From Barthelona sp. PCE (lineage: Eukaryota): a DNA stretch of 64,000 bases. Each line of letters begins with the position of its first letter. The first letter of the stretch is position 1. Of the stretch, positions 1-64,000 are shown piece by piece. Both the position numbers and the translations under genes were made by a program. Where the stretch lies: contig JAUFOR010000008.1 of NCBI GenBank assembly GCA_040285745.1, forward strand, positions 1,364,001 to 1,428,000, written 5' to 3'. A model generated the notes under the pieces. That model made no database searches, was not told where the DNA came from, and saw only the letters and a program-made list of their open reading frames with translations.

Positions 1-3000
1 AGAACTCCTCGCCAACCGTGATAGAATTCACATGCGGTGGAATAGCGACGGGGTTTTCTTCCATCACATCATTCATTGAGAAGGACACATCGAGGTCCGA
101 CATGGCTTTGAACTTGAAGGGCAACTGGTATCGGTTGCCATAAACAACATCACACGTTCCACACGACCACAATGCCGAAGGGCTGTTTACCAAATATAAA
201 ACGTTACCATTGATAGAGTTCCAACGCGAAGTAGGAAGCATTACGACGTTTGTTGCTGTGATAACACCCGTTGCTCTTGACCCAGGCATGAGGAAAAGCG
301 ATTTGATTGTTGTTGAGTTCAGATGAATACTTTTATATGCGAATATCTTACTTCCAAAATTACCATTCAGCATAGTTTCTCCGGTGGCATTCACAATGCA
401 ATCCACCGTCGTCGAATACATCTTAGAGTCCATCACGTGAATGGATACACCAGATGGTTCTGGTGAAGCAAGTACGAAACCATCAAAAATAGATTCCTCA
501 GGGAAGACGACAGAGCAGTGATCAATAGCACAATCGATCGCTACCTCACCGGTGTGTACGTGCCTGGTGATATATGTGGTCGGGTGACTGAGAACAATAC
601 CTCCCGTCAGCAGATTAATCGATTTAACGTGCCCAATTGCTCCTTCAACCGCTTCCTGAATGGTAACATCTGCCAATTCGCCCTCGAATGAGGCATGCCG
701 CAGAGAAAGGGTGGCAGTGATGCTGATGTCACCGGTTGCAATAACGCTTACTGAGCCGTATTCACAGATAACAGTGATGTCACTTGATGCGCTGACAAAG
801 AAGTATGACGGAACAAGACACGATAGCACAGGATCCATTGCCAGAAGGGATGTGGTGAGTGTGGCGTTGCCGCTCAGAATCAGCTCATCAGGCGATCCAA
901 CAAATTTGAGTATTTTGTGCACAGTTAATGCCAGATGGAGGGTGCCACCGCTGACGTGGATCTCCACAGGTTGGTTTGTCTTACCGTCTAACCGCAGTGT
1001 TACGTTGTGGCCGACATGTACCTCCAGCTTATGTGACGCGTCATGATAAACTGTACCATTAAAATAGTTAGGAACATCAATACTGGTTTCTGCTGGCAAT
1101 AACTCATAAACACCGTCATCCACGATTGAATAACTTTCCGTGAAGTTATCACTCAGCCCAGTCTGCACCAGAACACCCCCATCGGTAATGTAATCAATTT
1201 GATCGTCAGCACTATATTCCATTCTCAACCCTTCAGAGATAACAAAGTAAGTTACTTCCAGAACTGAAGGTGGGGTATGTGTGAGAGCGTGTTCTGGTCT
1301 AGGTATAAAGCGTACCGTTCCATTCATGCAACAGTCAGGTATCTTCCGAATAACTGTAAAAGTTCCATCATATATTGTTATTACACCCATTGTTGCTACA
1401 TTTAGCTCAACCGATGAAATAAAATCTATCAATACAAAACTATCCGCTTGAATACGATATTTATCAAAAGCAACATTAGTTATAAGATGACCGAAATATT
1501 TATGACTACTAGCTACCTTAAAAGAAGTTGTCGAATCGAACGCGTAGATGTACATGAACATAGGGTTAATGATCTGTGTGTCAAAATTCACATGAACATC
1601 ATTCAATGTTATTGTTCGCAAAACCGTTGAATACCCATTACTTATGATATTACTTGCAATTCTGTTTTGATAACAAGTCTCTGAAGGACAAAGTCTTACT
1701 AAATGAATGTGGGTTGTTGGGGGAAACACAGACATTTGGATCATGTTGTTATCAACAATAGTGAGTGACGAATATGGTTCAGTTGAAATCATTCCGTTCG
1801 CTTTACCCCCATCCCCGTCCATAACAAGATGCCCACCGGAAAAGATATTAAGTAAACCACCGTATATTGCTTTAGTCAACGTTAACGTTCCTCCGACCAA
1901 ATAAATTGATCTTCCGTTCTCAGTAACGGTGAGGGATGTACCATCTGGGACAACAATACGGGCGCGACAGTGCGACTGCTCAACTGAAATTGTCGTGTGT
2001 GTTTCAGGTCCTAATGAAATAAGGCTGGGATTGGTTGGTCGAAGTTGAATGTTACAATTGGCATTGATATCCATACGAATTAGTGGTACTACGGTAGTTG
2101 TTATTCCTGGGCTACTGTCGCATGATTCTAAGATTGATGAGCCTGTTCCCAACGCAAAAATAATAACTGCTTCTTCTGATGAATCATCTTGCTCACCATG
2201 GTATTCAATGTGAAAACGACATCCTCCACTGCTTATTTGTGATGGAATATTGTTCCAAATCCTAAATACTATCAAAACATCGTCTTTGACTGAAACCAGT
2301 GGGTTTGCCGATGAGGAATCAAAGAAGGGAATATATCGTATGATAACAAGTGAAGTTGAATCGATGTGTACATGAGGTGCTTCACCCTTGTAAACCAAGA
2401 AAATATGAACGTCTGTTACTCCTCCCAAAGAATGCAGGTCGAAAACATGAAGTTTAGAAAACAGCATTATCCTTTCGCTAGTCACGTATACAGATCCGGT
2501 AAACGCACCTGTCAAAATGAAATGGGGCAGAGTTTGAGTTATAGAACCGAAGTTCACAGTGTCAGTGTCGTCTCCACGTAAAACTACTGATCCAATACCC
2601 GAAATTTTAAATGTTTCCAGATTCGAGCTTAGATATGTTGTTGACGTGGGAAACGAGACGAGCATCTGCTCTATATCAGAAAACTCACAAATGGAACCAG
2701 GGAACGCAATAAACATGTCATTTTCAGCATCTTCTAGGCATTTTCCAAATACATCATCGTAATAAGCAACTCGATAGATGCTATCTAAGTAGTAAATATC
2801 TGCAGGGTCAATACTTTTCCCTAACAAAATTGTGCCCCTATTGCTACTTGCTGGTGGAGAAATAGTATACCCTGCTCCACCTTGATCATCATCCAGTGCA
2901 TCGATGTATATTGTTGACTTGATTGTATTCGGAGCTATTGTTATTAAAGCTATTGATTTAGCAACCAAAATATGTAAAAAAGCATCATCGTCCAGAGAAA

Positions 3001-4399
3001 TGGTTGCGCTCTTCTTTGCTTCCAGCAACCCAACGTGGACTGAAACGTCGTACAGCGTCAAGTACGCTGCTTTTTCAACAACTTGCACATGATCAAACAC
3101 AAACCGTCCTTCTTTCAGTTGAACATCGCCTGCTGTACTAAAAAATCCAATTTTCACAGTTTGTGCCAAAAATCTCAATATTTTAACTGATGTCACAAGA
3201 GTATCTGCCTCAAAATACTGTGTTCTAATGTGTAAATGTGCAGGGCTGATCTGCGAGATGTTCCTGATTGCTAAAGTTCCCATACCTTGGAGAATTACAG
3301 TTTCAACACTGCTGTCGCTACCTATTAATATCAATTCATCGATATGAACGGTGTGGGCGTTGATAGAAACCGAAGTTGAAAAAATGGTTGCGGTTTTAAT
3401 CGTAAGTAGGTCTATAGATATATCAAGAACAGTACTTGAAGAATATGTAATATCTCCTAGTGTTACGTTTGCATAACTACTCGATGCATATAGATGACAC
3501 TTGATAGCACTGTCAACAATAAGTGATCCTTCCACGTATACTGTCATTTCCTCTGCATCAAGAGTGCCTATTCGGGTTTCTTTCTTTGTGTTGATGTTTC
3601 CTCCAGTTCCTTGGATTTTCTGCACATATACACCCTCATGTATTGTCAGATTACCACCAGAATATGTTATATCGCAGTTCATATCATAAAAAACATGAAA
3701 ATTTGTTGCTTGTTTACCTATGACATCCACATTATCACAGAAACTACTATCATCTGAGAGCTGTGTTATAGTAAGGTTAAAAGTTGAATCACTGATTGGG
3801 AATATTGAAGTAGTATCTTGTATGTATACTATTTTCTCACACATAAGATGTGCAGATTTGACGGACGAAATAGAGCAACTTTTGGCTTTGATGAAACCAA
3901 AATTTCCCACTTTGGAGTCAGTCATAAACAGATCATTGGTGAAGAACTCTCCCATTCCAAAATGTTCCAACTCTGTCAGATACATACTATCAGCAGTGAC
4001 AATTCCTGCATCCACAGAAGTTACTGTATCCATTGTTAGTTTTCCTGTTACCGTTAAAGAATGATTATTGAAAAAAAAACGAGTGTTATCCATTGTTAAA
4101 TCTCCTTCAATAACAACATCATCTTCAAGATGTATGTTGTACAGCGACGTTTTCATACCTTCTGGTGCTATAATGCGTCCGCTTATACGCGCACAAGTTT
4201 TAAAAGTGAATGATTTAACGGTGGTTAATCCTGAAACAGTTCCCATGTTAGGATCCATCAAAGAAGCATCCAAATCAGGCATGTGGAGATCCTTATATGT
4301 TATATGTGTGAGAGAAACTGTAAAAAGCAGGGATAAGAAAATTAAAAGTGTAAGGTTGACCCTTAGAAATCTGTTGTTCAGTGCATTTGAACCGTGCAT
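1..4399 (-). CDS. Large secreted/surface protein, beta-strand-rich, 3'-partial (>=1466 aa), unknown family
   Basis: Absent from the ORF track because it has no stop inside the window. I read the minus frame from ATG 4399 to position 2 and found no stop. The N-terminus MHGSNALNNRFLRVNLTLLIFLSLLFTVSLT looks like a signal peptide. The body is V/I/T/S/G/D-rich. Confidence 0.85.
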   Translation of the reverse strand, partial: MHGSNALNNRFLRVNLTLLIFLSLLFTVSLTHITYKDLHMPDLDASLMDPNMGTVSGLTTVKSFTFKTCARISGRIIAPEGMKTSLYNIHLEDDVVIEGDLTMDNTRFFFNNHSLTVTGKLTMDTVTSVDAGIVTADSMYLTELEHFGMGEFFTNDLFMTDSKVGNFGFIKAKSCSISSVKSAHLMCEKIVYIQDTTSIFPISDSTFNLTITQLSDDSSFCDNVDVIGKQATNFHVFYDMNCDITYSGGNLTIHEGVYVQKIQGTGGNINTKKETRIGTLDAEEMTVYVEGSLIVDSAIKCHLYASSSYANVTLGDITYSSSTVLDISIDLLTIKTATIFSTSVSINAHTVHIDELILIGSDSSVETVILQGMGTLAIRNISQISPAHLHIRTQYFEADTLVTSVKILRFLAQTVKIGFFSTAGDVQLKEGRFVFDHVQVVEKAAYLTLYDVSVHVGLLEAKKSATISLDDDAFLHILVAKSIALITIAPNTIKSTIYIDALDDDQGGAGYTISPPASSNRGTILLGKSIDPADIYYLDSIYRVAYYDDVFGKCLEDAENDMFIAFPGSICEFSDIEQMLVSFPTSTTYLSSNLETFKISGIGSVVLRGDDTDTVNFGSITQTLPHFILTGAFTGSVYVTSERIMLFSKLHVFDLHSLGGVTDVHIFLVYKGEAPHVHIDSTSLVIIRYIPFFDSSSANPLVSVKDDVLIVFRIWNNIPSQISSGGCRFHIEYHGEQDDSSEEAVIIFALGTGSSILESCDSSPGITTTVVPLIRMDINANCNIQLRPTNPSLISLGPETHTTISVEQSHCRARIVVPDGTSLTVTENGRSIYLVGGTLTLTKAIYGGLLNIFSGGHLVMDGDGGKANGMISTEPYSSLTIVDNNMIQMSVFPPTTHIHLVRLCPSETCYQNRIASNIISNGYSTVLRTITLNDVHVNFDTQIINPMFMYIYAFDSTTSFKVASSHKYFGHLITNVAFDKYRIQADSFVLIDFISSVELNVATMGVITIYDGTFTVIRKIPDCCMNGTVRFIPRPEHALTHTPPSVLEVTYFVISEGLRMEYSADDQIDYITDGGVLVQTGLSDNFTESYSIVDDGVYELLPAETSIDVPNYFNGTVYHDASHKLEVHVGHNVTLRLDGKTNQPVEIHVSGGTLHLALTVHKILKFVGSPDELILSGNATLTTSLLAMDPVLSCLVPSYFFVSASSDITVICEYGSVSVIATGDISITATLSLRHASFEGELADVTIQEAVEGAIGHVKSINLLTGGIVLSHPTTYITRHVHTGEVAIDCAIDHCSVVFPEESIFDGFVLASPEPSGVSIHVMDSKMYSTTVDCIVNATGETMLNGNFGSKIFAYKSIHLNSTTIKSLFLMPGSRATGVITATNVVMLPTSRWNSINGNVLYLVNSPSALWSCGTCDVVYGNRYQLPFKFKAMSDLDVSFSMNDVMEENPVAIPPHVNSITVGEEF

Positions 4400-4960
4400 C
4401 AATTATGATGTTTCACAGATTTGGAAAAGGTAGTATTAGAAAATATGAGTTTTTCTCTCATTTTTTGTATTTTCTCCTCATTCAAGTTTTTTTTTTTCTT
4501 TAAGCAGTGTTTTTCTTCTATCATGAAACGGAAAATGCATGAAATTTGTATTTTATTGGCAGAATTTTTAAAAAAGGGATTTGAGAGGGATTTTTGTGTT
4601 ATTTAATACGTAAAGGATTTTTAAAATGTCTTTGGGATCATTTCTGAAAATGTAGCACTCTAGTTTTAATGTTTTGATAGTGAAAAATTCATTTTTGAAC
4701 AGCATTGTATCACAATGTAATAGAGCAATAAAAGTGGAATAGGTCACACATTGAGTGATGACCTGTGATGATGTTTGATATTTAGATGTGATTGTTTCGT
4801 TTTGTTAAAGAAAAGTACCAAAAACCCACATAAAGCACAGTAAATGTCCCAAACAAACTGTTTTCAATATAGTATATACGTGTAACATTGTTATTCGTTT
4901 TCTCTTCCGTTTTGATATTTCTGTTTGTTTTTACGTTTTCAACAGCTCTGTCACATCATC

Positions 4961-7900
4961 ATGTTTGAGGGACTAGTATCATCATTACTTTCAAAGATCT
5001 TGGGAGATTATATTGAGAACTTAAACACCGATAATCTTCGAATCGGTTTATTTGGAGGCAAGGTAGAGCTTAACAACCTTGTTTTAAAGGAGACATGCTT
5101 GCAGGAGTTCTTCCCTGCACTTAAGGTTAAAAAGGGTGTTCTTGGCAGTTTGCAGTTAACTGTTCCATGGAGAAACTTGAAATCCAGACCAGTCATCGTT
5201 GACATGTCCGATCTATTCATTCTAACAACCACGGACACTGAATTTGAAGTGTCCCCAGGAGATTTACAGAAGAGCATCGAAGCAGCTTTAATTAAGAAAC
5301 AGAAGCTACTTGAATTCTACGAGGAAGGCGTTAAGGAGGCTGAACAGCTCGCTTTGGAGGAGTCAGGAAAGAAGAAGAAGAAAAAGAAGGGATTTGTTGA
5401 TAATATAGTTACACTTATCCTCAACAATCTACAAATCACTTTGAGAAATATTCACATCAAGGTGGACGATACATCTGTCGCCTCCCATAACTGTGCGATA
5501 GGTATCACTCTTAACTCTTTTCGAATTAAGTCATGTGATAAGGATTTTAACGAAATGTTCATCGAGGGAAAACCTGATGAAATATATAAGAAAGCTAATT
5601 TAGATGGATTTTCTTTGTATTGTAATCATGGATCATCATTTGAATTCTTTAAAAATGATGTATTTGTTGGCGTTGATGATTTCAAAGATTTTATGAGGAG
5701 TCAAATCCCAAACAGTGATAATAAGAATGATCCAATGAGGGATCATATTTATATCTTGGAACCGGTCTCCTTTGACTTGGAGCTCACACTAAACCGTGAA
5801 GGATTTGCTTTTGATGGAATCACACCTCAAGTTATAGCTAATCTTGGTTTACAGAATTTGAATTTGAAGATCAACGATCGTCAAATGAGTTGCCTAATGG
5901 AAATTGCGGATTTTTCCAGCGAGTTTGTTAAGAGATTTACTTGGAAAGATTACCGTCCGACCGTCACTGTAATGGAGGACCGTATGGCATGGTGGAAGTT
6001 TGCCATTGAATACGCTAAGAAAACATCAGCAACTAAGATTGCATGGACGTTGACTGACGGATTCTTTGAGGAACGTCGTCGTGATCGTCTTGCTTACATC
6101 GCTCTTATCAACCAGGCGAAAGAGATTGGTCCTATTAAGGCAGAAGATTTGAGTGAAGAGCAGGAGGAGCTTAAAAGCTTGATTGAGTCAAGGTACAGTT
6201 TGTCTGACCTCATCTTCTTCAGAAAATGTGCTGATGTTGAGTTAAAGGGACTCTTGAGACGTTACGAGGAAAGTCTTGAAAGCGCCGGTATGTTTGCTAG
6301 AAAGCAGAAAAAGGCAGCTCTTGCTGAACTCATGCAGGGCCTCTCTGATGAAGAACGTCTAGAACTATACCGCAGTGTCGATGATTTCGAAATCGATGAA
6401 GGTGCAGTCGATACGGATGTACCTGATGACTATATTAAGATCCAGTCCAAGTTCTGCATGGAGTCAGTCAGTGTTGCTCTTGCAAAAGCTGCCACCCAAA
6501 AGGCATTTGCAACTGTTGCACTCAGCGACATCAAGGGTGGTCTTACAATTAACGATTTCGGAACAATTGATGTTGATTTTGCACTGGGAGATCTCAGTCT
6601 GTCAAATTTAAAACAGCAAAGACTTTTTGGTTTGCTGGAGGTTTCAAACGATTTACTAACATCACACGTTGTACTAAATCCAATCCCTGACGAATCAAAG
6701 CAGATCAATCCCGATCTCAAACTCGATCTTCACCTTGAAGAGACGTATATAGTTACTGATTTTGGATTTATCGGCGATGTTATTTCGTTTTTCGCAAATG
6801 ACACACCTTCAGAATTGAAGGAACTCGCATCAAAGGCGGCTGATGCGTCGGTATCAAAGTACGATGATTACTCCGCCAAGGCTACTGAAGCAATGTACGA
6901 AGCATTGCAGAACCGAAAGATGATGGAGTTAAATATTGATCTTTGTGCGCCCAGCATCATCGTTCCCCGGAACAGCCTTGACAGTTTGGTCATTAAACCA
7001 GGTCGTCTTTTCTTGAACAGTGTGGAGATGGAAAACATGTATGATACGTACGAGCGCTTCAATCTTTCGCTTCAGCAAACCAGTATGTATATTGTGGAGG
7101 GTAACTTTTCACAGTTGTCCTTCACCGAATTCGTACAAACCGTGTGTACATCAACTGGTAACTCTCTCTTAAAACCCATTGAGCTTGACTGTGCTTTTGC
7201 ACGCAACATAAATGGTGAGGATAGGGAGAACACCGGTATGATTGTGGACGTTATATTGAAGCCTGTCCTCATGCGTCTTTCTGATGCAGACATTCATTTC
7301 TTGGTTGATTTGGGTGTGGAGTACATCAAGAAGTTGGATATGCTCAAACCGGAAACAACGGATATGGTTGAAGCTAACATCATTACGATAGTTGACGCAC
7401 CCAAAAAACCAACTAAGGAAATTGTTGAGAAGGTTGAAGTAGTTGAAGTTGAAACCAACACAGATATGTTGGACATGCTCTCAAAGTATGTTGAGATGAG
7501 TATTTCACTCAAATTTGAAGCACTTCACATTGATTTAGTAAGGGAGTGTGAGACTTTCGCCAAAATATCATTCGGAGGTCTCAATTGTGATGTTAAGAAA
7601 TACCCTCACGGAATGCACGTGAACACTAGCTTCGGTTCGTTGGGTATCGTGCCCACAGGGACAGCAACTCCATTGCTTTACTGCGGAGATGATAAAGGAG
7701 AGCTCCTTTCATTCAATATGGAAATGTACTCTCATCATCCGGTCACTGAGCACATCATTAACATGAGGTCCATTGAGACACTGCAGAGCATCGATGTCTC
7801 GCTGGGTAAACTCTCGTTCGATGTGAACCGTGAGTTTGTCTTTGATATGATACTTTTTGGTCTTGACATGCTTGACTACATGAAGTATGCAGGGCTCATA

Positions 7901-10900
7901 ACCGAAGAATCCAAGGATGTTGAGCTGGAGATCAATTCCGATGCCACGAATGATGCGGAGATTGATGTCGTTGATGACCTGGTTCCCATTCACTCTAATG
8001 GTGTTTATGATATTGTGAAGAAGACATCTGTTAAGTACTCATTTGATGGTTTGTCATTGAGTTTGTCAAAGAACAACGGTGTACTCGCCAGTGCCTCCAT
8101 CACAGGGCTATGTGGTGTGCTTGAGATGGATATGGACGGACTTTTCTTGAAAACAGTCATTGATGGTATTGACTTCATATACTTTGATGGAGATGATTGT
8201 ATTCCCATTATCTCTTCACCAGACCAGTTTCTTTCAGTTCGTCTCGGTATCCCCACCGATGGTGTAATGAATATAAACGCCGAATTAGGTACTCTCAAAA
8301 TTTGTTTCGTTCTAAAGTGCTTGTTGGGAATTGCTGACTACGCTACGGAGTCATCTGCTATTAACAAGGTCTTCTCATTGTACTCAACCGATGCAGTTAG
8401 TGCCGCTTCTCAAAAAGCTGATGAAGCAGCCGAGAATTTGAAGGAAGTCACAACGCTGCCTAACGTTGCCCTTTCATTGAAGGCAGTCGAAGTAATTGTA
8501 CCCCGCAATTCCATTCAACAGGAAACAGGACTCCGCCTCAAACTCGATTCGCTCGATGTTACTGTCGCGACAGAGGAGGCCGTACTTACATTTGGTGGTA
8601 TTGGTTGTGATCTGTATGAGAATGAAGATATTCTTTCACTTTGGAAGGGTACTGCAATGAATATTGTGTGTGGTATGAATCTTGATGAACTGGATTTTGA
8701 TATTTCTGTCAATATTGCCAAGTCCTGTTTCGATTTATCTTTACACGAGCTGAGCATTCTACTTACTGTCCTTGAGAACTTCTCAGAGAAGCCATCGATC
8801 GAAAATCATCAGAGTTTATCGAGCAAAATCGATGAGAGACTTCAGTCTTTCCTTCCTGCTTCGAGAATTAATTCGAGTGATGGTTCTCTCTCCTCAGCTC
8901 ATGAAATCCTACAAGCTAAAGAGGAGTCGCAGAAAGAGGTTGTTGAGGCAACTGGTGACGCAAAGGTTTTGCATTTGAAGTTTGACTTCAATTTTGATGG
9001 TTTTGATGTTACTCTTGAGGAGCTTCTCAAGTTCCATGCCGGGTCATTCGCAACAAACGGAGATATTAAGGGATCTGACATCATTGTCAATCTTACTTAT
9101 GATGATTTCGCAATTTATCCCTTGGATGGAGAGCATGCTATTCTTCGCATTGGTATGGAAGGCGTAGACGACATTAATGATATCATGGTCGGTCTTACCC
9201 TCTCCGAGGCAGCAATCGATATTGACCTGACTGTTCTCGGTTGTTACGCTTCCATAAGCCCTGACTTTGTCACAAACGCCCTCAAATACGTTGATGACTT
9301 ACAGGCAATCCTCAAACCCGCTGATTCTGAAAAAGAAATTGCTGCTGAAGAAGCAGATGATAAAATCATACAGAAGACAAAGAAGGAGGTTGATAAGGTT
9401 GAAACCAAACCAAAGATTATTACTGGCCGTGTTCTCATCCAGCCTATTATCTTTACATTGTACAGCACTGACTGTACACTTATGCTTGAGTCCACCGTCA
9501 ACGCTTCGTTCAATATGAACGCTACAGGCTCTTCAGACGGGTTGCTTGGTGATCTTGGTTTTAAGGTGCTGGTCAGTGCAGGTATTAAATTCTGCCCGTA
9601 TACGTGCATAGATCCCAGCAAGCTTACATCTATTATTGATGGTATTATTTGCACAATATCTTCGACTCCTGATTTGAATTCTTCAGAGATGGAACTCATG
9701 AAACGTCCTAACATTAATATGATCCTTGGTTCCACTGATGAGCCAGTCTCGAAAGAGGAACAGGAGGATGATGTGGAAGAAGGACTCAGTGTACTACGTC
9801 AACATGTTATTGAAGATTGCGGTCAGTCATTGATTACCTTGAACTTCCAAAGAGTTGAGATGCGTATCTCGTATCAACAGATCTTAGCTATAGTTGCTCT
9901 TACAAACCTCTTCACTGAAACTCTTAAGACAATAGCAAAGAAAGAAATGGATATGGTAAGTGTCGAAGTCGATGTTGATGCTGAAGATTTTGAGGTTTTG
10001 TTACCAGCTGATGAGTTGTTTGAACCCATACCCAACGAAGATGGTAAGCAAGAGGAAGAGTCGTTTGTCGAACAAGTTCCTCGCAAAAAGAAGGGACTCA
10101 CCATCTTCCTTGATGGTGAACCGTGTTCCCTAACGCTCATCAACGATCAGTCATCTCATATGACCGTCCCTCTTCTACGATTTATGTTCTTTTTCCGTGG
10201 TGCGTCTGTAGTTATCAACCCAGAGGAGAAGCTGCTTTTCGCTGTCACGGATTCCATCTCTTTCAACATAGGATACTGGTCTCCCCTCGTCTCTGCATGG
10301 GAGTCCCTTGTTGAGCCCATGTCCTTCTACTGCTCTTTCTTGCAGGGAAGCGGTCTCAACGATCTTGCTGTTGTCTTTTATAATACTTTCGGAATTAACA
10401 TCACTACTCGATCATTTGACGTGCTTAGTGCTAGTTTCATTTCTTTCACCAATGAACTTTCAAAGAAGGAAGTCAGAAATACATCTCCACTGCAAATCGT
10501 CTCACATCTTGAGCAGGACTTCACAGTTATACTCAGTGATGGGCGTAATGAAAATAGACTGGATGTTTCCAAAAACAGTGTCGTTGATCTCGATTGCGCA
10601 TACCGTACCCTTGTCATAGAAGGTTTCAACTGCGAAGATCTAGTAGTGGACCTGAATCGATCAGGCGCTACCTTTGTCAGAAGTAATCATCCTATTCTTC
10701 GTCATATTGAGGTGTTCACGCAAATGTCCGATCTTCAGAAGATCGTACACATTAGAACACCATCGTTGGTTACCAACCACACCGACCAGACTGTTATGTT
10801 TACTGTTTGTGATCGCACTATGATGGCTGTTGAACCTAATCAGACGGTTGGTCTTCCAATGGAAACCTTCCTCACACCGTCTAGCACTTTGAAGTTGAGT

Positions 10901-13900
10901 TCTTCCAATAAGGTGATACCTTTTGCTGTTGACAACCATCAAATTGCTGTTAACGGAAGAATGCACTACATTGAAGTTAAAGCACGTACGTTATATCTTG
11001 ATATTCACGTGCACCCTCCCTTACAGATTGTGAACCGCATGCCTTTTGAGCTCAAGGCTACAGTACGCATAGAAGATGGTGTTGAGCATGATCTGTTTAG
11101 CGGGGCTTCTAAATTAGTACATGTTGGGTTTAACACAAGCGCAACACTGATCATTGATAGTTTTGAGTGGCCCATCACTTTTAATGGTAAAAGCCGTGTC
11201 CTCAAGTTCGAGGAGAAGTATTCTTCTGCACCCTCAAACTTATTGGGACAAGGCTTCGTCATGTCTCAGGTTGTTGAGAAGCATGGTAATCTTCAGTGCG
11301 TTCGTGCTGAATTCTATGTTTCGCACTTCATCCAGAACTGGTGCTCACTTCCGCTATTCATCAAACAGTCCAAGGATGAACACTTCATCCCCCACTTTAT
11401 GGGGCAAGAGATGCTCTCCTTCAACAATTTCCCCGGTTTCATGTATGGCTCACTCGACAAGTCTTCAAACGTAACTCTCGCATACTCTGAGAACCCCGAG
11501 GGTGCCAAGACATTTGATGTCAACCTTGACACGTTCGGTGCAGACCAATCTGAGGAGATTGACGGTTTCGCGCTTGGTCTCTCGACTAACCCAGGTACCA
11601 AGGAATTCACAGGTTCTAAGATTCTTAAGATCGTCAACCGTTTTGTCATACAGTCAGAAGTGACCGACTTGGGCATCAGTTTATACGAAAATGAACACTT
11701 TGATGTGGCTGAAACCCTTGAAATTCGTTCACCGGACATGGATGCGGACGATCTGAAGCTGAAATTCAAGCTCGGCGACGACGAAGTTGGCCCGTTCAAG
11801 TTCACCAGCGCGTCACAGCATCGCTTTGAGCTGAACGGAAGATATATGTTTGCTAAATCAATTTTTAAGGGAAGTCAGTTTTATGTTTCCGTGAAGGAGG
11901 CTAAGCCACCAGTTGTGTTCTACAATAAGACTCACGTCGACATTGGCTTCTCCGAAGTTGTCATGCGAGATGAGAAACCTATTCAGTCTGAGGTTATGTT
12001 TATTGCTCCACATGATAACCGCGATTACTGTACACTCAACTCATCAATTAGTGATGTTGTTTTCATGCTCAGTATCGCAGGCACTTGCCTGAAATTTGAT
12101 CTTAAGAAGCCGCTCATCGATTCACTGTTCGAGGCTGGAGATCAGGACTTTTTAGTCTATTCAGTTTTTGATGGTCAGACGCAGCATATTGCTATTTATG
12201 AATGTCCTTTCGGCTACCAACGCAAGAAAATCGTTGAAAAGGAACCGATGAAAGTTGAGGTCAGTCTCGTTCATATCGGTGTATCATTTATTGATGAAAC
12301 CCCTCAGGAACTCTTCCTACTAGAGGTTGTGAACTTCAAACTTTCGTTGCAGAAGTTTGAGACCAGGATGATTTTGGATCTCAAGCTAGGCGATCTGCAG
12401 TTGGATGATCTGCGCTGTAAGGCCAACGAGAAGTTCGTTATACATAAAAAGCGCGAGCTCGGAAATCAAAACTCTCAGCGAGATCTTTTCCATCTCTTAT
12501 TCATCAAGAACACCCGTGTTCCTAACTACATTGAGCTTCTTGAAGTGCTGCTCCGTGAAATATGTGTTAAGGTGACTGGTTCACTCTTACACTCCATCAA
12601 GGATATCGTTGCTCTCTTTGACGTTGCTCCTGTCCTTGAATCTCTTGCCCTCTTGACCGACAGTAAGAGCAACGAGGCCGCACAAGAAGAGAAGCTAAAG
12701 GATGAGCTTCAGCAGATCGATACAACGCTTGTTTTCGGCAAGTTTTTGGTTCACCCCATTCAGGTCAACCTATCACTGCAGAACTTCAACCTTGACGACT
12801 TCATGACTATTCCAATCGTCAATGCGCTCAGTGGAATCCTCAGCAGCATTAGCGATTTTCCGTTCACTCTCAAATCACTGGAGCTGAACAACTTCATCAT
12901 GCAATCGTCGGTGTTTGTCTCACTCATTAAGAGCCAAATATTCAGTAACCTTGCAATGAATGTAGCCAAGCTTATTGGTTCTCTTGACATTATTGGTAAT
13001 CCTTTATCTTTATTGAATTCCGTTGGCTTTGGTGTTAAATCTCTGTTTTACTCTCCTTTCTCAGCCGAGGTCACTTCTGTTGACACATTCTTCAAATCTG
13101 TGTTTGCAGGCGGTGAGCTGTTTGTTGTTTCCGTCCTCAGTGGTGTTACTAATTCGGTTACCAGTGTTGTTGGATCTATAGAGAACGGTTTCGCAATCCT
13201 TTCTGCTGACGACGAATTCCAGGAGGAGCTTCGTGTCAGAAACGCACAACAGGTTGACCACATTGGTGATGGTATTATTCAGGGTGTCAGTATACTTGGA
13301 ACTTCAATTTTGGATGGAATCGTTGGTGTTGTTGCTCAACCAGTCCGTGGTGCTCAAAACGAAGGTTTCTTCGGTGCTATCAAGGGTGTAGGTAAGGGTG
13401 TTGTGGGTCTTGCCGCCAAACCACTTGCTGGTTCTCTATCACTTGCTTCGAAAGTTGTTGTTGGTGCGAAAAATACGTTTGTTAACTCTGCTGATCCGTA
13501 TTGCTACCGTTTCCCTCGTTGGTTGGTTCCTGGTAAGCCCATTGTGGATTACCTAATGTGTTGTGAGGGAGCAGGACTCCAAGTGTGTCTCAAGGAGACT
13601 AATGATGATTTCAATGATGATGTGCTCATGTATTACTGCAGACATGAGGACAAGGTGTTACTTATGACTCGTCGTACCGTTCTGATCGTTCGCGTGCCCC
13701 CCGTTGATCACTGTGGAACCGAGTTAAAGGTGCTTGATTCCGTCAGCTACTCAGATGTTATCGAGATTGTGGCTGCAAGAAATGGTGTCCTCTCTTTCAA
13801 CAAACAGAAGGGCGGTTTGTTTAGTGTCTTCAGCTCAAACGCTTTAACATTCCAGATGGCGAATGAAGAAGTTGCTGCACAGGTAGCAAAGAACGCCAAA

Positions 13901-13948
13901 CAGACTGTTGGAGATATTCAATCAACCAAACAATTATCTTTACTCTAA
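4961..13948 (+). CDS. VPS13: VPS13 family bridge-like lipid transfer protein (~2995 aa)
   Basis: Chorein-N start MFEGLVSSLLSKILGDYIENL...GLFGGKVELNNL, LTVPW and WWKFA motifs, and C-terminal LDIIGNP / GIVGVVAQPVRGAQNEGFFGAIKGVGKG. First ATG is 4961; the track start is TTG. Confidence 0.95.
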   Translation: MFEGLVSSLLSKILGDYIENLNTDNLRIGLFGGKVELNNLVLKETCLQEFFPALKVKKGVLGSLQLTVPWRNLKSRPVIVDMSDLFILTTTDTEFEVSPGDLQKSIEAALIKKQKLLEFYEEGVKEAEQLALEESGKKKKKKKGFVDNIVTLILNNLQITLRNIHIKVDDTSVASHNCAIGITLNSFRIKSCDKDFNEMFIEGKPDEIYKKANLDGFSLYCNHGSSFEFFKNDVFVGVDDFKDFMRSQIPNSDNKNDPMRDHIYILEPVSFDLELTLNREGFAFDGITPQVIANLGLQNLNLKINDRQMSCLMEIADFSSEFVKRFTWKDYRPTVTVMEDRMAWWKFAIEYAKKTSATKIAWTLTDGFFEERRRDRLAYIALINQAKEIGPIKAEDLSEEQEELKSLIESRYSLSDLIFFRKCADVELKGLLRRYEESLESAGMFARKQKKAALAELMQGLSDEERLELYRSVDDFEIDEGAVDTDVPDDYIKIQSKFCMESVSVALAKAATQKAFATVALSDIKGGLTINDFGTIDVDFALGDLSLSNLKQQRLFGLLEVSNDLLTSHVVLNPIPDESKQINPDLKLDLHLEETYIVTDFGFIGDVISFFANDTPSELKELASKAADASVSKYDDYSAKATEAMYEALQNRKMMELNIDLCAPSIIVPRNSLDSLVIKPGRLFLNSVEMENMYDTYERFNLSLQQTSMYIVEGNFSQLSFTEFVQTVCTSTGNSLLKPIELDCAFARNINGEDRENTGMIVDVILKPVLMRLSDADIHFLVDLGVEYIKKLDMLKPETTDMVEANIITIVDAPKKPTKEIVEKVEVVEVETNTDMLDMLSKYVEMSISLKFEALHIDLVRECETFAKISFGGLNCDVKKYPHGMHVNTSFGSLGIVPTGTATPLLYCGDDKGELLSFNMEMYSHHPVTEHIINMRSIETLQSIDVSLGKLSFDVNREFVFDMILFGLDMLDYMKYAGLITEESKDVELEINSDATNDAEIDVVDDLVPIHSNGVYDIVKKTSVKYSFDGLSLSLSKNNGVLASASITGLCGVLEMDMDGLFLKTVIDGIDFIYFDGDDCIPIISSPDQFLSVRLGIPTDGVMNINAELGTLKICFVLKCLLGIADYATESSAINKVFSLYSTDAVSAASQKADEAAENLKEVTTLPNVALSLKAVEVIVPRNSIQQETGLRLKLDSLDVTVATEEAVLTFGGIGCDLYENEDILSLWKGTAMNIVCGMNLDELDFDISVNIAKSCFDLSLHELSILLTVLENFSEKPSIENHQSLSSKIDERLQSFLPASRINSSDGSLSSAHEILQAKEESQKEVVEATGDAKVLHLKFDFNFDGFDVTLEELLKFHAGSFATNGDIKGSDIIVNLTYDDFAIYPLDGEHAILRIGMEGVDDINDIMVGLTLSEAAIDIDLTVLGCYASISPDFVTNALKYVDDLQAILKPADSEKEIAAEEADDKIIQKTKKEVDKVETKPKIITGRVLIQPIIFTLYSTDCTLMLESTVNASFNMNATGSSDGLLGDLGFKVLVSAGIKFCPYTCIDPSKLTSIIDGIICTISSTPDLNSSEMELMKRPNINMILGSTDEPVSKEEQEDDVEEGLSVLRQHVIEDCGQSLITLNFQRVEMRISYQQILAIVALTNLFTETLKTIAKKEMDMVSVEVDVDAEDFEVLLPADELFEPIPNEDGKQEEESFVEQVPRKKKGLTIFLDGEPCSLTLINDQSSHMTVPLLRFMFFFRGASVVINPEEKLLFAVTDSISFNIGYWSPLVSAWESLVEPMSFYCSFLQGSGLNDLAVVFYNTFGINITTRSFDVLSASFISFTNELSKKEVRNTSPLQIVSHLEQDFTVILSDGRNENRLDVSKNSVVDLDCAYRTLVIEGFNCEDLVVDLNRSGATFVRSNHPILRHIEVFTQMSDLQKIVHIRTPSLVTNHTDQTVMFTVCDRTMMAVEPNQTVGLPMETFLTPSSTLKLSSSNKVIPFAVDNHQIAVNGRMHYIEVKARTLYLDIHVHPPLQIVNRMPFELKATVRIEDGVEHDLFSGASKLVHVGFNTSATLIIDSFEWPITFNGKSRVLKFEEKYSSAPSNLLGQGFVMSQVVEKHGNLQCVRAEFYVSHFIQNWCSLPLFIKQSKDEHFIPHFMGQEMLSFNNFPGFMYGSLDKSSNVTLAYSENPEGAKTFDVNLDTFGADQSEEIDGFALGLSTNPGTKEFTGSKILKIVNRFVIQSEVTDLGISLYENEHFDVAETLEIRSPDMDADDLKLKFKLGDDEVGPFKFTSASQHRFELNGRYMFAKSIFKGSQFYVSVKEAKPPVVFYNKTHVDIGFSEVVMRDEKPIQSEVMFIAPHDNRDYCTLNSSISDVVFMLSIAGTCLKFDLKKPLIDSLFEAGDQDFLVYSVFDGQTQHIAIYECPFGYQRKKIVEKEPMKVEVSLVHIGVSFIDETPQELFLLEVVNFKLSLQKFETRMILDLKLGDLQLDDLRCKANEKFVIHKKRELGNQNSQRDLFHLLFIKNTRVPNYIELLEVLLREICVKVTGSLLHSIKDIVALFDVAPVLESLALLTDSKSNEAAQEEKLKDELQQIDTTLVFGKFLVHPIQVNLSLQNFNLDDFMTIPIVNALSGILSSISDFPFTLKSLELNNFIMQSSVFVSLIKSQIFSNLAMNVAKLIGSLDIIGNPLSLLNSVGFGVKSLFYSPFSAEVTSVDTFFKSVFAGGELFVVSVLSGVTNSVTSVVGSIENGFAILSADDEFQEELRVRNAQQVDHIGDGIIQGVSILGTSILDGIVGVVAQPVRGAQNEGFFGAIKGVGKGVVGLAAKPLAGSLSLASKVVVGAKNTFVNSADPYCYRFPRWLVPGKPIVDYLMCCEGAGLQVCLKETNDDFNDDVLMYYCRHEDKVLLMTRRTVLIVRVPPVDHCGTELKVLDSVSYSDVIEIVAARNGVLSFNKQKGGLFSVFSSNALTFQMANEEVAAQVAKNAKQTVGDIQSTKQLSLL

Positions 13949-16149
13949 TTAGCATTTACCTTGTGATTGCTGATGTTTTTTCCCTGTAGCGTCATCTTAC
14001 TGCTGTTTGGATCAGTAAACTTAGAAAATATATTATGTTTCACACCTGCAAATATACACTTCCAATTATTGTTTCCGAAGTCGGCCTCAAACTTTTTCAT
14101 AAACTCATCATCCAGTGAATGGTTGAAGCTCTTCTCGTACTCTTTTGTGGACTGTTCACCCTCATCAACTTCTACCTTGGGGTTTCTAATAATCTTTCCT
14201 GTCTTGGTATCAATATGTTGTATAAATAATTCTTCAAGTATAGGAACAAGATCATTGAACGCAGTTGTCACCATGTCTTCCATTACTGGAGTGTTTTTGA
14301 TAAAGGTGGGGCTGGAGTTCACTTCCAACAACCATACACCTCCGCTAACATCAATAAGGAAGTCGAAACCGAACAACTCAAACGTAAAATCACGATGTGT
14401 GATACTGCTTTGACACTCGAGCATTGTTTCGATAACAATCTCTTTCATTCGTTCTTGGATTGAATCAAAGGTTACATTCGTTTTTGTTTGTGAAATATAG
14501 CCAACAAATTGATCAACCGACCACATATTGCCTGCTTCATCATAATTTTCTGCATTCTGCTGCACACAGTTGTTTGAAAGGTGAATAAAAGGATCCAGTG
14601 ATTGAGTATCGTAGTTCGTTGAGCATAATCTAAAGTAGCACCCGTCGAAAAAGAATATCTGAAGCGGGTTAATGGATGTCACAAGTACCCATTGACGGAT
14701 ATCAAACTTCTTGTTTTGTAAAAGAAGAGGCTCCTCACAATATTGTTGCAGCAAAAATGAAGAATTGTTCCGCAGTGATGTTAAAAAATTCATATCTCCA
14801 ACGACCTCAATCCCGCGCCCTCTTGATAGCTTTCCGGGCTTTAGAATCCACAGATTGTCACCGTTAAACACTGGAGTAATGAGCTTGTTGACCTCTCTCA
14901 TAACACGCCTGTATGTTGCTTCATAGTCTTTAACAAGAACGTTAAGCCCATTAAGTAGCGTGACAACTACGTTTTTAGATGGATTAAGCCCAATAAACCA
15001 CTCGCACGGTGTTTTATGCATCTGCTTAGTTTGACCACCTTCCACTGAGTACGTCATGTCGAGTGCCTGTTTGAATTTGGAGCTGTTTCTGATGAGTACG
15101 TTCTCGTGAATAGTCCAGTCATCCAACAAAAGCTGCCACTCAATTCCAGATAGTGCTACAATATCCGGCGATGGCCAGCTTGTCTGGGGAATATCAATAC
15201 GTGCAATAAAACTCTTTAGGGCGATGAATGAACGTAAATTTAACAGCATTGGATCCTCGATGAAGCTCTGAAATGAAAAAACTGGACATTCACATGGTAG
15301 ATGTTTAAGCAGAAAAGAAACAATATAATTCTGCTTAAAATGGAATAAAAAGTCAAAACAATCAGGTAAACTTTCCAAATTATAAGATTTCGGAAAAAAG
15401 TCGGTTCTTTCTCTTAACTTTTGAAACAAACCAATTTTTGTTGTTAAACAACCTGTTGACGCAAAATGGTTAACAATTTGTGTTTTTCCGAGTACTGTTT
15501 TCCTCCATACACGTCTTACAGTCATTTTGAAATTAAAATGTTCCGATTCTACATCTTCATTACTTATCCAATCCCTCTCCGCAAAGTTACGCTGCATGTC
15601 AATGTATACAGGGCTTATCGTGTACAACATTGCATTTATAGGATAACCCATTGCCTTTTTGTATTTGAGGGTTGTTTCGGGTTTCAAGGCTTTTACCAAT
15701 AGCCTACGCTCTTTTGGCTTAGAAAGTCTATCCAGTGTATTTGAGCGCCGCAGTTTCTTTGCTGGCTTGGGATCGTCCGTTGAACTAGGAGATTCCGTTC
15801 TAGCTACAGAAGAAGAACGTTTTAACTTTGTTTTAATTGCTTTTAACTTGTTTTTAGACTTATCTCCACGTGGAGTTAGACTCTTTGGCGTATCTTCTGC
15901 CTTTGTATCTCTTCGCATTTTGGCCAAAATCTGAGTCTGCAATTTTTTTTTGAATGCCTTCGTACGGACTTCTTTGAGAAGTTCCTGTTCGCGGCTCTTC
16001 TGATTCTTCTGACTTAGCTTGTTCAAATATTCTTCATATCGCTGAGAGAACTTACTAACAGATTTTTTTGATGACCCTTGTAGATCTAGCACTTTTCGGT
16101 TTCTTTCGGCTAATGAAATGGCGCCCTGTTGCTCGTCTTCGCTGGTCAT
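13945..16149 (-). CDS. TTLL3: Tubulin-tyrosine-ligase-like protein, TTLL3/8-type tubulin glycylase
   Basis: WILKPGKLSRGRGI, KFDIRQWVLVT, HLSNNCVQ, FELFGFDFLID and WLLEVNSSP motifs. SRGRGI and RQW are typical of glycylases. Confidence 0.85.
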   Translation of the reverse strand: MTSEDEQQGAISLAERNRKVLDLQGSSKKSVSKFSQRYEEYLNKLSQKNQKSREQELLKEVRTKAFKKKLQTQILAKMRRDTKAEDTPKSLTPRGDKSKNKLKAIKTKLKRSSSVARTESPSSTDDPKPAKKLRRSNTLDRLSKPKERRLLVKALKPETTLKYKKAMGYPINAMLYTISPVYIDMQRNFAERDWISNEDVESEHFNFKMTVRRVWRKTVLGKTQIVNHFASTGCLTTKIGLFQKLRERTDFFPKSYNLESLPDCFDFLFHFKQNYIVSFLLKHLPCECPVFSFQSFIEDPMLLNLRSFIALKSFIARIDIPQTSWPSPDIVALSGIEWQLLLDDWTIHENVLIRNSSKFKQALDMTYSVEGGQTKQMHKTPCEWFIGLNPSKNVVVTLLNGLNVLVKDYEATYRRVMREVNKLITPVFNGDNLWILKPGKLSRGRGIEVVGDMNFLTSLRNNSSFLLQQYCEEPLLLQNKKFDIRQWVLVTSINPLQIFFFDGCYFRLCSTNYDTQSLDPFIHLSNNCVQQNAENYDEAGNMWSVDQFVGYISQTKTNVTFDSIQERMKEIVIETMLECQSSITHRDFTFELFGFDFLIDVSGGVWLLEVNSSPTFIKNTPVMEDMVTTAFNDLVPILEELFIQHIDTKTGKIIRNPKVEVDEGEQSTKEYEKSFNHSLDDEFMKKFEADFGNNNWKCIFAGVKHNIFSKFTDPNSSKMTLQGKNISNHKVNAN

Positions 16150-16392
16150 GCTACATAAGCGTACGAGAAATGAAAGAGGGTGTTTAATCCGAATACAAAA
16201 AAATGATCATATTCTGCTATAATCACTTAAAAAACAAACTCTTTGCAAGTAACCGGCATTTACATACCATTGCATGCATTTGGAAAGAATATATCTAGTA
16301 AATTACAAACCTGCATTTGAATAAAGTATATTTACTGGTATATAATCAAAAATACAAGATGTTTTGCGAGTATTGACATGGCTGAGAAGTAT

Positions 16393-17037
16393 TTATGGAA
16401 TGTAAATACCCGGCTGTCCGGGCATCATTCCTGGCTGTTGCATGGGCATCATAGGCTGACCTGGCATCATCCCTGGCTGTTGCATAGGCATCATAGGCTG
16501 TCCGGGCATCATTCCTGGCTGTTGCATGGGCATCATAGGCTGACCTGGCATCATTCCTGGCTGTTGCATAGGCATCATAGGCTGACCTGGCATCATACCT
16601 GGCTGTTGCATGGGCATCATAGGTTGTTGCATGGGCATCATGGGCTGTTGCATAGGCATCATACCTGGTTGCTGCATTGGAACACCCATACCAGGATTAT
16701 ATTGAATTCCTTCACGAGCCATACGCTGTTGCTGTGATCTCATGTGATTTAAGCTCCTTTGCTGTTCCTTGGCAATGCGTCGATTGTGAGCCACAGCTCT
16801 ATTATGAGCCCTCTGATTCTCCTTTTGCTGTCTCTTCTGATTAGCAATCATTCTATTATGAGCTTTAATTTGTTCTTTTTGTTGGTGTCTCTGGTTTGCC
16901 AAACGTCTATTATGTGCTCGTTTACCATTCATAGAGGAGGTAGTTGTTACCATTGCAAGAGGGTCAGGAAAACCTTGTGCATCGACTGGTGCACCACCGT
17001 GAGGATGACCTGTTCCAAAATTAACGTGAAAATTCAT
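16393..17037 (-). CDS. Low-complexity Q/P/M/G repeat protein (214 aa)
   Basis: Clean ORF with AHNRxxANQxxQQKE-like repeats, then (QQPGMMPGQPMMPM)n. Repeat units vary mostly at third codon positions in this frame. Confidence 0.75.
   Translation of the reverse strand: MNFHVNFGTGHPHGGAPVDAQGFPDPLAMVTTTSSMNGKRAHNRRLANQRHQQKEQIKAHNRMIANQKRQQKENQRAHNRAVAHNRRIAKEQQRSLNHMRSQQQRMAREGIQYNPGMGVPMQQPGMMPMQQPMMPMQQPMMPMQQPGMMPGQPMMPMQQPGMMPGQPMMPMQQPGMMPGQPMMPMQQPGMMPGQPMMPMQQPGMMPGQPGIYIP
16408..16680 (-). repeat. Coding tandem repeat, ~42-nt unit (14 aa) plus shorter 21-24 nt subunits
   Basis: Repeated ggcatcattcctggctgttgcatgggcatcataggctg-type units are directly visible. Confidence 0.9.
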
Positions 17038-17753
17038 GAAAAAAGGGGTTGAAAATAATAAATCAAGAAGATTGATGCTTCAATGGTTAATATAATACCG
17101 TCACAGTTTTAGTTATCTAATATACAAACCTATTATGCTATATAAAACTCTGCATGAACTTCCTAAACCACAAAAACTGTTTTAGCCAGATAATACAGTA
17201 AATCATGAACACTAGCTGCCAAATCAATGTACAGTTTAACATTCCATTCGATTAAACAATAATAAGTCAAAAAAACGACATGAACTTGATGTAATTTCTT
17301 TAACTACAATATTTGTTGTTGGCGATATTGTGAATTGCAAAATGTGATGCACACTAGAACTTTGTATTCATAATTCAGGAATTAGACCAAAAATACTAAG
17401 CTGTGATAAGATAAAACTTTGCAGGTTTTCATATTATTTATTAATATCCATAAGTCTAGTCAATTCCTCCACTAAAATGATTCCAAACAGCAAAAAAACC
17501 TGTGCAGATATACATAGTGCAATATTCTTTCCTCAGTTCCAGTCTTGTCTCATTCTTATTCAACTCTAAATATGAATGCTACATCCATCTCATCACCGAA
17601 TTTAGTACCCTATTGTGAGTAATGCATCTTTAAAAGACTGAACTTATGGCTTGTAAAACGTTAATCTTCCCTTTCTAAAACGAGGGTAGCGCTTATCACT
17701 GTAACATACCTGTATTGCCTGTAATTCCACCCAACTTATCCATTTTTTAACCA

Positions 17754-19295
17754 ATGTCATACAACAGAGACGATATATTTAATACATCATCATCCTCGAT
17801 AGGTAGCGTCGTTCCAAGTGTGGACGTAACATGCTTAGTATCGAGCTTGTTGTCTAGATCGCTTAGTGCACCAATATCTCAAGCTTCAGATGATGATATC
17901 GATTATGAGAACGATGAGATGTACAACTACTTGGGATATGACTATGAGTTCGACAGAGAACCTTCAACCAGCCTAGCACAGTCGACGATTATTAACGACA
18001 TGCTCAGTGATGATGAAGATTTCTTCTTGGCCTCACCCATTCAACCAGAGCTATCTGTCAATCAACCACCTTCTCCCTTGCAACTAATGGAGAGTCCCCC
18101 ACCTGGGGTATCAAAGCATCACTCACCAAAGCCTCAAGCTTTTCTTAAATCACCAAATAAGCCTCCCAGATCCCCTCAGAATCGCGTTAATATCGGCGCA
18201 CCAATCATCTCAACATCACCCACAGCACGCATAGACTTTGGTTCGTCCCCAATGGCCCCAGGAATCCTACTCCAGAACAACAACTCACCGCTCGACGTTC
18301 CGCTTAATGGTAACATTGTTCGCCACGCTACGTCACAGAAGGGCATGACATATCTGCAACAAACTATTAGCCAGGGATCTCCGGAGACAATCGCGTCGAT
18401 TACTCAGGAAATCATCAACAGTAACGCAGTTCATGTGCTCATGGCTGACCCTCATGGTAACTATATTGCCCAAAAGTTGTTCAGACACACTAGTGAGCCC
18501 CTGCGTGTACTTATGCTTCAGCAGGTTGGAACAACATTACCTCAAATTGCGTGCAGCACACATGGAACAAGATCGATTCAGGCTGCTATTGAGTATTCAC
18601 AATCGTTTGACAGTAAGGACATAATTATCCAAAGTCTTTCCACGTGTCTATATGAGCTCATGACAAATCAGAACGCCGTTCACTCTGTTCATAAATGGCT
18701 CGCCACATGGCCCATGCTCTGTAAGCCAATATTTGACGTTTCATTAGAGAGAAGCTATGATCTTGCAATTGATAAGCATGGTTGCTGTGTTTTGCAGCGA
18801 GTTTTGAATTCATCACATACATCTGCAGTAATCGTTATCATTCATTCATTGCTTGAACATTTCTTGGGTTTAACTAAACATCAGTACGGTAATTATGTCG
18901 TTCAATGCGTACTTAAATTAGATTCTGTTGATCTCACAGAGGTACACAAGTTATATGTCAACAACTTAGTTAATTTGTCATACAACAAGTTTAGTTCCAA
19001 TGTTGTTGAAAAACTATTCACTAACCCTAATGTTTCTGCAGTTTTAAGAGCTGCATTTGTAAGTGAGATTGCCAATTCAAATGACCTATTACGTTTGGTA
19101 AGTCATTCTTTTGGTAACTATGTTGTTCAAAAGGCAATTGATATGGCACAAGGAGAAAATGCAACCATTTTTGAAAATCGACTTAGGAAACATGTTACTA
19201 CATTAAGAGAAACACCTGGTGGTAACCGTATAGCATCAAAATTAGATGAGAACCTAAATGGAGGATCATCATATCGTGCTAAAAGAAGAAGGTAG
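17754..19295 (+). CDS. Pumilio/PUF RNA-binding protein
   Basis: PUF repeats HGNYIAQ, HGTRSIQ, HGCCVLQ, YGNYVVQ, FSSNVVE and FGNYVVQ follow a disordered S/P-rich N-terminus. Confidence 0.95.
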   Translation: MSYNRDDIFNTSSSSIGSVVPSVDVTCLVSSLLSRSLSAPISQASDDDIDYENDEMYNYLGYDYEFDREPSTSLAQSTIINDMLSDDEDFFLASPIQPELSVNQPPSPLQLMESPPPGVSKHHSPKPQAFLKSPNKPPRSPQNRVNIGAPIISTSPTARIDFGSSPMAPGILLQNNNSPLDVPLNGNIVRHATSQKGMTYLQQTISQGSPETIASITQEIINSNAVHVLMADPHGNYIAQKLFRHTSEPLRVLMLQQVGTTLPQIACSTHGTRSIQAAIEYSQSFDSKDIIIQSLSTCLYELMTNQNAVHSVHKWLATWPMLCKPIFDVSLERSYDLAIDKHGCCVLQRVLNSSHTSAVIVIIHSLLEHFLGLTKHQYGNYVVQCVLKLDSVDLTEVHKLYVNNLVNLSYNKFSSNVVEKLFTNPNVSAVLRAAFVSEIANSNDLLRLVSHSFGNYVVQKAIDMAQGENATIFENRLRKHVTTLRETPGGNRIASKLDENLNGGSSYRAKRRR

Positions 19296-19313
19296 TAAAT
19301 CAATTTTTATTTT

Positions 19314-21356
19314 TTACAATTTTGAACGTAATTTACGCATACATAACAGTATAATAACAATACCAAACGCAACTAGTGCAGCAAAATCTCGCCAAATATC
19401 CATGAAACCGAGTCCTCTGGTTGTAATAGAACGACTACAATTTGTAGCATAGTAAGTAGGAATTAAATATGTGAAATATCTAATCCAAGGCAGCAAAATA
19501 TCGACAGAACTGATGATACCACTGAGCAACAAAGCAGGAATAACACTTAAAATAACCAATAAAAAGGATGCAAGTGAATCATTTCCACTAAAAGTAGAGA
19601 TGAAAACGCCTAAAGCAAGTGAAACGATGGACAGAATTATCAAAACAACAAATAGAAGAGGGATAGATCCTTTAACCTCTACATCAAAGATTATAAATGC
19701 CGTCGCAGCTGCGAGGAAAATTTGAACAATAAGCAAAATAATTTGAGGAGAGAAATAACCCAATACTAGGTGGCGTGCCTGGACACCGGCAACGTACATG
19801 CGTTCCAAACAACCATTCTGTCTGTAAGAAATGAAAAGGTTTGCAAGGAAAATTATTGACATAATGTAAACAACAAAGACAAACAGACCTGGTGTGAGGA
19901 AATCTGCCAATGTGTCATCAACAGATGTCATGTACAACCCATTATCGAAAGAAAGAGGGAGTGTAGGGGCTGATTGACCAAAGTTATTAGTAAGAAAGGC
20001 ACTCATTATATCTACAAGCTTTTGACGCAATTCGACAGCCACTGATTGGTCTGCGTAATCAAGACGGATGTCTATTGGGATGTCTAACGAGACATTGGTG
20101 AGGGAAGCACCAAAATCGACCGGTAGGTGGACGATTGCGCTGAGACCAGCTTCTATAACGTTGTCTAACGCCAAGTCCATCGTTGTATACTGTGTGAGGG
20201 AGTACAGTTCCTTCTCCTCCTTCATCAGAGCGGTAAAGCTCGCTGACAAAGCTGAGTCATCAGAATCGACCCAGCCAACTGATACACCGCTAACAGAGCC
20301 TCCCAGGACCGAGTTAAGGATGATCATCATGAAGATTGGCATCATAATTGAAAACATAAGCAAGCGGCGTGATGACACAAGAGTTTTGGCGTGTTTTCTG
20401 AATATACCACTAACAAAGCGAGGTTTACCTCTCTTAAGAGTACTTGCAGTCATTGCAATAACATCAGCATCACCTATGTTAACCTGAGAGTGTCTTTTTT
20501 CATTGACTTCATCATTAACAATTTTTTCAGTAACTTCTAAAGGATATTCATTAATTACTGTTCCATTTTCATCAACTGTATGGACTGCAACCTTCTCCTG
20601 GTGGGTAGCCAGCAGTAAAAATACATCATTCAGATTGTCACACTGATATTTGTCCAAGAGTCGCATAGGATGGTTCTGATCAAGAATGTGGCCTTCGCGC
20701 ATAAAGATAACCTCGTCACCCCGCATGGCGCTCTCAAGGTTGTGATCTGTTTGAATCACAGTGACACCAGACTCCTGAGTGATGAGACGCAGATACTTCA
20801 TTACACGCTCACGAGATACAACATCCAAGCCTGCAAGACATTCGTCCAAAAGGAGGAGCTTTGGCTTGTGTAGAAGAGCGGTTGCAAGAGCTACACGACG
20901 ACGTTGTCCACCTGATAGAGTGTTGAGAACACGATCCATGGATATATCTTCCATACCAAGAAAGGTCATGATCTCCTGGGCCTTACCCTTGACATCTCCT
21001 TCAACTCCGTAAAGGTTGGCAAAAAATAGAACGTTGTCAGCAATAGTTAGTCGATCAAAAACACCACTGTATTGTGGAAGGTACCCAATATCTCGTGTGG
21101 TAACATTAACCTTGAGGGATCCCGTTTTTGGGGCCAGAAGTCCCAAAATCAAGCTGATTAATGTTGTTTTACCAGCACCACTGGGTGCTAAAAGACTAAC
21201 AATCGTTCCCTTTTTAATTTGAAGGTCAATATTCTTTAAAACCTTATGATCACCCGTATATGAGAATGATAGATTGTTAATATCAACAACATATTCCTCT
21301 TCACCGTTATTTACGTCAACAATACAACCATTTGATGTATCAACGACGTCTGCCAT
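19314..21356 (-). CDS. ABC half-transporter, NBD plus ABC-2-type permease (ABCH/ABCG-like architecture)
   Basis: Walker A APSGAGKTT, signature LSGGQ, Walker B LLLLDE. One TM, a large loop, then 5 TMs. Confidence 0.9.
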   Translation of the reverse strand: MADVVDTSNGCIVDVNNGEEEYVVDINNLSFSYTGDHKVLKNIDLQIKKGTIVSLLAPSGAGKTTLISLILGLLAPKTGSLKVNVTTRDIGYLPQYSGVFDRLTIADNVLFFANLYGVEGDVKGKAQEIMTFLGMEDISMDRVLNTLSGGQRRRVALATALLHKPKLLLLDECLAGLDVVSRERVMKYLRLITQESGVTVIQTDHNLESAMRGDEVIFMREGHILDQNHPMRLLDKYQCDNLNDVFLLLATHQEKVAVHTVDENGTVINEYPLEVTEKIVNDEVNEKRHSQVNIGDADVIAMTASTLKRGKPRFVSGIFRKHAKTLVSSRRLLMFSIMMPIFMMIILNSVLGGSVSGVSVGWVDSDDSALSASFTALMKEEKELYSLTQYTTMDLALDNVIEAGLSAIVHLPVDFGASLTNVSLDIPIDIRLDYADQSVAVELRQKLVDIMSAFLTNNFGQSAPTLPLSFDNGLYMTSVDDTLADFLTPGLFVFVVYIMSIIFLANLFISYRQNGCLERMYVAGVQARHLVLGYFSPQIILLIVQIFLAAATAFIIFDVEVKGSIPLLFVVLIILSIVSLALGVFISTFSGNDSLASFLLVILSVIPALLLSGIISSVDILLPWIRYFTYLIPTYYATNCSRSITTRGLGFMDIWRDFAALVAFGIVIILLCMRKLRSKL

Positions 21357-21596
21357 GTATTCAGTCCTACCAAGATTAGTCAGCTTAAAAACTGTAATTT
21401 AAAACAGAAAAAAGTGAAATTAACTTAAACAAAAAGAAAAGAAATAGCATCTTAAGGTACTTTATTTCTGATTTTGGGAAACATAAGGGTCTTTTAGACA
21501 TATAAGTACAAATCGTTTACTTCAAGAATCCTCTGAAAAACCGAAAAAAAAAAGTTTTCGAATTTTTAACTCTTTCACTGCAGAAAACTATCTTAA

Positions 21597-23456
21597 ATGC
21601 TTGTTAAGATACGCCATATGCAGCAGGGGGCCAGCATGGAGCTTTCAGGTAGGCCAACGCTCTTATCAGTTTCAAATCTTGATGTTATTAGCAGTTGGAT
21701 TGATGCTGCTGCTGCAAAAGCAAAGTTGTCACCTGAGGCAATGCACAACTCTGAGATATACCTTATGCCAGACGGATTTAGAAAGGATAGAGGGGCTCTT
21801 GTTGACAAAACAAAAACTCTAGCTCAACTAAACATTAAAACAACCACACACATGCTGTTTGTCCTTCTTCCTGAAGGCCAGGCCGCTGCAGAACCGCTGG
21901 TTGAAGAGCCAAAAGAAGAGATGATTGTCCTAACATCTCCAAAAATCGTTGCAGCAGCTTCTCCTCGTCTTTCAGTGTCAGTTTCTCCAAAAATCAATGC
22001 TATTTCGCCGAGATTATCTGCTGGAAAAGCACCTATTGTCCCAGATCGTCCGATTTTGCTTAGTGAACAAGCTGGTTTTGAGCAGTCAGGAAAGTACGAA
22101 AATTCCAATGTCAATGTTGAGTTAAAGAAGGAAAATGAAGATGTCAAAAGAGAGATACAAACGTTAAAAACACTTTTGGAGACAAAGAATATGGACTTAA
22201 AGAAAGCTGTTCAAGAGAATAAGATGCTAAAGAAACAGGTTACAATTTTGGAACGAAGAATTAACAGTACAGAAGTTGCTATAGGTGAAACATGTCCTCA
22301 GTGCAATAGGTTAATGCCAGAGACCGCTGAGTATGGTACTTTTGCAGATATCAATGAACCTGACTCTGATACAGGAGTTTTAGAGCGTAATCCAAGTCAA
22401 GTTATTCGTGAAATTGCCCTGGATATGGATTCATTAAAGGAAAGGTTGTATATTTCAAAGACAGAACAACAAAACAAGGCATTACAGGATGAATTAAGGA
22501 TGAAAAGTGCAGTTGCAATGAAATTTCGTGAGAACGTAGAAAGAAGTAGTGGAAAAAAAACTTCACCTAAAAAAAGAAAGAGACAAGAAAGGAGAGATTC
22601 AGTTCGATCAGTTAAATCAATTAAGAGATCAAGATCTCCAGCTTCACCTAAAAAAAACCTTCATCCAGAAATGAAGAAAGAAAAAAAGAAATCGAGATTT
22701 ATGGATGTGGTACAGATGGCAATTGCTGAAGAAAAAAGAAAGGAAAAAAAGAAGAAAAAAAAGAAGAAGAGTCATGATGTAGAGATAGCTTCAACGACTG
22801 TGAGTCTTAAAGATCTCCCTTTAATTGAAAATGATACCGTTTCGAGCAGTATTTTCATTAAAAAGCCCGTTCACACTGAAACTCCCGCACAACAATCGAT
22901 ATTCATAAAAAAAGAACCAGAAAAGGAGGCAACACCCAAACAAATCATTCAGAAGTTTTATGATAAGAGAAGGGCAGCCGTCATGTCACCACACGGCAAT
23001 GAAGTGAGTAAGACAGCTATGATTGAAATCCTCAAACATCGTTCTTCCGGTTTTATGCCCTCTTCCCCGTATAGATGGGGTGGGAAATCTCCAACTACAA
23101 AATCAAGCGTACGTACGAATATTGTTTATGTGTATAACCTGCCTTCTGAGCTGAGCGCACAAGACCTAAAGGTTCCATTTGAGAATTTCGGTGGAATACT
23201 GAGTTTGCAAGTTTTTGCTGATCAGGACAATAAGTACTCCAACGACGATACTCCGACTAGCATTGCTATTGTGAAATTCCAGGGTATTGATATCGCTAGC
23301 AACTGTGTTGAGAGTTTAAATAACACATATATTGGAGCAAACAAAATTATTGCAATTCAAAAAATGCAAAGTCCCACAAAACGAACAAAACGCAACCTTT
23401 TTGAGAATTCTACGAGTTCAAGTACAGCTTCTCAGATGGAATCACCACATCTTTAA
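21597..23456 (+). CDS. Coiled-coil protein with C-terminal RRM and possible N-terminal ubiquitin-like fold
   Basis: RNP2-like IVYVYNLP and RNP1-like SIAIVKF near the C-terminus. DKTKTLAQLNIK resembles a Ubl motif. K-rich NLS-like tracts. Confidence 0.75.
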   Translation: MLVKIRHMQQGASMELSGRPTLLSVSNLDVISSWIDAAAAKAKLSPEAMHNSEIYLMPDGFRKDRGALVDKTKTLAQLNIKTTTHMLFVLLPEGQAAAEPLVEEPKEEMIVLTSPKIVAAASPRLSVSVSPKINAISPRLSAGKAPIVPDRPILLSEQAGFEQSGKYENSNVNVELKKENEDVKREIQTLKTLLETKNMDLKKAVQENKMLKKQVTILERRINSTEVAIGETCPQCNRLMPETAEYGTFADINEPDSDTGVLERNPSQVIREIALDMDSLKERLYISKTEQQNKALQDELRMKSAVAMKFRENVERSSGKKTSPKKRKRQERRDSVRSVKSIKRSRSPASPKKNLHPEMKKEKKKSRFMDVVQMAIAEEKRKEKKKKKKKKSHDVEIASTTVSLKDLPLIENDTVSSSIFIKKPVHTETPAQQSIFIKKEPEKEATPKQIIQKFYDKRRAAVMSPHGNEVSKTAMIEILKHRSSGFMPSSPYRWGGKSPTTKSSVRTNIVYVYNLPSELSAQDLKVPFENFGGILSLQVFADQDNKYSNDDTPTSIAIVKFQGIDIASNCVESLNNTYIGANKIIAIQKMQSPTKRTKRNLFENSTSSSTASQMESPHL

Positions 23457-23546
23457 TATGTTAAAATGAAAGTAAAAGTGTATCAGTGATTTTTTCTTGT
23501 TGTGATTTTTTCCTACTTTTCACCAATTTTCTACAGGATTAGGTAT

Positions 23547-24767
23547 ATGGAACTTCCTAAACCTAAGGTTTTCCCACTGGGCAGTAGTTATCCAATAGTA
23601 TTTCCAAAGCAAAATGTGTTTGAAGAATATATTCAACCGTTAGATACAGATTATGAGACCACGGAGTATGAAACTGAGTCCCATGTAGACAACGAGGAAA
23701 GTTCAATCAAGGAATTTGCCAAATTCACTGATAGAGAAGTGAAAAAATTTGAAAAGTCTCCTGATGCAATACAAAATAAGGATGTACAACCTAAAAAAAT
23801 GAGTAGTCCGTTTATTGAGCGCATATCTACACCGAAACGTAAGCGTAGAGTGAAAAAGAAAAACTACCTTCCAAATATTGTGGCAACAAACTCTCCATTA
23901 CATACACAACCTGTATTTTCACCGTTTGCGGTGACTAAGCATAGTATTCATCATGCTGCAGATAGTCGTACCCCGGACGCTGAAGTTTTGGAAGCCAGGG
24001 AGTCATTTTTTAGTGCTTTATCACATGTTTCCCCTGTAAGAGAGGATAAAAAGAAGCCAAGTAAGGCAAGTAAGACAGATATAATCAAGCAGAAAAAGAA
24101 AATGGCAGAACTAGCCACTCCTCGGGTACGTATTGAAGAAAAATCACCTTCTAAGCCTAAAATTAAGGAGCAAGTGGAACGTATGGGTACATTTCAAGAG
24201 ATAGAAGATCATTTCAATGCAAAATGGCAGAAAAAGAAAGAGAGATTACAAAATATTACTTCAAGTGTTCAAAATCGTTTAAAAAAAGAAAAGAAGGATG
24301 CTGCAGATAAGGAAAACGAAGAAATATTGAAGGAAAAGAACAGATTACGTCGTGTTTTAGATCAAAGAAGGAAAAAGGCATATAAAAAACATGATGAGAT
24401 AATTAAAAAGCGTCGTTCCATCAACTACACCACTCCAAGAACACCAGGCGTAACACATAACAGATCTTTAGAAGCAGAAGAAAAGCGCAAGTCTATTCGT
24501 CAGTTCAAGCATAGATCTGAGTTATACACAAGGGAATTGAAGCGTTTACAAAGCTTTGAAGACCGGGAAGCTCGTGAAATGGACATGTATTCAGAAGAAG
24601 AAGACGATTTTGATATTTTAGACGAACATTACCCTGCAACCACATCATCTGGAAATGTATTGACTTCTTCGGCTCTGAAGGACATTTGGGATGCGCCTAC
24701 CATGGGTAGCAAGCTTCCTAACAGTTCTTTCATAGATATTGAAGCGCAATCGCCAAATTTGCAATAA
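23547..24767 (+). CDS. Hypothetical K/E/R-rich coiled-coil protein
   Basis: Long ORF. First ATG is 23547 (MELPKPK), with TTTCA at 23518-23522. Confidence 0.75.
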   Translation: MELPKPKVFPLGSSYPIVFPKQNVFEEYIQPLDTDYETTEYETESHVDNEESSIKEFAKFTDREVKKFEKSPDAIQNKDVQPKKMSSPFIERISTPKRKRRVKKKNYLPNIVATNSPLHTQPVFSPFAVTKHSIHHAADSRTPDAEVLEARESFFSALSHVSPVREDKKKPSKASKTDIIKQKKKMAELATPRVRIEEKSPSKPKIKEQVERMGTFQEIEDHFNAKWQKKKERLQNITSSVQNRLKKEKKDAADKENEEILKEKNRLRRVLDQRRKKAYKKHDEIIKKRRSINYTTPRTPGVTHNRSLEAEEKRKSIRQFKHRSELYTRELKRLQSFEDREAREMDMYSEEEDDFDILDEHYPATTSSGNVLTSSALKDIWDAPTMGSKLPNSSFIDIEAQSPNLQ

Positions 24768-24810
24768 AAAAAAAATATGGAAAATACTAAACTCTGTATT
24801 TATTGCTAAT

Positions 24811-25350
24811 TTAAATAGGGGCAGTGAAAGACCAAGAATTATGTGTCTGTCGAACAGCCAAAGTAGTTTTTGAACGCAAACTTAAGCGGAAAATCATTAA
24901 ACAATCTCTAATAATACGTACAATCAATGCAACGATATCGTCAACGCTGGAGGGGTTCAAAAGGGCGAACAAAAAGAGCAAAACAACGAAAATATCAAGA
25001 TAATTCAATAATTGCTTCCAGTAAATTCTACCCTCTCCAATCATTCTAATTAAAACATCAACAATCAATCCTACAAACAAAAACATCTCGAGGTAATGCA
25101 GGAAAATGTGTGCTTTCGGAAGAATAACATAAAGAAGTAACAAAAGTAAATTTAAAACAATGTTTGTTACCAGAAAAACAAAATATTGTTTGCTTATGAG
25201 AACGTTTGAGAAGACTCCAGTCAATGTAGCCGGATCATGTGCCCGAATTGTTCTTTTAAATGAAGCCATAAAACCTCGTTCACGTTGTGGTGTGAGAATA
25301 ATCAAATTCTTTGATATTTCCTTGTCTTCCGATGGAGAATCGACAACCAT
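24811..25350 (-). CDS. Stand-alone voltage-sensor-like domain protein (4 TM)
   Basis: S2-like LEMFLFVGLIVDVLIRM, S3-like WKQLLNYLDIFVV, S4-like LIVRIIRDCLMIFRLSLR. Start placed at ATG 25350 next to a TTTCA. Confidence 0.7.
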   Translation of the reverse strand: MVVDSPSEDKEISKNLIILTPQRERGFMASFKRTIRAHDPATLTGVFSNVLISKQYFVFLVTNIVLNLLLLLLYVILPKAHIFLHYLEMFLFVGLIVDVLIRMIGEGRIYWKQLLNYLDIFVVLLFLFALLNPSSVDDIVALIVRIIRDCLMIFRLSLRSKTTLAVRQTHNSWSFTAPI

Positions 25351-25409
25351 TAATGAAAAAACTAAGAAGGAAAGAGGATGAATATGATATACCAAATACA
25401 ACTTGTTTC

Positions 25410-27386
25410 ATGAACAAAACTGACAGTTTGAGCAGCTTATCCTTGGCTACGTTGCTCAACATGCGCTCTAGGTTCATGGAAGATGCTGTAATACGTTCAA
25501 ATTGTCCTTTGGTTGACAAAAACAACAGATTCTCAGATCTTATACTTGAAAACGCTCAAGTACGCCGTATTCCAGATTTTCATGAGTTAGAGAGTATCAA
25601 AGAAGACTTTTTAAGCAAAGATCTCAGTCTTTTATCTGATGATGAACTCTCTATATTATTTCAGGACTTTAAGGAGTTAGAGGGGTGTAATTTGAAGCTA
25701 GGGGAAGTTGCCACTGCATATTCATGCGATTATAAAGTTATTATTAAGGTACTTGATCATTTTTTATTTTCAAAGGGTGTTTCTATAAGGTTTAACTCCA
25801 TTTTAATTCCTGGAAACAGCTTTGATTCCTCAAAACAGAGCGCTTCAGCGAAAAAGATTGAGGTTTTTACAGATGTTTTTACAGAATTTTTTGATCAGCT
25901 TCCTGTATTTGATGATTGTGCTTGTTTAAGTCCTTTTTTCGGCATATTCAAAGCTATGCGACTCAGTAAGAAAGTAATTTCATCAATCATGCACATAAAA
26001 GACAACCAATCATTGCAGACGTTAGTTAACCAAATGCAAATCTTGAGTCCTACATCTTCTTATTCTATGGACTTAAACGCTGCCAAGTGCCTTTTCTTGG
26101 CCAGCCGTGTTTCCGAAACGCAAAGCGTTATTCAATTGATCCAAAGCATTATCGTTCAAGTGTTGGACACCATCAGCAACCAGGATGCCCCGTCGGTTGA
26201 TACAGTACGTGGTACGGATGCGCACAACAGGCTGATGGCACTGAAAGATGATTGGGTTCTTATGCAGCAGCGCATGAAGAATGAAGAGAAAGGAAATGTG
26301 AAGAATAACATTTTGATCGGTCAGACTGCCACCAAAGTAGTATCAGAGAACCCCAGGAGAAATGCAGGCAACCCACTGGAACTGTATAAGCTTAATTTAC
26401 AGGCGTGCTTGAAACAGCTTAATCTGAAAGATCCTTTTGTCCTACATCCGTTCATAGTGTTTTTAGGGCTCCTCAACCTTGATAATAGCGAGATGTCGCG
26501 GCTTTTGAACTGTTCCCCATCAACCCTAAAGCGAAAACTGAAGGCTTTGAGGGACGCCAACTTTACGCTCCCTAAACGCCGAACCGGGCCGAGGAATAGA
26601 GAATCTGTTGTTCTGTTGGAAGATGCTGTGAAGAGATTTCTGGACTATGCTGTTAATACAACGAAGCAGCTGCGCATGCTGAATGAAGGTATTACTCTGA
26701 GCGTTCAAGAGCATGTGGAATGTGGAACCAACGTTATCCTTACGGAGCTTGCACCGCGTTATATCGACAAGTTCGATAAACGAAGGAAAAAGAAAAAGAG
26801 AAAGCGTATAAAAACAAGGAAAGCTGCAAAATTGCAGAAAACAGAAGAAGACAGTTTTATCGATCCAAATGCTGTTGGGGGTGAGGCAACTGATGATGTC
26901 ACAGCTGATGTTGATGAGAAAAGTACAAACGGGCAGATCGAGACTCCCTCGATCAAAGAAGTGCTGTTGTTATCGGAATTCTCTATTGACTCAGAGCTGC
27001 TCCGTACCATCATCTCAAACACTTTTGGTTCTCTTCCTTTTTCAAGCAATTTGAACACAAAACCGGAAGCTATTTATTTCACGCTTTGTATTGGTACAGT
27101 TTACGGTATTTCATTACAATCTATTGCAGAACTGATGAATACCACCCCTAGAAGACTCGTTTGCTTCATTAGATTAATTTTGAGCAACCAAATAATCTGC
27201 CCTTTCGTTGACAGTAATGGTTGTTACAAAATATTCTCTCCAGGTAATCAAAGATATATATTGCCAACGTTTAGGGATATCATCACAAACAATCAGAATA
27301 TAATCATCTCCAAATTAAAACAAATTGATTACAATAATCAGTTTATGCATCCAACCACTCAATCTTGTTTTTCTTTTCTTTCATGA
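25410..27386 (+). CDS. Putative multi-HTH DNA-binding protein
   Basis: HTH-like NSEMSRLLNCSPSTLKRKL...PKRRTGPR, weaker ones (LGEVATAYSCDYKVI; LQSIAELMNTTPRRL), and a basic NLS KRRKKKKRKR. Start placed at TTTCATG 25410, which removes the overlap with the divergent gene. Confidence 0.7.
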   Translation: MNKTDSLSSLSLATLLNMRSRFMEDAVIRSNCPLVDKNNRFSDLILENAQVRRIPDFHELESIKEDFLSKDLSLLSDDELSILFQDFKELEGCNLKLGEVATAYSCDYKVIIKVLDHFLFSKGVSIRFNSILIPGNSFDSSKQSASAKKIEVFTDVFTEFFDQLPVFDDCACLSPFFGIFKAMRLSKKVISSIMHIKDNQSLQTLVNQMQILSPTSSYSMDLNAAKCLFLASRVSETQSVIQLIQSIIVQVLDTISNQDAPSVDTVRGTDAHNRLMALKDDWVLMQQRMKNEEKGNVKNNILIGQTATKVVSENPRRNAGNPLELYKLNLQACLKQLNLKDPFVLHPFIVFLGLLNLDNSEMSRLLNCSPSTLKRKLKALRDANFTLPKRRTGPRNRESVVLLEDAVKRFLDYAVNTTKQLRMLNEGITLSVQEHVECGTNVILTELAPRYIDKFDKRRKKKKRKRIKTRKAAKLQKTEEDSFIDPNAVGGEATDDVTADVDEKSTNGQIETPSIKEVLLLSEFSIDSELLRTIISNTFGSLPFSSNLNTKPEAIYFTLCIGTVYGISLQSIAELMNTTPRRLVCFIRLILSNQIICPFVDSNGCYKIFSPGNQRYILPTFRDIITNNQNIIISKLKQIDYNNQFMHPTTQSCFSFLS

Positions 27387-28750
27387 TCAAAACGATATAC
27401 AAAGAAGTTTTCTTGCTTTTCTTCATCAAAATATTCTTTGTAACCCATTTTGTGCAAAGATTTTTTCACAAATTCCTTGTTGGAGATTGTAGAAAATTTC
27501 ATAACTGTATTCCATTTAATCAACCTCTTACCCTTCTTTTCTTTGATAAGGGCTGATTGAAACAATAACGTATTAAATCTGAATCTTGCTCTACGCAACC
27601 ATGTTAAAGGTAATGCTGTAACATTAATATCACGTGTAAAAGTATACATAATGATCATTGCTTGCTTTTCAGTTAAGACATAGATGGTTGAAGCTCTTGA
27701 TTTTACGATAATGATGAAAACAAAATTGGCAAAAACGAATAGGGCCGTATAACTTAAAATTACATATATTTCATCATCTCCTAGCGTGTATGCTGTAAGG
27801 AACAAGCCTGCAAAAGCAACTACATCACCCAGGAAGAACCAAATCAGAGGCCAGATTGTTACTGTGAAAACTCTTGGCTTGGCCACACCAACTACATTCT
27901 CAAGCGTATCCACTTCACGGTAAGCAAGTAGCGTGCTCTTCGCCCTAATAATAAAGTCATCAGGATCATTTCTTATTTTCCTGCGGTGGCTGATATTAAC
28001 ACAATTAATCCATAAGAAGACAATGATGATGAGTATGACAACGCCACCGGTGCCGTAGAGACAGTACAGCGATATAGTATCAAACATGAGCGTCGAAACC
28101 TTGACCAGATCGAAGTAATGACACCTATTATAATCGTCACAAGCCATTCCGTACAACAATTCTGTAGAATGCCTGCTCAGGCCATCCACCTTTGTCTCAA
28201 GTGTGCTGATCTCTGCCTTCCTGTCACATTGGATACTGGCAGCAGCTGTTGTACTTACTGCATCTGAGCAGCGGTACACTGAATAAGTTATATTTGTCGC
28301 AGGTGCTTGTGCTGTGTACTGTGGGAACGTCAGAACAACGGTTTGGCTTGTTATCTGTGATTTTCCAATCGTAGAAGTGCCACTGCCCGTTATTGGTGAG
28401 CAGGATCCACTACAGGTGTCAACAGAGACCAGTACATTTCCTCTGGTATTTGTAGAGAGACCGAAGAACCCGATGGTTGAGAGCGTGAACGGTTCATTAT
28501 ATGTTTGAACAAAGATCCAAGTGTTATCTGAATTATTAAACGTGAAGTAATGAAATACATTGATATCGACCCCTGAAACAGTCAGCTCAAATGATGTGTT
28601 TGCGTGGAAGCCCATCGGATAGTCTCGTAACTGGATTAACTGAGTGTAATGATCAGTTAAACTTCTGTATGTGGTTGGATCGCAAAATACAAAGGTGAAT
28701 CCCAAGATGAACACAACCAAGAGGGTGCGTTTGAGGAAAGAATAATGCAT
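27359..28750 (-). CDS. Membrane protein: signal peptide, Cys-containing ectodomain, 3 TM, cytosolic tail
   Basis: Hydrophobic N-terminus and three hydrophobic segments. IYVLTEKQAMII after the last TM resembles bacterial-PH-type domains (weak). Confidence 0.75.
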   Translation of the reverse strand: MHYSFLKRTLLVVFILGFTFVFCDPTTYRSLTDHYTQLIQLRDYPMGFHANTSFELTVSGVDINVFHYFTFNNSDNTWIFVQTYNEPFTLSTIGFFGLSTNTRGNVLVSVDTCSGSCSPITGSGTSTIGKSQITSQTVVLTFPQYTAQAPATNITYSVYRCSDAVSTTAAASIQCDRKAEISTLETKVDGLSRHSTELLYGMACDDYNRCHYFDLVKVSTLMFDTISLYCLYGTGGVVILIIIVFLWINCVNISHRRKIRNDPDDFIIRAKSTLLAYREVDTLENVVGVAKPRVFTVTIWPLIWFFLGDVVAFAGLFLTAYTLGDDEIYVILSYTALFVFANFVFIIIVKSRASTIYVLTEKQAMIIMYTFTRDINVTALPLTWLRRARFRFNTLLFQSALIKEKKGKRLIKWNTVMKFSTISNKEFVKKSLHKMGYKEYFDEEKQENFFVYRFDHERKEKQD

Positions 28751-28941
28751 TAGGCAAAATTATGCCTGATAAAACGCTAAATCTGTAAAACATATACAAA
28801 AAACCTTTGTTACCCGTTAAAGGCATATAAATCACAAACAAACGAAACAGTGCCTGCTGAAAAGCATATTTCTCTGTTTAAGGAATTCATACCTTTTCAT
28901 CTCTGACTATCTTCACTTTGTATCTTGTATACTAACATATT

Positions 28942-29304
28942 ATGAACAACTTCGTTACATCAATCCATGAGGTGCCTCAGAAAGACGTTGTCGACCCCAC
29001 TAAGCCTGGTCTTGAGGGTGTTAAGATCCAGGTACTGACCGCAGGTACTGACGACAGCGCAACAATGGTCATGCGTAGATTTGAGCTTGCTCCTGGTAAC
29101 GGAATCGTCCCCCTTCACACTCATCCTTATGAACATCAAGTTTATGTCATTTCTGGTGAGGGTATCGCTCTCAACGAGGAGCTGGGAGATTCCCCTGTCA
29201 CCGCTGGTTCCGTTATTTACACTGATGGAACTACCCCTCACGGTTTCAAAAACATAAGTGAGACTGAGCCTTTTGTTTTCCTTTGCATGATCCCCAAGCA
29301 ATAA
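28942..29304 (+). CDS. Cupin domain protein, prokaryotic TM1459-like 4-His cupin
   Basis: VMRRFELAPG, HTHPYEH, HGFKN and FLCMIP motifs in a 120-aa single domain. Confidence 0.9.
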   Translation: MNNFVTSIHEVPQKDVVDPTKPGLEGVKIQVLTAGTDDSATMVMRRFELAPGNGIVPLHTHPYEHQVYVISGEGIALNEELGDSPVTAGSVIYTDGTTPHGFKNISETEPFVFLCMIPKQ

Positions 29305-29313
29305 ACATAGTTT

Positions 29314-31653
29314 TTATTCATCGACAATGTCCAGAATAGTCTTCTGTAACTTTGTAGCTAATTCTCGGGTGTTGAAATCACCCTCATACATCTTACCTTC
29401 ATAGAGATGTGGTTGAAGATGGTTGAACAGTATTTCAGGTGCTGCGATACCACCAAACTCCTCCTGTTCAGCAATCAAGGCACTGATAATATTCTCACAT
29501 CGAACTCCAAGATCGTTATCTCCAAATTGCAACTCACCATCTCCAAACTCACATACGCCTGGGATGTTCCCGTGGAGAACCAGCGTGGGGCCTGTCTGGA
29601 CGACAATAACTTTGGGATCTGCCTCTGTTTGGAGCCATTCTTGGGCGTGACGCTTCTCAGGTGGCAAGATGACAGAACCGTCAGCGGCAACCTCACCAAC
29701 TGGGGACTTGAGGCTGTCGGCGTTGAGCACAAACAGGGGCTGACGAAGCATCATGCAAGTAGCGTCAATCGTTGTAGTTAATGCACGCAATGTGAACCAT
29801 GCCTTTGCTGCAGCGTTTTTCTTTTGCATCCAAGGTCCATACATCTTCATGAGCGCTGCGAGGTCAACTATGAGGGTCTTCAACTGGTCCGGAATCAAGA
29901 GGTTCGTAGGCTGAGTCCTAGGCGAATGCTTCCTGTAACATGCAAGACCTTTTGCGACCATATCAAAGTACTTGTCTGACTTATTGTTCATCTTAACAAA
30001 GAACGCCATGAGGTTAGGTTGTGTGATCGAAGACAGTACTGTCTTGGCATGAGGAGTGACGGGCAACACAATATTGGTGACACGAATGAGGCGAACTGAA
30101 TCTATTCTTGTGTAAAGACAGGCAACCTGGATGTGGATACGCTGGTTGACGCTCTTGACCTCTCCGTTCATTCCCAGATGGATGCCGCATGTGAAATCAT
30201 CGGAAATTGTGGGAATCGTAACAAGGTTCCTCGAACCAACAGTGAATGCACCATGATATCCCTGAACGTTGAACGGAGCCTGCACACGCACGCGAAGCAC
30301 GGCATCAAATCCAATATAACCTGCTAGTTCGTGCAACACTTGGTTATACACGCGCTGCTGATAATGTTTCTTGGTCATATTGAACCATGAAACGGTACCG
30401 CCTGTCGCATGACTGAGTCTGCCAAAGTTCACAGGGCACGTGTCCATGCCAGCATACAGACTGACCGTGAGATAGTACCTCGATAATTGCTGAGCGGACA
30501 TCTCGAATGCTTCAGTCAGGTTACCAGGTTTGGAAGGTCTCAGTAGACCAGCGGTGGGGTTGCCTGCAATGAAGACGAGGATGCGTGCGGATACACTCCT
30601 TGTTACACTGGCGCCGAATGTGATACCGCTGCCAATGCAAGACCCGGCTGAGATGGGGGAATCGTTCTTAATGGAGTTGATGATCTGCTCTACCTCGGCC
30701 CTGTTCGTCTCCAGGTCGATAAGCAGCTCGTGCGAAGGCACTGGGAAGAGCATCTTATCAACGTTCGGGAGAGTGTGCTTGAGCAGGCAATTCTCATTGC
30801 TGATGGAGTAGGTGTGCACATGTACGTCGGTGCATATGATTGCGACCTTCACTCGGGGCAGTGTGATGTAGTCGAGCGAGTCGAGCAACGCCTCACAAAC
30901 AGTATCGGTGAAACCAACTTGGCGAGCCCGAACCGAACCGTCGATGATAAATGCAAACGTGGGCGGTGTCAGTCCTGTTTCGCTGTTGGCATACAGCTCA
31001 GGTGATGCGTAGAACTCAACTGTGTCGTTGACGAGTTCTGCCGACTTCATTTCTGGTGGCCCGTTCACGCTTGCGCTGTTAAAGTATGCAGGGGGGACCT
31101 CCGACTCGCTACCACAGATGGAGCAGACGAACCCGTGGCCGCCTCTTACGAATTGTGCGTAGGGAGAAATGTATGCCTTACAACTGCGACAACGCGGTAC
31201 GTGAGGCAAATTGACAGTTGGGACCTCGTGGTCTGTGTCAAAAATGCGCACAAGGAAGCCTTGAGGGAAACCAACCTCATTCAACAAAGAAGGACTTGTT
31301 GGCAAATAGTTACAAACTGGGTATATGAAATCGTGAGGCTTCTCAGCTACTTTTACCTCATCAGCAGTAAGCGTTCCTTGCTGCTTGGGCTGGTCCATGG
31401 TTCCGACAGCTCCAGCAACAAGAGGAGCACTGAAAGGAACGGCATCTTGTCTTGTTGGACGCCCAACGGGATCGAAAGGCTCCTGCACACCTGTAGAGAC
31501 TGGATGCTGTGCTACAAAGGGCTGATTGTTAATCGGACCTCCTGCTGTGAAAGGTTGTCCCACAGTACCTACTGGAGGAGATGTGGGTTGTTGATTGTGT
31601 GGGGGCTGCGTTGGCTGAGAATCAAACGTGGCGTAGCCGTGTCTTCTGCTCAT
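29314..31653 (-). CDS. SEC24: COPII coat subunit Sec24
   Basis: Zn finger RCRSCKAYISPY...CSIC, PPTFAFIIDGS trunk, GFDAVLRVR, IQVACLYT...RLIRV, and a P/Q-rich N-terminus. ATG at 31653; the track start is further upstream. Confidence 0.92.
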   Translation of the reverse strand: MSRRHGYATFDSQPTQPPHNQQPTSPPVGTVGQPFTAGGPINNQPFVAQHPVSTGVQEPFDPVGRPTRQDAVPFSAPLVAGAVGTMDQPKQQGTLTADEVKVAEKPHDFIYPVCNYLPTSPSLLNEVGFPQGFLVRIFDTDHEVPTVNLPHVPRCRSCKAYISPYAQFVRGGHGFVCSICGSESEVPPAYFNSASVNGPPEMKSAELVNDTVEFYASPELYANSETGLTPPTFAFIIDGSVRARQVGFTDTVCEALLDSLDYITLPRVKVAIICTDVHVHTYSISNENCLLKHTLPNVDKMLFPVPSHELLIDLETNRAEVEQIINSIKNDSPISAGSCIGSGITFGASVTRSVSARILVFIAGNPTAGLLRPSKPGNLTEAFEMSAQQLSRYYLTVSLYAGMDTCPVNFGRLSHATGGTVSWFNMTKKHYQQRVYNQVLHELAGYIGFDAVLRVRVQAPFNVQGYHGAFTVGSRNLVTIPTISDDFTCGIHLGMNGEVKSVNQRIHIQVACLYTRIDSVRLIRVTNIVLPVTPHAKTVLSSITQPNLMAFFVKMNNKSDKYFDMVAKGLACYRKHSPRTQPTNLLIPDQLKTLIVDLAALMKMYGPWMQKKNAAAKAWFTLRALTTTIDATCMMLRQPLFVLNADSLKSPVGEVAADGSVILPPEKRHAQEWLQTEADPKVIVVQTGPTLVLHGNIPGVCEFGDGELQFGDNDLGVRCENIISALIAEQEEFGGIAAPEILFNHLQPHLYEGKMYEGDFNTRELATKLQKTILDIVDE

Positions 31654-31722
31654 CGGTGTGAGAAAGAGATAAAAAAATTGAAAGTGCATAAATTATCTTT
31701 AAAAGTATGTTTCTTTGATGCT

Positions 31723-31917
31723 TTCTCAGATGAAATAAGCCATTTTGTGTACCCAACGTGCATTTGAACCACGATAAATGAGAGTTTATTTCTTCCGATT
31801 CCGGCTTCTCATTTGCTGCTTTGGTCCTCGTTTAAATTCGATTTTCCAGTGCTTAATACTAGTATAGTCCCACAAAATTGTTGCTAATGATTCAAAAGAT
31901 AAATACACAGCTGAAAA
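31723..31917 (-). ncRNA. Candidate structured RNA (~195 nt), family unassigned
   Basis: Five complementary segment pairs of 6-8 bp. Three contain a G.U pair that works only on the minus strand. See findings. Confidence 0.35.
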
Positions 31918-32074
31918 TGAAATTCTTCTCTTTTTTTTGTTTTATTCGATTTTAGTTATCTTATGCGTGGTTTTCATGACGATCAATTATTCATCAACCG
32001 AGTAAAAAACTTGAATACATTTACAACGAGTTTTAAGATTGTCATCTCAATTCTCTCCCTTTTCTCATACAAAA

Positions 32075-32436
32075 ATGGTATGTTGCGACTTGCAATGGGG
32101 CAGGGCTCTGCCCATACACCTGATACTTACATTCAGTCCACAGTTGAAGAGACACTAGCACGAATCCAGAACCATCCTGGTGTACTGGGTTATATTATCA
32201 TCAATTCCGACGGTGCCGCTGTCCGCAGGTTTGGAATGGACCTCGAGGAAGTTGCAAGATATTCCCAACTAATTATGAATTTAGCTGCACAAGGTAGAAG
32301 TGCTGTAAGAGATTTAGATCCCAGAAACGATTTGAACTTTATTCGTATTCGCTCTAACAAGCATGAAATTATGATTGCTCCAGAAATCGATTATACCCTT
32401 GTTGTTATTCAAGATCCCACCGCTGAAGCTGTGTAA
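32075..32436 (+). CDS. DYNLRB: Dynein light chain roadblock/LC7; join(32075..32077,32137..32436), 100 aa
   Basis: Spliced product M-STVEETLARIQNHPGVLGYIIIN...VRDLDPRNDLNFIRIRSNKHEIMIAP matches the family and its usual length. Confidence 0.93.
32078..32136 (+). other. Spliceosomal intron, 59 nt, directly after the start ATG
   Basis: GTATGT...ACTTACATTCAG. Removal gives a canonical roadblock N-terminus in frame. Confidence 0.88.
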
Positions 32437-32560
32437 TATTAATCAATTTGTATTACCACACACGATTATGTGTGAATAAGCATTGTATACTATCCATTTG
32501 GCTTTTTTTTCATCTCTTTTATAAAGAACTATTATTGTGTAAAAACAATGTCTAGATACA

Positions 32561-33631
32561 TTATTTATGGAACCCTGACAACAACGAACCCTTTAAAGAG
32601 TATTTTTCTTTTAAACGGTATAGCAATTTTTCTTTGTTTAATCCGGTTGGTGAAAGGACATTAATCCCAGAGTTATTCTCTGTCTCTGAAAATGAAGGGA
32701 GCATGGGGCTTGGTTTAATGACACTCAAATCAAGCGTACTACCTTCCAAATCGTATGAAACGTTTTTCCAAACATCCAACGCATTTAAATCGTCCAAGGA
32801 CTTTCTCCTCCTTGATGGGGGTCTTGAGTGCTTGTCTGGACCGTTTTCGACCTTGATGGGGGTCGGTAGAGGCGGTTTATAAGGAGAATGCAACAGTATA
32901 GGCTCGTCATCTTCTATTGATTCAACGCTCTCAAGCATTTGCTTCATTGTACCCGTCTGATACCCGTCGCTGACACCGATTACGGCTTGTTCCACATCAG
33001 ATTCCAATGCCTGAACGCTGTGAAACATCGAAAAGTCGCTGGCGCTTTCACTCCTTGCAAACATCGCACTGACCTTACTGTTGACTTCAACCACGTGGAA
33101 TGGAGTGGCACATCTGTTCACATTCTGCACAAGACTCTCTCCAATCTCACACGATACATTTAGTAAACCATTGGGGAACTGTATTGTTTGCATCGAAACC
33201 AGTTTTGATTCAATAAAGTCAAGACCGCTTGGGTCTATGATGCTCTCAGACACCATAGCCTCTGTCCTGTAGTTCTGGGCGGGGCTTGCAACTAATAGAC
33301 ACTGTAAACTACGCAAAGAAAGCACAACCTGATGAATTGCAAGCGACTGAGCAATGTTATAGTCTCCAAACGACCATGTTACTGTCCATCTCTCCATTAG
33401 ACCGCCGGTGTCCTTGTTAACTACATCGATAGAGATTGGTGCATCTGGAAGCATTTTTCTGGATATGCTCATTTGAGATATATCCGTTAATGTTTTCTGA
33501 GATGCCTTGAAGCGCGACCCCATGTTAGAAAACGTTTTAACAATCTCTTCATCATCGTTCCTTGAAGAAAGTATAGAAACCAATACTAGGAACATGCTAG
33601 ACGTGGCTACATCCTCGTTTGACCTCGACAT
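32561..33631 (-). CDS. Atg13-like HORMA domain protein
   Basis: SILSSR, PISIDV...LMERW, VVLSLRSLQCLLVASPA and FPNGLLNVS match Atg13 HORMA motifs, followed by an S/P-rich disordered tail. Confidence 0.65.
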   Translation of the reverse strand: MSRSNEDVATSSMFLVLVSILSSRNDDEEIVKTFSNMGSRFKASQKTLTDISQMSISRKMLPDAPISIDVVNKDTGGLMERWTVTWSFGDYNIAQSLAIHQVVLSLRSLQCLLVASPAQNYRTEAMVSESIIDPSGLDFIESKLVSMQTIQFPNGLLNVSCEIGESLVQNVNRCATPFHVVEVNSKVSAMFARSESASDFSMFHSVQALESDVEQAVIGVSDGYQTGTMKQMLESVESIEDDEPILLHSPYKPPLPTPIKVENGPDKHSRPPSRRRKSLDDLNALDVWKNVSYDLEGSTLDLSVIKPSPMLPSFSETENNSGINVLSPTGLNKEKLLYRLKEKYSLKGSLLSGFHK

Positions 33632-33770
33632 GCGTGCCTGCCCAAAATTAAAGTTTTGAAATGGGTGGAAAAGAGAAGAACAAGCTGTAATACAAAAAAA
33701 ATTCTCTTACAATAGCTCTCTTTGAAGCTGTTTTCAATTTTTATCTTGTGTACATTGCTGTATCTGCATC

Positions 33771-35660
33771 ATGAGTCTTGTTATAAAGGGTATGAATATC
33801 ACATATGGTGAAACAACGGTATTAAAAGACATTTTTCTTTTTTGCCCACCTGGGGCAATGCTTCTTGTTCTTGGTGAAAGTGGAGCGGGAAAATCCACGC
33901 TGGTACGCATCATATCTGGAGTGTACGATACTTCCGAGCACAATCCACCAGAGTGCAGGCAGTTCACAATTGGAGATGTCAATATTATCAAAGGAGACCA
34001 ATTAAAGGGTTATATCGGTATTGTCTCACAGAATAACATACTGCATGAGATGGATACAGTACGTGAAGCTGTTGAATTCTCTTACAGAATGCACGGTACC
34101 GATGAAGAGGAAATCACTCCCAAATCCAATATTCTTCTGACTCACTTGGCTTTGAATGACATACAGGCCCGCGCCATAGGGTCTGAAATGTCCACGAGAG
34201 ACCGTATATCTGGAGGAGAGCGAAGGAGAGTAACACTGGCGACAGGTCTCACCAAAGAGTGTGCATTACTTATTTCCGATGAAGCAACATCAGGGCTTGA
34301 TCCATTTTCGGCGCTAAAGGTAATTGCAGCTCTCAAACGCATGACAGAGCTTAGGAAAATACCTTGTCTTGCTGTTTTACATCAACCGACTCCGGAAATG
34401 GTTTCGCTTTTTAGTTACTGTCTGGTCCTAACTCACAGTGAGGTTTCCTTCTTCGGAAGGGTCCCGCGACTGAAACAGAGACTATTAGAGGCCAGTGTTA
34501 CCGTACCTGGCCAAACCAACATAACTGACCTGATTGTTGATATTTTCGACAACAGAAACGATAACAGTATCGATAATGCTCAGAAAAGATCCATTTACGA
34601 TGCATCTGTGCGCTGTTTCAATGAAGAAATGTCCCTTTTTGATGAAACTGAAACAATCTTGCACGAACCTCGTTCATTTAAGGCATCGTTTACCGTACAG
34701 TTCAATAACGTCCTCAAACGCAGCTTTAAGGCTCGTACAAGGTCATCAAACTATATAACGAGCCGCATATTTGGTACTTTGTTTATCGTTATTATTGGAA
34801 TCCTCAGTTTCGTTAATCTCTCACGAGATCAAGAGGCAATTACGTCTATCACAGGTGCTATCTTCTGGATTCTTGCTTCTGCAAGTTTTTCACCTCTTTT
34901 TATGGTTATTTGGACAACAGAGAGTATTAAAGAGCTTTTCAGATGGGAACGATATAATCACATGTACTCTGTGCTTGTGTTTGTTCTGTCCACTTTCTTT
35001 GCAGTGCTTACTTTTGAATTCATTAGTGCATCTTTTGCATTGTGGAGCCAGTATTGGATTTTTAATTTGAGTAATGATTTTGTCGATTTTCTCACTTTCT
35101 GGGCAGCAATTATTATAACTGTGATTGGTTCCAGTGGCATTGGGCTTGTTTCTATTTCGTTATTTGAGGCTAAAATTGCTTCAGTGTTTGGCATTTCGGT
35201 TCAAATCATTTTTATCCTCTACAGTGGGTTCTACTTTCCTTTAGACACAGTTCCTGGCGTGCTACGATGGATAGGCTCTATTTCCTACGTTCGATGGTCA
35301 GTTGAGATAATAATTGTTTCCCAATTTAATGATATGGTTTTTTCCTGCACTGATGATCAAAAACTGCCTAACGGTTCGTGTCCGATCCCTAACGGAGAGG
35401 TATATCTAAGGAACAGAGGTCTTGAGAATTCCAAAATCGGGGAAAACTTCATTTATCTGAGTATCGTCGTAACCGCTTACTGGATAATCTTCTACATAAC
35501 AACGCGTTTATTTCTGAGAAAGATATCCTTATTCCAAAGGCCTATCAAGCGCATTACGTCTGATACACCTTCATCTAGTGTACAAGTCGCAGAACTAACT
35601 GCAAACAGTTTTGAATCCAGTGATGTTATTCAACGAACACCTTTGCTCACAGAAGAATAA
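33771..35660 (+). CDS. ABCG (White-type) half-transporter
   Basis: GESGAGKST, ISGGERRR, DEATSGLD, LHQP, 6-TM ABC2 domain, and a CTDDQKLPNGSCPIPNGE loop. Confidence 0.93.
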   Translation: MSLVIKGMNITYGETTVLKDIFLFCPPGAMLLVLGESGAGKSTLVRIISGVYDTSEHNPPECRQFTIGDVNIIKGDQLKGYIGIVSQNNILHEMDTVREAVEFSYRMHGTDEEEITPKSNILLTHLALNDIQARAIGSEMSTRDRISGGERRRVTLATGLTKECALLISDEATSGLDPFSALKVIAALKRMTELRKIPCLAVLHQPTPEMVSLFSYCLVLTHSEVSFFGRVPRLKQRLLEASVTVPGQTNITDLIVDIFDNRNDNSIDNAQKRSIYDASVRCFNEEMSLFDETETILHEPRSFKASFTVQFNNVLKRSFKARTRSSNYITSRIFGTLFIVIIGILSFVNLSRDQEAITSITGAIFWILASASFSPLFMVIWTTESIKELFRWERYNHMYSVLVFVLSTFFAVLTFEFISASFALWSQYWIFNLSNDFVDFLTFWAAIIITVIGSSGIGLVSISLFEAKIASVFGISVQIIFILYSGFYFPLDTVPGVLRWIGSISYVRWSVEIIIVSQFNDMVFSCTDDQKLPNGSCPIPNGEVYLRNRGLENSKIGENFIYLSIVVTAYWIIFYITTRLFLRKISLFQRPIKRITSDTPSSSVQVAELTANSFESSDVIQRTPLLTEE

Positions 35661-35723
35661 AAACGTTTATTATAAGACAGAACACGTTTATACAGACACA
35701 AAAGGTAAGAAATGAGAAATAGA

Positions 35724-38700
35724 TTAGAGAGCAACAGCTTCCTGTTCCATCTCCCGTTGCATAGCCTTACGCTTTGCAACTGCCATGAATAATGTAACAC
35801 GGGACTTAAAGTTAACCGAAGAAGCACCGGGATCAAGATCTAACGCAGAGACGTTTGCACCTTCCTTACGAAGAGCAAACAGTGCGCAACGAAGCATGTG
35901 TTGAGGTAAACAGAACGCAGGCTGGATACAGAGAATGTTGTCGCAGCCAGAGGACATCATTTCGATCGCCTCACTTACAAGAAGCCAACCTTCACCTGCC
36001 TGGAAAGCGACAGAAATCAAATCACGATCAGCTAAGGCCTGGGCCTTGTCACTGATGGAGTGGATCGTGTGACGGAATCGAGCAGGCATGTACTTGCTAC
36101 GAAGACGCTGGACGTACCCGATAACTGTCTTGTAAATGATGGAGTTGCCCCATCCATTAGAAAGGTACTCACGCTTACCGACAGAGTCGTACATGCAATA
36201 AAGGATGAAGTCCATGATACCGGGTGTGAAGACACGTGCTCCCTGAGCCTCAAGCTCACGTACAACGTACATATTCGACATTGGATGATACTTCACCAAA
36301 ATCTCACCAAGGAGACCAACCTCCACTGGTTTCTTGTTTTTATCGATCTTGATCGACTCAAATGAGTGTTCAATGCTCTGCACAACCTCTCTGAAGCTAC
36401 CACCGCTCAAGAAATATTGACATCCCTTATCCAGCGCTTTCTGGCTAACGTGATCAGCAGTTCCCGGTTCCAGTTCGACGGGGCGCATATACTGCTCATA
36501 GAACATGATGATGTCGCCCAGAACAAGAGACTCAAGAGCCTTCTTGGCCATTGAAAGACCGGGTGAGAAACCCGTGTGCTTCTCGATACCCTGCATGGAC
36601 ATCGTTCCAACCGGGATATGGCTGAGACCGAGGGCGGCGAGCGCCTTACGGATGAAGAAGGGGTAGTTGGAGGCACGACAGGGACCACCTGTTTGTGTAG
36701 TGAGGAAAACAACCTTTTTAGGATCGATCTTTCCTTCAGCAACGAGATGGTAGTAGTTCTTGATAAGAGAACCAACAACAATGAGTGTGGGGTAGCAACA
36801 ATCGTTGTGAACGTGTCTCAGAGCAATATCCAAGATCTCATCACGCCACTCAGGAGGAGAGCGAGCAACGAAAACAGGATAACCCTGACCCCTGAACATA
36901 GCGCAGAGGAGGGTGTTGTGCTGCGGTGACAGATCGGGAAGAAGGATAGACCAGCCCTCATCGTACATCTCCTTTGTGTAAAGAAGAGGCATCTTGAACT
37001 CTGACTTGAAAGTCTCGCCATTGTTCGCCTTCTCGTTCTCGAGAGCAGCCATGAGAGATCTGAGACGAATCTTGACAGCTCCGTGGTTCTCAACCTCGTC
37101 AATCTTCAGTTGTGTGTAGATCTTGTGGGGCTCCAGAATGACCTTGATCTGATCCGACGTGACTGCGTCAAGACCGCAACCGAAGGAGACAAGCTGAACG
37201 TACTGGACGTGTGGTGTCTCGAGGGTGCGGTGTGCGGTGACGTATAGCTTGTGGTGGTAGGTCCACTGACTCAGAACATCAGTTTTGATCTCACGATCAT
37301 CTGCCCAGTCGTGATCGACAACACAACAGTCAAGCTCATTAAGAATGTTGGGGATACCGTGGTTGATACCAGCATCAAGGTGGTAAGGACGACCGACAAG
37401 AGCAATGCATGTAAGCCCATTATCGGCAGCGTACTCAACAATAGCCTCATTCTGGTGACGACACTCCAGCTCAAACTGATCTTGGTGCTCAAAAGCGAGG
37501 TTGATTGCATTCTTCAACACAGAACGTGAGAAGCGCTCGAAAATGTCTGGCATAGAATCGCGTAGACGAACTAAAAGACGCTTGCGATCGTGGAGTGGGA
37601 GGTACGGGTTATGGACGACTGTTCCAGGCTCCATGAAGTCCTCAAGACACTTGGTCGCTGCCTCTGGGTAAGAACCGACAATAGGACAATTGTAATGATC
37701 CTGCGATGTGATGCGAGGGTTGTATGGCAGACATGGCAGGAAAATGGCGTCACAGCGTGACTCCAACCACAGGACGTGTGAGTGCAACACCTTGGCGGGG
37801 TAACAGATGGTATCTGAAGGGATAGTTTCACGACCAAGAACGGTGAGACGCTTGCTGCTCATGGGAGACAGTTTGACCTTGAAACCAAGAGAACGCAAGA
37901 GTGCTGACCAGAAGGGGTAATCCTGGTACATGTTCAGACAACGGGGAAGACCAATTGTCATACCTTGTTCAGGCGCCAACTCGGGAACGGGCTGGTTCCT
38001 GAATGTGCGTGCAATCTTCCACGAGTAGATGTTGGGCAGCTTCTCTTTCTTAGCCTTTGTAACTTCGCGGTTCAGCTGAGCAAGTGCAATAGTCTCACCC
38101 TTGGAACATTTGTTACCACTGACGAAACATGCTCCGTTGTTGAACTCCAAAGCAGTCATGAGACACTTGTTGGCACAACCATTACACGTAAGCTTCTGCT
38201 GAGTCCACTCGAGATCAAGAGACTTGATGTCCAGGCCGACGCATGGAACACCGGTCTCGTGCTGCTTCTTCGAGAAGAGCGCGGCACCGATACAGCCCAT
38301 AAGCTCGGGGAAAGGAGCTCGAACGATGTCTCTCTTAAGCTCGATTTCGAGAGCACGGAGAACTGCATTACTTTTGAACGTACCACCTTGCACAACGATT
38401 TTCTCGGGCAAATGTGTAGTTCTAAGCACCTTGTGCAGCAAGTTTTTGACGATGGAGTAAGCAAGACCAGCAGAGATGTCAGGGACACCAAAGCCCTGTT
38501 TCTGAGCGGTCTTAACCATCGACTGCATAAAAACAGTACAGCGGGATCCTAAATCAACGGGAGACTCTGCCTCAAGCGCGATCTTTGCGAATTCAGCAGG
38601 GCCCATACCGACTGATGCGGCAAAGAGTGCCAAGAAGGAACCACAACCGGAGGAGCAAGCCTCGTTGAGTACCAGGTTGGAGAGAGAACCATGCTGGTCC

Positions 38701-39971
38701 AACCACAAACCCTTGACGTCCTGACCACCAATATCGATAACCATTTCAACGCCAGGCAGAATGTGAGCAGCAGCCATCGAGTGACAGACTGTTTCGACCG
38801 CATTGAAGTCCAGACCGAAACACTCACGAAGCATGAACTCACCGTAACCGGTTGAACAACCAGCGGCGAACTCAACATCAGGGAATTTCTCAAAGAATTC
38901 GTTGAGAGCCTGAATGCAAATGTGGATGGGAGATCCCTTATTGTTTTGATAATAATGCCAGACAAGGTCACCTTCACTGTCAATAGCAGCAAGCTTTGTT
39001 GTTGTAGAACCTGCATCAATACCCAAAAAGAGAGGGGGAACGATGCCTTCTGTCTTAACCTCGCCAAAAGCATGATCCTTATTCCATTGCGTTAACTGAG
39101 CTTCTGAAGTGAAAAGCTTAGGTAGGCATGTGACGGGAGATGAATTATCATTCAATAGATCGAGCTTGTTGAAGTCAAAAGCACTAACTTCATAACCGTA
39201 CTCATGAGCAGCTAAAGCAGCGCCCATTGCCACCCAAACATTAGCGTTTTCAGGGACAACACATGTGGGACAATCCTTTAGAGATTCTGTAAATAATTTG
39301 GCAAGAAAATCTAAATAAAAAAGAGGTCCACCTAAAAGCAAAGCGGGTCCTTCGAATTTCTGACCTTGACCTAACCCTGATATGGTTTGATCAACAACGG
39401 CCTTGAAAATAGAGGCTGCAATGTCCTCCTTCTTTGCTCCTTGATTGAGAAGAGCTTGGATATCTGTTTTCGCAAAAACTCCACAACGAGATGCAATTGA
39501 ATACATAACTTCATGATTGTGCGCGAGCTGGTTGATTCCTGTGACATCAACGTCAAGCAGCTTGGCACATTGCTCCAAGAAAGCACCTGTTCCACCAGCG
39601 CAAATATTGTTCATACGATTATCCATGTTTCCGTTTTCTGACCAACGGAGAGCTTTAACGTCCTCACCTCCGATCTCAATAGCGACACGTGTCTCGGGAT
39701 AGTACTTCTTTGAAGCTGATGCAGCGCAAATAACTTCCTGAATATAAATCAAATCAAATGCTTCAGAAATAAACATTCCTGAACTTCCAGTAGTGATGAT
39801 TGCTGCTTCTCGACCCTCGAGAAACTCTTCCATCTCTTTAAGGATGTCCAATGCTGTTTCCTTAACATGTGAATTGTGCTTACGGTAAGTACTGAATTGA
39901 ATCTCACCTTCAGCGTCTAAAATGACGGCCTTAACTGTGGTAGAACCCGAATCTAACCCAATAAGAAACAT
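35724..39971 (-). CDS. Fused 2-hydroxyacyl-CoA dehydratase activator (2x ASKHA BadF/BadG/BcrA/BcrD) plus DUF2229/dehydratase-like domains, 1415 aa
   Basis: IGLDSGSTTVK / EIGGEDVK / NNICAGGTG / SRCGVF, then LGIDAGSTTTK / DIGGQDVK / NEACSSGCG / SRCTVF, then IGLPRCL, DTICYP, YNCP, GRPYH, SFGCG, NDCCYP, GGPCRASNY and GEGWLL. Confidence 0.95.
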   Translation of the reverse strand: MFLIGLDSGSTTVKAVILDAEGEIQFSTYRKHNSHVKETALDILKEMEEFLEGREAAIITTGSSGMFISEAFDLIYIQEVICAASASKKYYPETRVAIEIGGEDVKALRWSENGNMDNRMNNICAGGTGAFLEQCAKLLDVDVTGINQLAHNHEVMYSIASRCGVFAKTDIQALLNQGAKKEDIAASIFKAVVDQTISGLGQGQKFEGPALLLGGPLFYLDFLAKLFTESLKDCPTCVVPENANVWVAMGAALAAHEYGYEVSAFDFNKLDLLNDNSSPVTCLPKLFTSEAQLTQWNKDHAFGEVKTEGIVPPLFLGIDAGSTTTKLAAIDSEGDLVWHYYQNNKGSPIHICIQALNEFFEKFPDVEFAAGCSTGYGEFMLRECFGLDFNAVETVCHSMAAAHILPGVEMVIDIGGQDVKGLWLDQHGSLSNLVLNEACSSGCGSFLALFAASVGMGPAEFAKIALEAESPVDLGSRCTVFMQSMVKTAQKQGFGVPDISAGLAYSIVKNLLHKVLRTTHLPEKIVVQGGTFKSNAVLRALEIELKRDIVRAPFPELMGCIGAALFSKKQHETGVPCVGLDIKSLDLEWTQQKLTCNGCANKCLMTALEFNNGACFVSGNKCSKGETIALAQLNREVTKAKKEKLPNIYSWKIARTFRNQPVPELAPEQGMTIGLPRCLNMYQDYPFWSALLRSLGFKVKLSPMSSKRLTVLGRETIPSDTICYPAKVLHSHVLWLESRCDAIFLPCLPYNPRITSQDHYNCPIVGSYPEAATKCLEDFMEPGTVVHNPYLPLHDRKRLLVRLRDSMPDIFERFSRSVLKNAINLAFEHQDQFELECRHQNEAIVEYAADNGLTCIALVGRPYHLDAGINHGIPNILNELDCCVVDHDWADDREIKTDVLSQWTYHHKLYVTAHRTLETPHVQYVQLVSFGCGLDAVTSDQIKVILEPHKIYTQLKIDEVENHGAVKIRLRSLMAALENEKANNGETFKSEFKMPLLYTKEMYDEGWSILLPDLSPQHNTLLCAMFRGQGYPVFVARSPPEWRDEILDIALRHVHNDCCYPTLIVVGSLIKNYYHLVAEGKIDPKKVVFLTTQTGGPCRASNYPFFIRKALAALGLSHIPVGTMSMQGIEKHTGFSPGLSMAKKALESLVLGDIIMFYEQYMRPVELEPGTADHVSQKALDKGCQYFLSGGSFREVVQSIEHSFESIKIDKNKKPVEVGLLGEILVKYHPMSNMYVVRELEAQGARVFTPGIMDFILYCMYDSVGKREYLSNGWGNSIIYKTVIGYVQRLRSKYMPARFRHTIHSISDKAQALADRDLISVAFQAGEGWLLVSEAIEMMSSGCDNILCIQPAFCLPQHMLRCALFALRKEGANVSALDLDPGASSVNFKSRVTLFMAVAKRKAMQREMEQEAVAL

Positions 39972-40285
39972 TGTAATGAAAGAGGTAAATAAAGATTCTA
40001 GGAGATGTTATTCGTATTTAAAAACTGTGCTCTTCGGTTTTGCGATGCAAGTAAGTGAAGACAACCTTTAAAAATACTGAAACAGAAGCTATTGTTTGCC
40101 ACGATATAGAATCTTTTTAGTAATTCGTGGCACTTGGATTTGCCACTCAACATGCTATTTATGCATATTTATGTTCTTCCTTTCTAAAAGAAATCTCCCA
40201 ATTCTTTTTCACAACCTGCATTCAACTTTTCTTTATTTTAAACAGTTTTAATACAAACACATTTACATTTAAGCGAAGTTTTGGA

Positions 40286-42472
40286 TCAACGAAACGTTGA
40301 AGAACCATCAAAGACCCTAATATTTGCTGAACTATTCGAAACCATAAGCTTTATCCTATTCAGCTTTCTTTTCTTTCGTTTATCAAAATTCCTAGCTGCT
40401 ATATAGAAATAAATGAGTATACAGATCGAAGTGATAATGGAAATACCTGTAATTGAAGCAAAAAAAGCATGATAACCAAACAGCTCATTACAAATCGCAT
40501 CATAATGATTATATATAAAATCATCAACCATATACTGCGATTCTAGGCCAAAATATTCTAAATTATCATCAATCCATGTGCTAAAGATGTCAATACTATT
40601 GTTTAATACATCTAAAATGGGTAATTGCAAAGGGAGGTTATTCAACTCTCTATTCAAGAAGTCAATGAGATCAGGCTTTGCCTCTTCCAATGCCGGTACA
40701 CCATACATATTAATGAAATTGTATCTGTTATTAATAATATCATTCTTTGAGCAGTTAAGATAATGGAGATCAAACTCCCACTCAATAGGCACAAGAGAAA
40801 GAATATGACTGTTATCGTAAACAAACCTGCATGACTGTGTAGAGTATGCTGACAACACCCATCCTGAAGTGAAAACTACAACAAGCAGCAAAAGTACTGT
40901 ATGAGTTAGACACATTGCAATTGGCTTGAGTCTAGAGTTATTACACGTTGCTCCTATAAATAGAAGGCAGCTCATGAGCACACAGAAAAGTAATAAAAAC
41001 CAATACATAAGATTCAAACTGATATAAAACGGAAAGTTCAAATATCGAAACACGTATGACTCTTTATCTTGAATTGTTGCTGTAACTTCTTTTAAAACTT
41101 CATGCACATTCACATATACAGATTTTGCCACTGTATCTGACGTCCGTACCTGGTTTTGTAATATAGAAGATATCTTCGTATCGTCAAATACTTCAACAGC
41201 CTTTAGTACTGTGTTTCCCACCGTTGAAATAGCTTCTGAAAAAGCTGAAAGCGTTTCTATTGCTGGATTCCAAGTTGAAATACTGGAACACCACTGAACA
41301 AACCGCTGATCCTCAGAAGAATTGCTAAAAGCAGCAGTTAAGTCACTAAATGCGGTATCTATATCTTCTGTGCGCTGCGAAATACATGCTGAATCACAGC
41401 CAGTACAAAAAATACTGTCAAAATTCGAAATAGCACCTTGGATAACAGAAAGACCAAGATCTGGGGTATCAATATCATAAATGGATGTCTTAAAGAAGTC
41501 CAGTGCTGATGAAAATGCAGTTGCGTTGATATCAAGCACTGCAGGACAAAGACTAATGGCTACGTTTTCCAAACTCCCTGTGGTGTTATACCAAGCTGTG
41601 ATCTCCTTACTAATGTTCTGAACCATTGCAAAATTAACTTCGTCACATATGCTGCCGTCCTCCAATATGGATAATAAAGTCACTACTGTATCAGAAGGAG
41701 GAGGAAAATTTTCTAAACTAAATTCCGAAGCTATCATTTGAACAACCTCTGCCACTGTATTCATCTGTGACAGTGTGATGTTCATTGATGAATTGTTTTC
41801 AATAAATTGAAAAAAATCTTCAAATACATCTTTAAGCAAATTTAGTGCATTTATAGACCTACTCAAATCCGCAAACTTGAAAGGAGGTGGGCTGCGTAGT
41901 GTTATACATTTGCTGCTACCGTGTAAAACAATATAGAGGATAAAGACAATAAAAATAACAAAGAATCCGAAAAAAACACTTCTGTGGCACTTTGAAGGAT
42001 CTGGTCTATGTACAATGGTTAAAGGGTTCCTCAAACACTTTATCAGCCACGTTGTGAGTACCCAAATCACTGAAAATACTGCGAACAAAGCTGGTATTAG
42101 TAAAAATAATCGTAAATTGAAAATCTCCATTCCAACTCCTGAACCAGTTAAAAATTGAACATACTCCAAAAAGTTGGGTTGCCAGATGCTACGTTCAGTG
42201 TTATCAATAGAATAGTCTTTAAAATTAAACACATCTGTGAATGTTTTGAAAATTGATGTATTAGTAACTGGCAATAACAGTTCATCGATTTTTTCGGTTA
42301 TATTAAAGATATCTGTGTCAACAGAAATCCATTGATTCGATCGATTTGACAATGGAGATAATAAATCCTCAAAAACGCTTTCAATCTCAATTTCAACAAC
42401 AGAAGCTTGTGTTAAAATTTGGCAAAAGCCCAGACAGAGCAAAAATACCTGCCATGAACATGATTTGAACAT
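40286..42472 (-). CDS. 5-TM membrane glycoprotein with prominin-like topology
   Basis: Signal peptide, TM pair, large loop, TM pair, second Cys-containing loop, final TM, basic tail. The family call is tentative. Confidence 0.6.
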   Translation of the reverse strand: MFKSCSWQVFLLCLGFCQILTQASVVEIEIESVFEDLLSPLSNRSNQWISVDTDIFNITEKIDELLLPVTNTSIFKTFTDVFNFKDYSIDNTERSIWQPNFLEYVQFLTGSGVGMEIFNLRLFLLIPALFAVFSVIWVLTTWLIKCLRNPLTIVHRPDPSKCHRSVFFGFFVIFIVFILYIVLHGSSKCITLRSPPPFKFADLSRSINALNLLKDVFEDFFQFIENNSSMNITLSQMNTVAEVVQMIASEFSLENFPPPSDTVVTLLSILEDGSICDEVNFAMVQNISKEITAWYNTTGSLENVAISLCPAVLDINATAFSSALDFFKTSIYDIDTPDLGLSVIQGAISNFDSIFCTGCDSACISQRTEDIDTAFSDLTAAFSNSSEDQRFVQWCSSISTWNPAIETLSAFSEAISTVGNTVLKAVEVFDDTKISSILQNQVRTSDTVAKSVYVNVHEVLKEVTATIQDKESYVFRYLNFPFYISLNLMYWFLLLFCVLMSCLLFIGATCNNSRLKPIAMCLTHTVLLLLVVVFTSGWVLSAYSTQSCRFVYDNSHILSLVPIEWEFDLHYLNCSKNDIINNRYNFINMYGVPALEEAKPDLIDFLNRELNNLPLQLPILDVLNNSIDIFSTWIDDNLEYFGLESQYMVDDFIYNHYDAICNELFGYHAFFASITGISIITSICILIYFYIAARNFDKRKKRKLNRIKLMVSNSSANIRVFDGSSTFR

Positions 42473-42657
42473 TTAATTACATAAAACTAATTATTGAAAA
42501 AGGTTAAAAAAATCAAAATGATCAATTCTTCACAGAACATTTCACACCCATTAAACATCTTGCTTTGTTCATTTAAAAGACGCTGTGTGTGAAAAGATAA
42601 CTAAAAAAAGATAAAATCGGCGCATTTTCACACAGCAAATTCTAAAACTTAGCCAAT

Positions 42658-44784
42658 TTACTCACAATCATTCAAAACTATTCTCCCTCGGTGGTATTCA
42701 TCATATCCAGGCATGTGATACTGCACCACATCAGCCTCTGCAATAAATGAAGGCATATGATACATTTCAACCATCGGACATTCACTCTCAGGGTCTTCTT
42801 CCACGTTGAGAGTGATCAATGACATCATCTTTGTCTCAAAATTATAATCAAATTGCTGATGAATGTTATTAGGGAAACGTTGTTCATCCACAAGATCAGT
42901 TGGAATATCAAGCACATGATTAGATCTAAAACGAGTTTTCAGGTAACCATCCACGACATTCGCCTTAATAACACCATCAACCACTCTTATCCAAGAATCA
43001 CCAACAAAGGAAACGAAAGATTCAGACAGTGTAATAGGCTCAAAGAAAATTTCAGATTCCCAATCCAAACAATATAAATGATGAACAGTCCCACCATCAG
43101 CATCTAAACTCTCAACATTAAACAATTGGCTTTTTGAATCTTCCAAAAAGTACTTAGCTGGAGTAACCCTTATTAAATCTGTAATGTCATACATCATTAC
43201 ATGCTTTTGAATTCGTACATCACCCTCACTCTCATCTAAAAACAAGAAAAAATGTACTGAGCAATCAGTAACAATCACAGCTGTTTGGTTGAAAGAGCTC
43301 CCATCTGCATGGACCAAAAAATCTTCAGGCGGCAATTCCAAAATCTTTGTTTTTCCTAAATATATCTTTGGACCATTAAAGTTATCAACAGCAACGGAGA
43401 CAACCTGCCCCGCTGCAATACCAAAGTACCCATCTCCATCATATAACTCAGTGATGATTGCTGTTGTTGAATTCTCCTCCCAATGTATCTTCAATATTTT
43501 CGGTTCAAAATCTTTCATCACTTCACATATTAAGGAAAATTCTCCGACAGGATTATAACATATTTCAGAATATTTGCATTCATTATGTGCTGCAAAGAAC
43601 ATACCTACATCCCTAACTACAATCATTCGCTTTTCTTTCAAAAAAAAGAAACAATGAGTGCAGTTGTCGTAGTTTCTAGAGTGAAGAACACCGTCAAAAT
43701 AAACTTTCTCCGGAAAAATGCTGGTTAAAAACAATATTTCATTGCTAGACTCTCTCCATTTGAGAACTCCATATGCCCCCGTCACATCACAACCATATAT
43801 AGTGCAATTCTCATAATTGAAGTCATTTAACGATAAATCTATATATTTCCGCTCAGTTATGATTGAGGAAGAACACCCTAATTGTCCTGAAGTGCTTCGC
43901 TGACCATTTTCATCAATCATTACTGCAATACAATTGGTCTCATGAACAAATAATAAGTACATGGAACTCTCTGACAGATGAAAGATAAAAAAATCACTAA
44001 AGTGCCCCTTCAAATAGTGTTTAAGAGATGGAAACCTCTGAAGCAAGTCAACTTGATGACACATGGAATCAACCAACACCAATTTTTCAAAGTTTTCATT
44101 ACCTTTCAAAGCAAAACATGCACAATTTGCATTTCTACAAATGATAGTATCGTGATAATAATAATCCAATGGTGCTATAAACGGTTCATGATTTTCATCA
44201 ATGTCATCTGGTGAAAAATTGTAATGAAACAGCATAGGGTTACCCATCTCATATCTTACCAACACGATATAATCAGAGTTAGATGGATAATACTCATAAT
44301 TACCTAAATATCTGTGCGACATTGATAACATACTTAAAAGATAACACTTTACGACTTCTTCGTCTGGAAAACCAACAGTGAAGAATAGATGGTTATCATC
44401 CAAGGGTTCAAAACCGGTTGATAAATAGCAGTAATCATCATTTAAAATGAAATCAAACTCAAATTCAATGTCAAATTCTGATGAAATATCAACACTATCG
44501 AAGCTGTCAAACAGTTGAATATGAAGACCAATGAGTGTATTCTCATCATCCCTCCTCTGTTCAAAGACAAAATACTTGGTACCATTTCTTGTCTTCTTCT
44601 TAGACCAATTGAAAACTGTATGACTTCCATCAATAATATAACCACAAAAATTCCCATCTATCAGTCTCGTAAGCTCGATATCCTGACAGGATGTCAATCT
44701 TACGCTTTCCCCCTTAAAATACAGTTTTCCCTCTGAAAATGACTTTAAAATCAGGTCATCTTCAAATTTTCGCACCCTTGGCAT
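42658..44784 (-). CDS. Hypothetical protein (708 aa), acidic, aromatic/beta-rich
   Basis: Long ORF with TTTCA just upstream. No motif recognised. Confidence 0.75.
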   Translation of the reverse strand: MPRVRKFEDDLILKSFSEGKLYFKGESVRLTSCQDIELTRLIDGNFCGYIIDGSHTVFNWSKKKTRNGTKYFVFEQRRDDENTLIGLHIQLFDSFDSVDISSEFDIEFEFDFILNDDYCYLSTGFEPLDDNHLFFTVGFPDEEVVKCYLLSMLSMSHRYLGNYEYYPSNSDYIVLVRYEMGNPMLFHYNFSPDDIDENHEPFIAPLDYYYHDTIICRNANCACFALKGNENFEKLVLVDSMCHQVDLLQRFPSLKHYLKGHFSDFFIFHLSESSMYLLFVHETNCIAVMIDENGQRSTSGQLGCSSSIITERKYIDLSLNDFNYENCTIYGCDVTGAYGVLKWRESSNEILFLTSIFPEKVYFDGVLHSRNYDNCTHCFFFLKEKRMIVVRDVGMFFAAHNECKYSEICYNPVGEFSLICEVMKDFEPKILKIHWEENSTTAIITELYDGDGYFGIAAGQVVSVAVDNFNGPKIYLGKTKILELPPEDFLVHADGSSFNQTAVIVTDCSVHFFLFLDESEGDVRIQKHVMMYDITDLIRVTPAKYFLEDSKSQLFNVESLDADGGTVHHLYCLDWESEIFFEPITLSESFVSFVGDSWIRVVDGVIKANVVDGYLKTRFRSNHVLDIPTDLVDEQRFPNNIHQQFDYNFETKMMSLITLNVEEDPESECPMVEMYHMPSFIAEADVVQYHMPGYDEYHRGRIVLNDCE

Positions 44785-44850
44785 AAATAATTTGAAAATA
44801 AAATGGAATAAAAGGTAAAACAGCTACTCTATGCAGCAACAATAGTACTT

Positions 44851-47475
44851 TTATTCGAATGCTAAGTTAGCGTATTCAGGATTCTGCTCATTGGAAGCAA
44901 GCATCTCACTTACAACATCCACGAATGAACAGATCTCAACCTCAACCTGTTCCCTGGTCAAGAGGTTCTTGATGCTAATCGTTCCGTTATCCAGCTCTGT
45001 CTCACCAACAATGATGACAACATCACAGCCCATCTTCGTCGCTGTTGTCATGTCGTCTTTTGTTTTTGAGTTCTTGACCTGTGTGAATTCCGAAGCTATA
45101 CCGGCTTCCCAGAGAAGACCTGTCACCCACATGCGTTTCATGAGGAAGTCATATTTGGTAGACTTGCCCGCCTGTGTGACATACACACGTGTCTGCTTTG
45201 TGCGCAACTTCATATTGTGCTCGATAAGTGTAAAGACACGTTCAATACCGACTGAAAATCCAACAGAGGGGATCTCCTTTGTGCCAAACATACCGATTAA
45301 CCCGTCGTATCGACCACCGCCACCGATGGAGCCAACCAGACCAGTTGCGGATACTGCCTCAAAGATGGGACCAGTGTAGTATGAAAGACCACGGGCAAGG
45401 GACATATCTAAGCGGATGTTTGCGGTTGGGCGCATGCAGATGATGTATTGCATCAGCAATTCAAGTTCGTCCACGGCCTTTCGACCAGCCTCATCGTCGT
45501 AGAGGCGTCCCTCAGCGAGCTCGATTTCCTTCAGTTGGGAAATGACACTCTCGTGTGTACCAGTGACGGCAGCGAAACGTTCAAGCCAAGAACAAACTTC
45601 CTCGGTCAAACCTCGCTCATTGATGAGCTCATCTTTGACTGATTCCCATGGCTCCTTATCGAGCTTGTCGATGGAAGCGCAGACTGCTGCAAACTTCGAC
45701 GAGGGGACACCACAAAGTTCCACTGCCCTTTGGAGCACCATTCTGTGAGAAACCTTAATCCAAAACTCACCAATGGGAAGGTCCGACAACACTTCGTCTG
45801 CCATCACCAAAATCTCTGCATCAGGAACCATAGGAGCGTACTTGCCAGCAATGTCGAGATCGCACTGATAAAATTCACGGTAACGGCCTTTCGACATGTT
45901 GGGCTGATCGCGACGGTACACCTTTGCGATGTGGTACCGCTTGATACGTGATGTGCTAGTAAGGGCGCAATAACGGGCAAAGGGAACCGTCAGGTCATAA
46001 CGGAGTGAACATAACTCACCGCCTTGATCCTCAAGGTTATAAATGAGTTTAGCGCCCTCTTCACCGTACTTGCCCAGTAAGGTCTTACGGAGCTCGAAGA
46101 CTGGGGTATCAATCGGGACAGCACCGTGCTTCTCAAAGGTCTCAGCGATCCTCTTCATTGCGTAGTTACGAATACTCATCTGCTCGGGGCCAAAGTCCCT
46201 GGTTCCCTTAGGGATCTTGGGCCTCTTAGCCTGTTGATCGTTGTCAAACACTGTTTGCAAATCACTGGAAAGAGCTACAAGATCACGGAAGGTAACAGTT
46301 CCTTTCTCAATGATTTTCTTCAACGAACACATGAAGCGCTCGACGTGGACCGATATTTGCCACAACCTCTTCTCCTTCTGGGGCTTACTCAATGACTGCT
46401 CAATTTTTGCTGCAAGATCATCCTTACCCTCCTCGCGAAGGGTCGCGACACGCTGGATCGTTGCTGTTCTCTTCTTCTCGATAGCAATGGCCTGCTTCTC
46501 TGCGAGACCCGACATAATCTTATCGAAATCATTGTAAGCAAATGAAAGCAGCTCGAAGAAAAAGGCATACAATTCTTCAGAACCAAAATCTGTGGAACCT
46601 AAGAATTCTTCGCCTGTCATCAAACGAGAGAGCTCAAACAGAGGAATGGCGTCTAGCATGAACACGTCTGATGTGGCAAATGCTGAGGTGCCTGTGCAAC
46701 TGTTAACATCAATACGCAGCCCAGGTCTGATAGAGGCTAACTTGCTGCGCAACACACCAATGTGCTCCAGGAGACCTGAAAGCCCGTCGATGCGATTCTT
46801 GCTCTTTGGAGTAACCTGCTTGGTTGAATCCAAAGCACACGAGATGTTGCCCAGTGTGGTTGCCATCGAAGCTCGCGTCATGCCGGGGAAGGCGTTATAG
46901 TCGAGGACGCCACTGTTTACGGCCTCCTTGTCCATCTTATACGCAACAAGACCCTCCATAACGCTGACCATAGAAGCTAACACACTGTATTTAACCAATA
47001 ACTGCGCTTTTGCTATGTATCCTGCATCAATTACAAGACGAACGTCCTTGCCGTCGAACAAAACACCTTCCGGGAGCATCTCGTCGATAGAACACATGTT
47101 TCCTTCTCTGTCAACAACAAAAGAACCCGGGCAAGGGAAATCGCACTGAATTTCATTGTTGTTCATGAAGTATGCAGGAACAAAGCCGCTGTTGTACAAA
47201 TCAACGCAGAATTCGATCAGTGTAAGGCGAGGGAGCTTGTTGTGTTGAACAGCAGCACCCAATCCCAAAAGAAATGCAGCTTTGAGTGTTTCAATGTTAA
47301 AAAGTCCAGCTAACACTGTTTCCTCGGATGAGCAGTGCTTTTTGTATGCAAAACGCGGTTTCACAGTTGTGTTGGTAAGTGATTCTAATAAAGAAATATC
47401 CAAAATGATGTTGGCATTCTCGACGACCGCCTGGAACAGGTCTTCGATGATGCGTGTATTCTTATCCAAAAGCAT
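44851..47475 (-). CDS. HARS: Cytosolic histidyl-tRNA synthetase with ~415-aa N-terminal extension
   Basis: PKGTRDF, LRYDLTVPFAR, KVYRRD, GRYREFYQCD, LARGLSYYTG, GGGRYD, GIER, and an anticodon-binding domain. Confidence 0.96.
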   Translation of the reverse strand: MLLDKNTRIIEDLFQAVVENANIILDISLLESLTNTTVKPRFAYKKHCSSEETVLAGLFNIETLKAAFLLGLGAAVQHNKLPRLTLIEFCVDLYNSGFVPAYFMNNNEIQCDFPCPGSFVVDREGNMCSIDEMLPEGVLFDGKDVRLVIDAGYIAKAQLLVKYSVLASMVSVMEGLVAYKMDKEAVNSGVLDYNAFPGMTRASMATTLGNISCALDSTKQVTPKSKNRIDGLSGLLEHIGVLRSKLASIRPGLRIDVNSCTGTSAFATSDVFMLDAIPLFELSRLMTGEEFLGSTDFGSEELYAFFFELLSFAYNDFDKIMSGLAEKQAIAIEKKRTATIQRVATLREEGKDDLAAKIEQSLSKPQKEKRLWQISVHVERFMCSLKKIIEKGTVTFRDLVALSSDLQTVFDNDQQAKRPKIPKGTRDFGPEQMSIRNYAMKRIAETFEKHGAVPIDTPVFELRKTLLGKYGEEGAKLIYNLEDQGGELCSLRYDLTVPFARYCALTSTSRIKRYHIAKVYRRDQPNMSKGRYREFYQCDLDIAGKYAPMVPDAEILVMADEVLSDLPIGEFWIKVSHRMVLQRAVELCGVPSSKFAAVCASIDKLDKEPWESVKDELINERGLTEEVCSWLERFAAVTGTHESVISQLKEIELAEGRLYDDEAGRKAVDELELLMQYIICMRPTANIRLDMSLARGLSYYTGPIFEAVSATGLVGSIGGGGRYDGLIGMFGTKEIPSVGFSVGIERVFTLIEHNMKLRTKQTRVYVTQAGKSTKYDFLMKRMWVTGLLWEAGIASEFTQVKNSKTKDDMTTATKMGCDVVIIVGETELDNGTISIKNLLTREQVEVEICSFVDVVSEMLASNEQNPEYANLAFE

Positions 47476-47543
47476 GGAGTTGAAAAAGGAAGAAATGTAG
47501 ATAATAGCCCCGTTATTCTGTTTTCAACGTATTCGGGCATAAT

Positions 47544-48101
47544 ATGTTATTTTCAAGGGTAGAAACTTCGTCAGAAGAAGAAGATGAGGTTGAGGATATC
47601 AAGATTGAGATAAAGTCCGTTGATCTGAACATCTCAAATTTGGGCAGACCAGATGAACCAAGATCACACAATGGCTCACCTGTGGGCACATCATTGGACG
47701 CCAAAATTGCTCTGTTGGATGTTGATACAGTATCTGAAAGCGAAACCAGCGACGAGAGTGATGGTGAAGATATCTCAATTAAGCTAATTCAACCTGCATT
47801 TAAGCGTGAACACTCGACAAAAAGCCTTAAAAGCGCCTCATCAATTGAATCACTGGTGGAAACAAGAAAAAAGGTGAAGCTCAACTGCATTGGTACGACG
47901 CAACAAGGTATTTTGTTCGTAGAGAATATTGAAACAGTCCTAGATGCACGCAATCAGCTAATTGAGAGTGAAAATCAAAGGAATCAAAACGAGCTAACAC
48001 AGATTCAAGGTATTCTGGATGGAAATCTGAAAAAGGTGAATGGTTTTATTCAAAAGTTGCATAAATCTAATAATATCATAGCTTCTTCCATGGAAATGTA
48101 G
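47544..48101 (+). CDS. Hypothetical acidic protein with C-terminal coiled coil (185 aa)
   Basis: ORF with TTTCA at 47522-47526, divergent from HisRS. Confidence 0.7.
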   Translation: MLFSRVETSSEEEDEVEDIKIEIKSVDLNISNLGRPDEPRSHNGSPVGTSLDAKIALLDVDTVSESETSDESDGEDISIKLIQPAFKREHSTKSLKSASSIESLVETRKKVKLNCIGTTQQGILFVENIETVLDARNQLIESENQRNQNELTQIQGILDGNLKKVNGFIQKLHKSNNIIASSMEM

Positions 48102-48771
48102 AAACTGATTGCACAAAATTGCTCTTTTGATTGTTCTTAATCACATTTGTTTTTCTACTCTCTCCAACACTAGTATGTTTTGTATCTTCAGTAATGTATC
48201 CATGTATGTGCTCTAAGGCAGTGCTTGGAGAATTGGACACAGGTAGCCAAGAATGAGTTTGAGCATTATGATGAAAAAAGATTAATTTGTTTTCTTTTGA
48301 AATTAGTTTTTCAACTTTCAACATATTATTATCATCATATGTGAGTTCATATATCCTCCTCGCGATTGCTTCATCGTCTTCTTCCTTTGATATTCTTAAA
48401 CGGTTCTTTTTATGTCGTGTGTTATACAGTAAATTCCCAATAAACTGAAAACTGTGATCACCTTGTAATTCAGGTGTTTCTGTAGCGTTATTCTTCCGCA
48501 AAAGATATAATATAGTTGTTGGTATCATTATTTTTGAAAAAATTGATGGATTGTGCAAAGAACCATTATACGCAAAAATATTCGCTTGTTGCTTGATAAT
48601 TGGCAGTGAAGACCGTGTTTTGATACGTGGAATGTGTGCATTAATGCGAGCAATGAGCGGTGACGTCACCCTATTGCAGCAAACTGCAATTGTTGTGTTT
48701 TCCAATAACTGACGTCCATTTGCCTTCAAAGCGTACCCGAGAGACTTCCAAAATTTGCCCTTCGTTGTCAT
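48076..48771 (-). CDS. tRNA-splicing endonuclease Sen54-like subunit (divergent)
   Basis: KGKFWKSLGY...NGRQLL resembles the TSEN54 N-terminal GKFWxxxG...GRQxL motif. First in-frame ATG is 48771. Confidence 0.55.
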   Translation of the reverse strand: MTTKGKFWKSLGYALKANGRQLLENTTIAVCCNRVTSPLIARINAHIPRIKTRSSLPIIKQQANIFAYNGSLHNPSIFSKIMIPTTILYLLRKNNATETPELQGDHSFQFIGNLLYNTRHKKNRLRISKEEDDEAIARRIYELTYDDNNMLKVEKLISKENKLIFFHHNAQTHSWLPVSNSPSTALEHIHGYITEDTKHTSVGESRKTNVIKNNQKSNFVQSVSTFPWKKL

Positions 48772-48850
48772 TACAATACTTACTTCATCAAAATGATCAG
48801 AAAAGAGTTGTTTTACGATTTGCAACTTCTTTGTAATTTAAGTTTCATTG

Positions 48851-50200
48851 ATGTTTGAGGATTCAGACCCTATAGCGGTCGAATTCCGATCAAATCTTCG
48901 GGCAACCGACACATCTGCTTCCGATATGCAAACCGATATAATTCACTCAAATAACGTGCTCACACAATGTGAATTTGAGGATAAGGGAATACAAACAGAG
49001 TACGCGGAGCCAATTAACACTACTGCGATTGATAATTATCGCTTCCAAAGTTTGGATGTTATTCATAACATTTTACGACAAGAAAAGGACCCATTGTACG
49101 CAAATTACAGGGCTAATTGGGCACCATACATTGCTTCTTTCAGTTTCACGTCTATAACTCGTCTTTTTGAAGATTTAGACGTTTTAGATTTCGCTACTTC
49201 ACATAACCGACAACGTATTGCGTTAATAAGCGGGGTTTGTGAACACGACGGGTGGTGTTCACATGCTGGAAAACTAGTTATCGTTAGTTCACTATCGTAT
49301 GAGGTCATAAAAGTGGTGGATTTCAGTTGTTGTCTTCTTAGTGTGACATTTCACCCTTTGAATCCAAATATCGTTGTGGTGGGAACATACGAAGGCGATA
49401 TAACTGTAATTGATACATTATCTGAGAATTACATTATTGCAACAACTTCTACAGAGGTTGTTGGTGCGAGAAAACCGGTTGTGTGTTTGCGCTATATCTT
49501 CACTGGAAAGATGTGTTACCTCTTTGCACTCGCGGCAGACGGAAAATTAACGTTATGGGAGCTCGTTGAGCAGAAATTAACGGCTAGAATGTGCTTTTAT
49601 ACACTACCTACTTCAAAACACTCTTTCTCAACAAATTTCGGCTCTTTCATACCTACAACGTTTGACTTCCTTCATAACTCATCTAATATCATTACAACAG
49701 ACGTTCGTGGTCGTTTGCTGAAGTGCAAAACTTCAATCAAATTTGATCCGACCCGTCTGAAGAGCGTAAAGGCAGGCAACCAAATATATACCGGACTGGA
49801 CTCTGTTGGACGTGTACTGCAACATACAGAGTTTTCTAATGCCTTTTGGGCGTATTCTGATCAAGAAATCCATCTTTACAAGATTTCAACTCGCAATCCT
49901 CTCTTTTCGTTCTATCCCAGTGAACAGGTGATCTGTGTTACACAGAGCCTGCATAATCCAGGCCTGGTATTCTTCTCATGTTCGGATTGTACGATAAGGT
50001 GTGTGGATTTCTCAAGGAAAACGAAACATGACATATTGTATACCTTTCTTCACCCTGTAACTCTTCTTTTCTTCAACCCAAACAACAGAAACGTGTTGAT
50101 TTGTGTGACTGCTGATCGTGAGATGCACTATAGCCTTATACCGTCTAGCTTTAGTACACAGATGGATAGTGGCCAGGATTTTGTCGATAATTTCTTATGA
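48851..50200 (+). CDS. WD40 dynein intermediate chain, WDR34/DYNC2I2-like
   Basis: LC8-binding-type DMQTD and KGIQTE motifs, EHDGWCSH, SVTFHP...VVGTYEGDI, and WD repeats. Confidence 0.72.
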   Translation: MFEDSDPIAVEFRSNLRATDTSASDMQTDIIHSNNVLTQCEFEDKGIQTEYAEPINTTAIDNYRFQSLDVIHNILRQEKDPLYANYRANWAPYIASFSFTSITRLFEDLDVLDFATSHNRQRIALISGVCEHDGWCSHAGKLVIVSSLSYEVIKVVDFSCCLLSVTFHPLNPNIVVVGTYEGDITVIDTLSENYIIATTSTEVVGARKPVVCLRYIFTGKMCYLFALAADGKLTLWELVEQKLTARMCFYTLPTSKHSFSTNFGSFIPTTFDFLHNSSNIITTDVRGRLLKCKTSIKFDPTRLKSVKAGNQIYTGLDSVGRVLQHTEFSNAFWAYSDQEIHLYKISTRNPLFSFYPSEQVICVTQSLHNPGLVFFSCSDCTIRCVDFSRKTKHDILYTFLHPVTLLFFNPNNRNVLICVTADREMHYSLIPSSFSTQMDSGQDFVDNFL

Positions 50201-50536
50201 TATAGATGCATCTTTCGCTTCCAAACAGTAAACAATGTATTGAACAGCAAAAAAATGCAATTTGCAAGAAATGATACATGCTTTGTTTTATCTTATTTTA
50301 GACTTTAAAAGTGGTTCCATTTTGACGATAATTGTTATTATTTAGCTTCTTAGGTGGCTAAGATCAAACAATGAGAATAAAAAAATCCCCTGGAAGAAGT
50401 TTTACTGACAAAATCTCTACTTCCTTATACGGTTTTATTGTGGACGAAACACACGTTACTATATTTCAAATATGTTGATTCTCTACTATTGAAGAAAATT
50501 TTGTATAAATTTTTTTACCCATTATAAAGCTTTATA

Positions 50537-51973
50537 ATGAACGCCTTTGCTGAAGATGTTGCAATAACAATCGGAAACCCGCTCTACATTTGTGTTAACG
50601 GAGACGAATTAAATTTCTTTGTTTTTGAAGAATTCGGTGAGCCTCCACGTCAATTGAATCGGATACACAACAATTGCATCACATATGGCCCCATAAGAGC
50701 CGAGTTTTTTGTTGGAAATGGGAGAATTACAAGAATTGAAGTTTACTCTGATGGATTTTCGCAAATCCTTCATTTTTCAGGTAAATTTGAGTTCGTAGCA
50801 TTTCCCATGCTTTCTGGCTTGTGCATCTTCAATGGAGTGAAAACTTTTGAGATTGGACATCTTGCACGCGATGAGCAAATAGCTGTGGCTCTCGAGTGCG
50901 TGGCGCATGTTGCCATGAGTGATTTCACTGAAATTGATCTCCATCCCTATCTTTGGGATACTTTTTGGGAGAATCTCTTTATCCCAAGAAACAGAAATTT
51001 TGACTGTTTGGGATGTTTCAGTGTAACTCGTGAAGACATCATATTAATCAGAAAGCGTTATCTAAAGCTGATATACCATCATTGTGATCTTATTTCTCAA
51101 GATCAAGCAACAGAAAGTATTTGCAGCATGATATCAAGGCTGGAAAGAGTTTTTTATAACAAGCACTTATTGCTTAACAATGTGTTGGGTAATGGACATG
51201 ACTTCGATGAAGTTTTTGCAATGGGCAAAGATTTGTTTGAAAAATTTTTTTCAAAGTACTTTGAAAATAGGGAAGCTGAATATTTTTCAGCCGTTCTACG
51301 CCTTTTAACCCCAGTGGAATGTATTGAAGTTAGACCTATTAATCACACAAATGTAGAAATGGACAATATTGAAGATATTGAAGGTTCAAGACGATATTCT
51401 TTTCGTTTTGAAGACCTTTATCCTTATGGTCAACAGTTCCTTGAACAACAGGCAAAAATCCATCACCTGGAGCACCTTTTTAATACAGGTTTTGATTTCA
51501 CCCCAAACATTCAGAGTTTGCAGTTAATTGTTGATGGGTGGCGCCTGCACAGCGTATGTATAGACCATATTCGACCAGACTTCTCATTGGACATTTTTAA
51601 CTTTAATCAAGATGTCGACCGAATGTGGAGTATAACCTTACTCACACAAATCCTCAGTATCATGAACACAATTCACAGAGAGGGGAAGTGTGTTGTCTTT
51701 CTGAAACACATTGGAATCTTTCAAGAGGAAAATCCCCTTCTTATCGGTTACTGTAGAGCTGGTTTTCCGTTGGCAGGCAATTATAACATGGATTATATTG
51801 CTCCTGAGTGCTGTATTGGCCACAATGTTACCCCGGCTGCAGATGTATTCATGATAGGGTGGCTTATCAGAAACCTGCTTCCTGGCATGCTGGAAGAAGT
51901 AGTAGACGCTTGTTTCGTAGAAGCTGCTGACAGACCAACTGTTGCTGAAATTGAAAAACGATTGAGGCCTTGA
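50537..51973 (+). CDS. Protein with degenerate C-terminal kinase C-lobe (pseudokinase)
   Basis: YIAPE, ADVFMIG and DRPT are retained. The HRD and DFG positions are replaced (approximately VVF and GYC). Confidence 0.75.
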   Translation: MNAFAEDVAITIGNPLYICVNGDELNFFVFEEFGEPPRQLNRIHNNCITYGPIRAEFFVGNGRITRIEVYSDGFSQILHFSGKFEFVAFPMLSGLCIFNGVKTFEIGHLARDEQIAVALECVAHVAMSDFTEIDLHPYLWDTFWENLFIPRNRNFDCLGCFSVTREDIILIRKRYLKLIYHHCDLISQDQATESICSMISRLERVFYNKHLLLNNVLGNGHDFDEVFAMGKDLFEKFFSKYFENREAEYFSAVLRLLTPVECIEVRPINHTNVEMDNIEDIEGSRRYSFRFEDLYPYGQQFLEQQAKIHHLEHLFNTGFDFTPNIQSLQLIVDGWRLHSVCIDHIRPDFSLDIFNFNQDVDRMWSITLLTQILSIMNTIHREGKCVVFLKHIGIFQEENPLLIGYCRAGFPLAGNYNMDYIAPECCIGHNVTPAADVFMIGWLIRNLLPGMLEEVVDACFVEAADRPTVAEIEKRLRP

Positions 51974-52131
51974 TGACGCACCGTACACATGTGAAAAGCG
52001 AGTATTCATTTCAATTTTTCTAATCATATTATTTTCTCGATTAGACTCGTAATTTTATATTTTAAACACATTGTAAAGCGTTTTAGTACTAACCTGATGT
52101 AAAAAAAAACTAAAGTTCTTTATTAATCAAT

Positions 52132-53940
52132 CTATGTGCCCTGCATAATACTCTGTAACTGGGCTACAAACTCATCATCCACGCGGTACACGTCTCTTCC
52201 TGCGGCATTCTGTAGGATATACGCATGCGTACCATGGGGGACTTGATAGTAACGACGGCGACCAGCACCCTTGGGGTTATGCTGATGGCCGGATATAAAC
52301 ATGTGATCTTCACCGCTGGCGACGAAATCACGCACTAGGAATGGGCTGGCATCAAACGCTTCCAGTACAGGAGACCTGGGATCTGTCCAATCAGGGACAA
52401 AGACAACAAAACTAAGCGGTTCCTCGTCTGAGCTCTCTGCCAACCACTTATCAACGAGTTGTTGAGCAGCCAACATGGCCTCTTCGGTGTACGGTGGTCC
52501 AACCTCATACGAACCGGAGACTGGTTCAAAATCCATTGCTGTCGACCTGCACCCAAACCAATTATCAATGTCTGGAAACGCAGAGCAATAGCTTCTAAAG
52601 TACGTGTTTAGGGGAGAAGCGAATATCTCCTGGGAGACTTGAAAGTGCTCGTGTAAGAATTCAAAGACCGTTTCTGGGGCTGCTGCATGGAATCCTGCTC
52701 CGCTGAACGGTGATCCCTTCTGGCTTGATGCTGGGGTGCCGTACAGTGTCTCATAACGTCGCAACAAGCAGTACAGCGCGATTCTGAAAGCAGGGGCGTT
52801 CTTATCGATTGTAATTGGTTCCTTGTCCAATGCCTGACGCTTTCTGTTAACAACAAACGTGAAGAACTTGAGCAGCTTATCAAAATGGAATGAATTAATC
52901 AATAAATGGTCACTCTGAAACCCAATTTCGTAACAGGTCTTGTATTTTGATGGAAAGTAGTACGGGAGTGAGAACTTCTTCTTCTGACTGTCTAGCTCCA
53001 TCTGCAGCTGCCTGTACTCACTAATGACAGGTTCTTGGTCGACTCCTTCTTCAGCGGCTTTTTCGATCATCTCCAGATCAAGCTCCACGAAATCGTCATC
53101 AATGAAGAGCAGGTCAAAGTATCCCTTGAACGGGTTCTCAGTCTGGAAGCCCCTGATCTGCTCGATAACGTTGTTTGCTTGATAAGCGAGCTCTTCCAAC
53201 CTGTTGAAGTTATCAAAGTAATCAATGGCAAGCTTCTTTGAGAAGCTCTTTAACTCCAACGTCTTTGTCTTTAGGTTGATGTAAAGCTCCTCCTTGGACA
53301 GCAGGCTCTTGTTCATGAGCAGTGTTGTGTTGAGGTAGTTGCTGACATCGAAATCAATCATCTTCCACTCATTAATCAGCTCTTTAGACGTTATATTCTT
53401 GATGAAATTACGAATAGATGAGATGAAGTTGCGCAGCTGCTCCTCCAGATCATTGGGTTCGCTTGAATGAAACTTGACTCGCATAGGTGTGGATTCTATG
53501 ATTTCCCTCTTTAAAACATCTGTTGTGTATGCCGTTGACGGCGAAAACAGGATGGGGTCCTCGCCCTCTCCCTCCTCTAACTCACTTCGGAAACGGGTAA
53601 GTTGGCTGAAAAGCCACCTGTTAAATGCTTCTTTTGGTGGCCTGGAGAGACCCAGCTCGTGGCACAGTTGTCCAAAGAAACTGCGCAGCTCGCTCATCTT
53701 CTGAAATCTGTAATACTCGAGAAGTGGATTCGGTGCAATAAGCTCGATATCGTCGCTTTCGTTGCGTACCTTGCAGAACATCTCAACTGGAGTGTCAAAA
53801 TCAACCTTGGCTGATGGTTGTCCCTCTGAACGTCGATAGTACGTTTTTTTATCAGTCATCTGTGGTCCACTGATGTTCCTCTGCGGCTGGTAGCTACTAG
53901 GACCGCCGCCGACCCCCGAGTGCTGTTGGTAAGAACTCAT
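52132..53940 (-). CDS. PCIF1: PCIF1/CAPAM-like cap-adjacent adenosine N6-methyltransferase family protein
   Basis: PPKEAFNRW, CLLRRYET, GFHAAAP, FASPLN, YCSAFPDID.WFG, PLSFVVFVPDW, H.F.SG.QH. The catalytic motif reads GPPY. Confidence 0.88.
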   Translation of the reverse strand: MSSYQQHSGVGGGPSSYQPQRNISGPQMTDKKTYYRRSEGQPSAKVDFDTPVEMFCKVRNESDDIELIAPNPLLEYYRFQKMSELRSFFGQLCHELGLSRPPKEAFNRWLFSQLTRFRSELEEGEGEDPILFSPSTAYTTDVLKREIIESTPMRVKFHSSEPNDLEEQLRNFISSIRNFIKNITSKELINEWKMIDFDVSNYLNTTLLMNKSLLSKEELYINLKTKTLELKSFSKKLAIDYFDNFNRLEELAYQANNVIEQIRGFQTENPFKGYFDLLFIDDDFVELDLEMIEKAAEEGVDQEPVISEYRQLQMELDSQKKKFSLPYYFPSKYKTCYEIGFQSDHLLINSFHFDKLLKFFTFVVNRKRQALDKEPITIDKNAPAFRIALYCLLRRYETLYGTPASSQKGSPFSGAGFHAAAPETVFEFLHEHFQVSQEIFASPLNTYFRSYCSAFPDIDNWFGCRSTAMDFEPVSGSYEVGPPYTEEAMLAAQQLVDKWLAESSDEEPLSFVVFVPDWTDPRSPVLEAFDASPFLVRDFVASGEDHMFISGHQHNPKGAGRRRYYQVPHGTHAYILQNAAGRDVYRVDDEFVAQLQSIMQGT

Positions 53941-54217
53941 AATAGCGTTGAAAGGGTAGTAAATGGACTTGTGGACAATGATTTGATATTCATACTGTGG
54001 ATGCTCTTATAGCACACAATATCCCACATTTTATCCCTTTTCAAAGATAGTTAATGACAGATGTTTTACAACTGAAGTGCACAGCCAGGGTTTCAACTGC
54101 TTCTTATATATGGTCTTAAACACTGGAATAAACATAATTATGGGGGAAAATGACTATATATCACCACAATGTTTGAAAAGAAATGACAACACCATTAAGA
54201 CAATTCTACCCTATTTC

Positions 54218-54712
54218 ATGAATATTTACATTACAGGTACACCTGGTGTGGGAAAAACCACGCTCGCCGAGCTTGTTGCTGAGAATACAGGTCTAGAACT
54301 CCTCAGCATAAAGGAGGCAATTTTCGAAAACAAACTCTACGATTCATACGACTCAGAAGCAGACACATACGATGTTGATGATGAGGTTTTATTCGAGTTC
54401 TTCAATGATAAACTAGAGGAAAGAAAATACATAATGGATCATCATTCCTGCTTCCTTGATCCTGACTTCCTGGACATTGTAGTTGTTCTACGCACTGAGC
54501 ATGACATTCTTGGGAAGCGCTTGCAAGCCCGAAACTATCCACACTCAAAAGTAATTGAGAACCTGGAAGCTGAGATGTTTGATGTTTGTCAGGAGGAAGC
54601 TGAGGATATATACGAGGGTTCAAACACCAAGGTCGTCGTCCTGCAGTCCAACAATGATGAAGATATGGACAATAACGTTGAAATCATCTGTAACATGCTC
54701 ATAGATCAGTGA
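54218..54712 (+). CDS. AK6: Adenylate kinase 6 / Fap7
   Basis: MNIYITGTPGVGKTT, IMDHH, RLQARNY..SKVIENLEAE. True ATG is 54218. Confidence 0.93.
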   Translation: MNIYITGTPGVGKTTLAELVAENTGLELLSIKEAIFENKLYDSYDSEADTYDVDDEVLFEFFNDKLEERKYIMDHHSCFLDPDFLDIVVVLRTEHDILGKRLQARNYPHSKVIENLEAEMFDVCQEEAEDIYEGSNTKVVVLQSNNDEDMDNNVEIICNMLIDQ

Positions 54713-55484
54713 CCTCATCCAGTCTTAGAAGACCCTCAATTGCATGCCTGCACATCGGGCATGATCTGCTGCGGTGTCTGAGCTGCTCTGCACACCCCTG
54801 GCACAAACAAAAGTGACGACACGGAAGCACTGCTATCTCTACTGGATTTGTGAAACATATACAGCATTTGGAACTGCTCTCGTTGACGTTACCGTAGATG
54901 TCCTTCAAAACATAGAACTGATTCCCTGAATAAAAATATTGACCAACAACCTCAGCGCTGGTATCTGCAAATTTGAATACTGTATATTCTTTTTGGCTTC
55001 CATCTGCTGTTTTTAAAACTATAGCAAATGGAAAAACAGGTCTTTCTAATCCTCTAATCTCCGCCAACAGCGAATGTGATAGTCTAACATCAAAGCTGTC
55101 CTTTTCAGAAGATGAATCAACAGAAAATGAGGTCAGCTGTTCACCATCAAGCTGAGAATCGGTCACCTTCACATGATGCAATACTTCTACAATGAATTCC
55201 TCATCAGCCTGGAAAGGACACACAATGACGATCTGATCAGGCTCTGATCTGATTGTTATGTCCAAATAATTGAGCATGATGCGCCTTACGAGCTTCCTGA
55301 CTGGTTGAACGACAGGAGGAGGACAGTCAGGTAAAACTGAGCCCATTTCTGGCGCTGGTTCTCTCAGTTGGTTACGTACGCCCTCCAGCACCAACCGTTG
55401 AAAGATGTTTGGACGGAAGGGAACTCGTTCGCCATTGCGCTCCACGTAATAAGTTCTTTGAGGTATACTACTATTTAATCCCAT
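54699..55484 (-). CDS. C3HC5-type RING E3 ligase, MGRN1/RNF157/LOG2-like
   Basis: Myristoylation-type start MGLNSS, VFPFAI, YVLKDIYG, and CCIC...LPCRHFCLCQGC...CPMCR. Confidence 0.88.
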   Translation of the reverse strand: MGLNSSIPQRTYYVERNGERVPFRPNIFQRLVLEGVRNQLREPAPEMGSVLPDCPPPVVQPVRKLVRRIMLNYLDITIRSEPDQIVIVCPFQADEEFIVEVLHHVKVTDSQLDGEQLTSFSVDSSSEKDSFDVRLSHSLLAEIRGLERPVFPFAIVLKTADGSQKEYTVFKFADTSAEVVGQYFYSGNQFYVLKDIYGNVNESSSKCCICFTNPVEIAVLPCRHFCLCQGCAEQLRHRSRSCPMCRHAIEGLLRLDEVTDL

Positions 55485-56093
55485 GATAAGCTGTTCTCTG
55501 AAGATCTGGTAGATGAACAATACAATGGAGCGGATAAAAACTCCAACAACAAGAAAGAAAGTGATAATTTCCAAAACAACATAAGCAAATTTACATCTTT
55601 TCAGAGAGTGTTCTCCTTTGATACTCAGCTACCTTAAGATTATGTGGATAATATTTACTCCAGAAATATAGAATGTAAAAGGGAAAGATGATACTCCTCT
55701 TCCTTCGCAAAATGTTGCAAGTTTCCTCCCAATTCGTGCACTTAAATAGGATTGGTGAGCTCCCCCGGAAGATGGTTTTGTGCACATAACCATCCTACCA
55801 CAATTTTTTGTATATGATGGAAAAGAGAAAGATAGTTAAATCTATCGCTTGCAATATATCCTATATAGAATAGTATGTACTTTTCTTAGGCTGCTAACTG
55901 CGTATTAAATCAACCTGTAAGATCATTTTATGCAGGTTTCTTAAAGTGTAAGCTTCTCTCTGTTATAAACTATTTTGCTCAACTTACAGATATATCCAAC
56001 ACGAAGAGCACCCAATAAAGCATTGAGACAGAATTTTTTCGTTTTTGCATTTTTTCCTCTCAAGCACAGGGCATACCAAAAGAGACTTCAGCA

Positions 56094-57680
56094 ATGTTTC
56101 ATGTGATACTGCGTAAGCCACTGACAAATATGTGCAAGGCAGTTGAGCGAGTTCTGGACTCAAAGTATGATTATTCATCAGCGCTGTATGAGGAGCACGT
56201 TTCCATAAATGAATATGAGGCTTTTGTGTCAAACAACCATGAAATCGACAGAACAATCCACATTTCACCGGAGATCACATTGTTTTTTTGTTATTGTGGA
56301 GATTATACATATGAAGAACTCGATAATGGTCTGATTATGTTCTTCCATGGAAACAGTCCCAGCGACTATCATTTAATTAAGGATACAATCATGAGTCAAC
56401 ATATTACGAGTCTTGATTTTGAGATGGAAATCTTCGATTCTTTGCAAGATACCTTCTTTTGTTTTGTATTTAACCGGAATACATCTGAGTTTCTTTTACT
56501 GAAAGATAGATTGGGCGCTAAAAGTACACCTTTTACTCTTTTTACAGACGCTTGTATGATATCAAGTTGTGCACATTGTTTCTATGAATATCTACGAGAT
56601 AAATTGGACATAAATACGCTCATAAATACGTTTGATCTTCCAGCACTCTTTTTATATCGTTTTTCTTTACAAAATAATGAATTTGCACTTAACACACAAT
56701 CATATTCGAATAATTTAACAATACTTGATCGAACCCTTGATCTTTCTGATGCTGATGCTGTCCGTGGATATATAAAATCTTCATTAACTAACTTTTTTGA
56801 ACCGTTTTTAAATCTACCACTTTTGGAAAACAGGGTGTTTCCCTTAGGTGTTTTATTCAGTGGTGGTGTCGACTCCACCCTTCTAGCAGCTCATCTAGCA
56901 TCTCTGGTGCCTCCAAACACACAGATAGACCTGTATAACGTTGCCTTTGATCACAAGAACATAAAAGAATACGATACACCTGATCGTATAACAGGACTAG
57001 CAGCATGGGAAGAGCTGAAGGAATGCTTCCCCGCAGTGGAGTTCAACATGTGTGCCATTGATGTACCTGTAGATGAGGGTTTAGATTGCTTGAAGTACAC
57101 ACTTTTCAAGAATATTTTGCCTAGTCGTTCTTCAATGGATGTTAATATCGCATTAGCGCTGTGCTGTGCGTCTTCATCAAAGGCGCAGTCTCTCCTTACA
57201 GGAAACAATTACACCAGACCGAATTACAAGGGTTACTTGCTGGCACAGGGTGCAGACGAGTTGTTTGGCGGATACAAGCGTTTACACAGTATATTTGCAA
57301 AGCACGGGTATTCTGCATGTGTTGAAACCCTAAAAACTGATATTGATACATTGTGGTACAAGAATCTTCCAAGGGAAGATCGACTTTTTTCGTTCTTGCA
57401 AAAAACCGCTTACTTCCCCTTACTTAATGAAAGGTTCATGAGAATAGCGTACACAATTATGGACGATCAGGAATTGTTCTCAAAGTATATGTTGAATCCA
57501 ACACTGCAGAGAGGAATTGGTGAAAAAATTGTTTTACGACAAATATTATGTGAATATGGTCTGGAGAGGACAGCTACTAATCCAAAGAGAGCTATTCAGT
57601 TCGGAAGTAAGTCAGCAAAGATCGCAAACGCAGGGAAAAAGGGAACAGTTGACATGTTTGAGTTTTTTAACTCTTTGTAA
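56094..57680 (+). CDS. Asparagine synthetase domain-containing protein (ASNSD1/YML096W-like)
   Basis: KDRLG, VLFSGGVDST, LYNVAF, PDRITG, QGADELFGGY, GEKIVLR, PKRAIQFGSK. Confidence 0.88.
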   Translation: MFHVILRKPLTNMCKAVERVLDSKYDYSSALYEEHVSINEYEAFVSNNHEIDRTIHISPEITLFFCYCGDYTYEELDNGLIMFFHGNSPSDYHLIKDTIMSQHITSLDFEMEIFDSLQDTFFCFVFNRNTSEFLLLKDRLGAKSTPFTLFTDACMISSCAHCFYEYLRDKLDINTLINTFDLPALFLYRFSLQNNEFALNTQSYSNNLTILDRTLDLSDADAVRGYIKSSLTNFFEPFLNLPLLENRVFPLGVLFSGGVDSTLLAAHLASLVPPNTQIDLYNVAFDHKNIKEYDTPDRITGLAAWEELKECFPAVEFNMCAIDVPVDEGLDCLKYTLFKNILPSRSSMDVNIALALCCASSSKAQSLLTGNNYTRPNYKGYLLAQGADELFGGYKRLHSIFAKHGYSACVETLKTDIDTLWYKNLPREDRLFSFLQKTAYFPLLNERFMRIAYTIMDDQELFSKYMLNPTLQRGIGEKIVLRQILCEYGLERTATNPKRAIQFGSKSAKIANAGKKGTVDMFEFFNSL

Positions 57681-57714
57681 AATTTTTCTCTCTTTATTTC
57701 AAAACTATATCAAT

Positions 57715-58407
57715 ATGATACCCGAAGTAGAAATGCCCTTGAGTGAGGATCCGCTTACGTTTTTCGATGAAACGCGAAATATGCTAGAAAACGCAACTCA
57801 TGTACGCACGGTTGATGATAGCAGCACATACTATATGAAAGTCGGCAGGCATCACTGTATGCGCATGCTGACAACATTTTCTTTGAGGGAATACGATTTA
57901 ATGAGTTTAGTTGTTGCTTTCTCCTCTTGGTGGAAATTTGGAGATATCATTCCAGATCTTGAGGACATTGAGATGATAGAAGAAAACAGCGTTACCAATT
58001 TTACACTTGCTATGAAGATACGGTTACCAATACCGTTTAAACGCCGCTTTTTCGCATTGAACGTGTCTGTCATTGAATATGGTGACCGAGACGTCCTCGT
58101 TGTTGGTCGTGAGGTGACTCACCAACATCTAACACATCGATTCAATACTGGACGAGTCGTTCCCATAACGATGAGTTTTGTCTGTCTACTTCAAAACAAT
58201 GAAGAAGAACTTCGCCTAAACATGAACGTCATCATTAACCCAGAGATTGCTATAGTTCCAGGGTGGCTGGTTCGTTTCTTTACGTACGTCCGGGCCCATA
58301 AAGAAATACAAGGGCTCAAAACCGTTGCTTCCACGGCCGAGCCCGATGTATACGCCGAGAGGGAGCCTGCTCGATTTGAATACATCAAGCATCTCTGCGA
58401 AAGATAA
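57715..58407 (+). CDS. START-like lipid-binding domain protein
   Basis: RLPIPFKRRFF and INPEIAIVPGWLV motifs. ATG 57715 has TTTCA upstream and avoids overlap with the previous gene. Confidence 0.7.
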   Translation: MIPEVEMPLSEDPLTFFDETRNMLENATHVRTVDDSSTYYMKVGRHHCMRMLTTFSLREYDLMSLVVAFSSWWKFGDIIPDLEDIEMIEENSVTNFTLAMKIRLPIPFKRRFFALNVSVIEYGDRDVLVVGREVTHQHLTHRFNTGRVVPITMSFVCLLQNNEEELRLNMNVIINPEIAIVPGWLVRFFTYVRAHKEIQGLKTVASTAEPDVYAEREPARFEYIKHLCER

Positions 58408-58410
58408 TAA

Positions 58411-59418
58411 CTAGCAAACCAGCCTCTTCATTTCCAATCGGTCCTCTTCGTCATCGACGCTGCTAATCTTGATATCCATCGTGAGCTCACGGTGGTTGTT
58501 CTCAGGCTGATCAAAGTAGAAACTCAACTCCATTAGGTCCCTCATATGGTAGTGATCGTCGAACAGAACCATCGTCTGCTTCCAGTGAGTGTGGGGAGAG
58601 TAGGGGCTTGTACATAGCTCTACAATCTCACCGCCCTTATGTCTCTGTGTAAAGATACACTTGAACCACATACAGAGCCCATTGACCATTGTGTTCTCCT
58701 TCAGATCGATGGTTGTCTTGAATACACGTCTGTATATATCCTCCAACGACTTGACATCGTACAGGCTCAAATCAAAGATGGTTCCGTAATCACTGGCAAT
58801 GTCGTCCTTGTGCACTTCGTCTAGAATCGTCTCATATATCGAGGATCCCTTAAAGATGGAGAAGTCGAACCCATGAACGTTGTCCCAGAAGTTAACCATG
58901 TGGTTGTAGTCAATGTAATTGGCGAAATGTGCATGCAACTGAATTCGATCAGGCAACAAAATTCCATCATCTTTTAACAAGTTATCACGAGCAATTAACA
59001 CTGATTCCAGCATGTTCTCGAAGAGCAGGCAGTATCCCATCCACTCACTGATAATAATATCAACTCGATCACCGCCAACCATTTCCAATGTTACATCTTC
59101 GACTTTTGCCTTGATCACTGTGATTCTATCACTGTAATTGTTGAGTGCAACAATTGCCTCAGTGTTTTTGTACATTGAAGTTGGTTCTACAGCAAAAACA
59201 TGTTTTGCTCCTGCTTTGGCAGCAAATAAACTCAGGATCCCCGTTCCTGCACCCACGTCGAGCACTACTTTGTCTCTAAAGATATCGCAATTATGTGTGA
59301 TTGCATGTTCATACGCAATAGTTCTATAATAATCGTTCAGCATATCGTAGTGAATAGAATGGTGCTCGTAACTCTGAAAGTAGACCTTCTCACTATCAAG
59401 ATTTCCCTCTAAACTCAT
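58411..59418 (-). CDS. Type I protein arginine methyltransferase (PRMT1-like)
   Basis: YFQSY, VLDVGAGTGILS, double-E loop SEWMGYCLLFE, THWKQT. Confidence 0.94.
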   Translation of the reverse strand: MSLEGNLDSEKVYFQSYEHHSIHYDMLNDYYRTIAYEHAITHNCDIFRDKVVLDVGAGTGILSLFAAKAGAKHVFAVEPTSMYKNTEAIVALNNYSDRITVIKAKVEDVTLEMVGGDRVDIIISEWMGYCLLFENMLESVLIARDNLLKDDGILLPDRIQLHAHFANYIDYNHMVNFWDNVHGFDFSIFKGSSIYETILDEVHKDDIASDYGTIFDLSLYDVKSLEDIYRRVFKTTIDLKENTMVNGLCMWFKCIFTQRHKGGEIVELCTSPYSPHTHWKQTMVLFDDHYHMRDLMELSFYFDQPENNHRELTMDIKISSVDDEEDRLEMKRLVC

Positions 59419-59498
59419 TGTAAGTGCTAAATAGGTGCTAAATAGTAAAAGAGAAAAAAATCAAAAATCTGTCATTTATTCGCTATCTACTGGTTACA

Positions 59499-60405
59499 TT
59501 AGTTCTCTTCATCAGAATCCATATCAAAGTGTTCTAAAACGAAACTGCTCAATGTCGTGGGATAGTTACCACCGTTCTCAATAAATTCTTCAACATCAGT
59601 TACAACCTTTCTAGCACTCTCTACGACTGAATCAACGAGTCCGCAGTACCTCAAGATAGGATCAGAACGAATTGAAGGAACTACAACTTCTTCAAACGAA
59701 ACATCCTCGTCTTCCTCGTCAATTTCACCGGCAAGGAATCTTTGGAAGAACTGTACGACGATGTCGTCAGATGTAGAAAAGGTTAAAGGACCATTCATGT
59801 CTCCTGTGTGAATACCAAGTAGCAAAAGGAAGCGTTCGAGGTGAGGGTTGAGGTGGATCAACTGTTGGATAGGTGGGAGGCTCAGGCGTGTGAATAAGGG
59901 TTCGTTCTTACATGTTAAAAAGCAAGGAATCAAACACCAGTGAAGAGCTGAGAGATATGGAATTGGTTGATTCTCAGAGAATAAATCGTTGAGGTCTGTC
60001 TCGATATCAGTCTTCTTGAGCATGATCTCACAGCAAAGCTTGCCCCAAGTAATGCTAGTAACAAATTGAGGAGGAATGTTTGCTTCCTTACGAGCAATAA
60101 CTAAATCAATCAACTCCAGACACTCTGTGTATTGTTGTGCCTTGAAATAAGCTTGAGAAAGTGCAAAAACCTTTGGTGAAGGCATTTTTGCGAGAACATC
60201 GCTAGGAGGCATAGAAGGTGCTTCCTCACTGAAGCTGTACTGCCCAATGATGTCTGTGACCTCTTTATCTGTCTAAACATTAGCTACGCTTTCCCTATTG
60301 CAAAAAAAAAAAACATACGCTGTTATCAAGTTGCTTCAGCAGCTCAATTGTGATGTGAGGGTGAACAAAAGGCGCAATTTGCTTAATGTAATCCAACATA
60401 ATCAT
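59499..60405 (-). CDS. EIF3E: eIF3 subunit E-like; complement(join(59499..60272,60319..60405)), ~286 aa
   Basis: Exon 1 IAPFVHPHITIELL, then WGKLCCEIML, LHWCL, NPHLERFL, DPIL and VESAR, which follow the order of eIF3e motifs. Confidence 0.75.
60273..60318 (-). other. Spliceosomal intron, 46 nt, phase 0
   Basis: GTATGT...GCTAATGTTTAG. Joins two track ORFs in frame. Confidence 0.88.
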
Positions 60406-60479
60406 TAAACAAAAGGTGAAATGGGGTGTTTTTGTTAATAAGCCCTTTCTCCATTTCACTAAAACCTTTTCAAACACAT

Positions 60480-61601
60480 ATGTCAGCGCCTCCTGATGGG
60501 GATGAGAACTTTCGATTGGATCTCGGTTTCGATCCTATAACACCCCCAATTCATAACATCCCGCAAGTGAGATTTAGACCAATGTTCAGCAACGGTTCAA
60601 GCTATGCATCAGCAAAAGGACTGGCAGAAAGCGTATGAATTTCTATTATCATATATACCGTTTCAATTTATTTTTAGGATGAGATTGAATTTGACTTTGA
60701 AGGATTCCTTAATGAAGGGACAAGTTCGGATGTCAGTGACCCCGAGGATAGCACTTATGTCCCAGATTTCCTTGAAAACGACTTTTTGGAGAATTCGGTT
60801 ACTTCTAACTCCTATAAGTCTAGTCCTCTGCTACCTCCACCTCCACCAAACATCAACTACTTTTCTAAGACCACAAATACTGCTGAGAAGAATTCAGCTG
60901 GAGGTGGCAGGTATTGGAGTGTCAATGAACATCAACGTTTTCTAGTTGCTGCCTATAATTATGGCAATGATGCCCGAAAAATCTCAGATTACGTTGGTAC
61001 AAGAGACGTAACTCAGACTAGAACACACTATCAGAAATATCAGGCAAAAGTTGCTCGTGAGCGTGACCGTTCACAATACAACAACTCTTCAGAACTCCGA
61101 AAGGCAGAGTACGAGTTGTTAAATGATTCAATCATTGCTCTTCAAGTGACTAGTAATGATTATATGCAGAAGTTACCAGCTATCTGTAATCAATACTTAC
61201 CCGGTAGAACAATGGTTTATATCCAGCGTCAGTTGGAGGGTTTGATTCAAAGAAAGGTCATCACTGAAGATAGATATATTGTCGGTACTGAAAGAGCTCA
61301 ATGTTTACAGACGAGCAATCGTAACAGTCGTGTTGCAAACAATACACAGAAGAAAACTAAAAAGCAAAAGAAGAAGAAGAAAAAAGTTGTTAATGATGTC
61401 AAGAACATCAGCAATATTAAGAATTCTCCTCCTCCATCTTTCATACCTTATAATGTTATTTCTGCTCCATTTTTCGCTGCTCAGCAGAACAGCAATGTTC
61501 CTTTTCCTGTTTTCCCTTTCATACCCGCTCAAAATATGCCTGATATAACTACATTTACTGTTTCAGGCAAAGATTCCAACTCTCTCGTTAACAAGGCATA
61601 A
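60480..61601 (+). CDS. Myb/SANT transcription factor, SHAQKYF class; join(60480..60632,60678..61601), 358 aa
   Basis: WSVNEHQRFL...ISDYVGTRDVTQTRTHYQKY, plus a possible second degenerate repeat (YLPGRT). Confidence 0.85.
60633..60677 (+). other. Spliceosomal intron, 45 nt, phase 0
   Basis: GTATGA...ATTTATTTTTAG. Contains an in-frame TGA, and removal fuses two ORFs. Confidence 0.8.
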
Positions 61602-61634
61602 ACAAAAAGGTACCACATCAATGTAAAACCTTTA

Positions 61635-62948
61635 TTATCTCCTCTTATGGGTAATAAAGGCAGTAGGAATACCTCCAACACCTTTATCCTTACTAGTACG
61701 GTAATACTTACTTACAACATGCTTAAACAACTTGATATGGCTATTTGAATACGTGTTACCGAAAAGATCCAACAAAATGGTCTGTTGCGTTACGTTATGA
61801 TCTATTTTTCTCATATCTTCCAACAAAATATCAATTTTAAACTTCATTTCACTCACTAATAACCCCTTACGCTTGGCTGCAGCGAAATATTTGATCAATG
61901 CAACAATAAATACAAAGCTGGCAAATGTTACACGAGCATAAATGTTACTAAAGATTATTGAGTAGTCAAAATTGACTACCCTCTTATACAGACAAATGCT
62001 CTTCTTTGTGAGTGCGCAATTCAACAAACGTGTCTTCAGAGGTATTGATTCTTTGACAACGGGTTCCGGCTTCTCTTCTTTGATAGGGAGTGCCTTACAA
62101 ACAACATGACGTTCAAGGATATCAAAACGCTTAACGTAGCCCTCTTGACAAGCTGAAAGTCTCAAATCCTCACAGATGGCGTGCTCAGGACATTTGTTGC
62201 ACTTGATAAGCCAGGATTCTCCTTCCATCTGTTCACAGAAAGGGTAAAACGCAGGTAGAATGTAAAAAGTTGCCAGACCAAGCAATAAAAAGGTAACTAA
62301 AAGAGTAAAACACACAGACTTACCCTTGTGCTCCTCATCATCGGTCTCCTCATCACTGTCATCATACACCGGCAGCTGGTCCTCCATAGTTTCAATGTCT
62401 GGCAAGTCAGGAAGTTCAGTCTCAGGGAACTCCTCTTCCATGTCCTCGATCTCTTCAACAGCTTCCATGACCTCCTCTACAATTTCCTCCGGGGCAGGGG
62501 AGAGGGAACGCCTCTTTGGAGTCTGTGAAAAACGCTTCTTAATCTCAACTTCACCAATTCCTTCACCAAGGCCTATACGACCATCACGAGGTGTTGCGGA
62601 ACGACGGCGCAAGTTAAAGGTACGCTTGGGTGTGTTGATTTCGCGCTTAGGGGTAGCACGACGACGGGAACTCATTGGAACGACGGGTTCAAGCTCTTCA
62701 ACTTCTTCCTCTTCGCTCAATTCTTCCTTCTTCTCAATTGGTTCTTCCAACTCTTCTTCTGATTCCTCTGACTCATCATTGAAATACAGGGGGAGGATAT
62801 GATTATTGTATAGAGATACGTACTGCTGCTTTCTTACCTTCCTTGGAGGAAGCTCGATCTCATGGTACGTCAGGATCTGTTTCAGCTGCGCGACGGTTAA
62901 GTTAGTGCCGTCCTGCGGTAAATCGAAGTTTAAACCAGGTACTGACAT
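61635..62948 (-). CDS. Inner nuclear membrane HeH/LEM-MSC protein (Src1/Heh1/Man1-like)
   Basis: LTVAQLKQILTYHEIELP HeH motif, acidic/basic linker, TM, lumenal CNKCPEHAIC...CQEGY, second TM. ATG 62948 is directly preceded by TTTCA. Confidence 0.85.
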   Translation of the reverse strand: MSVPGLNFDLPQDGTNLTVAQLKQILTYHEIELPPRKVRKQQYVSLYNNHILPLYFNDESEESEEELEEPIEKKEELSEEEEVEELEPVVPMSSRRRATPKREINTPKRTFNLRRRSATPRDGRIGLGEGIGEVEIKKRFSQTPKRRSLSPAPEEIVEEVMEAVEEIEDMEEEFPETELPDLPDIETMEDQLPVYDDSDEETDDEEHKGKSVCFTLLVTFLLLGLATFYILPAFYPFCEQMEGESWLIKCNKCPEHAICEDLRLSACQEGYVKRFDILERHVVCKALPIKEEKPEPVVKESIPLKTRLLNCALTKKSICLYKRVVNFDYSIIFSNIYARVTFASFVFIVALIKYFAAAKRKGLLVSEMKFKIDILLEDMRKIDHNVTQQTILLDLFGNTYSNSHIKLFKHVVSKYYRTSKDKGVGGIPTAFITHKRR

Positions 62949-63188
62949 TGAAAAGGGATTTAATCGTGAATACAAGCATTTTCGTTGTCCATCGATGGTA
63001 TAGTGTAATTTAGTTCCAAATAACGTCCGGCGCACTGCAAGAGAAGATGCTAAAGCATCGAACAAGCGAGTGCCTGTTCAACAATTCTTTATTCAATCTA
63101 TCATTAAAATAAAACATAACCAACCTCTTTCAACAATACTCATGTTGTGTGAACTGTAAAAAAAGCGAAAGAACAAAAGAAGCACTAT

Positions 63189-63779
63189 TTACAAATTCTT
63201 CAGCTGATTGCTTACAACGTACTTACCTGCGGAAGCCAAATAAGAGTTGGCCTTTTCCTTGAGCTTGGCCTGTCTATCCTTAGAACAACGAATGAATCCA
63301 AGAAGGTTGGCACCATTTAAGGCAATACCGACAAATATAATGACGAGAGCCTTAAGACCACTCATGAATAAGATCAGAAGGACAAAGCCACACCATACTA
63401 GAGTGCTAACCCAGAGACCAGTCCAAAAAACAGTAGAATCTATCTTGGGAATGATGCTCACATCCTCTTTCGATTCATACCTCCATTCACTCTTGCCTGT
63501 TGTGTGGTTGAACTCGCTGTACCACTTAAGGCCCACGAGTAACCTTCCAAAAATGTTTTTCGTGGCATAAAAATCAATAGCAAGCAAAAATATTTGAATA
63601 ACACTTTCTTTGATATAACTACTGAAGAAAAAGCTAGATGTGATGAAAAACAATATAGCTAGAGCCTTAAATATAATGTGACACAAACTTGCAACAGGAT
63701 GGCTACTTCCTGAAACTACTTGAGCGACTACTGGCTTTTTGACTTCGCCATCAACGTGGGATGTATCGGGGTCTGACAT
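63189..63779 (-). CDS. TVP23: Golgi membrane protein TVP23/FAM18
   Basis: SSHP...HIIFK, DFYATKNIFGRLLVGLKW, W.YES, VFW, NLLGFIRC. Confidence 0.93.
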   Translation of the reverse strand: MSDPDTSHVDGEVKKPVVAQVVSGSSHPVASLCHIIFKALAILFFITSSFFFSSYIKESVIQIFLLAIDFYATKNIFGRLLVGLKWYSEFNHTTGKSEWRYESKEDVSIIPKIDSTVFWTGLWVSTLVWCGFVLLILFMSGLKALVIIFVGIALNGANLLGFIRCSKDRQAKLKEKANSYLASAGKYVVSNQLKNL

Positions 63780-64000
63780 AACAACAATAAATGCGTGTAA
63801 GAGAGAAAAAGGGTTGTAAAGACAAAAACAATCGTTTACTTTGGATTACACTCGATACATATATTATTCAACCAGTTTAAATCGAATAAATCGACCATTA
63901 CACAAACAGAAGAACCATACAAAGTCTTGCAATCTTGTTGAAACAATTAGTACTATGTTTCAAGCTGAAAAATATGATACGTTGGCATCATACTACAAAA

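Follow-up and report, generated by a model that had tools for sequence, protein, structure and literature searches.

The PlsA/PlsR and Ger proteins of anaerobic bacteria are ATP-driven Fe-S enzymes that have been reported to convert the sn-1 acyl ester of phospholipids into a vinyl or alkyl ether (PMC12838417, PMC13159169). The domain order of PlsA has been given as 'Act1, Act2, Red1, Red2' (PMC12838417), and a layout of two activase domains, a DUF2229 domain and a second module has been described for both PlsA/PlsR and Ger, being termed 'BBD+H' in Ger and modified PlsA (PMC13159169). Plasmalogens have been obtained in E. coli from the single-gene plsA of Enterococcus faecalis K-4 (4,248 bp), Lactococcus cremoris (4,311 bp) and Bifidobacterium longum, and the characterized enzymes are reported to share merely 41-55% identity with PlsA/PlsR of Clostridium perfringens (PMC12838417). 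In the literature consulted, every tested member of the fused architecture has the sn-1 acyl ester of glycerolipids as its substrate, and some of the bacteria that bear homologues are described as making no plasmalogens (PMC12838417, PMC13159169). Plasmalogens are also contained in anaerobic ciliates, and a finding of 1976 is recorded that DHAP is not the precursor in two anaerobic protozoa (PMC9702350, PMC11225845). Moreover, the O2-dependent plasmalogen pathway has been reported to be missing from Metamonada and Archamoebae (PMC13012113). No description of a eukaryotic PlsA was found in the literature searched.

In this study, a 64-kb stretch of protist DNA (the window) was found to carry a single intronless frame of 4,248 bp at 35724..39971 (-), with the TAA stop at 35724..35726, which encodes 1415 aa according to the open reading frame list and its translation. 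We consider it rather probable that the gene is a single-chain member of the PlsA/PlsR-Ger family that was acquired from bacteria, is now a resident nuclear gene and would yield a vinyl-ether lipid; its residence in the nucleus of a deep-branching, intron-poor protist is part of this explanation. The protein displayed the four-part layout of the family, namely two PF01869 domains, PF09989 and a second HAD-like module within about 1400 aa. Collinear bacterial homologues of 1405-1466 aa covered 99-100% of it with 40-42% identity. In particular, residues 1-1410 of an L. cremoris protein aligned with residues 1-1402 at 40% identity; this protein, which sits in a cluster (identity of at least 90%) of Lactococcus lactis/cremoris proteins, served as a same-species proxy for the tested gene of ATCC BAA-493. 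The alignment placed residue 1 on residue 1 and remained collinear to residue 1402, in agreement with the first-pass annotation, which had seen neither an N-terminal extension nor an intron. The ATP-binding DSGSTT motif begins at residue 7 and thus leaves no space for a targeting presequence, and the protein is presumably cytosolic. Its closest studied relatives make ether membrane lipids (plasmalogens) without oxygen and are not enzymes of amino-acid fermentation. Because the fused architecture of PlsA/PlsR/Ger is combined with end-to-end identity of 40% to the L. cremoris protein, the protein more likely modifies lipids than serves a new fermentation by radical chemistry.

Activase domain 1 (aa 1-258; 39198..39971 (-)) is an HgdC-like ASKHA ATPase recognized by PF01869, TIGR00241 and alignment to PDB entries 4EHT and 1HUX, and activase domain 2 (aa 314-570; 38262..39032 (-)) was recognized by PF01869 and PDB sequence matches. 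The two activator domains that had been read earlier in one chain were recovered, since PF01869 (BcrAD_BadFG; E 5.2e-66 in Pfam) and TIGR00241 ('acyl-CoA dehydratase activase' in NCBIfam) each matched two stretches of the 1415-aa protein, the best PF01869 stretch of the second domain being aa 316-566. PDB matches covered both activase halves, with those to HadI, HgdC and MbdQ spanning aa 316-574. The HgdC-type cluster cysteines were also present: C124 and C163 fell on Cys127 and Cys166 of HgdC in the alignment to 1HUX, and C439 and C478 occupied the equivalent invariant columns of domain 2 in the family alignment, where C443 was invariant as well. Between the activase and reductase parts lies the linker C596-x2-C599-x3-C603...C622 (38106..38186 (-)), the CxxCxxxC...C pattern of the first-pass annotation, in which all four cysteines were invariant (25/25 rows of one alignment and 48/48 of another); judged from this pattern, it is a probable additional Fe-S site. 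Furthermore, the 16 columns that are Cys in at least 90% of 24 bacterial rows were all Cys in the protist protein. The matches of the activase domains to HadI (E 3e-30) and HgdC (E 1e-27) in the PDB sequence search would also suit a self-activating enzyme of the 2-hydroxyacyl-CoA dehydratase type serving radical fermentation of amino acids or hydroxy acids, and '2-hydroxyacyl-CoA dehydratase' is the database name of the bacterial homologues. However, plasmalogen synthase family members from Lactococcus and Enterococcus carry the same names, so these names reflect domain content only.

The remaining part of the chain comprises reductase/dehydratase module 1 (aa ~639-984; 37020..38057 (-)), identified by PF09989 and an AlphaFold2 model and carrying the conserved C723, C762 and C932, and module 2 (aa 1001-1415; 35727..36971 (-)), identified by an AlphaFold2 model and carrying the conserved C1059, C1098, C1348 and C1354. 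PF09989 (DUF2229) matched aa 672-888 in Pfam with E 1e-61 and a score of 208.8 bits (cut-off 29.4). This domain was the sole detection in sequence searches of aa 581-1415, and the fold was seen in both modules by AlphaFold2, with pLDDT of 87.1 for the model of aa 581-1415 and pLDDT of 89.2 and pTM of 0.90 for that of aa 1001-1415. The model of module 1 matched HadC/HadB, DCCP, BzdNO and MbdON (Z 10.9-15.2, rmsd 4.0-4.5 A, 271-286 residues aligned), and that of module 2 (aa ~1001-1409) matched the same HAD/BCR/DCCP entries at Z 10.2-13.8, the next unrelated row standing at 6.8. These data support the two dehydratase-like modules with conserved cysteines proposed earlier, and the earlier assignment to the BCR/HAD-type superfamily with ATP-driven electron transfer was correct. 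The HadBC fold in both C-terminal modules (Z up to 15.2) is again a point for a dehydratase, but identity in the fold matches is 9-12%, and they extend across the BCR/HAD/DCCP superfamily as a whole. In addition, PF06050 (HGD-D) gave no match in aa 581-1415 by hmmscan at E <= 10, a search that returned only PF09989 and in which the HMMER filters discard most weak matches, so that distant similarity may be missed. No gene for a CoA-transferase, 2-hydroxyacid dehydrogenase or acyl-CoA dehydrogenase/ETF was present among the 32 scanned open reading frames of the window, eukaryotic pathways not being gene-clustered. A dehydratase of this type is very unlikely, and the undescribed radical fermentation or reduction pathway inferred in the first-pass annotation is not supported, the architecture being that of PlsA/PlsR and Ger. 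Module 2 corresponds to PlsR, which is a protein of its own in the split bacterial forms; the long frame stopped at 978-1022 aa, just before module 2, in 13 of the best 80 bacterial loci. In one Clostridium genome, split DUF2229 paralogues of unexplained role were observed beside the fused gene.

The homologues were all bacterial or metagenomic (119/119 listed non-self matches and 80/80 best loci), with identities of 33-43%, which bears out the bacterial-type origin suggested earlier. The family was estimated at about 24,000 stretches in genome contigs, of which the best 80 loci were used. In a tree of these loci and 19 named proteins, the protist protein had no bacterial sister (best identity 43%) and joined between the split-type and fused-type clades, and no starred set included it. 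Its terminal branch measured 1.54 against a median of 0.27 (FastTree) and 3.4 against 0.55 (LG+C20). It lay outside both sampled bacterial clades and outside the Lactococcus/Enterococcus clade, and in both trees it was not grouped with L022, the sole Deltaproteobacteria-labelled row. The most similar sequences were from Bacillota among the matches listed and the best 80 loci. Part of this picture would also fit a Ger-type glycerol ester reductase, whose chemistry would begin alike and whose product would be a saturated sn-1 alkyl ether lipid, not a plasmalogen. The BBD core is shared with Ger of T. maritima and D. alkenivorans, which is reported to give 1-alkyl glycerol monoethers in E. coli under anoxia only, and no sequence rule dividing PlsA from Ger was found in the literature consulted (PMC13159169); the position outside the Lactococcus/Enterococcus clade in both trees is likewise compatible with Ger. 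However, plasmalogens are the known product in Bacillota (PMC9702350), to which the nearest listed sequences belong, and have been reported in anaerobic protozoa (PMC9702350, PMC11225845). Moreover, the protist protein did not stand beside L022, and the PF06050 pieces described for Ger had no Pfam match here. We regard the saturated product as unlikely and a plasmalogen as the preferred one.

Across 62 fused bacterial homologues, 353 columns were at least 95% conserved; the protist protein kept 297 of them (84.1%) and changed about 16%, which is comparable with the non-Bacillota rows L022 (84.4%) and L066 (73.8%). The 24 close bacterial matches shared 431 invariant columns, 106 of which were altered in the protist protein, including the C-terminal motif region at aa 1357-1363. 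These alterations, together with the very long branch and the lack of a sister in the sampled trees, could suggest a diverged member that was recruited after transfer to another ester, a carbonyl or a small molecule, in the manner of the proteins with an [8Fe-9S] double-cubane cluster. The modules were indeed as near in fold to the DCCP entries 6ENO, 7YYL and 7YZM (Z 12.6-14.0) as to HadBC and BzdNO, the comparison being one of fold alone, and the split paralogues adjoining the fused gene in Clostridium point the same way. Nevertheless, the protein retains the four-part architecture, the length and each of the 16 conserved cysteines, conservation is not below that of bacterial members of other phyla, and the lipid esters remain the only reported substrates of the tested fused members (PMC12838417, PMC13159169). 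A change of substrate is improbable on this evidence, and action on a membrane lipid is favored.

The eukaryotic flanks that had been noted were confirmed, as Sec24, an ABCG-type transporter, HisRS, VPS13, TTL, PUF, Roadblock, PCIF1, PRMT and HeH/LEM proteins are encoded in the window. The neighbouring PRMT had no relative above 43% identity. The TTTCA at 39977..39981 (-), 5 nt before the ATG, is a host element and a candidate initiator with a possible role in transcription start. It occurred within 40 nt upstream of 11 of the 21 ATG-start open reading frames of the window and downstream of the stops in 2/21. Random 40-mers contained it in 8.9% of cases, and 2000 shuffles gave a mean of 2.99 and at most 9. 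The 'strong C/G-ending codon use' claimed in the first-pass annotation was overstated, since the GC3 of 0.50 lies inside the window range of 0.30-0.55, with Sec24, HisRS, PCIF1 and PRMT at 0.53-0.55. That contaminating bacterial DNA was assembled into the contig, or that the gene was inserted recently and is not expressed, is extremely improbable: the gene is adjoined at 63 bp and 314 bp, one on each side, by eukaryotic open reading frames in a contig of 2,170,504 bp, and it combines the upstream element and host-like GC3 with an intact 1415-codon frame holding all key residues. A recent contaminant is ruled out because no bacterium exceeded 43% identity among the matches listed. The intact frame, the setting, the upstream motif and the composition agree with the domesticated state proposed earlier, and the gene is presumably expressed.

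In the mechanism proposed here, the tandem HgdC-like ATPase domains would pair as a pseudo-dimer, with a [4Fe-4S] cluster bridging C124/C163 and C439/C478. This cluster would be reduced by a low-potential donor, possibly ferredoxin or flavodoxin, and ATP hydrolysis would push an electron through the Cys-rich linker into both HAD/BCR-like modules. In these modules, two successive one-electron reductions of the carbonyl at the sn-1 acyl ester of a diacyl glycerophospholipid would be followed by protonation and dehydration, leaving a 1-alk-1'-enyl (vinyl ether) bond, and the formation of the resulting plasmalogen would require neither O2 nor the DHAP route of peroxisomes. We tentatively propose that a working eukaryotic enzyme of the PlsA type would be the first eukaryotic gene identified for making plasmalogens or ether lipids without O2. 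If active, it would give a genetic basis to the 1976 finding that anaerobic protozoa make plasmalogens without DHAP, and lineages without the aerobic PEDS1 pathway could regain plasmalogens or ether lipids through a reductive bacterial route.

Compared with known systems, the gene is closest in plan to PlsA/PlsR, represented by CPE1194/CPE1195 of C. perfringens and the single-gene PlsA of E. faecalis, L. cremoris and B. longum, in which two activase domains likewise precede two modules for reduction/dehydration; the protist frame is exactly as long as plsA of E. faecalis K-4. It differs in its eukaryotic nuclear genome, its host-type upstream element, its very long branch and its want of a bacterial sister in the sampled trees, and in the changes at about 16% of the near-invariant positions of the family, with a product predicted from the sequence. 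Ger ('modified PlsA'; T. maritima Tmari_0479 and D. alkenivorans SHJ90043), compared here by its description, shares the BBD core and O2-sensitive reduction of the sn-1 ester, whereas it makes saturated alkyl ethers and contains interspersed PF06050 pieces, none of which were detected in the protist protein (PMC13159169). HadBC/HadI and HgdAB/HgdC have homologous ATPase domains (E 1e-27 to 3e-30), and the HadB/HadC fold recurs in both modules (Z 13.6-15.2); however, their activator is a separate single-domain homodimer and their substrates are acyl-CoA thioesters, whereas the protist protein fuses two activase domains to catalytic modules that share 9-12% identity with theirs and gave no PF06050 match. 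DCCP/DCCP-R (PDB 6ENO, 7YYL) and the class I benzoyl-CoA reductases (BzdNOPQ, MbdONPQ) belong by fold to the same superfamily (Z 12.0-14.0) and share the logic of ATP-driven low-potential electron transfer, and differ in their separate subunits and other substrates.

In this study, the gene at 35724..39971 (-) was found to encode a 1415-residue protein, P0001, that is probably a lipid ester reductase of the type of PlsA (the anaerobic bacterial plasmalogen synthase) and Ger (glycerol ester reductase), and most likely an O2-independent plasmalogen synthase. The gene forms a single unbroken frame of 1415 codons closed by a TAA stop. Pfam assigned to the product two copies of the BcrAD_BadFG ATPase family and one DUF2229 domain (residues 672-888), NCBIfam assigned two "acyl-CoA dehydratase activase" domains, and the ESM Atlas matches were only clusters carrying the same two Pfam families. 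At the sequence level, solved structures were matched in the two ATPase domains only (HadI 4EHT, HgdC 1HUX, MbdQ/MbdP and DCCP-R). In the first ATPase domain, C124 and C163 align with Cys127 and Cys166 of HgdC, which we take to be the [4Fe-4S] ligands in the 1HUX structure; in the second, C439 and C478 occupy the equivalent invariant columns. The linker motif C596-x2-C599-x3-C603...C622 is likewise invariant across the family alignment. Moreover, P0001 and its bacterial homologues align from residue 1 onward on both sides, and in P0001 the ATP-binding motif begins at residue 7, which leaves no space for a presequence, and a cytosolic location can therefore reasonably be inferred from the alignment.

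Residues 890-1415 gave no match to solved structures by phmmer or by profile. Because sequence methods were silent on approximately this region, two pieces of the protein were folded with family alignments, namely residues 581-1415 (pLDDT 87.1, pTM 0.85) and residues 1001-1415 (pLDDT 89.2, pTM 0.90). The top PDB matches in Foldseek, with a probability of 1.00, were HadB/HadC, the double-cubane cluster protein, BzdNO and MbdON. The same four fell on residues ~639-984 in VIA-align with Z scores of 10.9-15.2, and on residues ~1001-1409 of the separately folded piece with Z scores of 10.2-13.8, where the next unrelated entry reached 6.8. Since both C-terminal pieces match HadB/HadC-type folds, the anatomy described in the first-pass annotation, with two activators, a cysteine linker and two dehydratase-like modules, is correct, as the Pfam and NCBIfam matches and the invariant cysteines also indicate.

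This architecture has been characterized in bacteria. The plsA-plsR genes of Clostridium perfringens convert diacyl phospholipids to plasmalogens through reduction of the sn-1 ester (PMC13159169, PMC12838417, PMC9702350, PMC8788747, PMC10191378), and a single gene of 4,248-4,920 bp from Enterococcus faecalis K-4, Lactococcus cremoris or Bifidobacterium longum yields plasmalogens in E. coli (PMC12838417). These single-gene proteins are described as two activation domains and two reduction/dehydration domains, and the characterized enzymes share 41-55% identity with C. perfringens PlsA/PlsR (PMC12838417). A Lactococcus anchor was obtained by a search with a Streptococcaceae homologue, followed by the cluster of its Lactococcus lactis match; this cluster comprises proteins of L. 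lactis and L. cremoris that are 1433-1436 aa long, and the 4,311 bp of L. cremoris plsA correspond to 1436 codons. Residues 1-1402 of P0001 align with residues 1-1410 of the L. cremoris member, which serves as a proxy for the characterized enzyme, at 40% identity. Given the 41-55% range of the characterized enzymes themselves, this value lies at the edge of the spread of the family. The first-pass annotation had proposed a radical dehydratase of an undescribed fermentation or reduction pathway, a reading that follows the NCBI names of the Lactococcus, Enterococcus and Streptococcus homologues ("2-hydroxyacyl-CoA dehydratase" or "activase-related"). The PlsA/Ger-type architecture and the collinearity with the Lactococcus protein do not bear this out, and an acyl-CoA dehydratase is now improbable. 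Such names call for caution in annotation, since they suggest a fermentation chemistry that has not been demonstrated for architectures of the P0001 type. Within the lipid-reductase reading, the product may also be a saturated ether. The Ger enzymes, or "modified PlsA", of Thermotoga maritima and D. alkenivorans form saturated 1-alkyl ethers under anoxia only, and consist of two PF01869 domains, one PF09989 domain and then small pieces of PF09989 and PF06050 (PMC13159169). A Ger-type activity of P0001 is rather unlikely, with plasmalogen synthesis preferred.

The state of conservation bears on whether such an activity would have been retained. Each of the 16 columns at which the bacterial rows conserve a cysteine also has cysteine in P0001. 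In 62 fused bacterial homologues, 353 columns are at least 95% conserved; P0001 retains 297 of these (84.1%), against a bacterial median of 98.9%; rows of other phyla keep 84.4% (L022, labelled Deltaproteobacteria) and 73.8% (L066, a Bacteroidales MAG), and a Bacillota row, L063 (Dialister), keeps 90.1%. At the invariant columns of the 24 closest matches, P0001 keeps 325 of 431, and bacterial leave-one-out values range from 95.4 to 100%. One cluster of changed, otherwise invariant positions lies at residues 1357-1363. Because all cysteines are kept and conservation resembles that of rows of other phyla, P0001 has clearly diverged and has not decayed. The changed positions would also suit an enzyme that took a new substrate after divergence; beside the 16 retained cysteines, this is a lesser possibility than plasmalogen synthesis.

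The search of the protein database with P0001 confirmed 7,926 homologues among 7,989 scored candidates. The best 119 non-self matches measure 1405-1466 aa, show 40-42% identity and cover 99-100% of P0001, and the named ones among them are all bacterial. A scan of prokaryotes, with each species represented by one genome, covered 2 of 64 parts and confirmed 703 relatives, extrapolating to about 24,000 stored stretches. Among control genomes, a DUF2229 match was reported in T. maritima and L. lactis. The best 80 loci from the scan are 33-43% identical to P0001 and mostly from Clostridia. A fused frame of at least 1380 aa occurs in 62 of them. In 13 others (L002, L003, L017, L036, L046, L049, L051, L060, L068, L069, L072, L074 and L079), the long frame stops at 978-1022 aa and the match resumes in a second frame, which is the plsA-plsR arrangement described for C. 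perfringens. In addition to the fused gene, Clostridium algoriphilum has two adjoining shorter DUF2229 frames of 344 and 371 aa, L083 and L085 (contig 11, 87.8-89.0 kb), which form a split paralogous system.

The trees sampled the top-scoring loci together with 19 named proteins. In a FastTree analysis of 99 rows, restricted to frames of 900 aa or more, the split forms, joined by L070 with its different placement of the longest frame, formed one well-supported clade (99*) with members from Oscillospiraceae, Lachnospiraceae, Erysipelotrichaceae and Sphaerochaetaceae. The end branch of P0001 was 1.54, against a median of 0.27. FastTree joined P0001 to the long branch of L066, a placement flagged as a probable artefact. 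In a second, site-heterogeneous tree, computed under LG+C20 on 36 rows that excluded L066, P0001 attached between the split-type and fused-type clades; its end branch measured 3.4, compared with 0.55, and no supported set contained it. Either the transfer of the gene is old or its evolution has been fast since.

The gene lies in a plainly eukaryotic setting, as had been claimed. Its neighbours in the window encode Sec24, two ABC half-transporters, histidyl-tRNA synthetase, VPS13, tubulin-tyrosine ligase, Pumilio, Roadblock, PCIF1, PRMT, a HeH/LEM protein and DUF846. Both half-transporters carry ABC_tran and ABC2_membrane domains; one lies at 19314..21356 (-), and the other, an ABCG-type gene at 33771..35660 (+), converges on the P0001 gene, the two stops being 63 bp apart. 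Pumps of the ABCG type frequently carry lipids, and the adjacency may be chance. The next upstream ORF is 314 bp away. Two adjoining upstream ORFs of about 700 aa each, at 40286..42472 (-) and 42658..44784 (-), have a low GC of 0.35-0.36, no Pfam family and no mutual similarity, and are not paralogues. In the histidyl-tRNA synthetase at 44851..47475 (-), about 420 residues without a Pfam match precede the catalytic domain, which begins at aa 424. The best non-self match of the PRMT1-like protein at 58411..59418 (-) is only 43% identical, and its matches are scattered over animals, fungi and plants; judged from these, the source organism has no close relative in the 5.8-billion-protein collection. 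Rfam gave no match on the window.

A pyrimidine-rich TTTCA stands at 39977..39981 (-), 5 nt ahead of the ATG of P0001. The element lies within 40 nt (6-39 nt) upstream of the start codon in 11 of the 21 ATG-start ORFs of the window (further examples are 47485..47489 and 53949..53953). Downstream of stops it occurs in only 2 of 21 cases, random 40-mers contain it at a rate of 8.9%, and 2000 shuffles gave 2.99 on average and 9 at most. The TTTCA before P0001 is thus a genuine host feature, as first proposed, and its position would imply very short 5' UTRs. It recalls the short promoters of initiator type that certain anaerobic protists have. The GC3 of the gene (0.50) falls within the window range of 0.30-0.55, near that of Sec24, HisRS, PCIF1 and PRMT; the composition is host-like, and the "strong" C/G-ending bias previously described was overstated. 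Together with the bacterial relatives and the whole frame, these features support the claims of lateral origin, intactness and host adaptation. The database record also places the gene on a contig of 2,170,504 bp, and an artefact is highly improbable.

No report of a eukaryotic PlsA, or of a protist hydroxyglutaryl-CoA dehydratase/activase, was found in the literature searched, with subscription papers, supplements and genome annotations outside its scope, and a eukaryotic PlsA of the P0001 type is provisionally regarded as unreported. In the sections covered, the survey of Ger and PlsA names bacteria and archaea alone (PMC13159169). The aerobic plasmalogen pathway is stated to be missing from Metamonada and Archamoebae, and "plsA" is not mentioned in that source (PMC13012113). 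Anaerobic ciliates have been described with plasmalogens, and DHAP was not the precursor in two anaerobic protozoa (PMC9702350, PMC11225845). None of these sources assigns reductive plasmalogen synthesis to a eukaryotic gene. Finding a host-adapted gene of the PlsA type in a protist brings this old question of DHAP-independent plasmalogens within direct reach of lipidomics and of expression in E. coli. Plasmalogens arise by two unrelated routes: animals, some protists and myxobacteria use an O2-dependent one, and anaerobic bacteria a reductive one. P0001 would extend the list of functions gained by anaerobic eukaryotes through gene transfer to a membrane-lipid trait.
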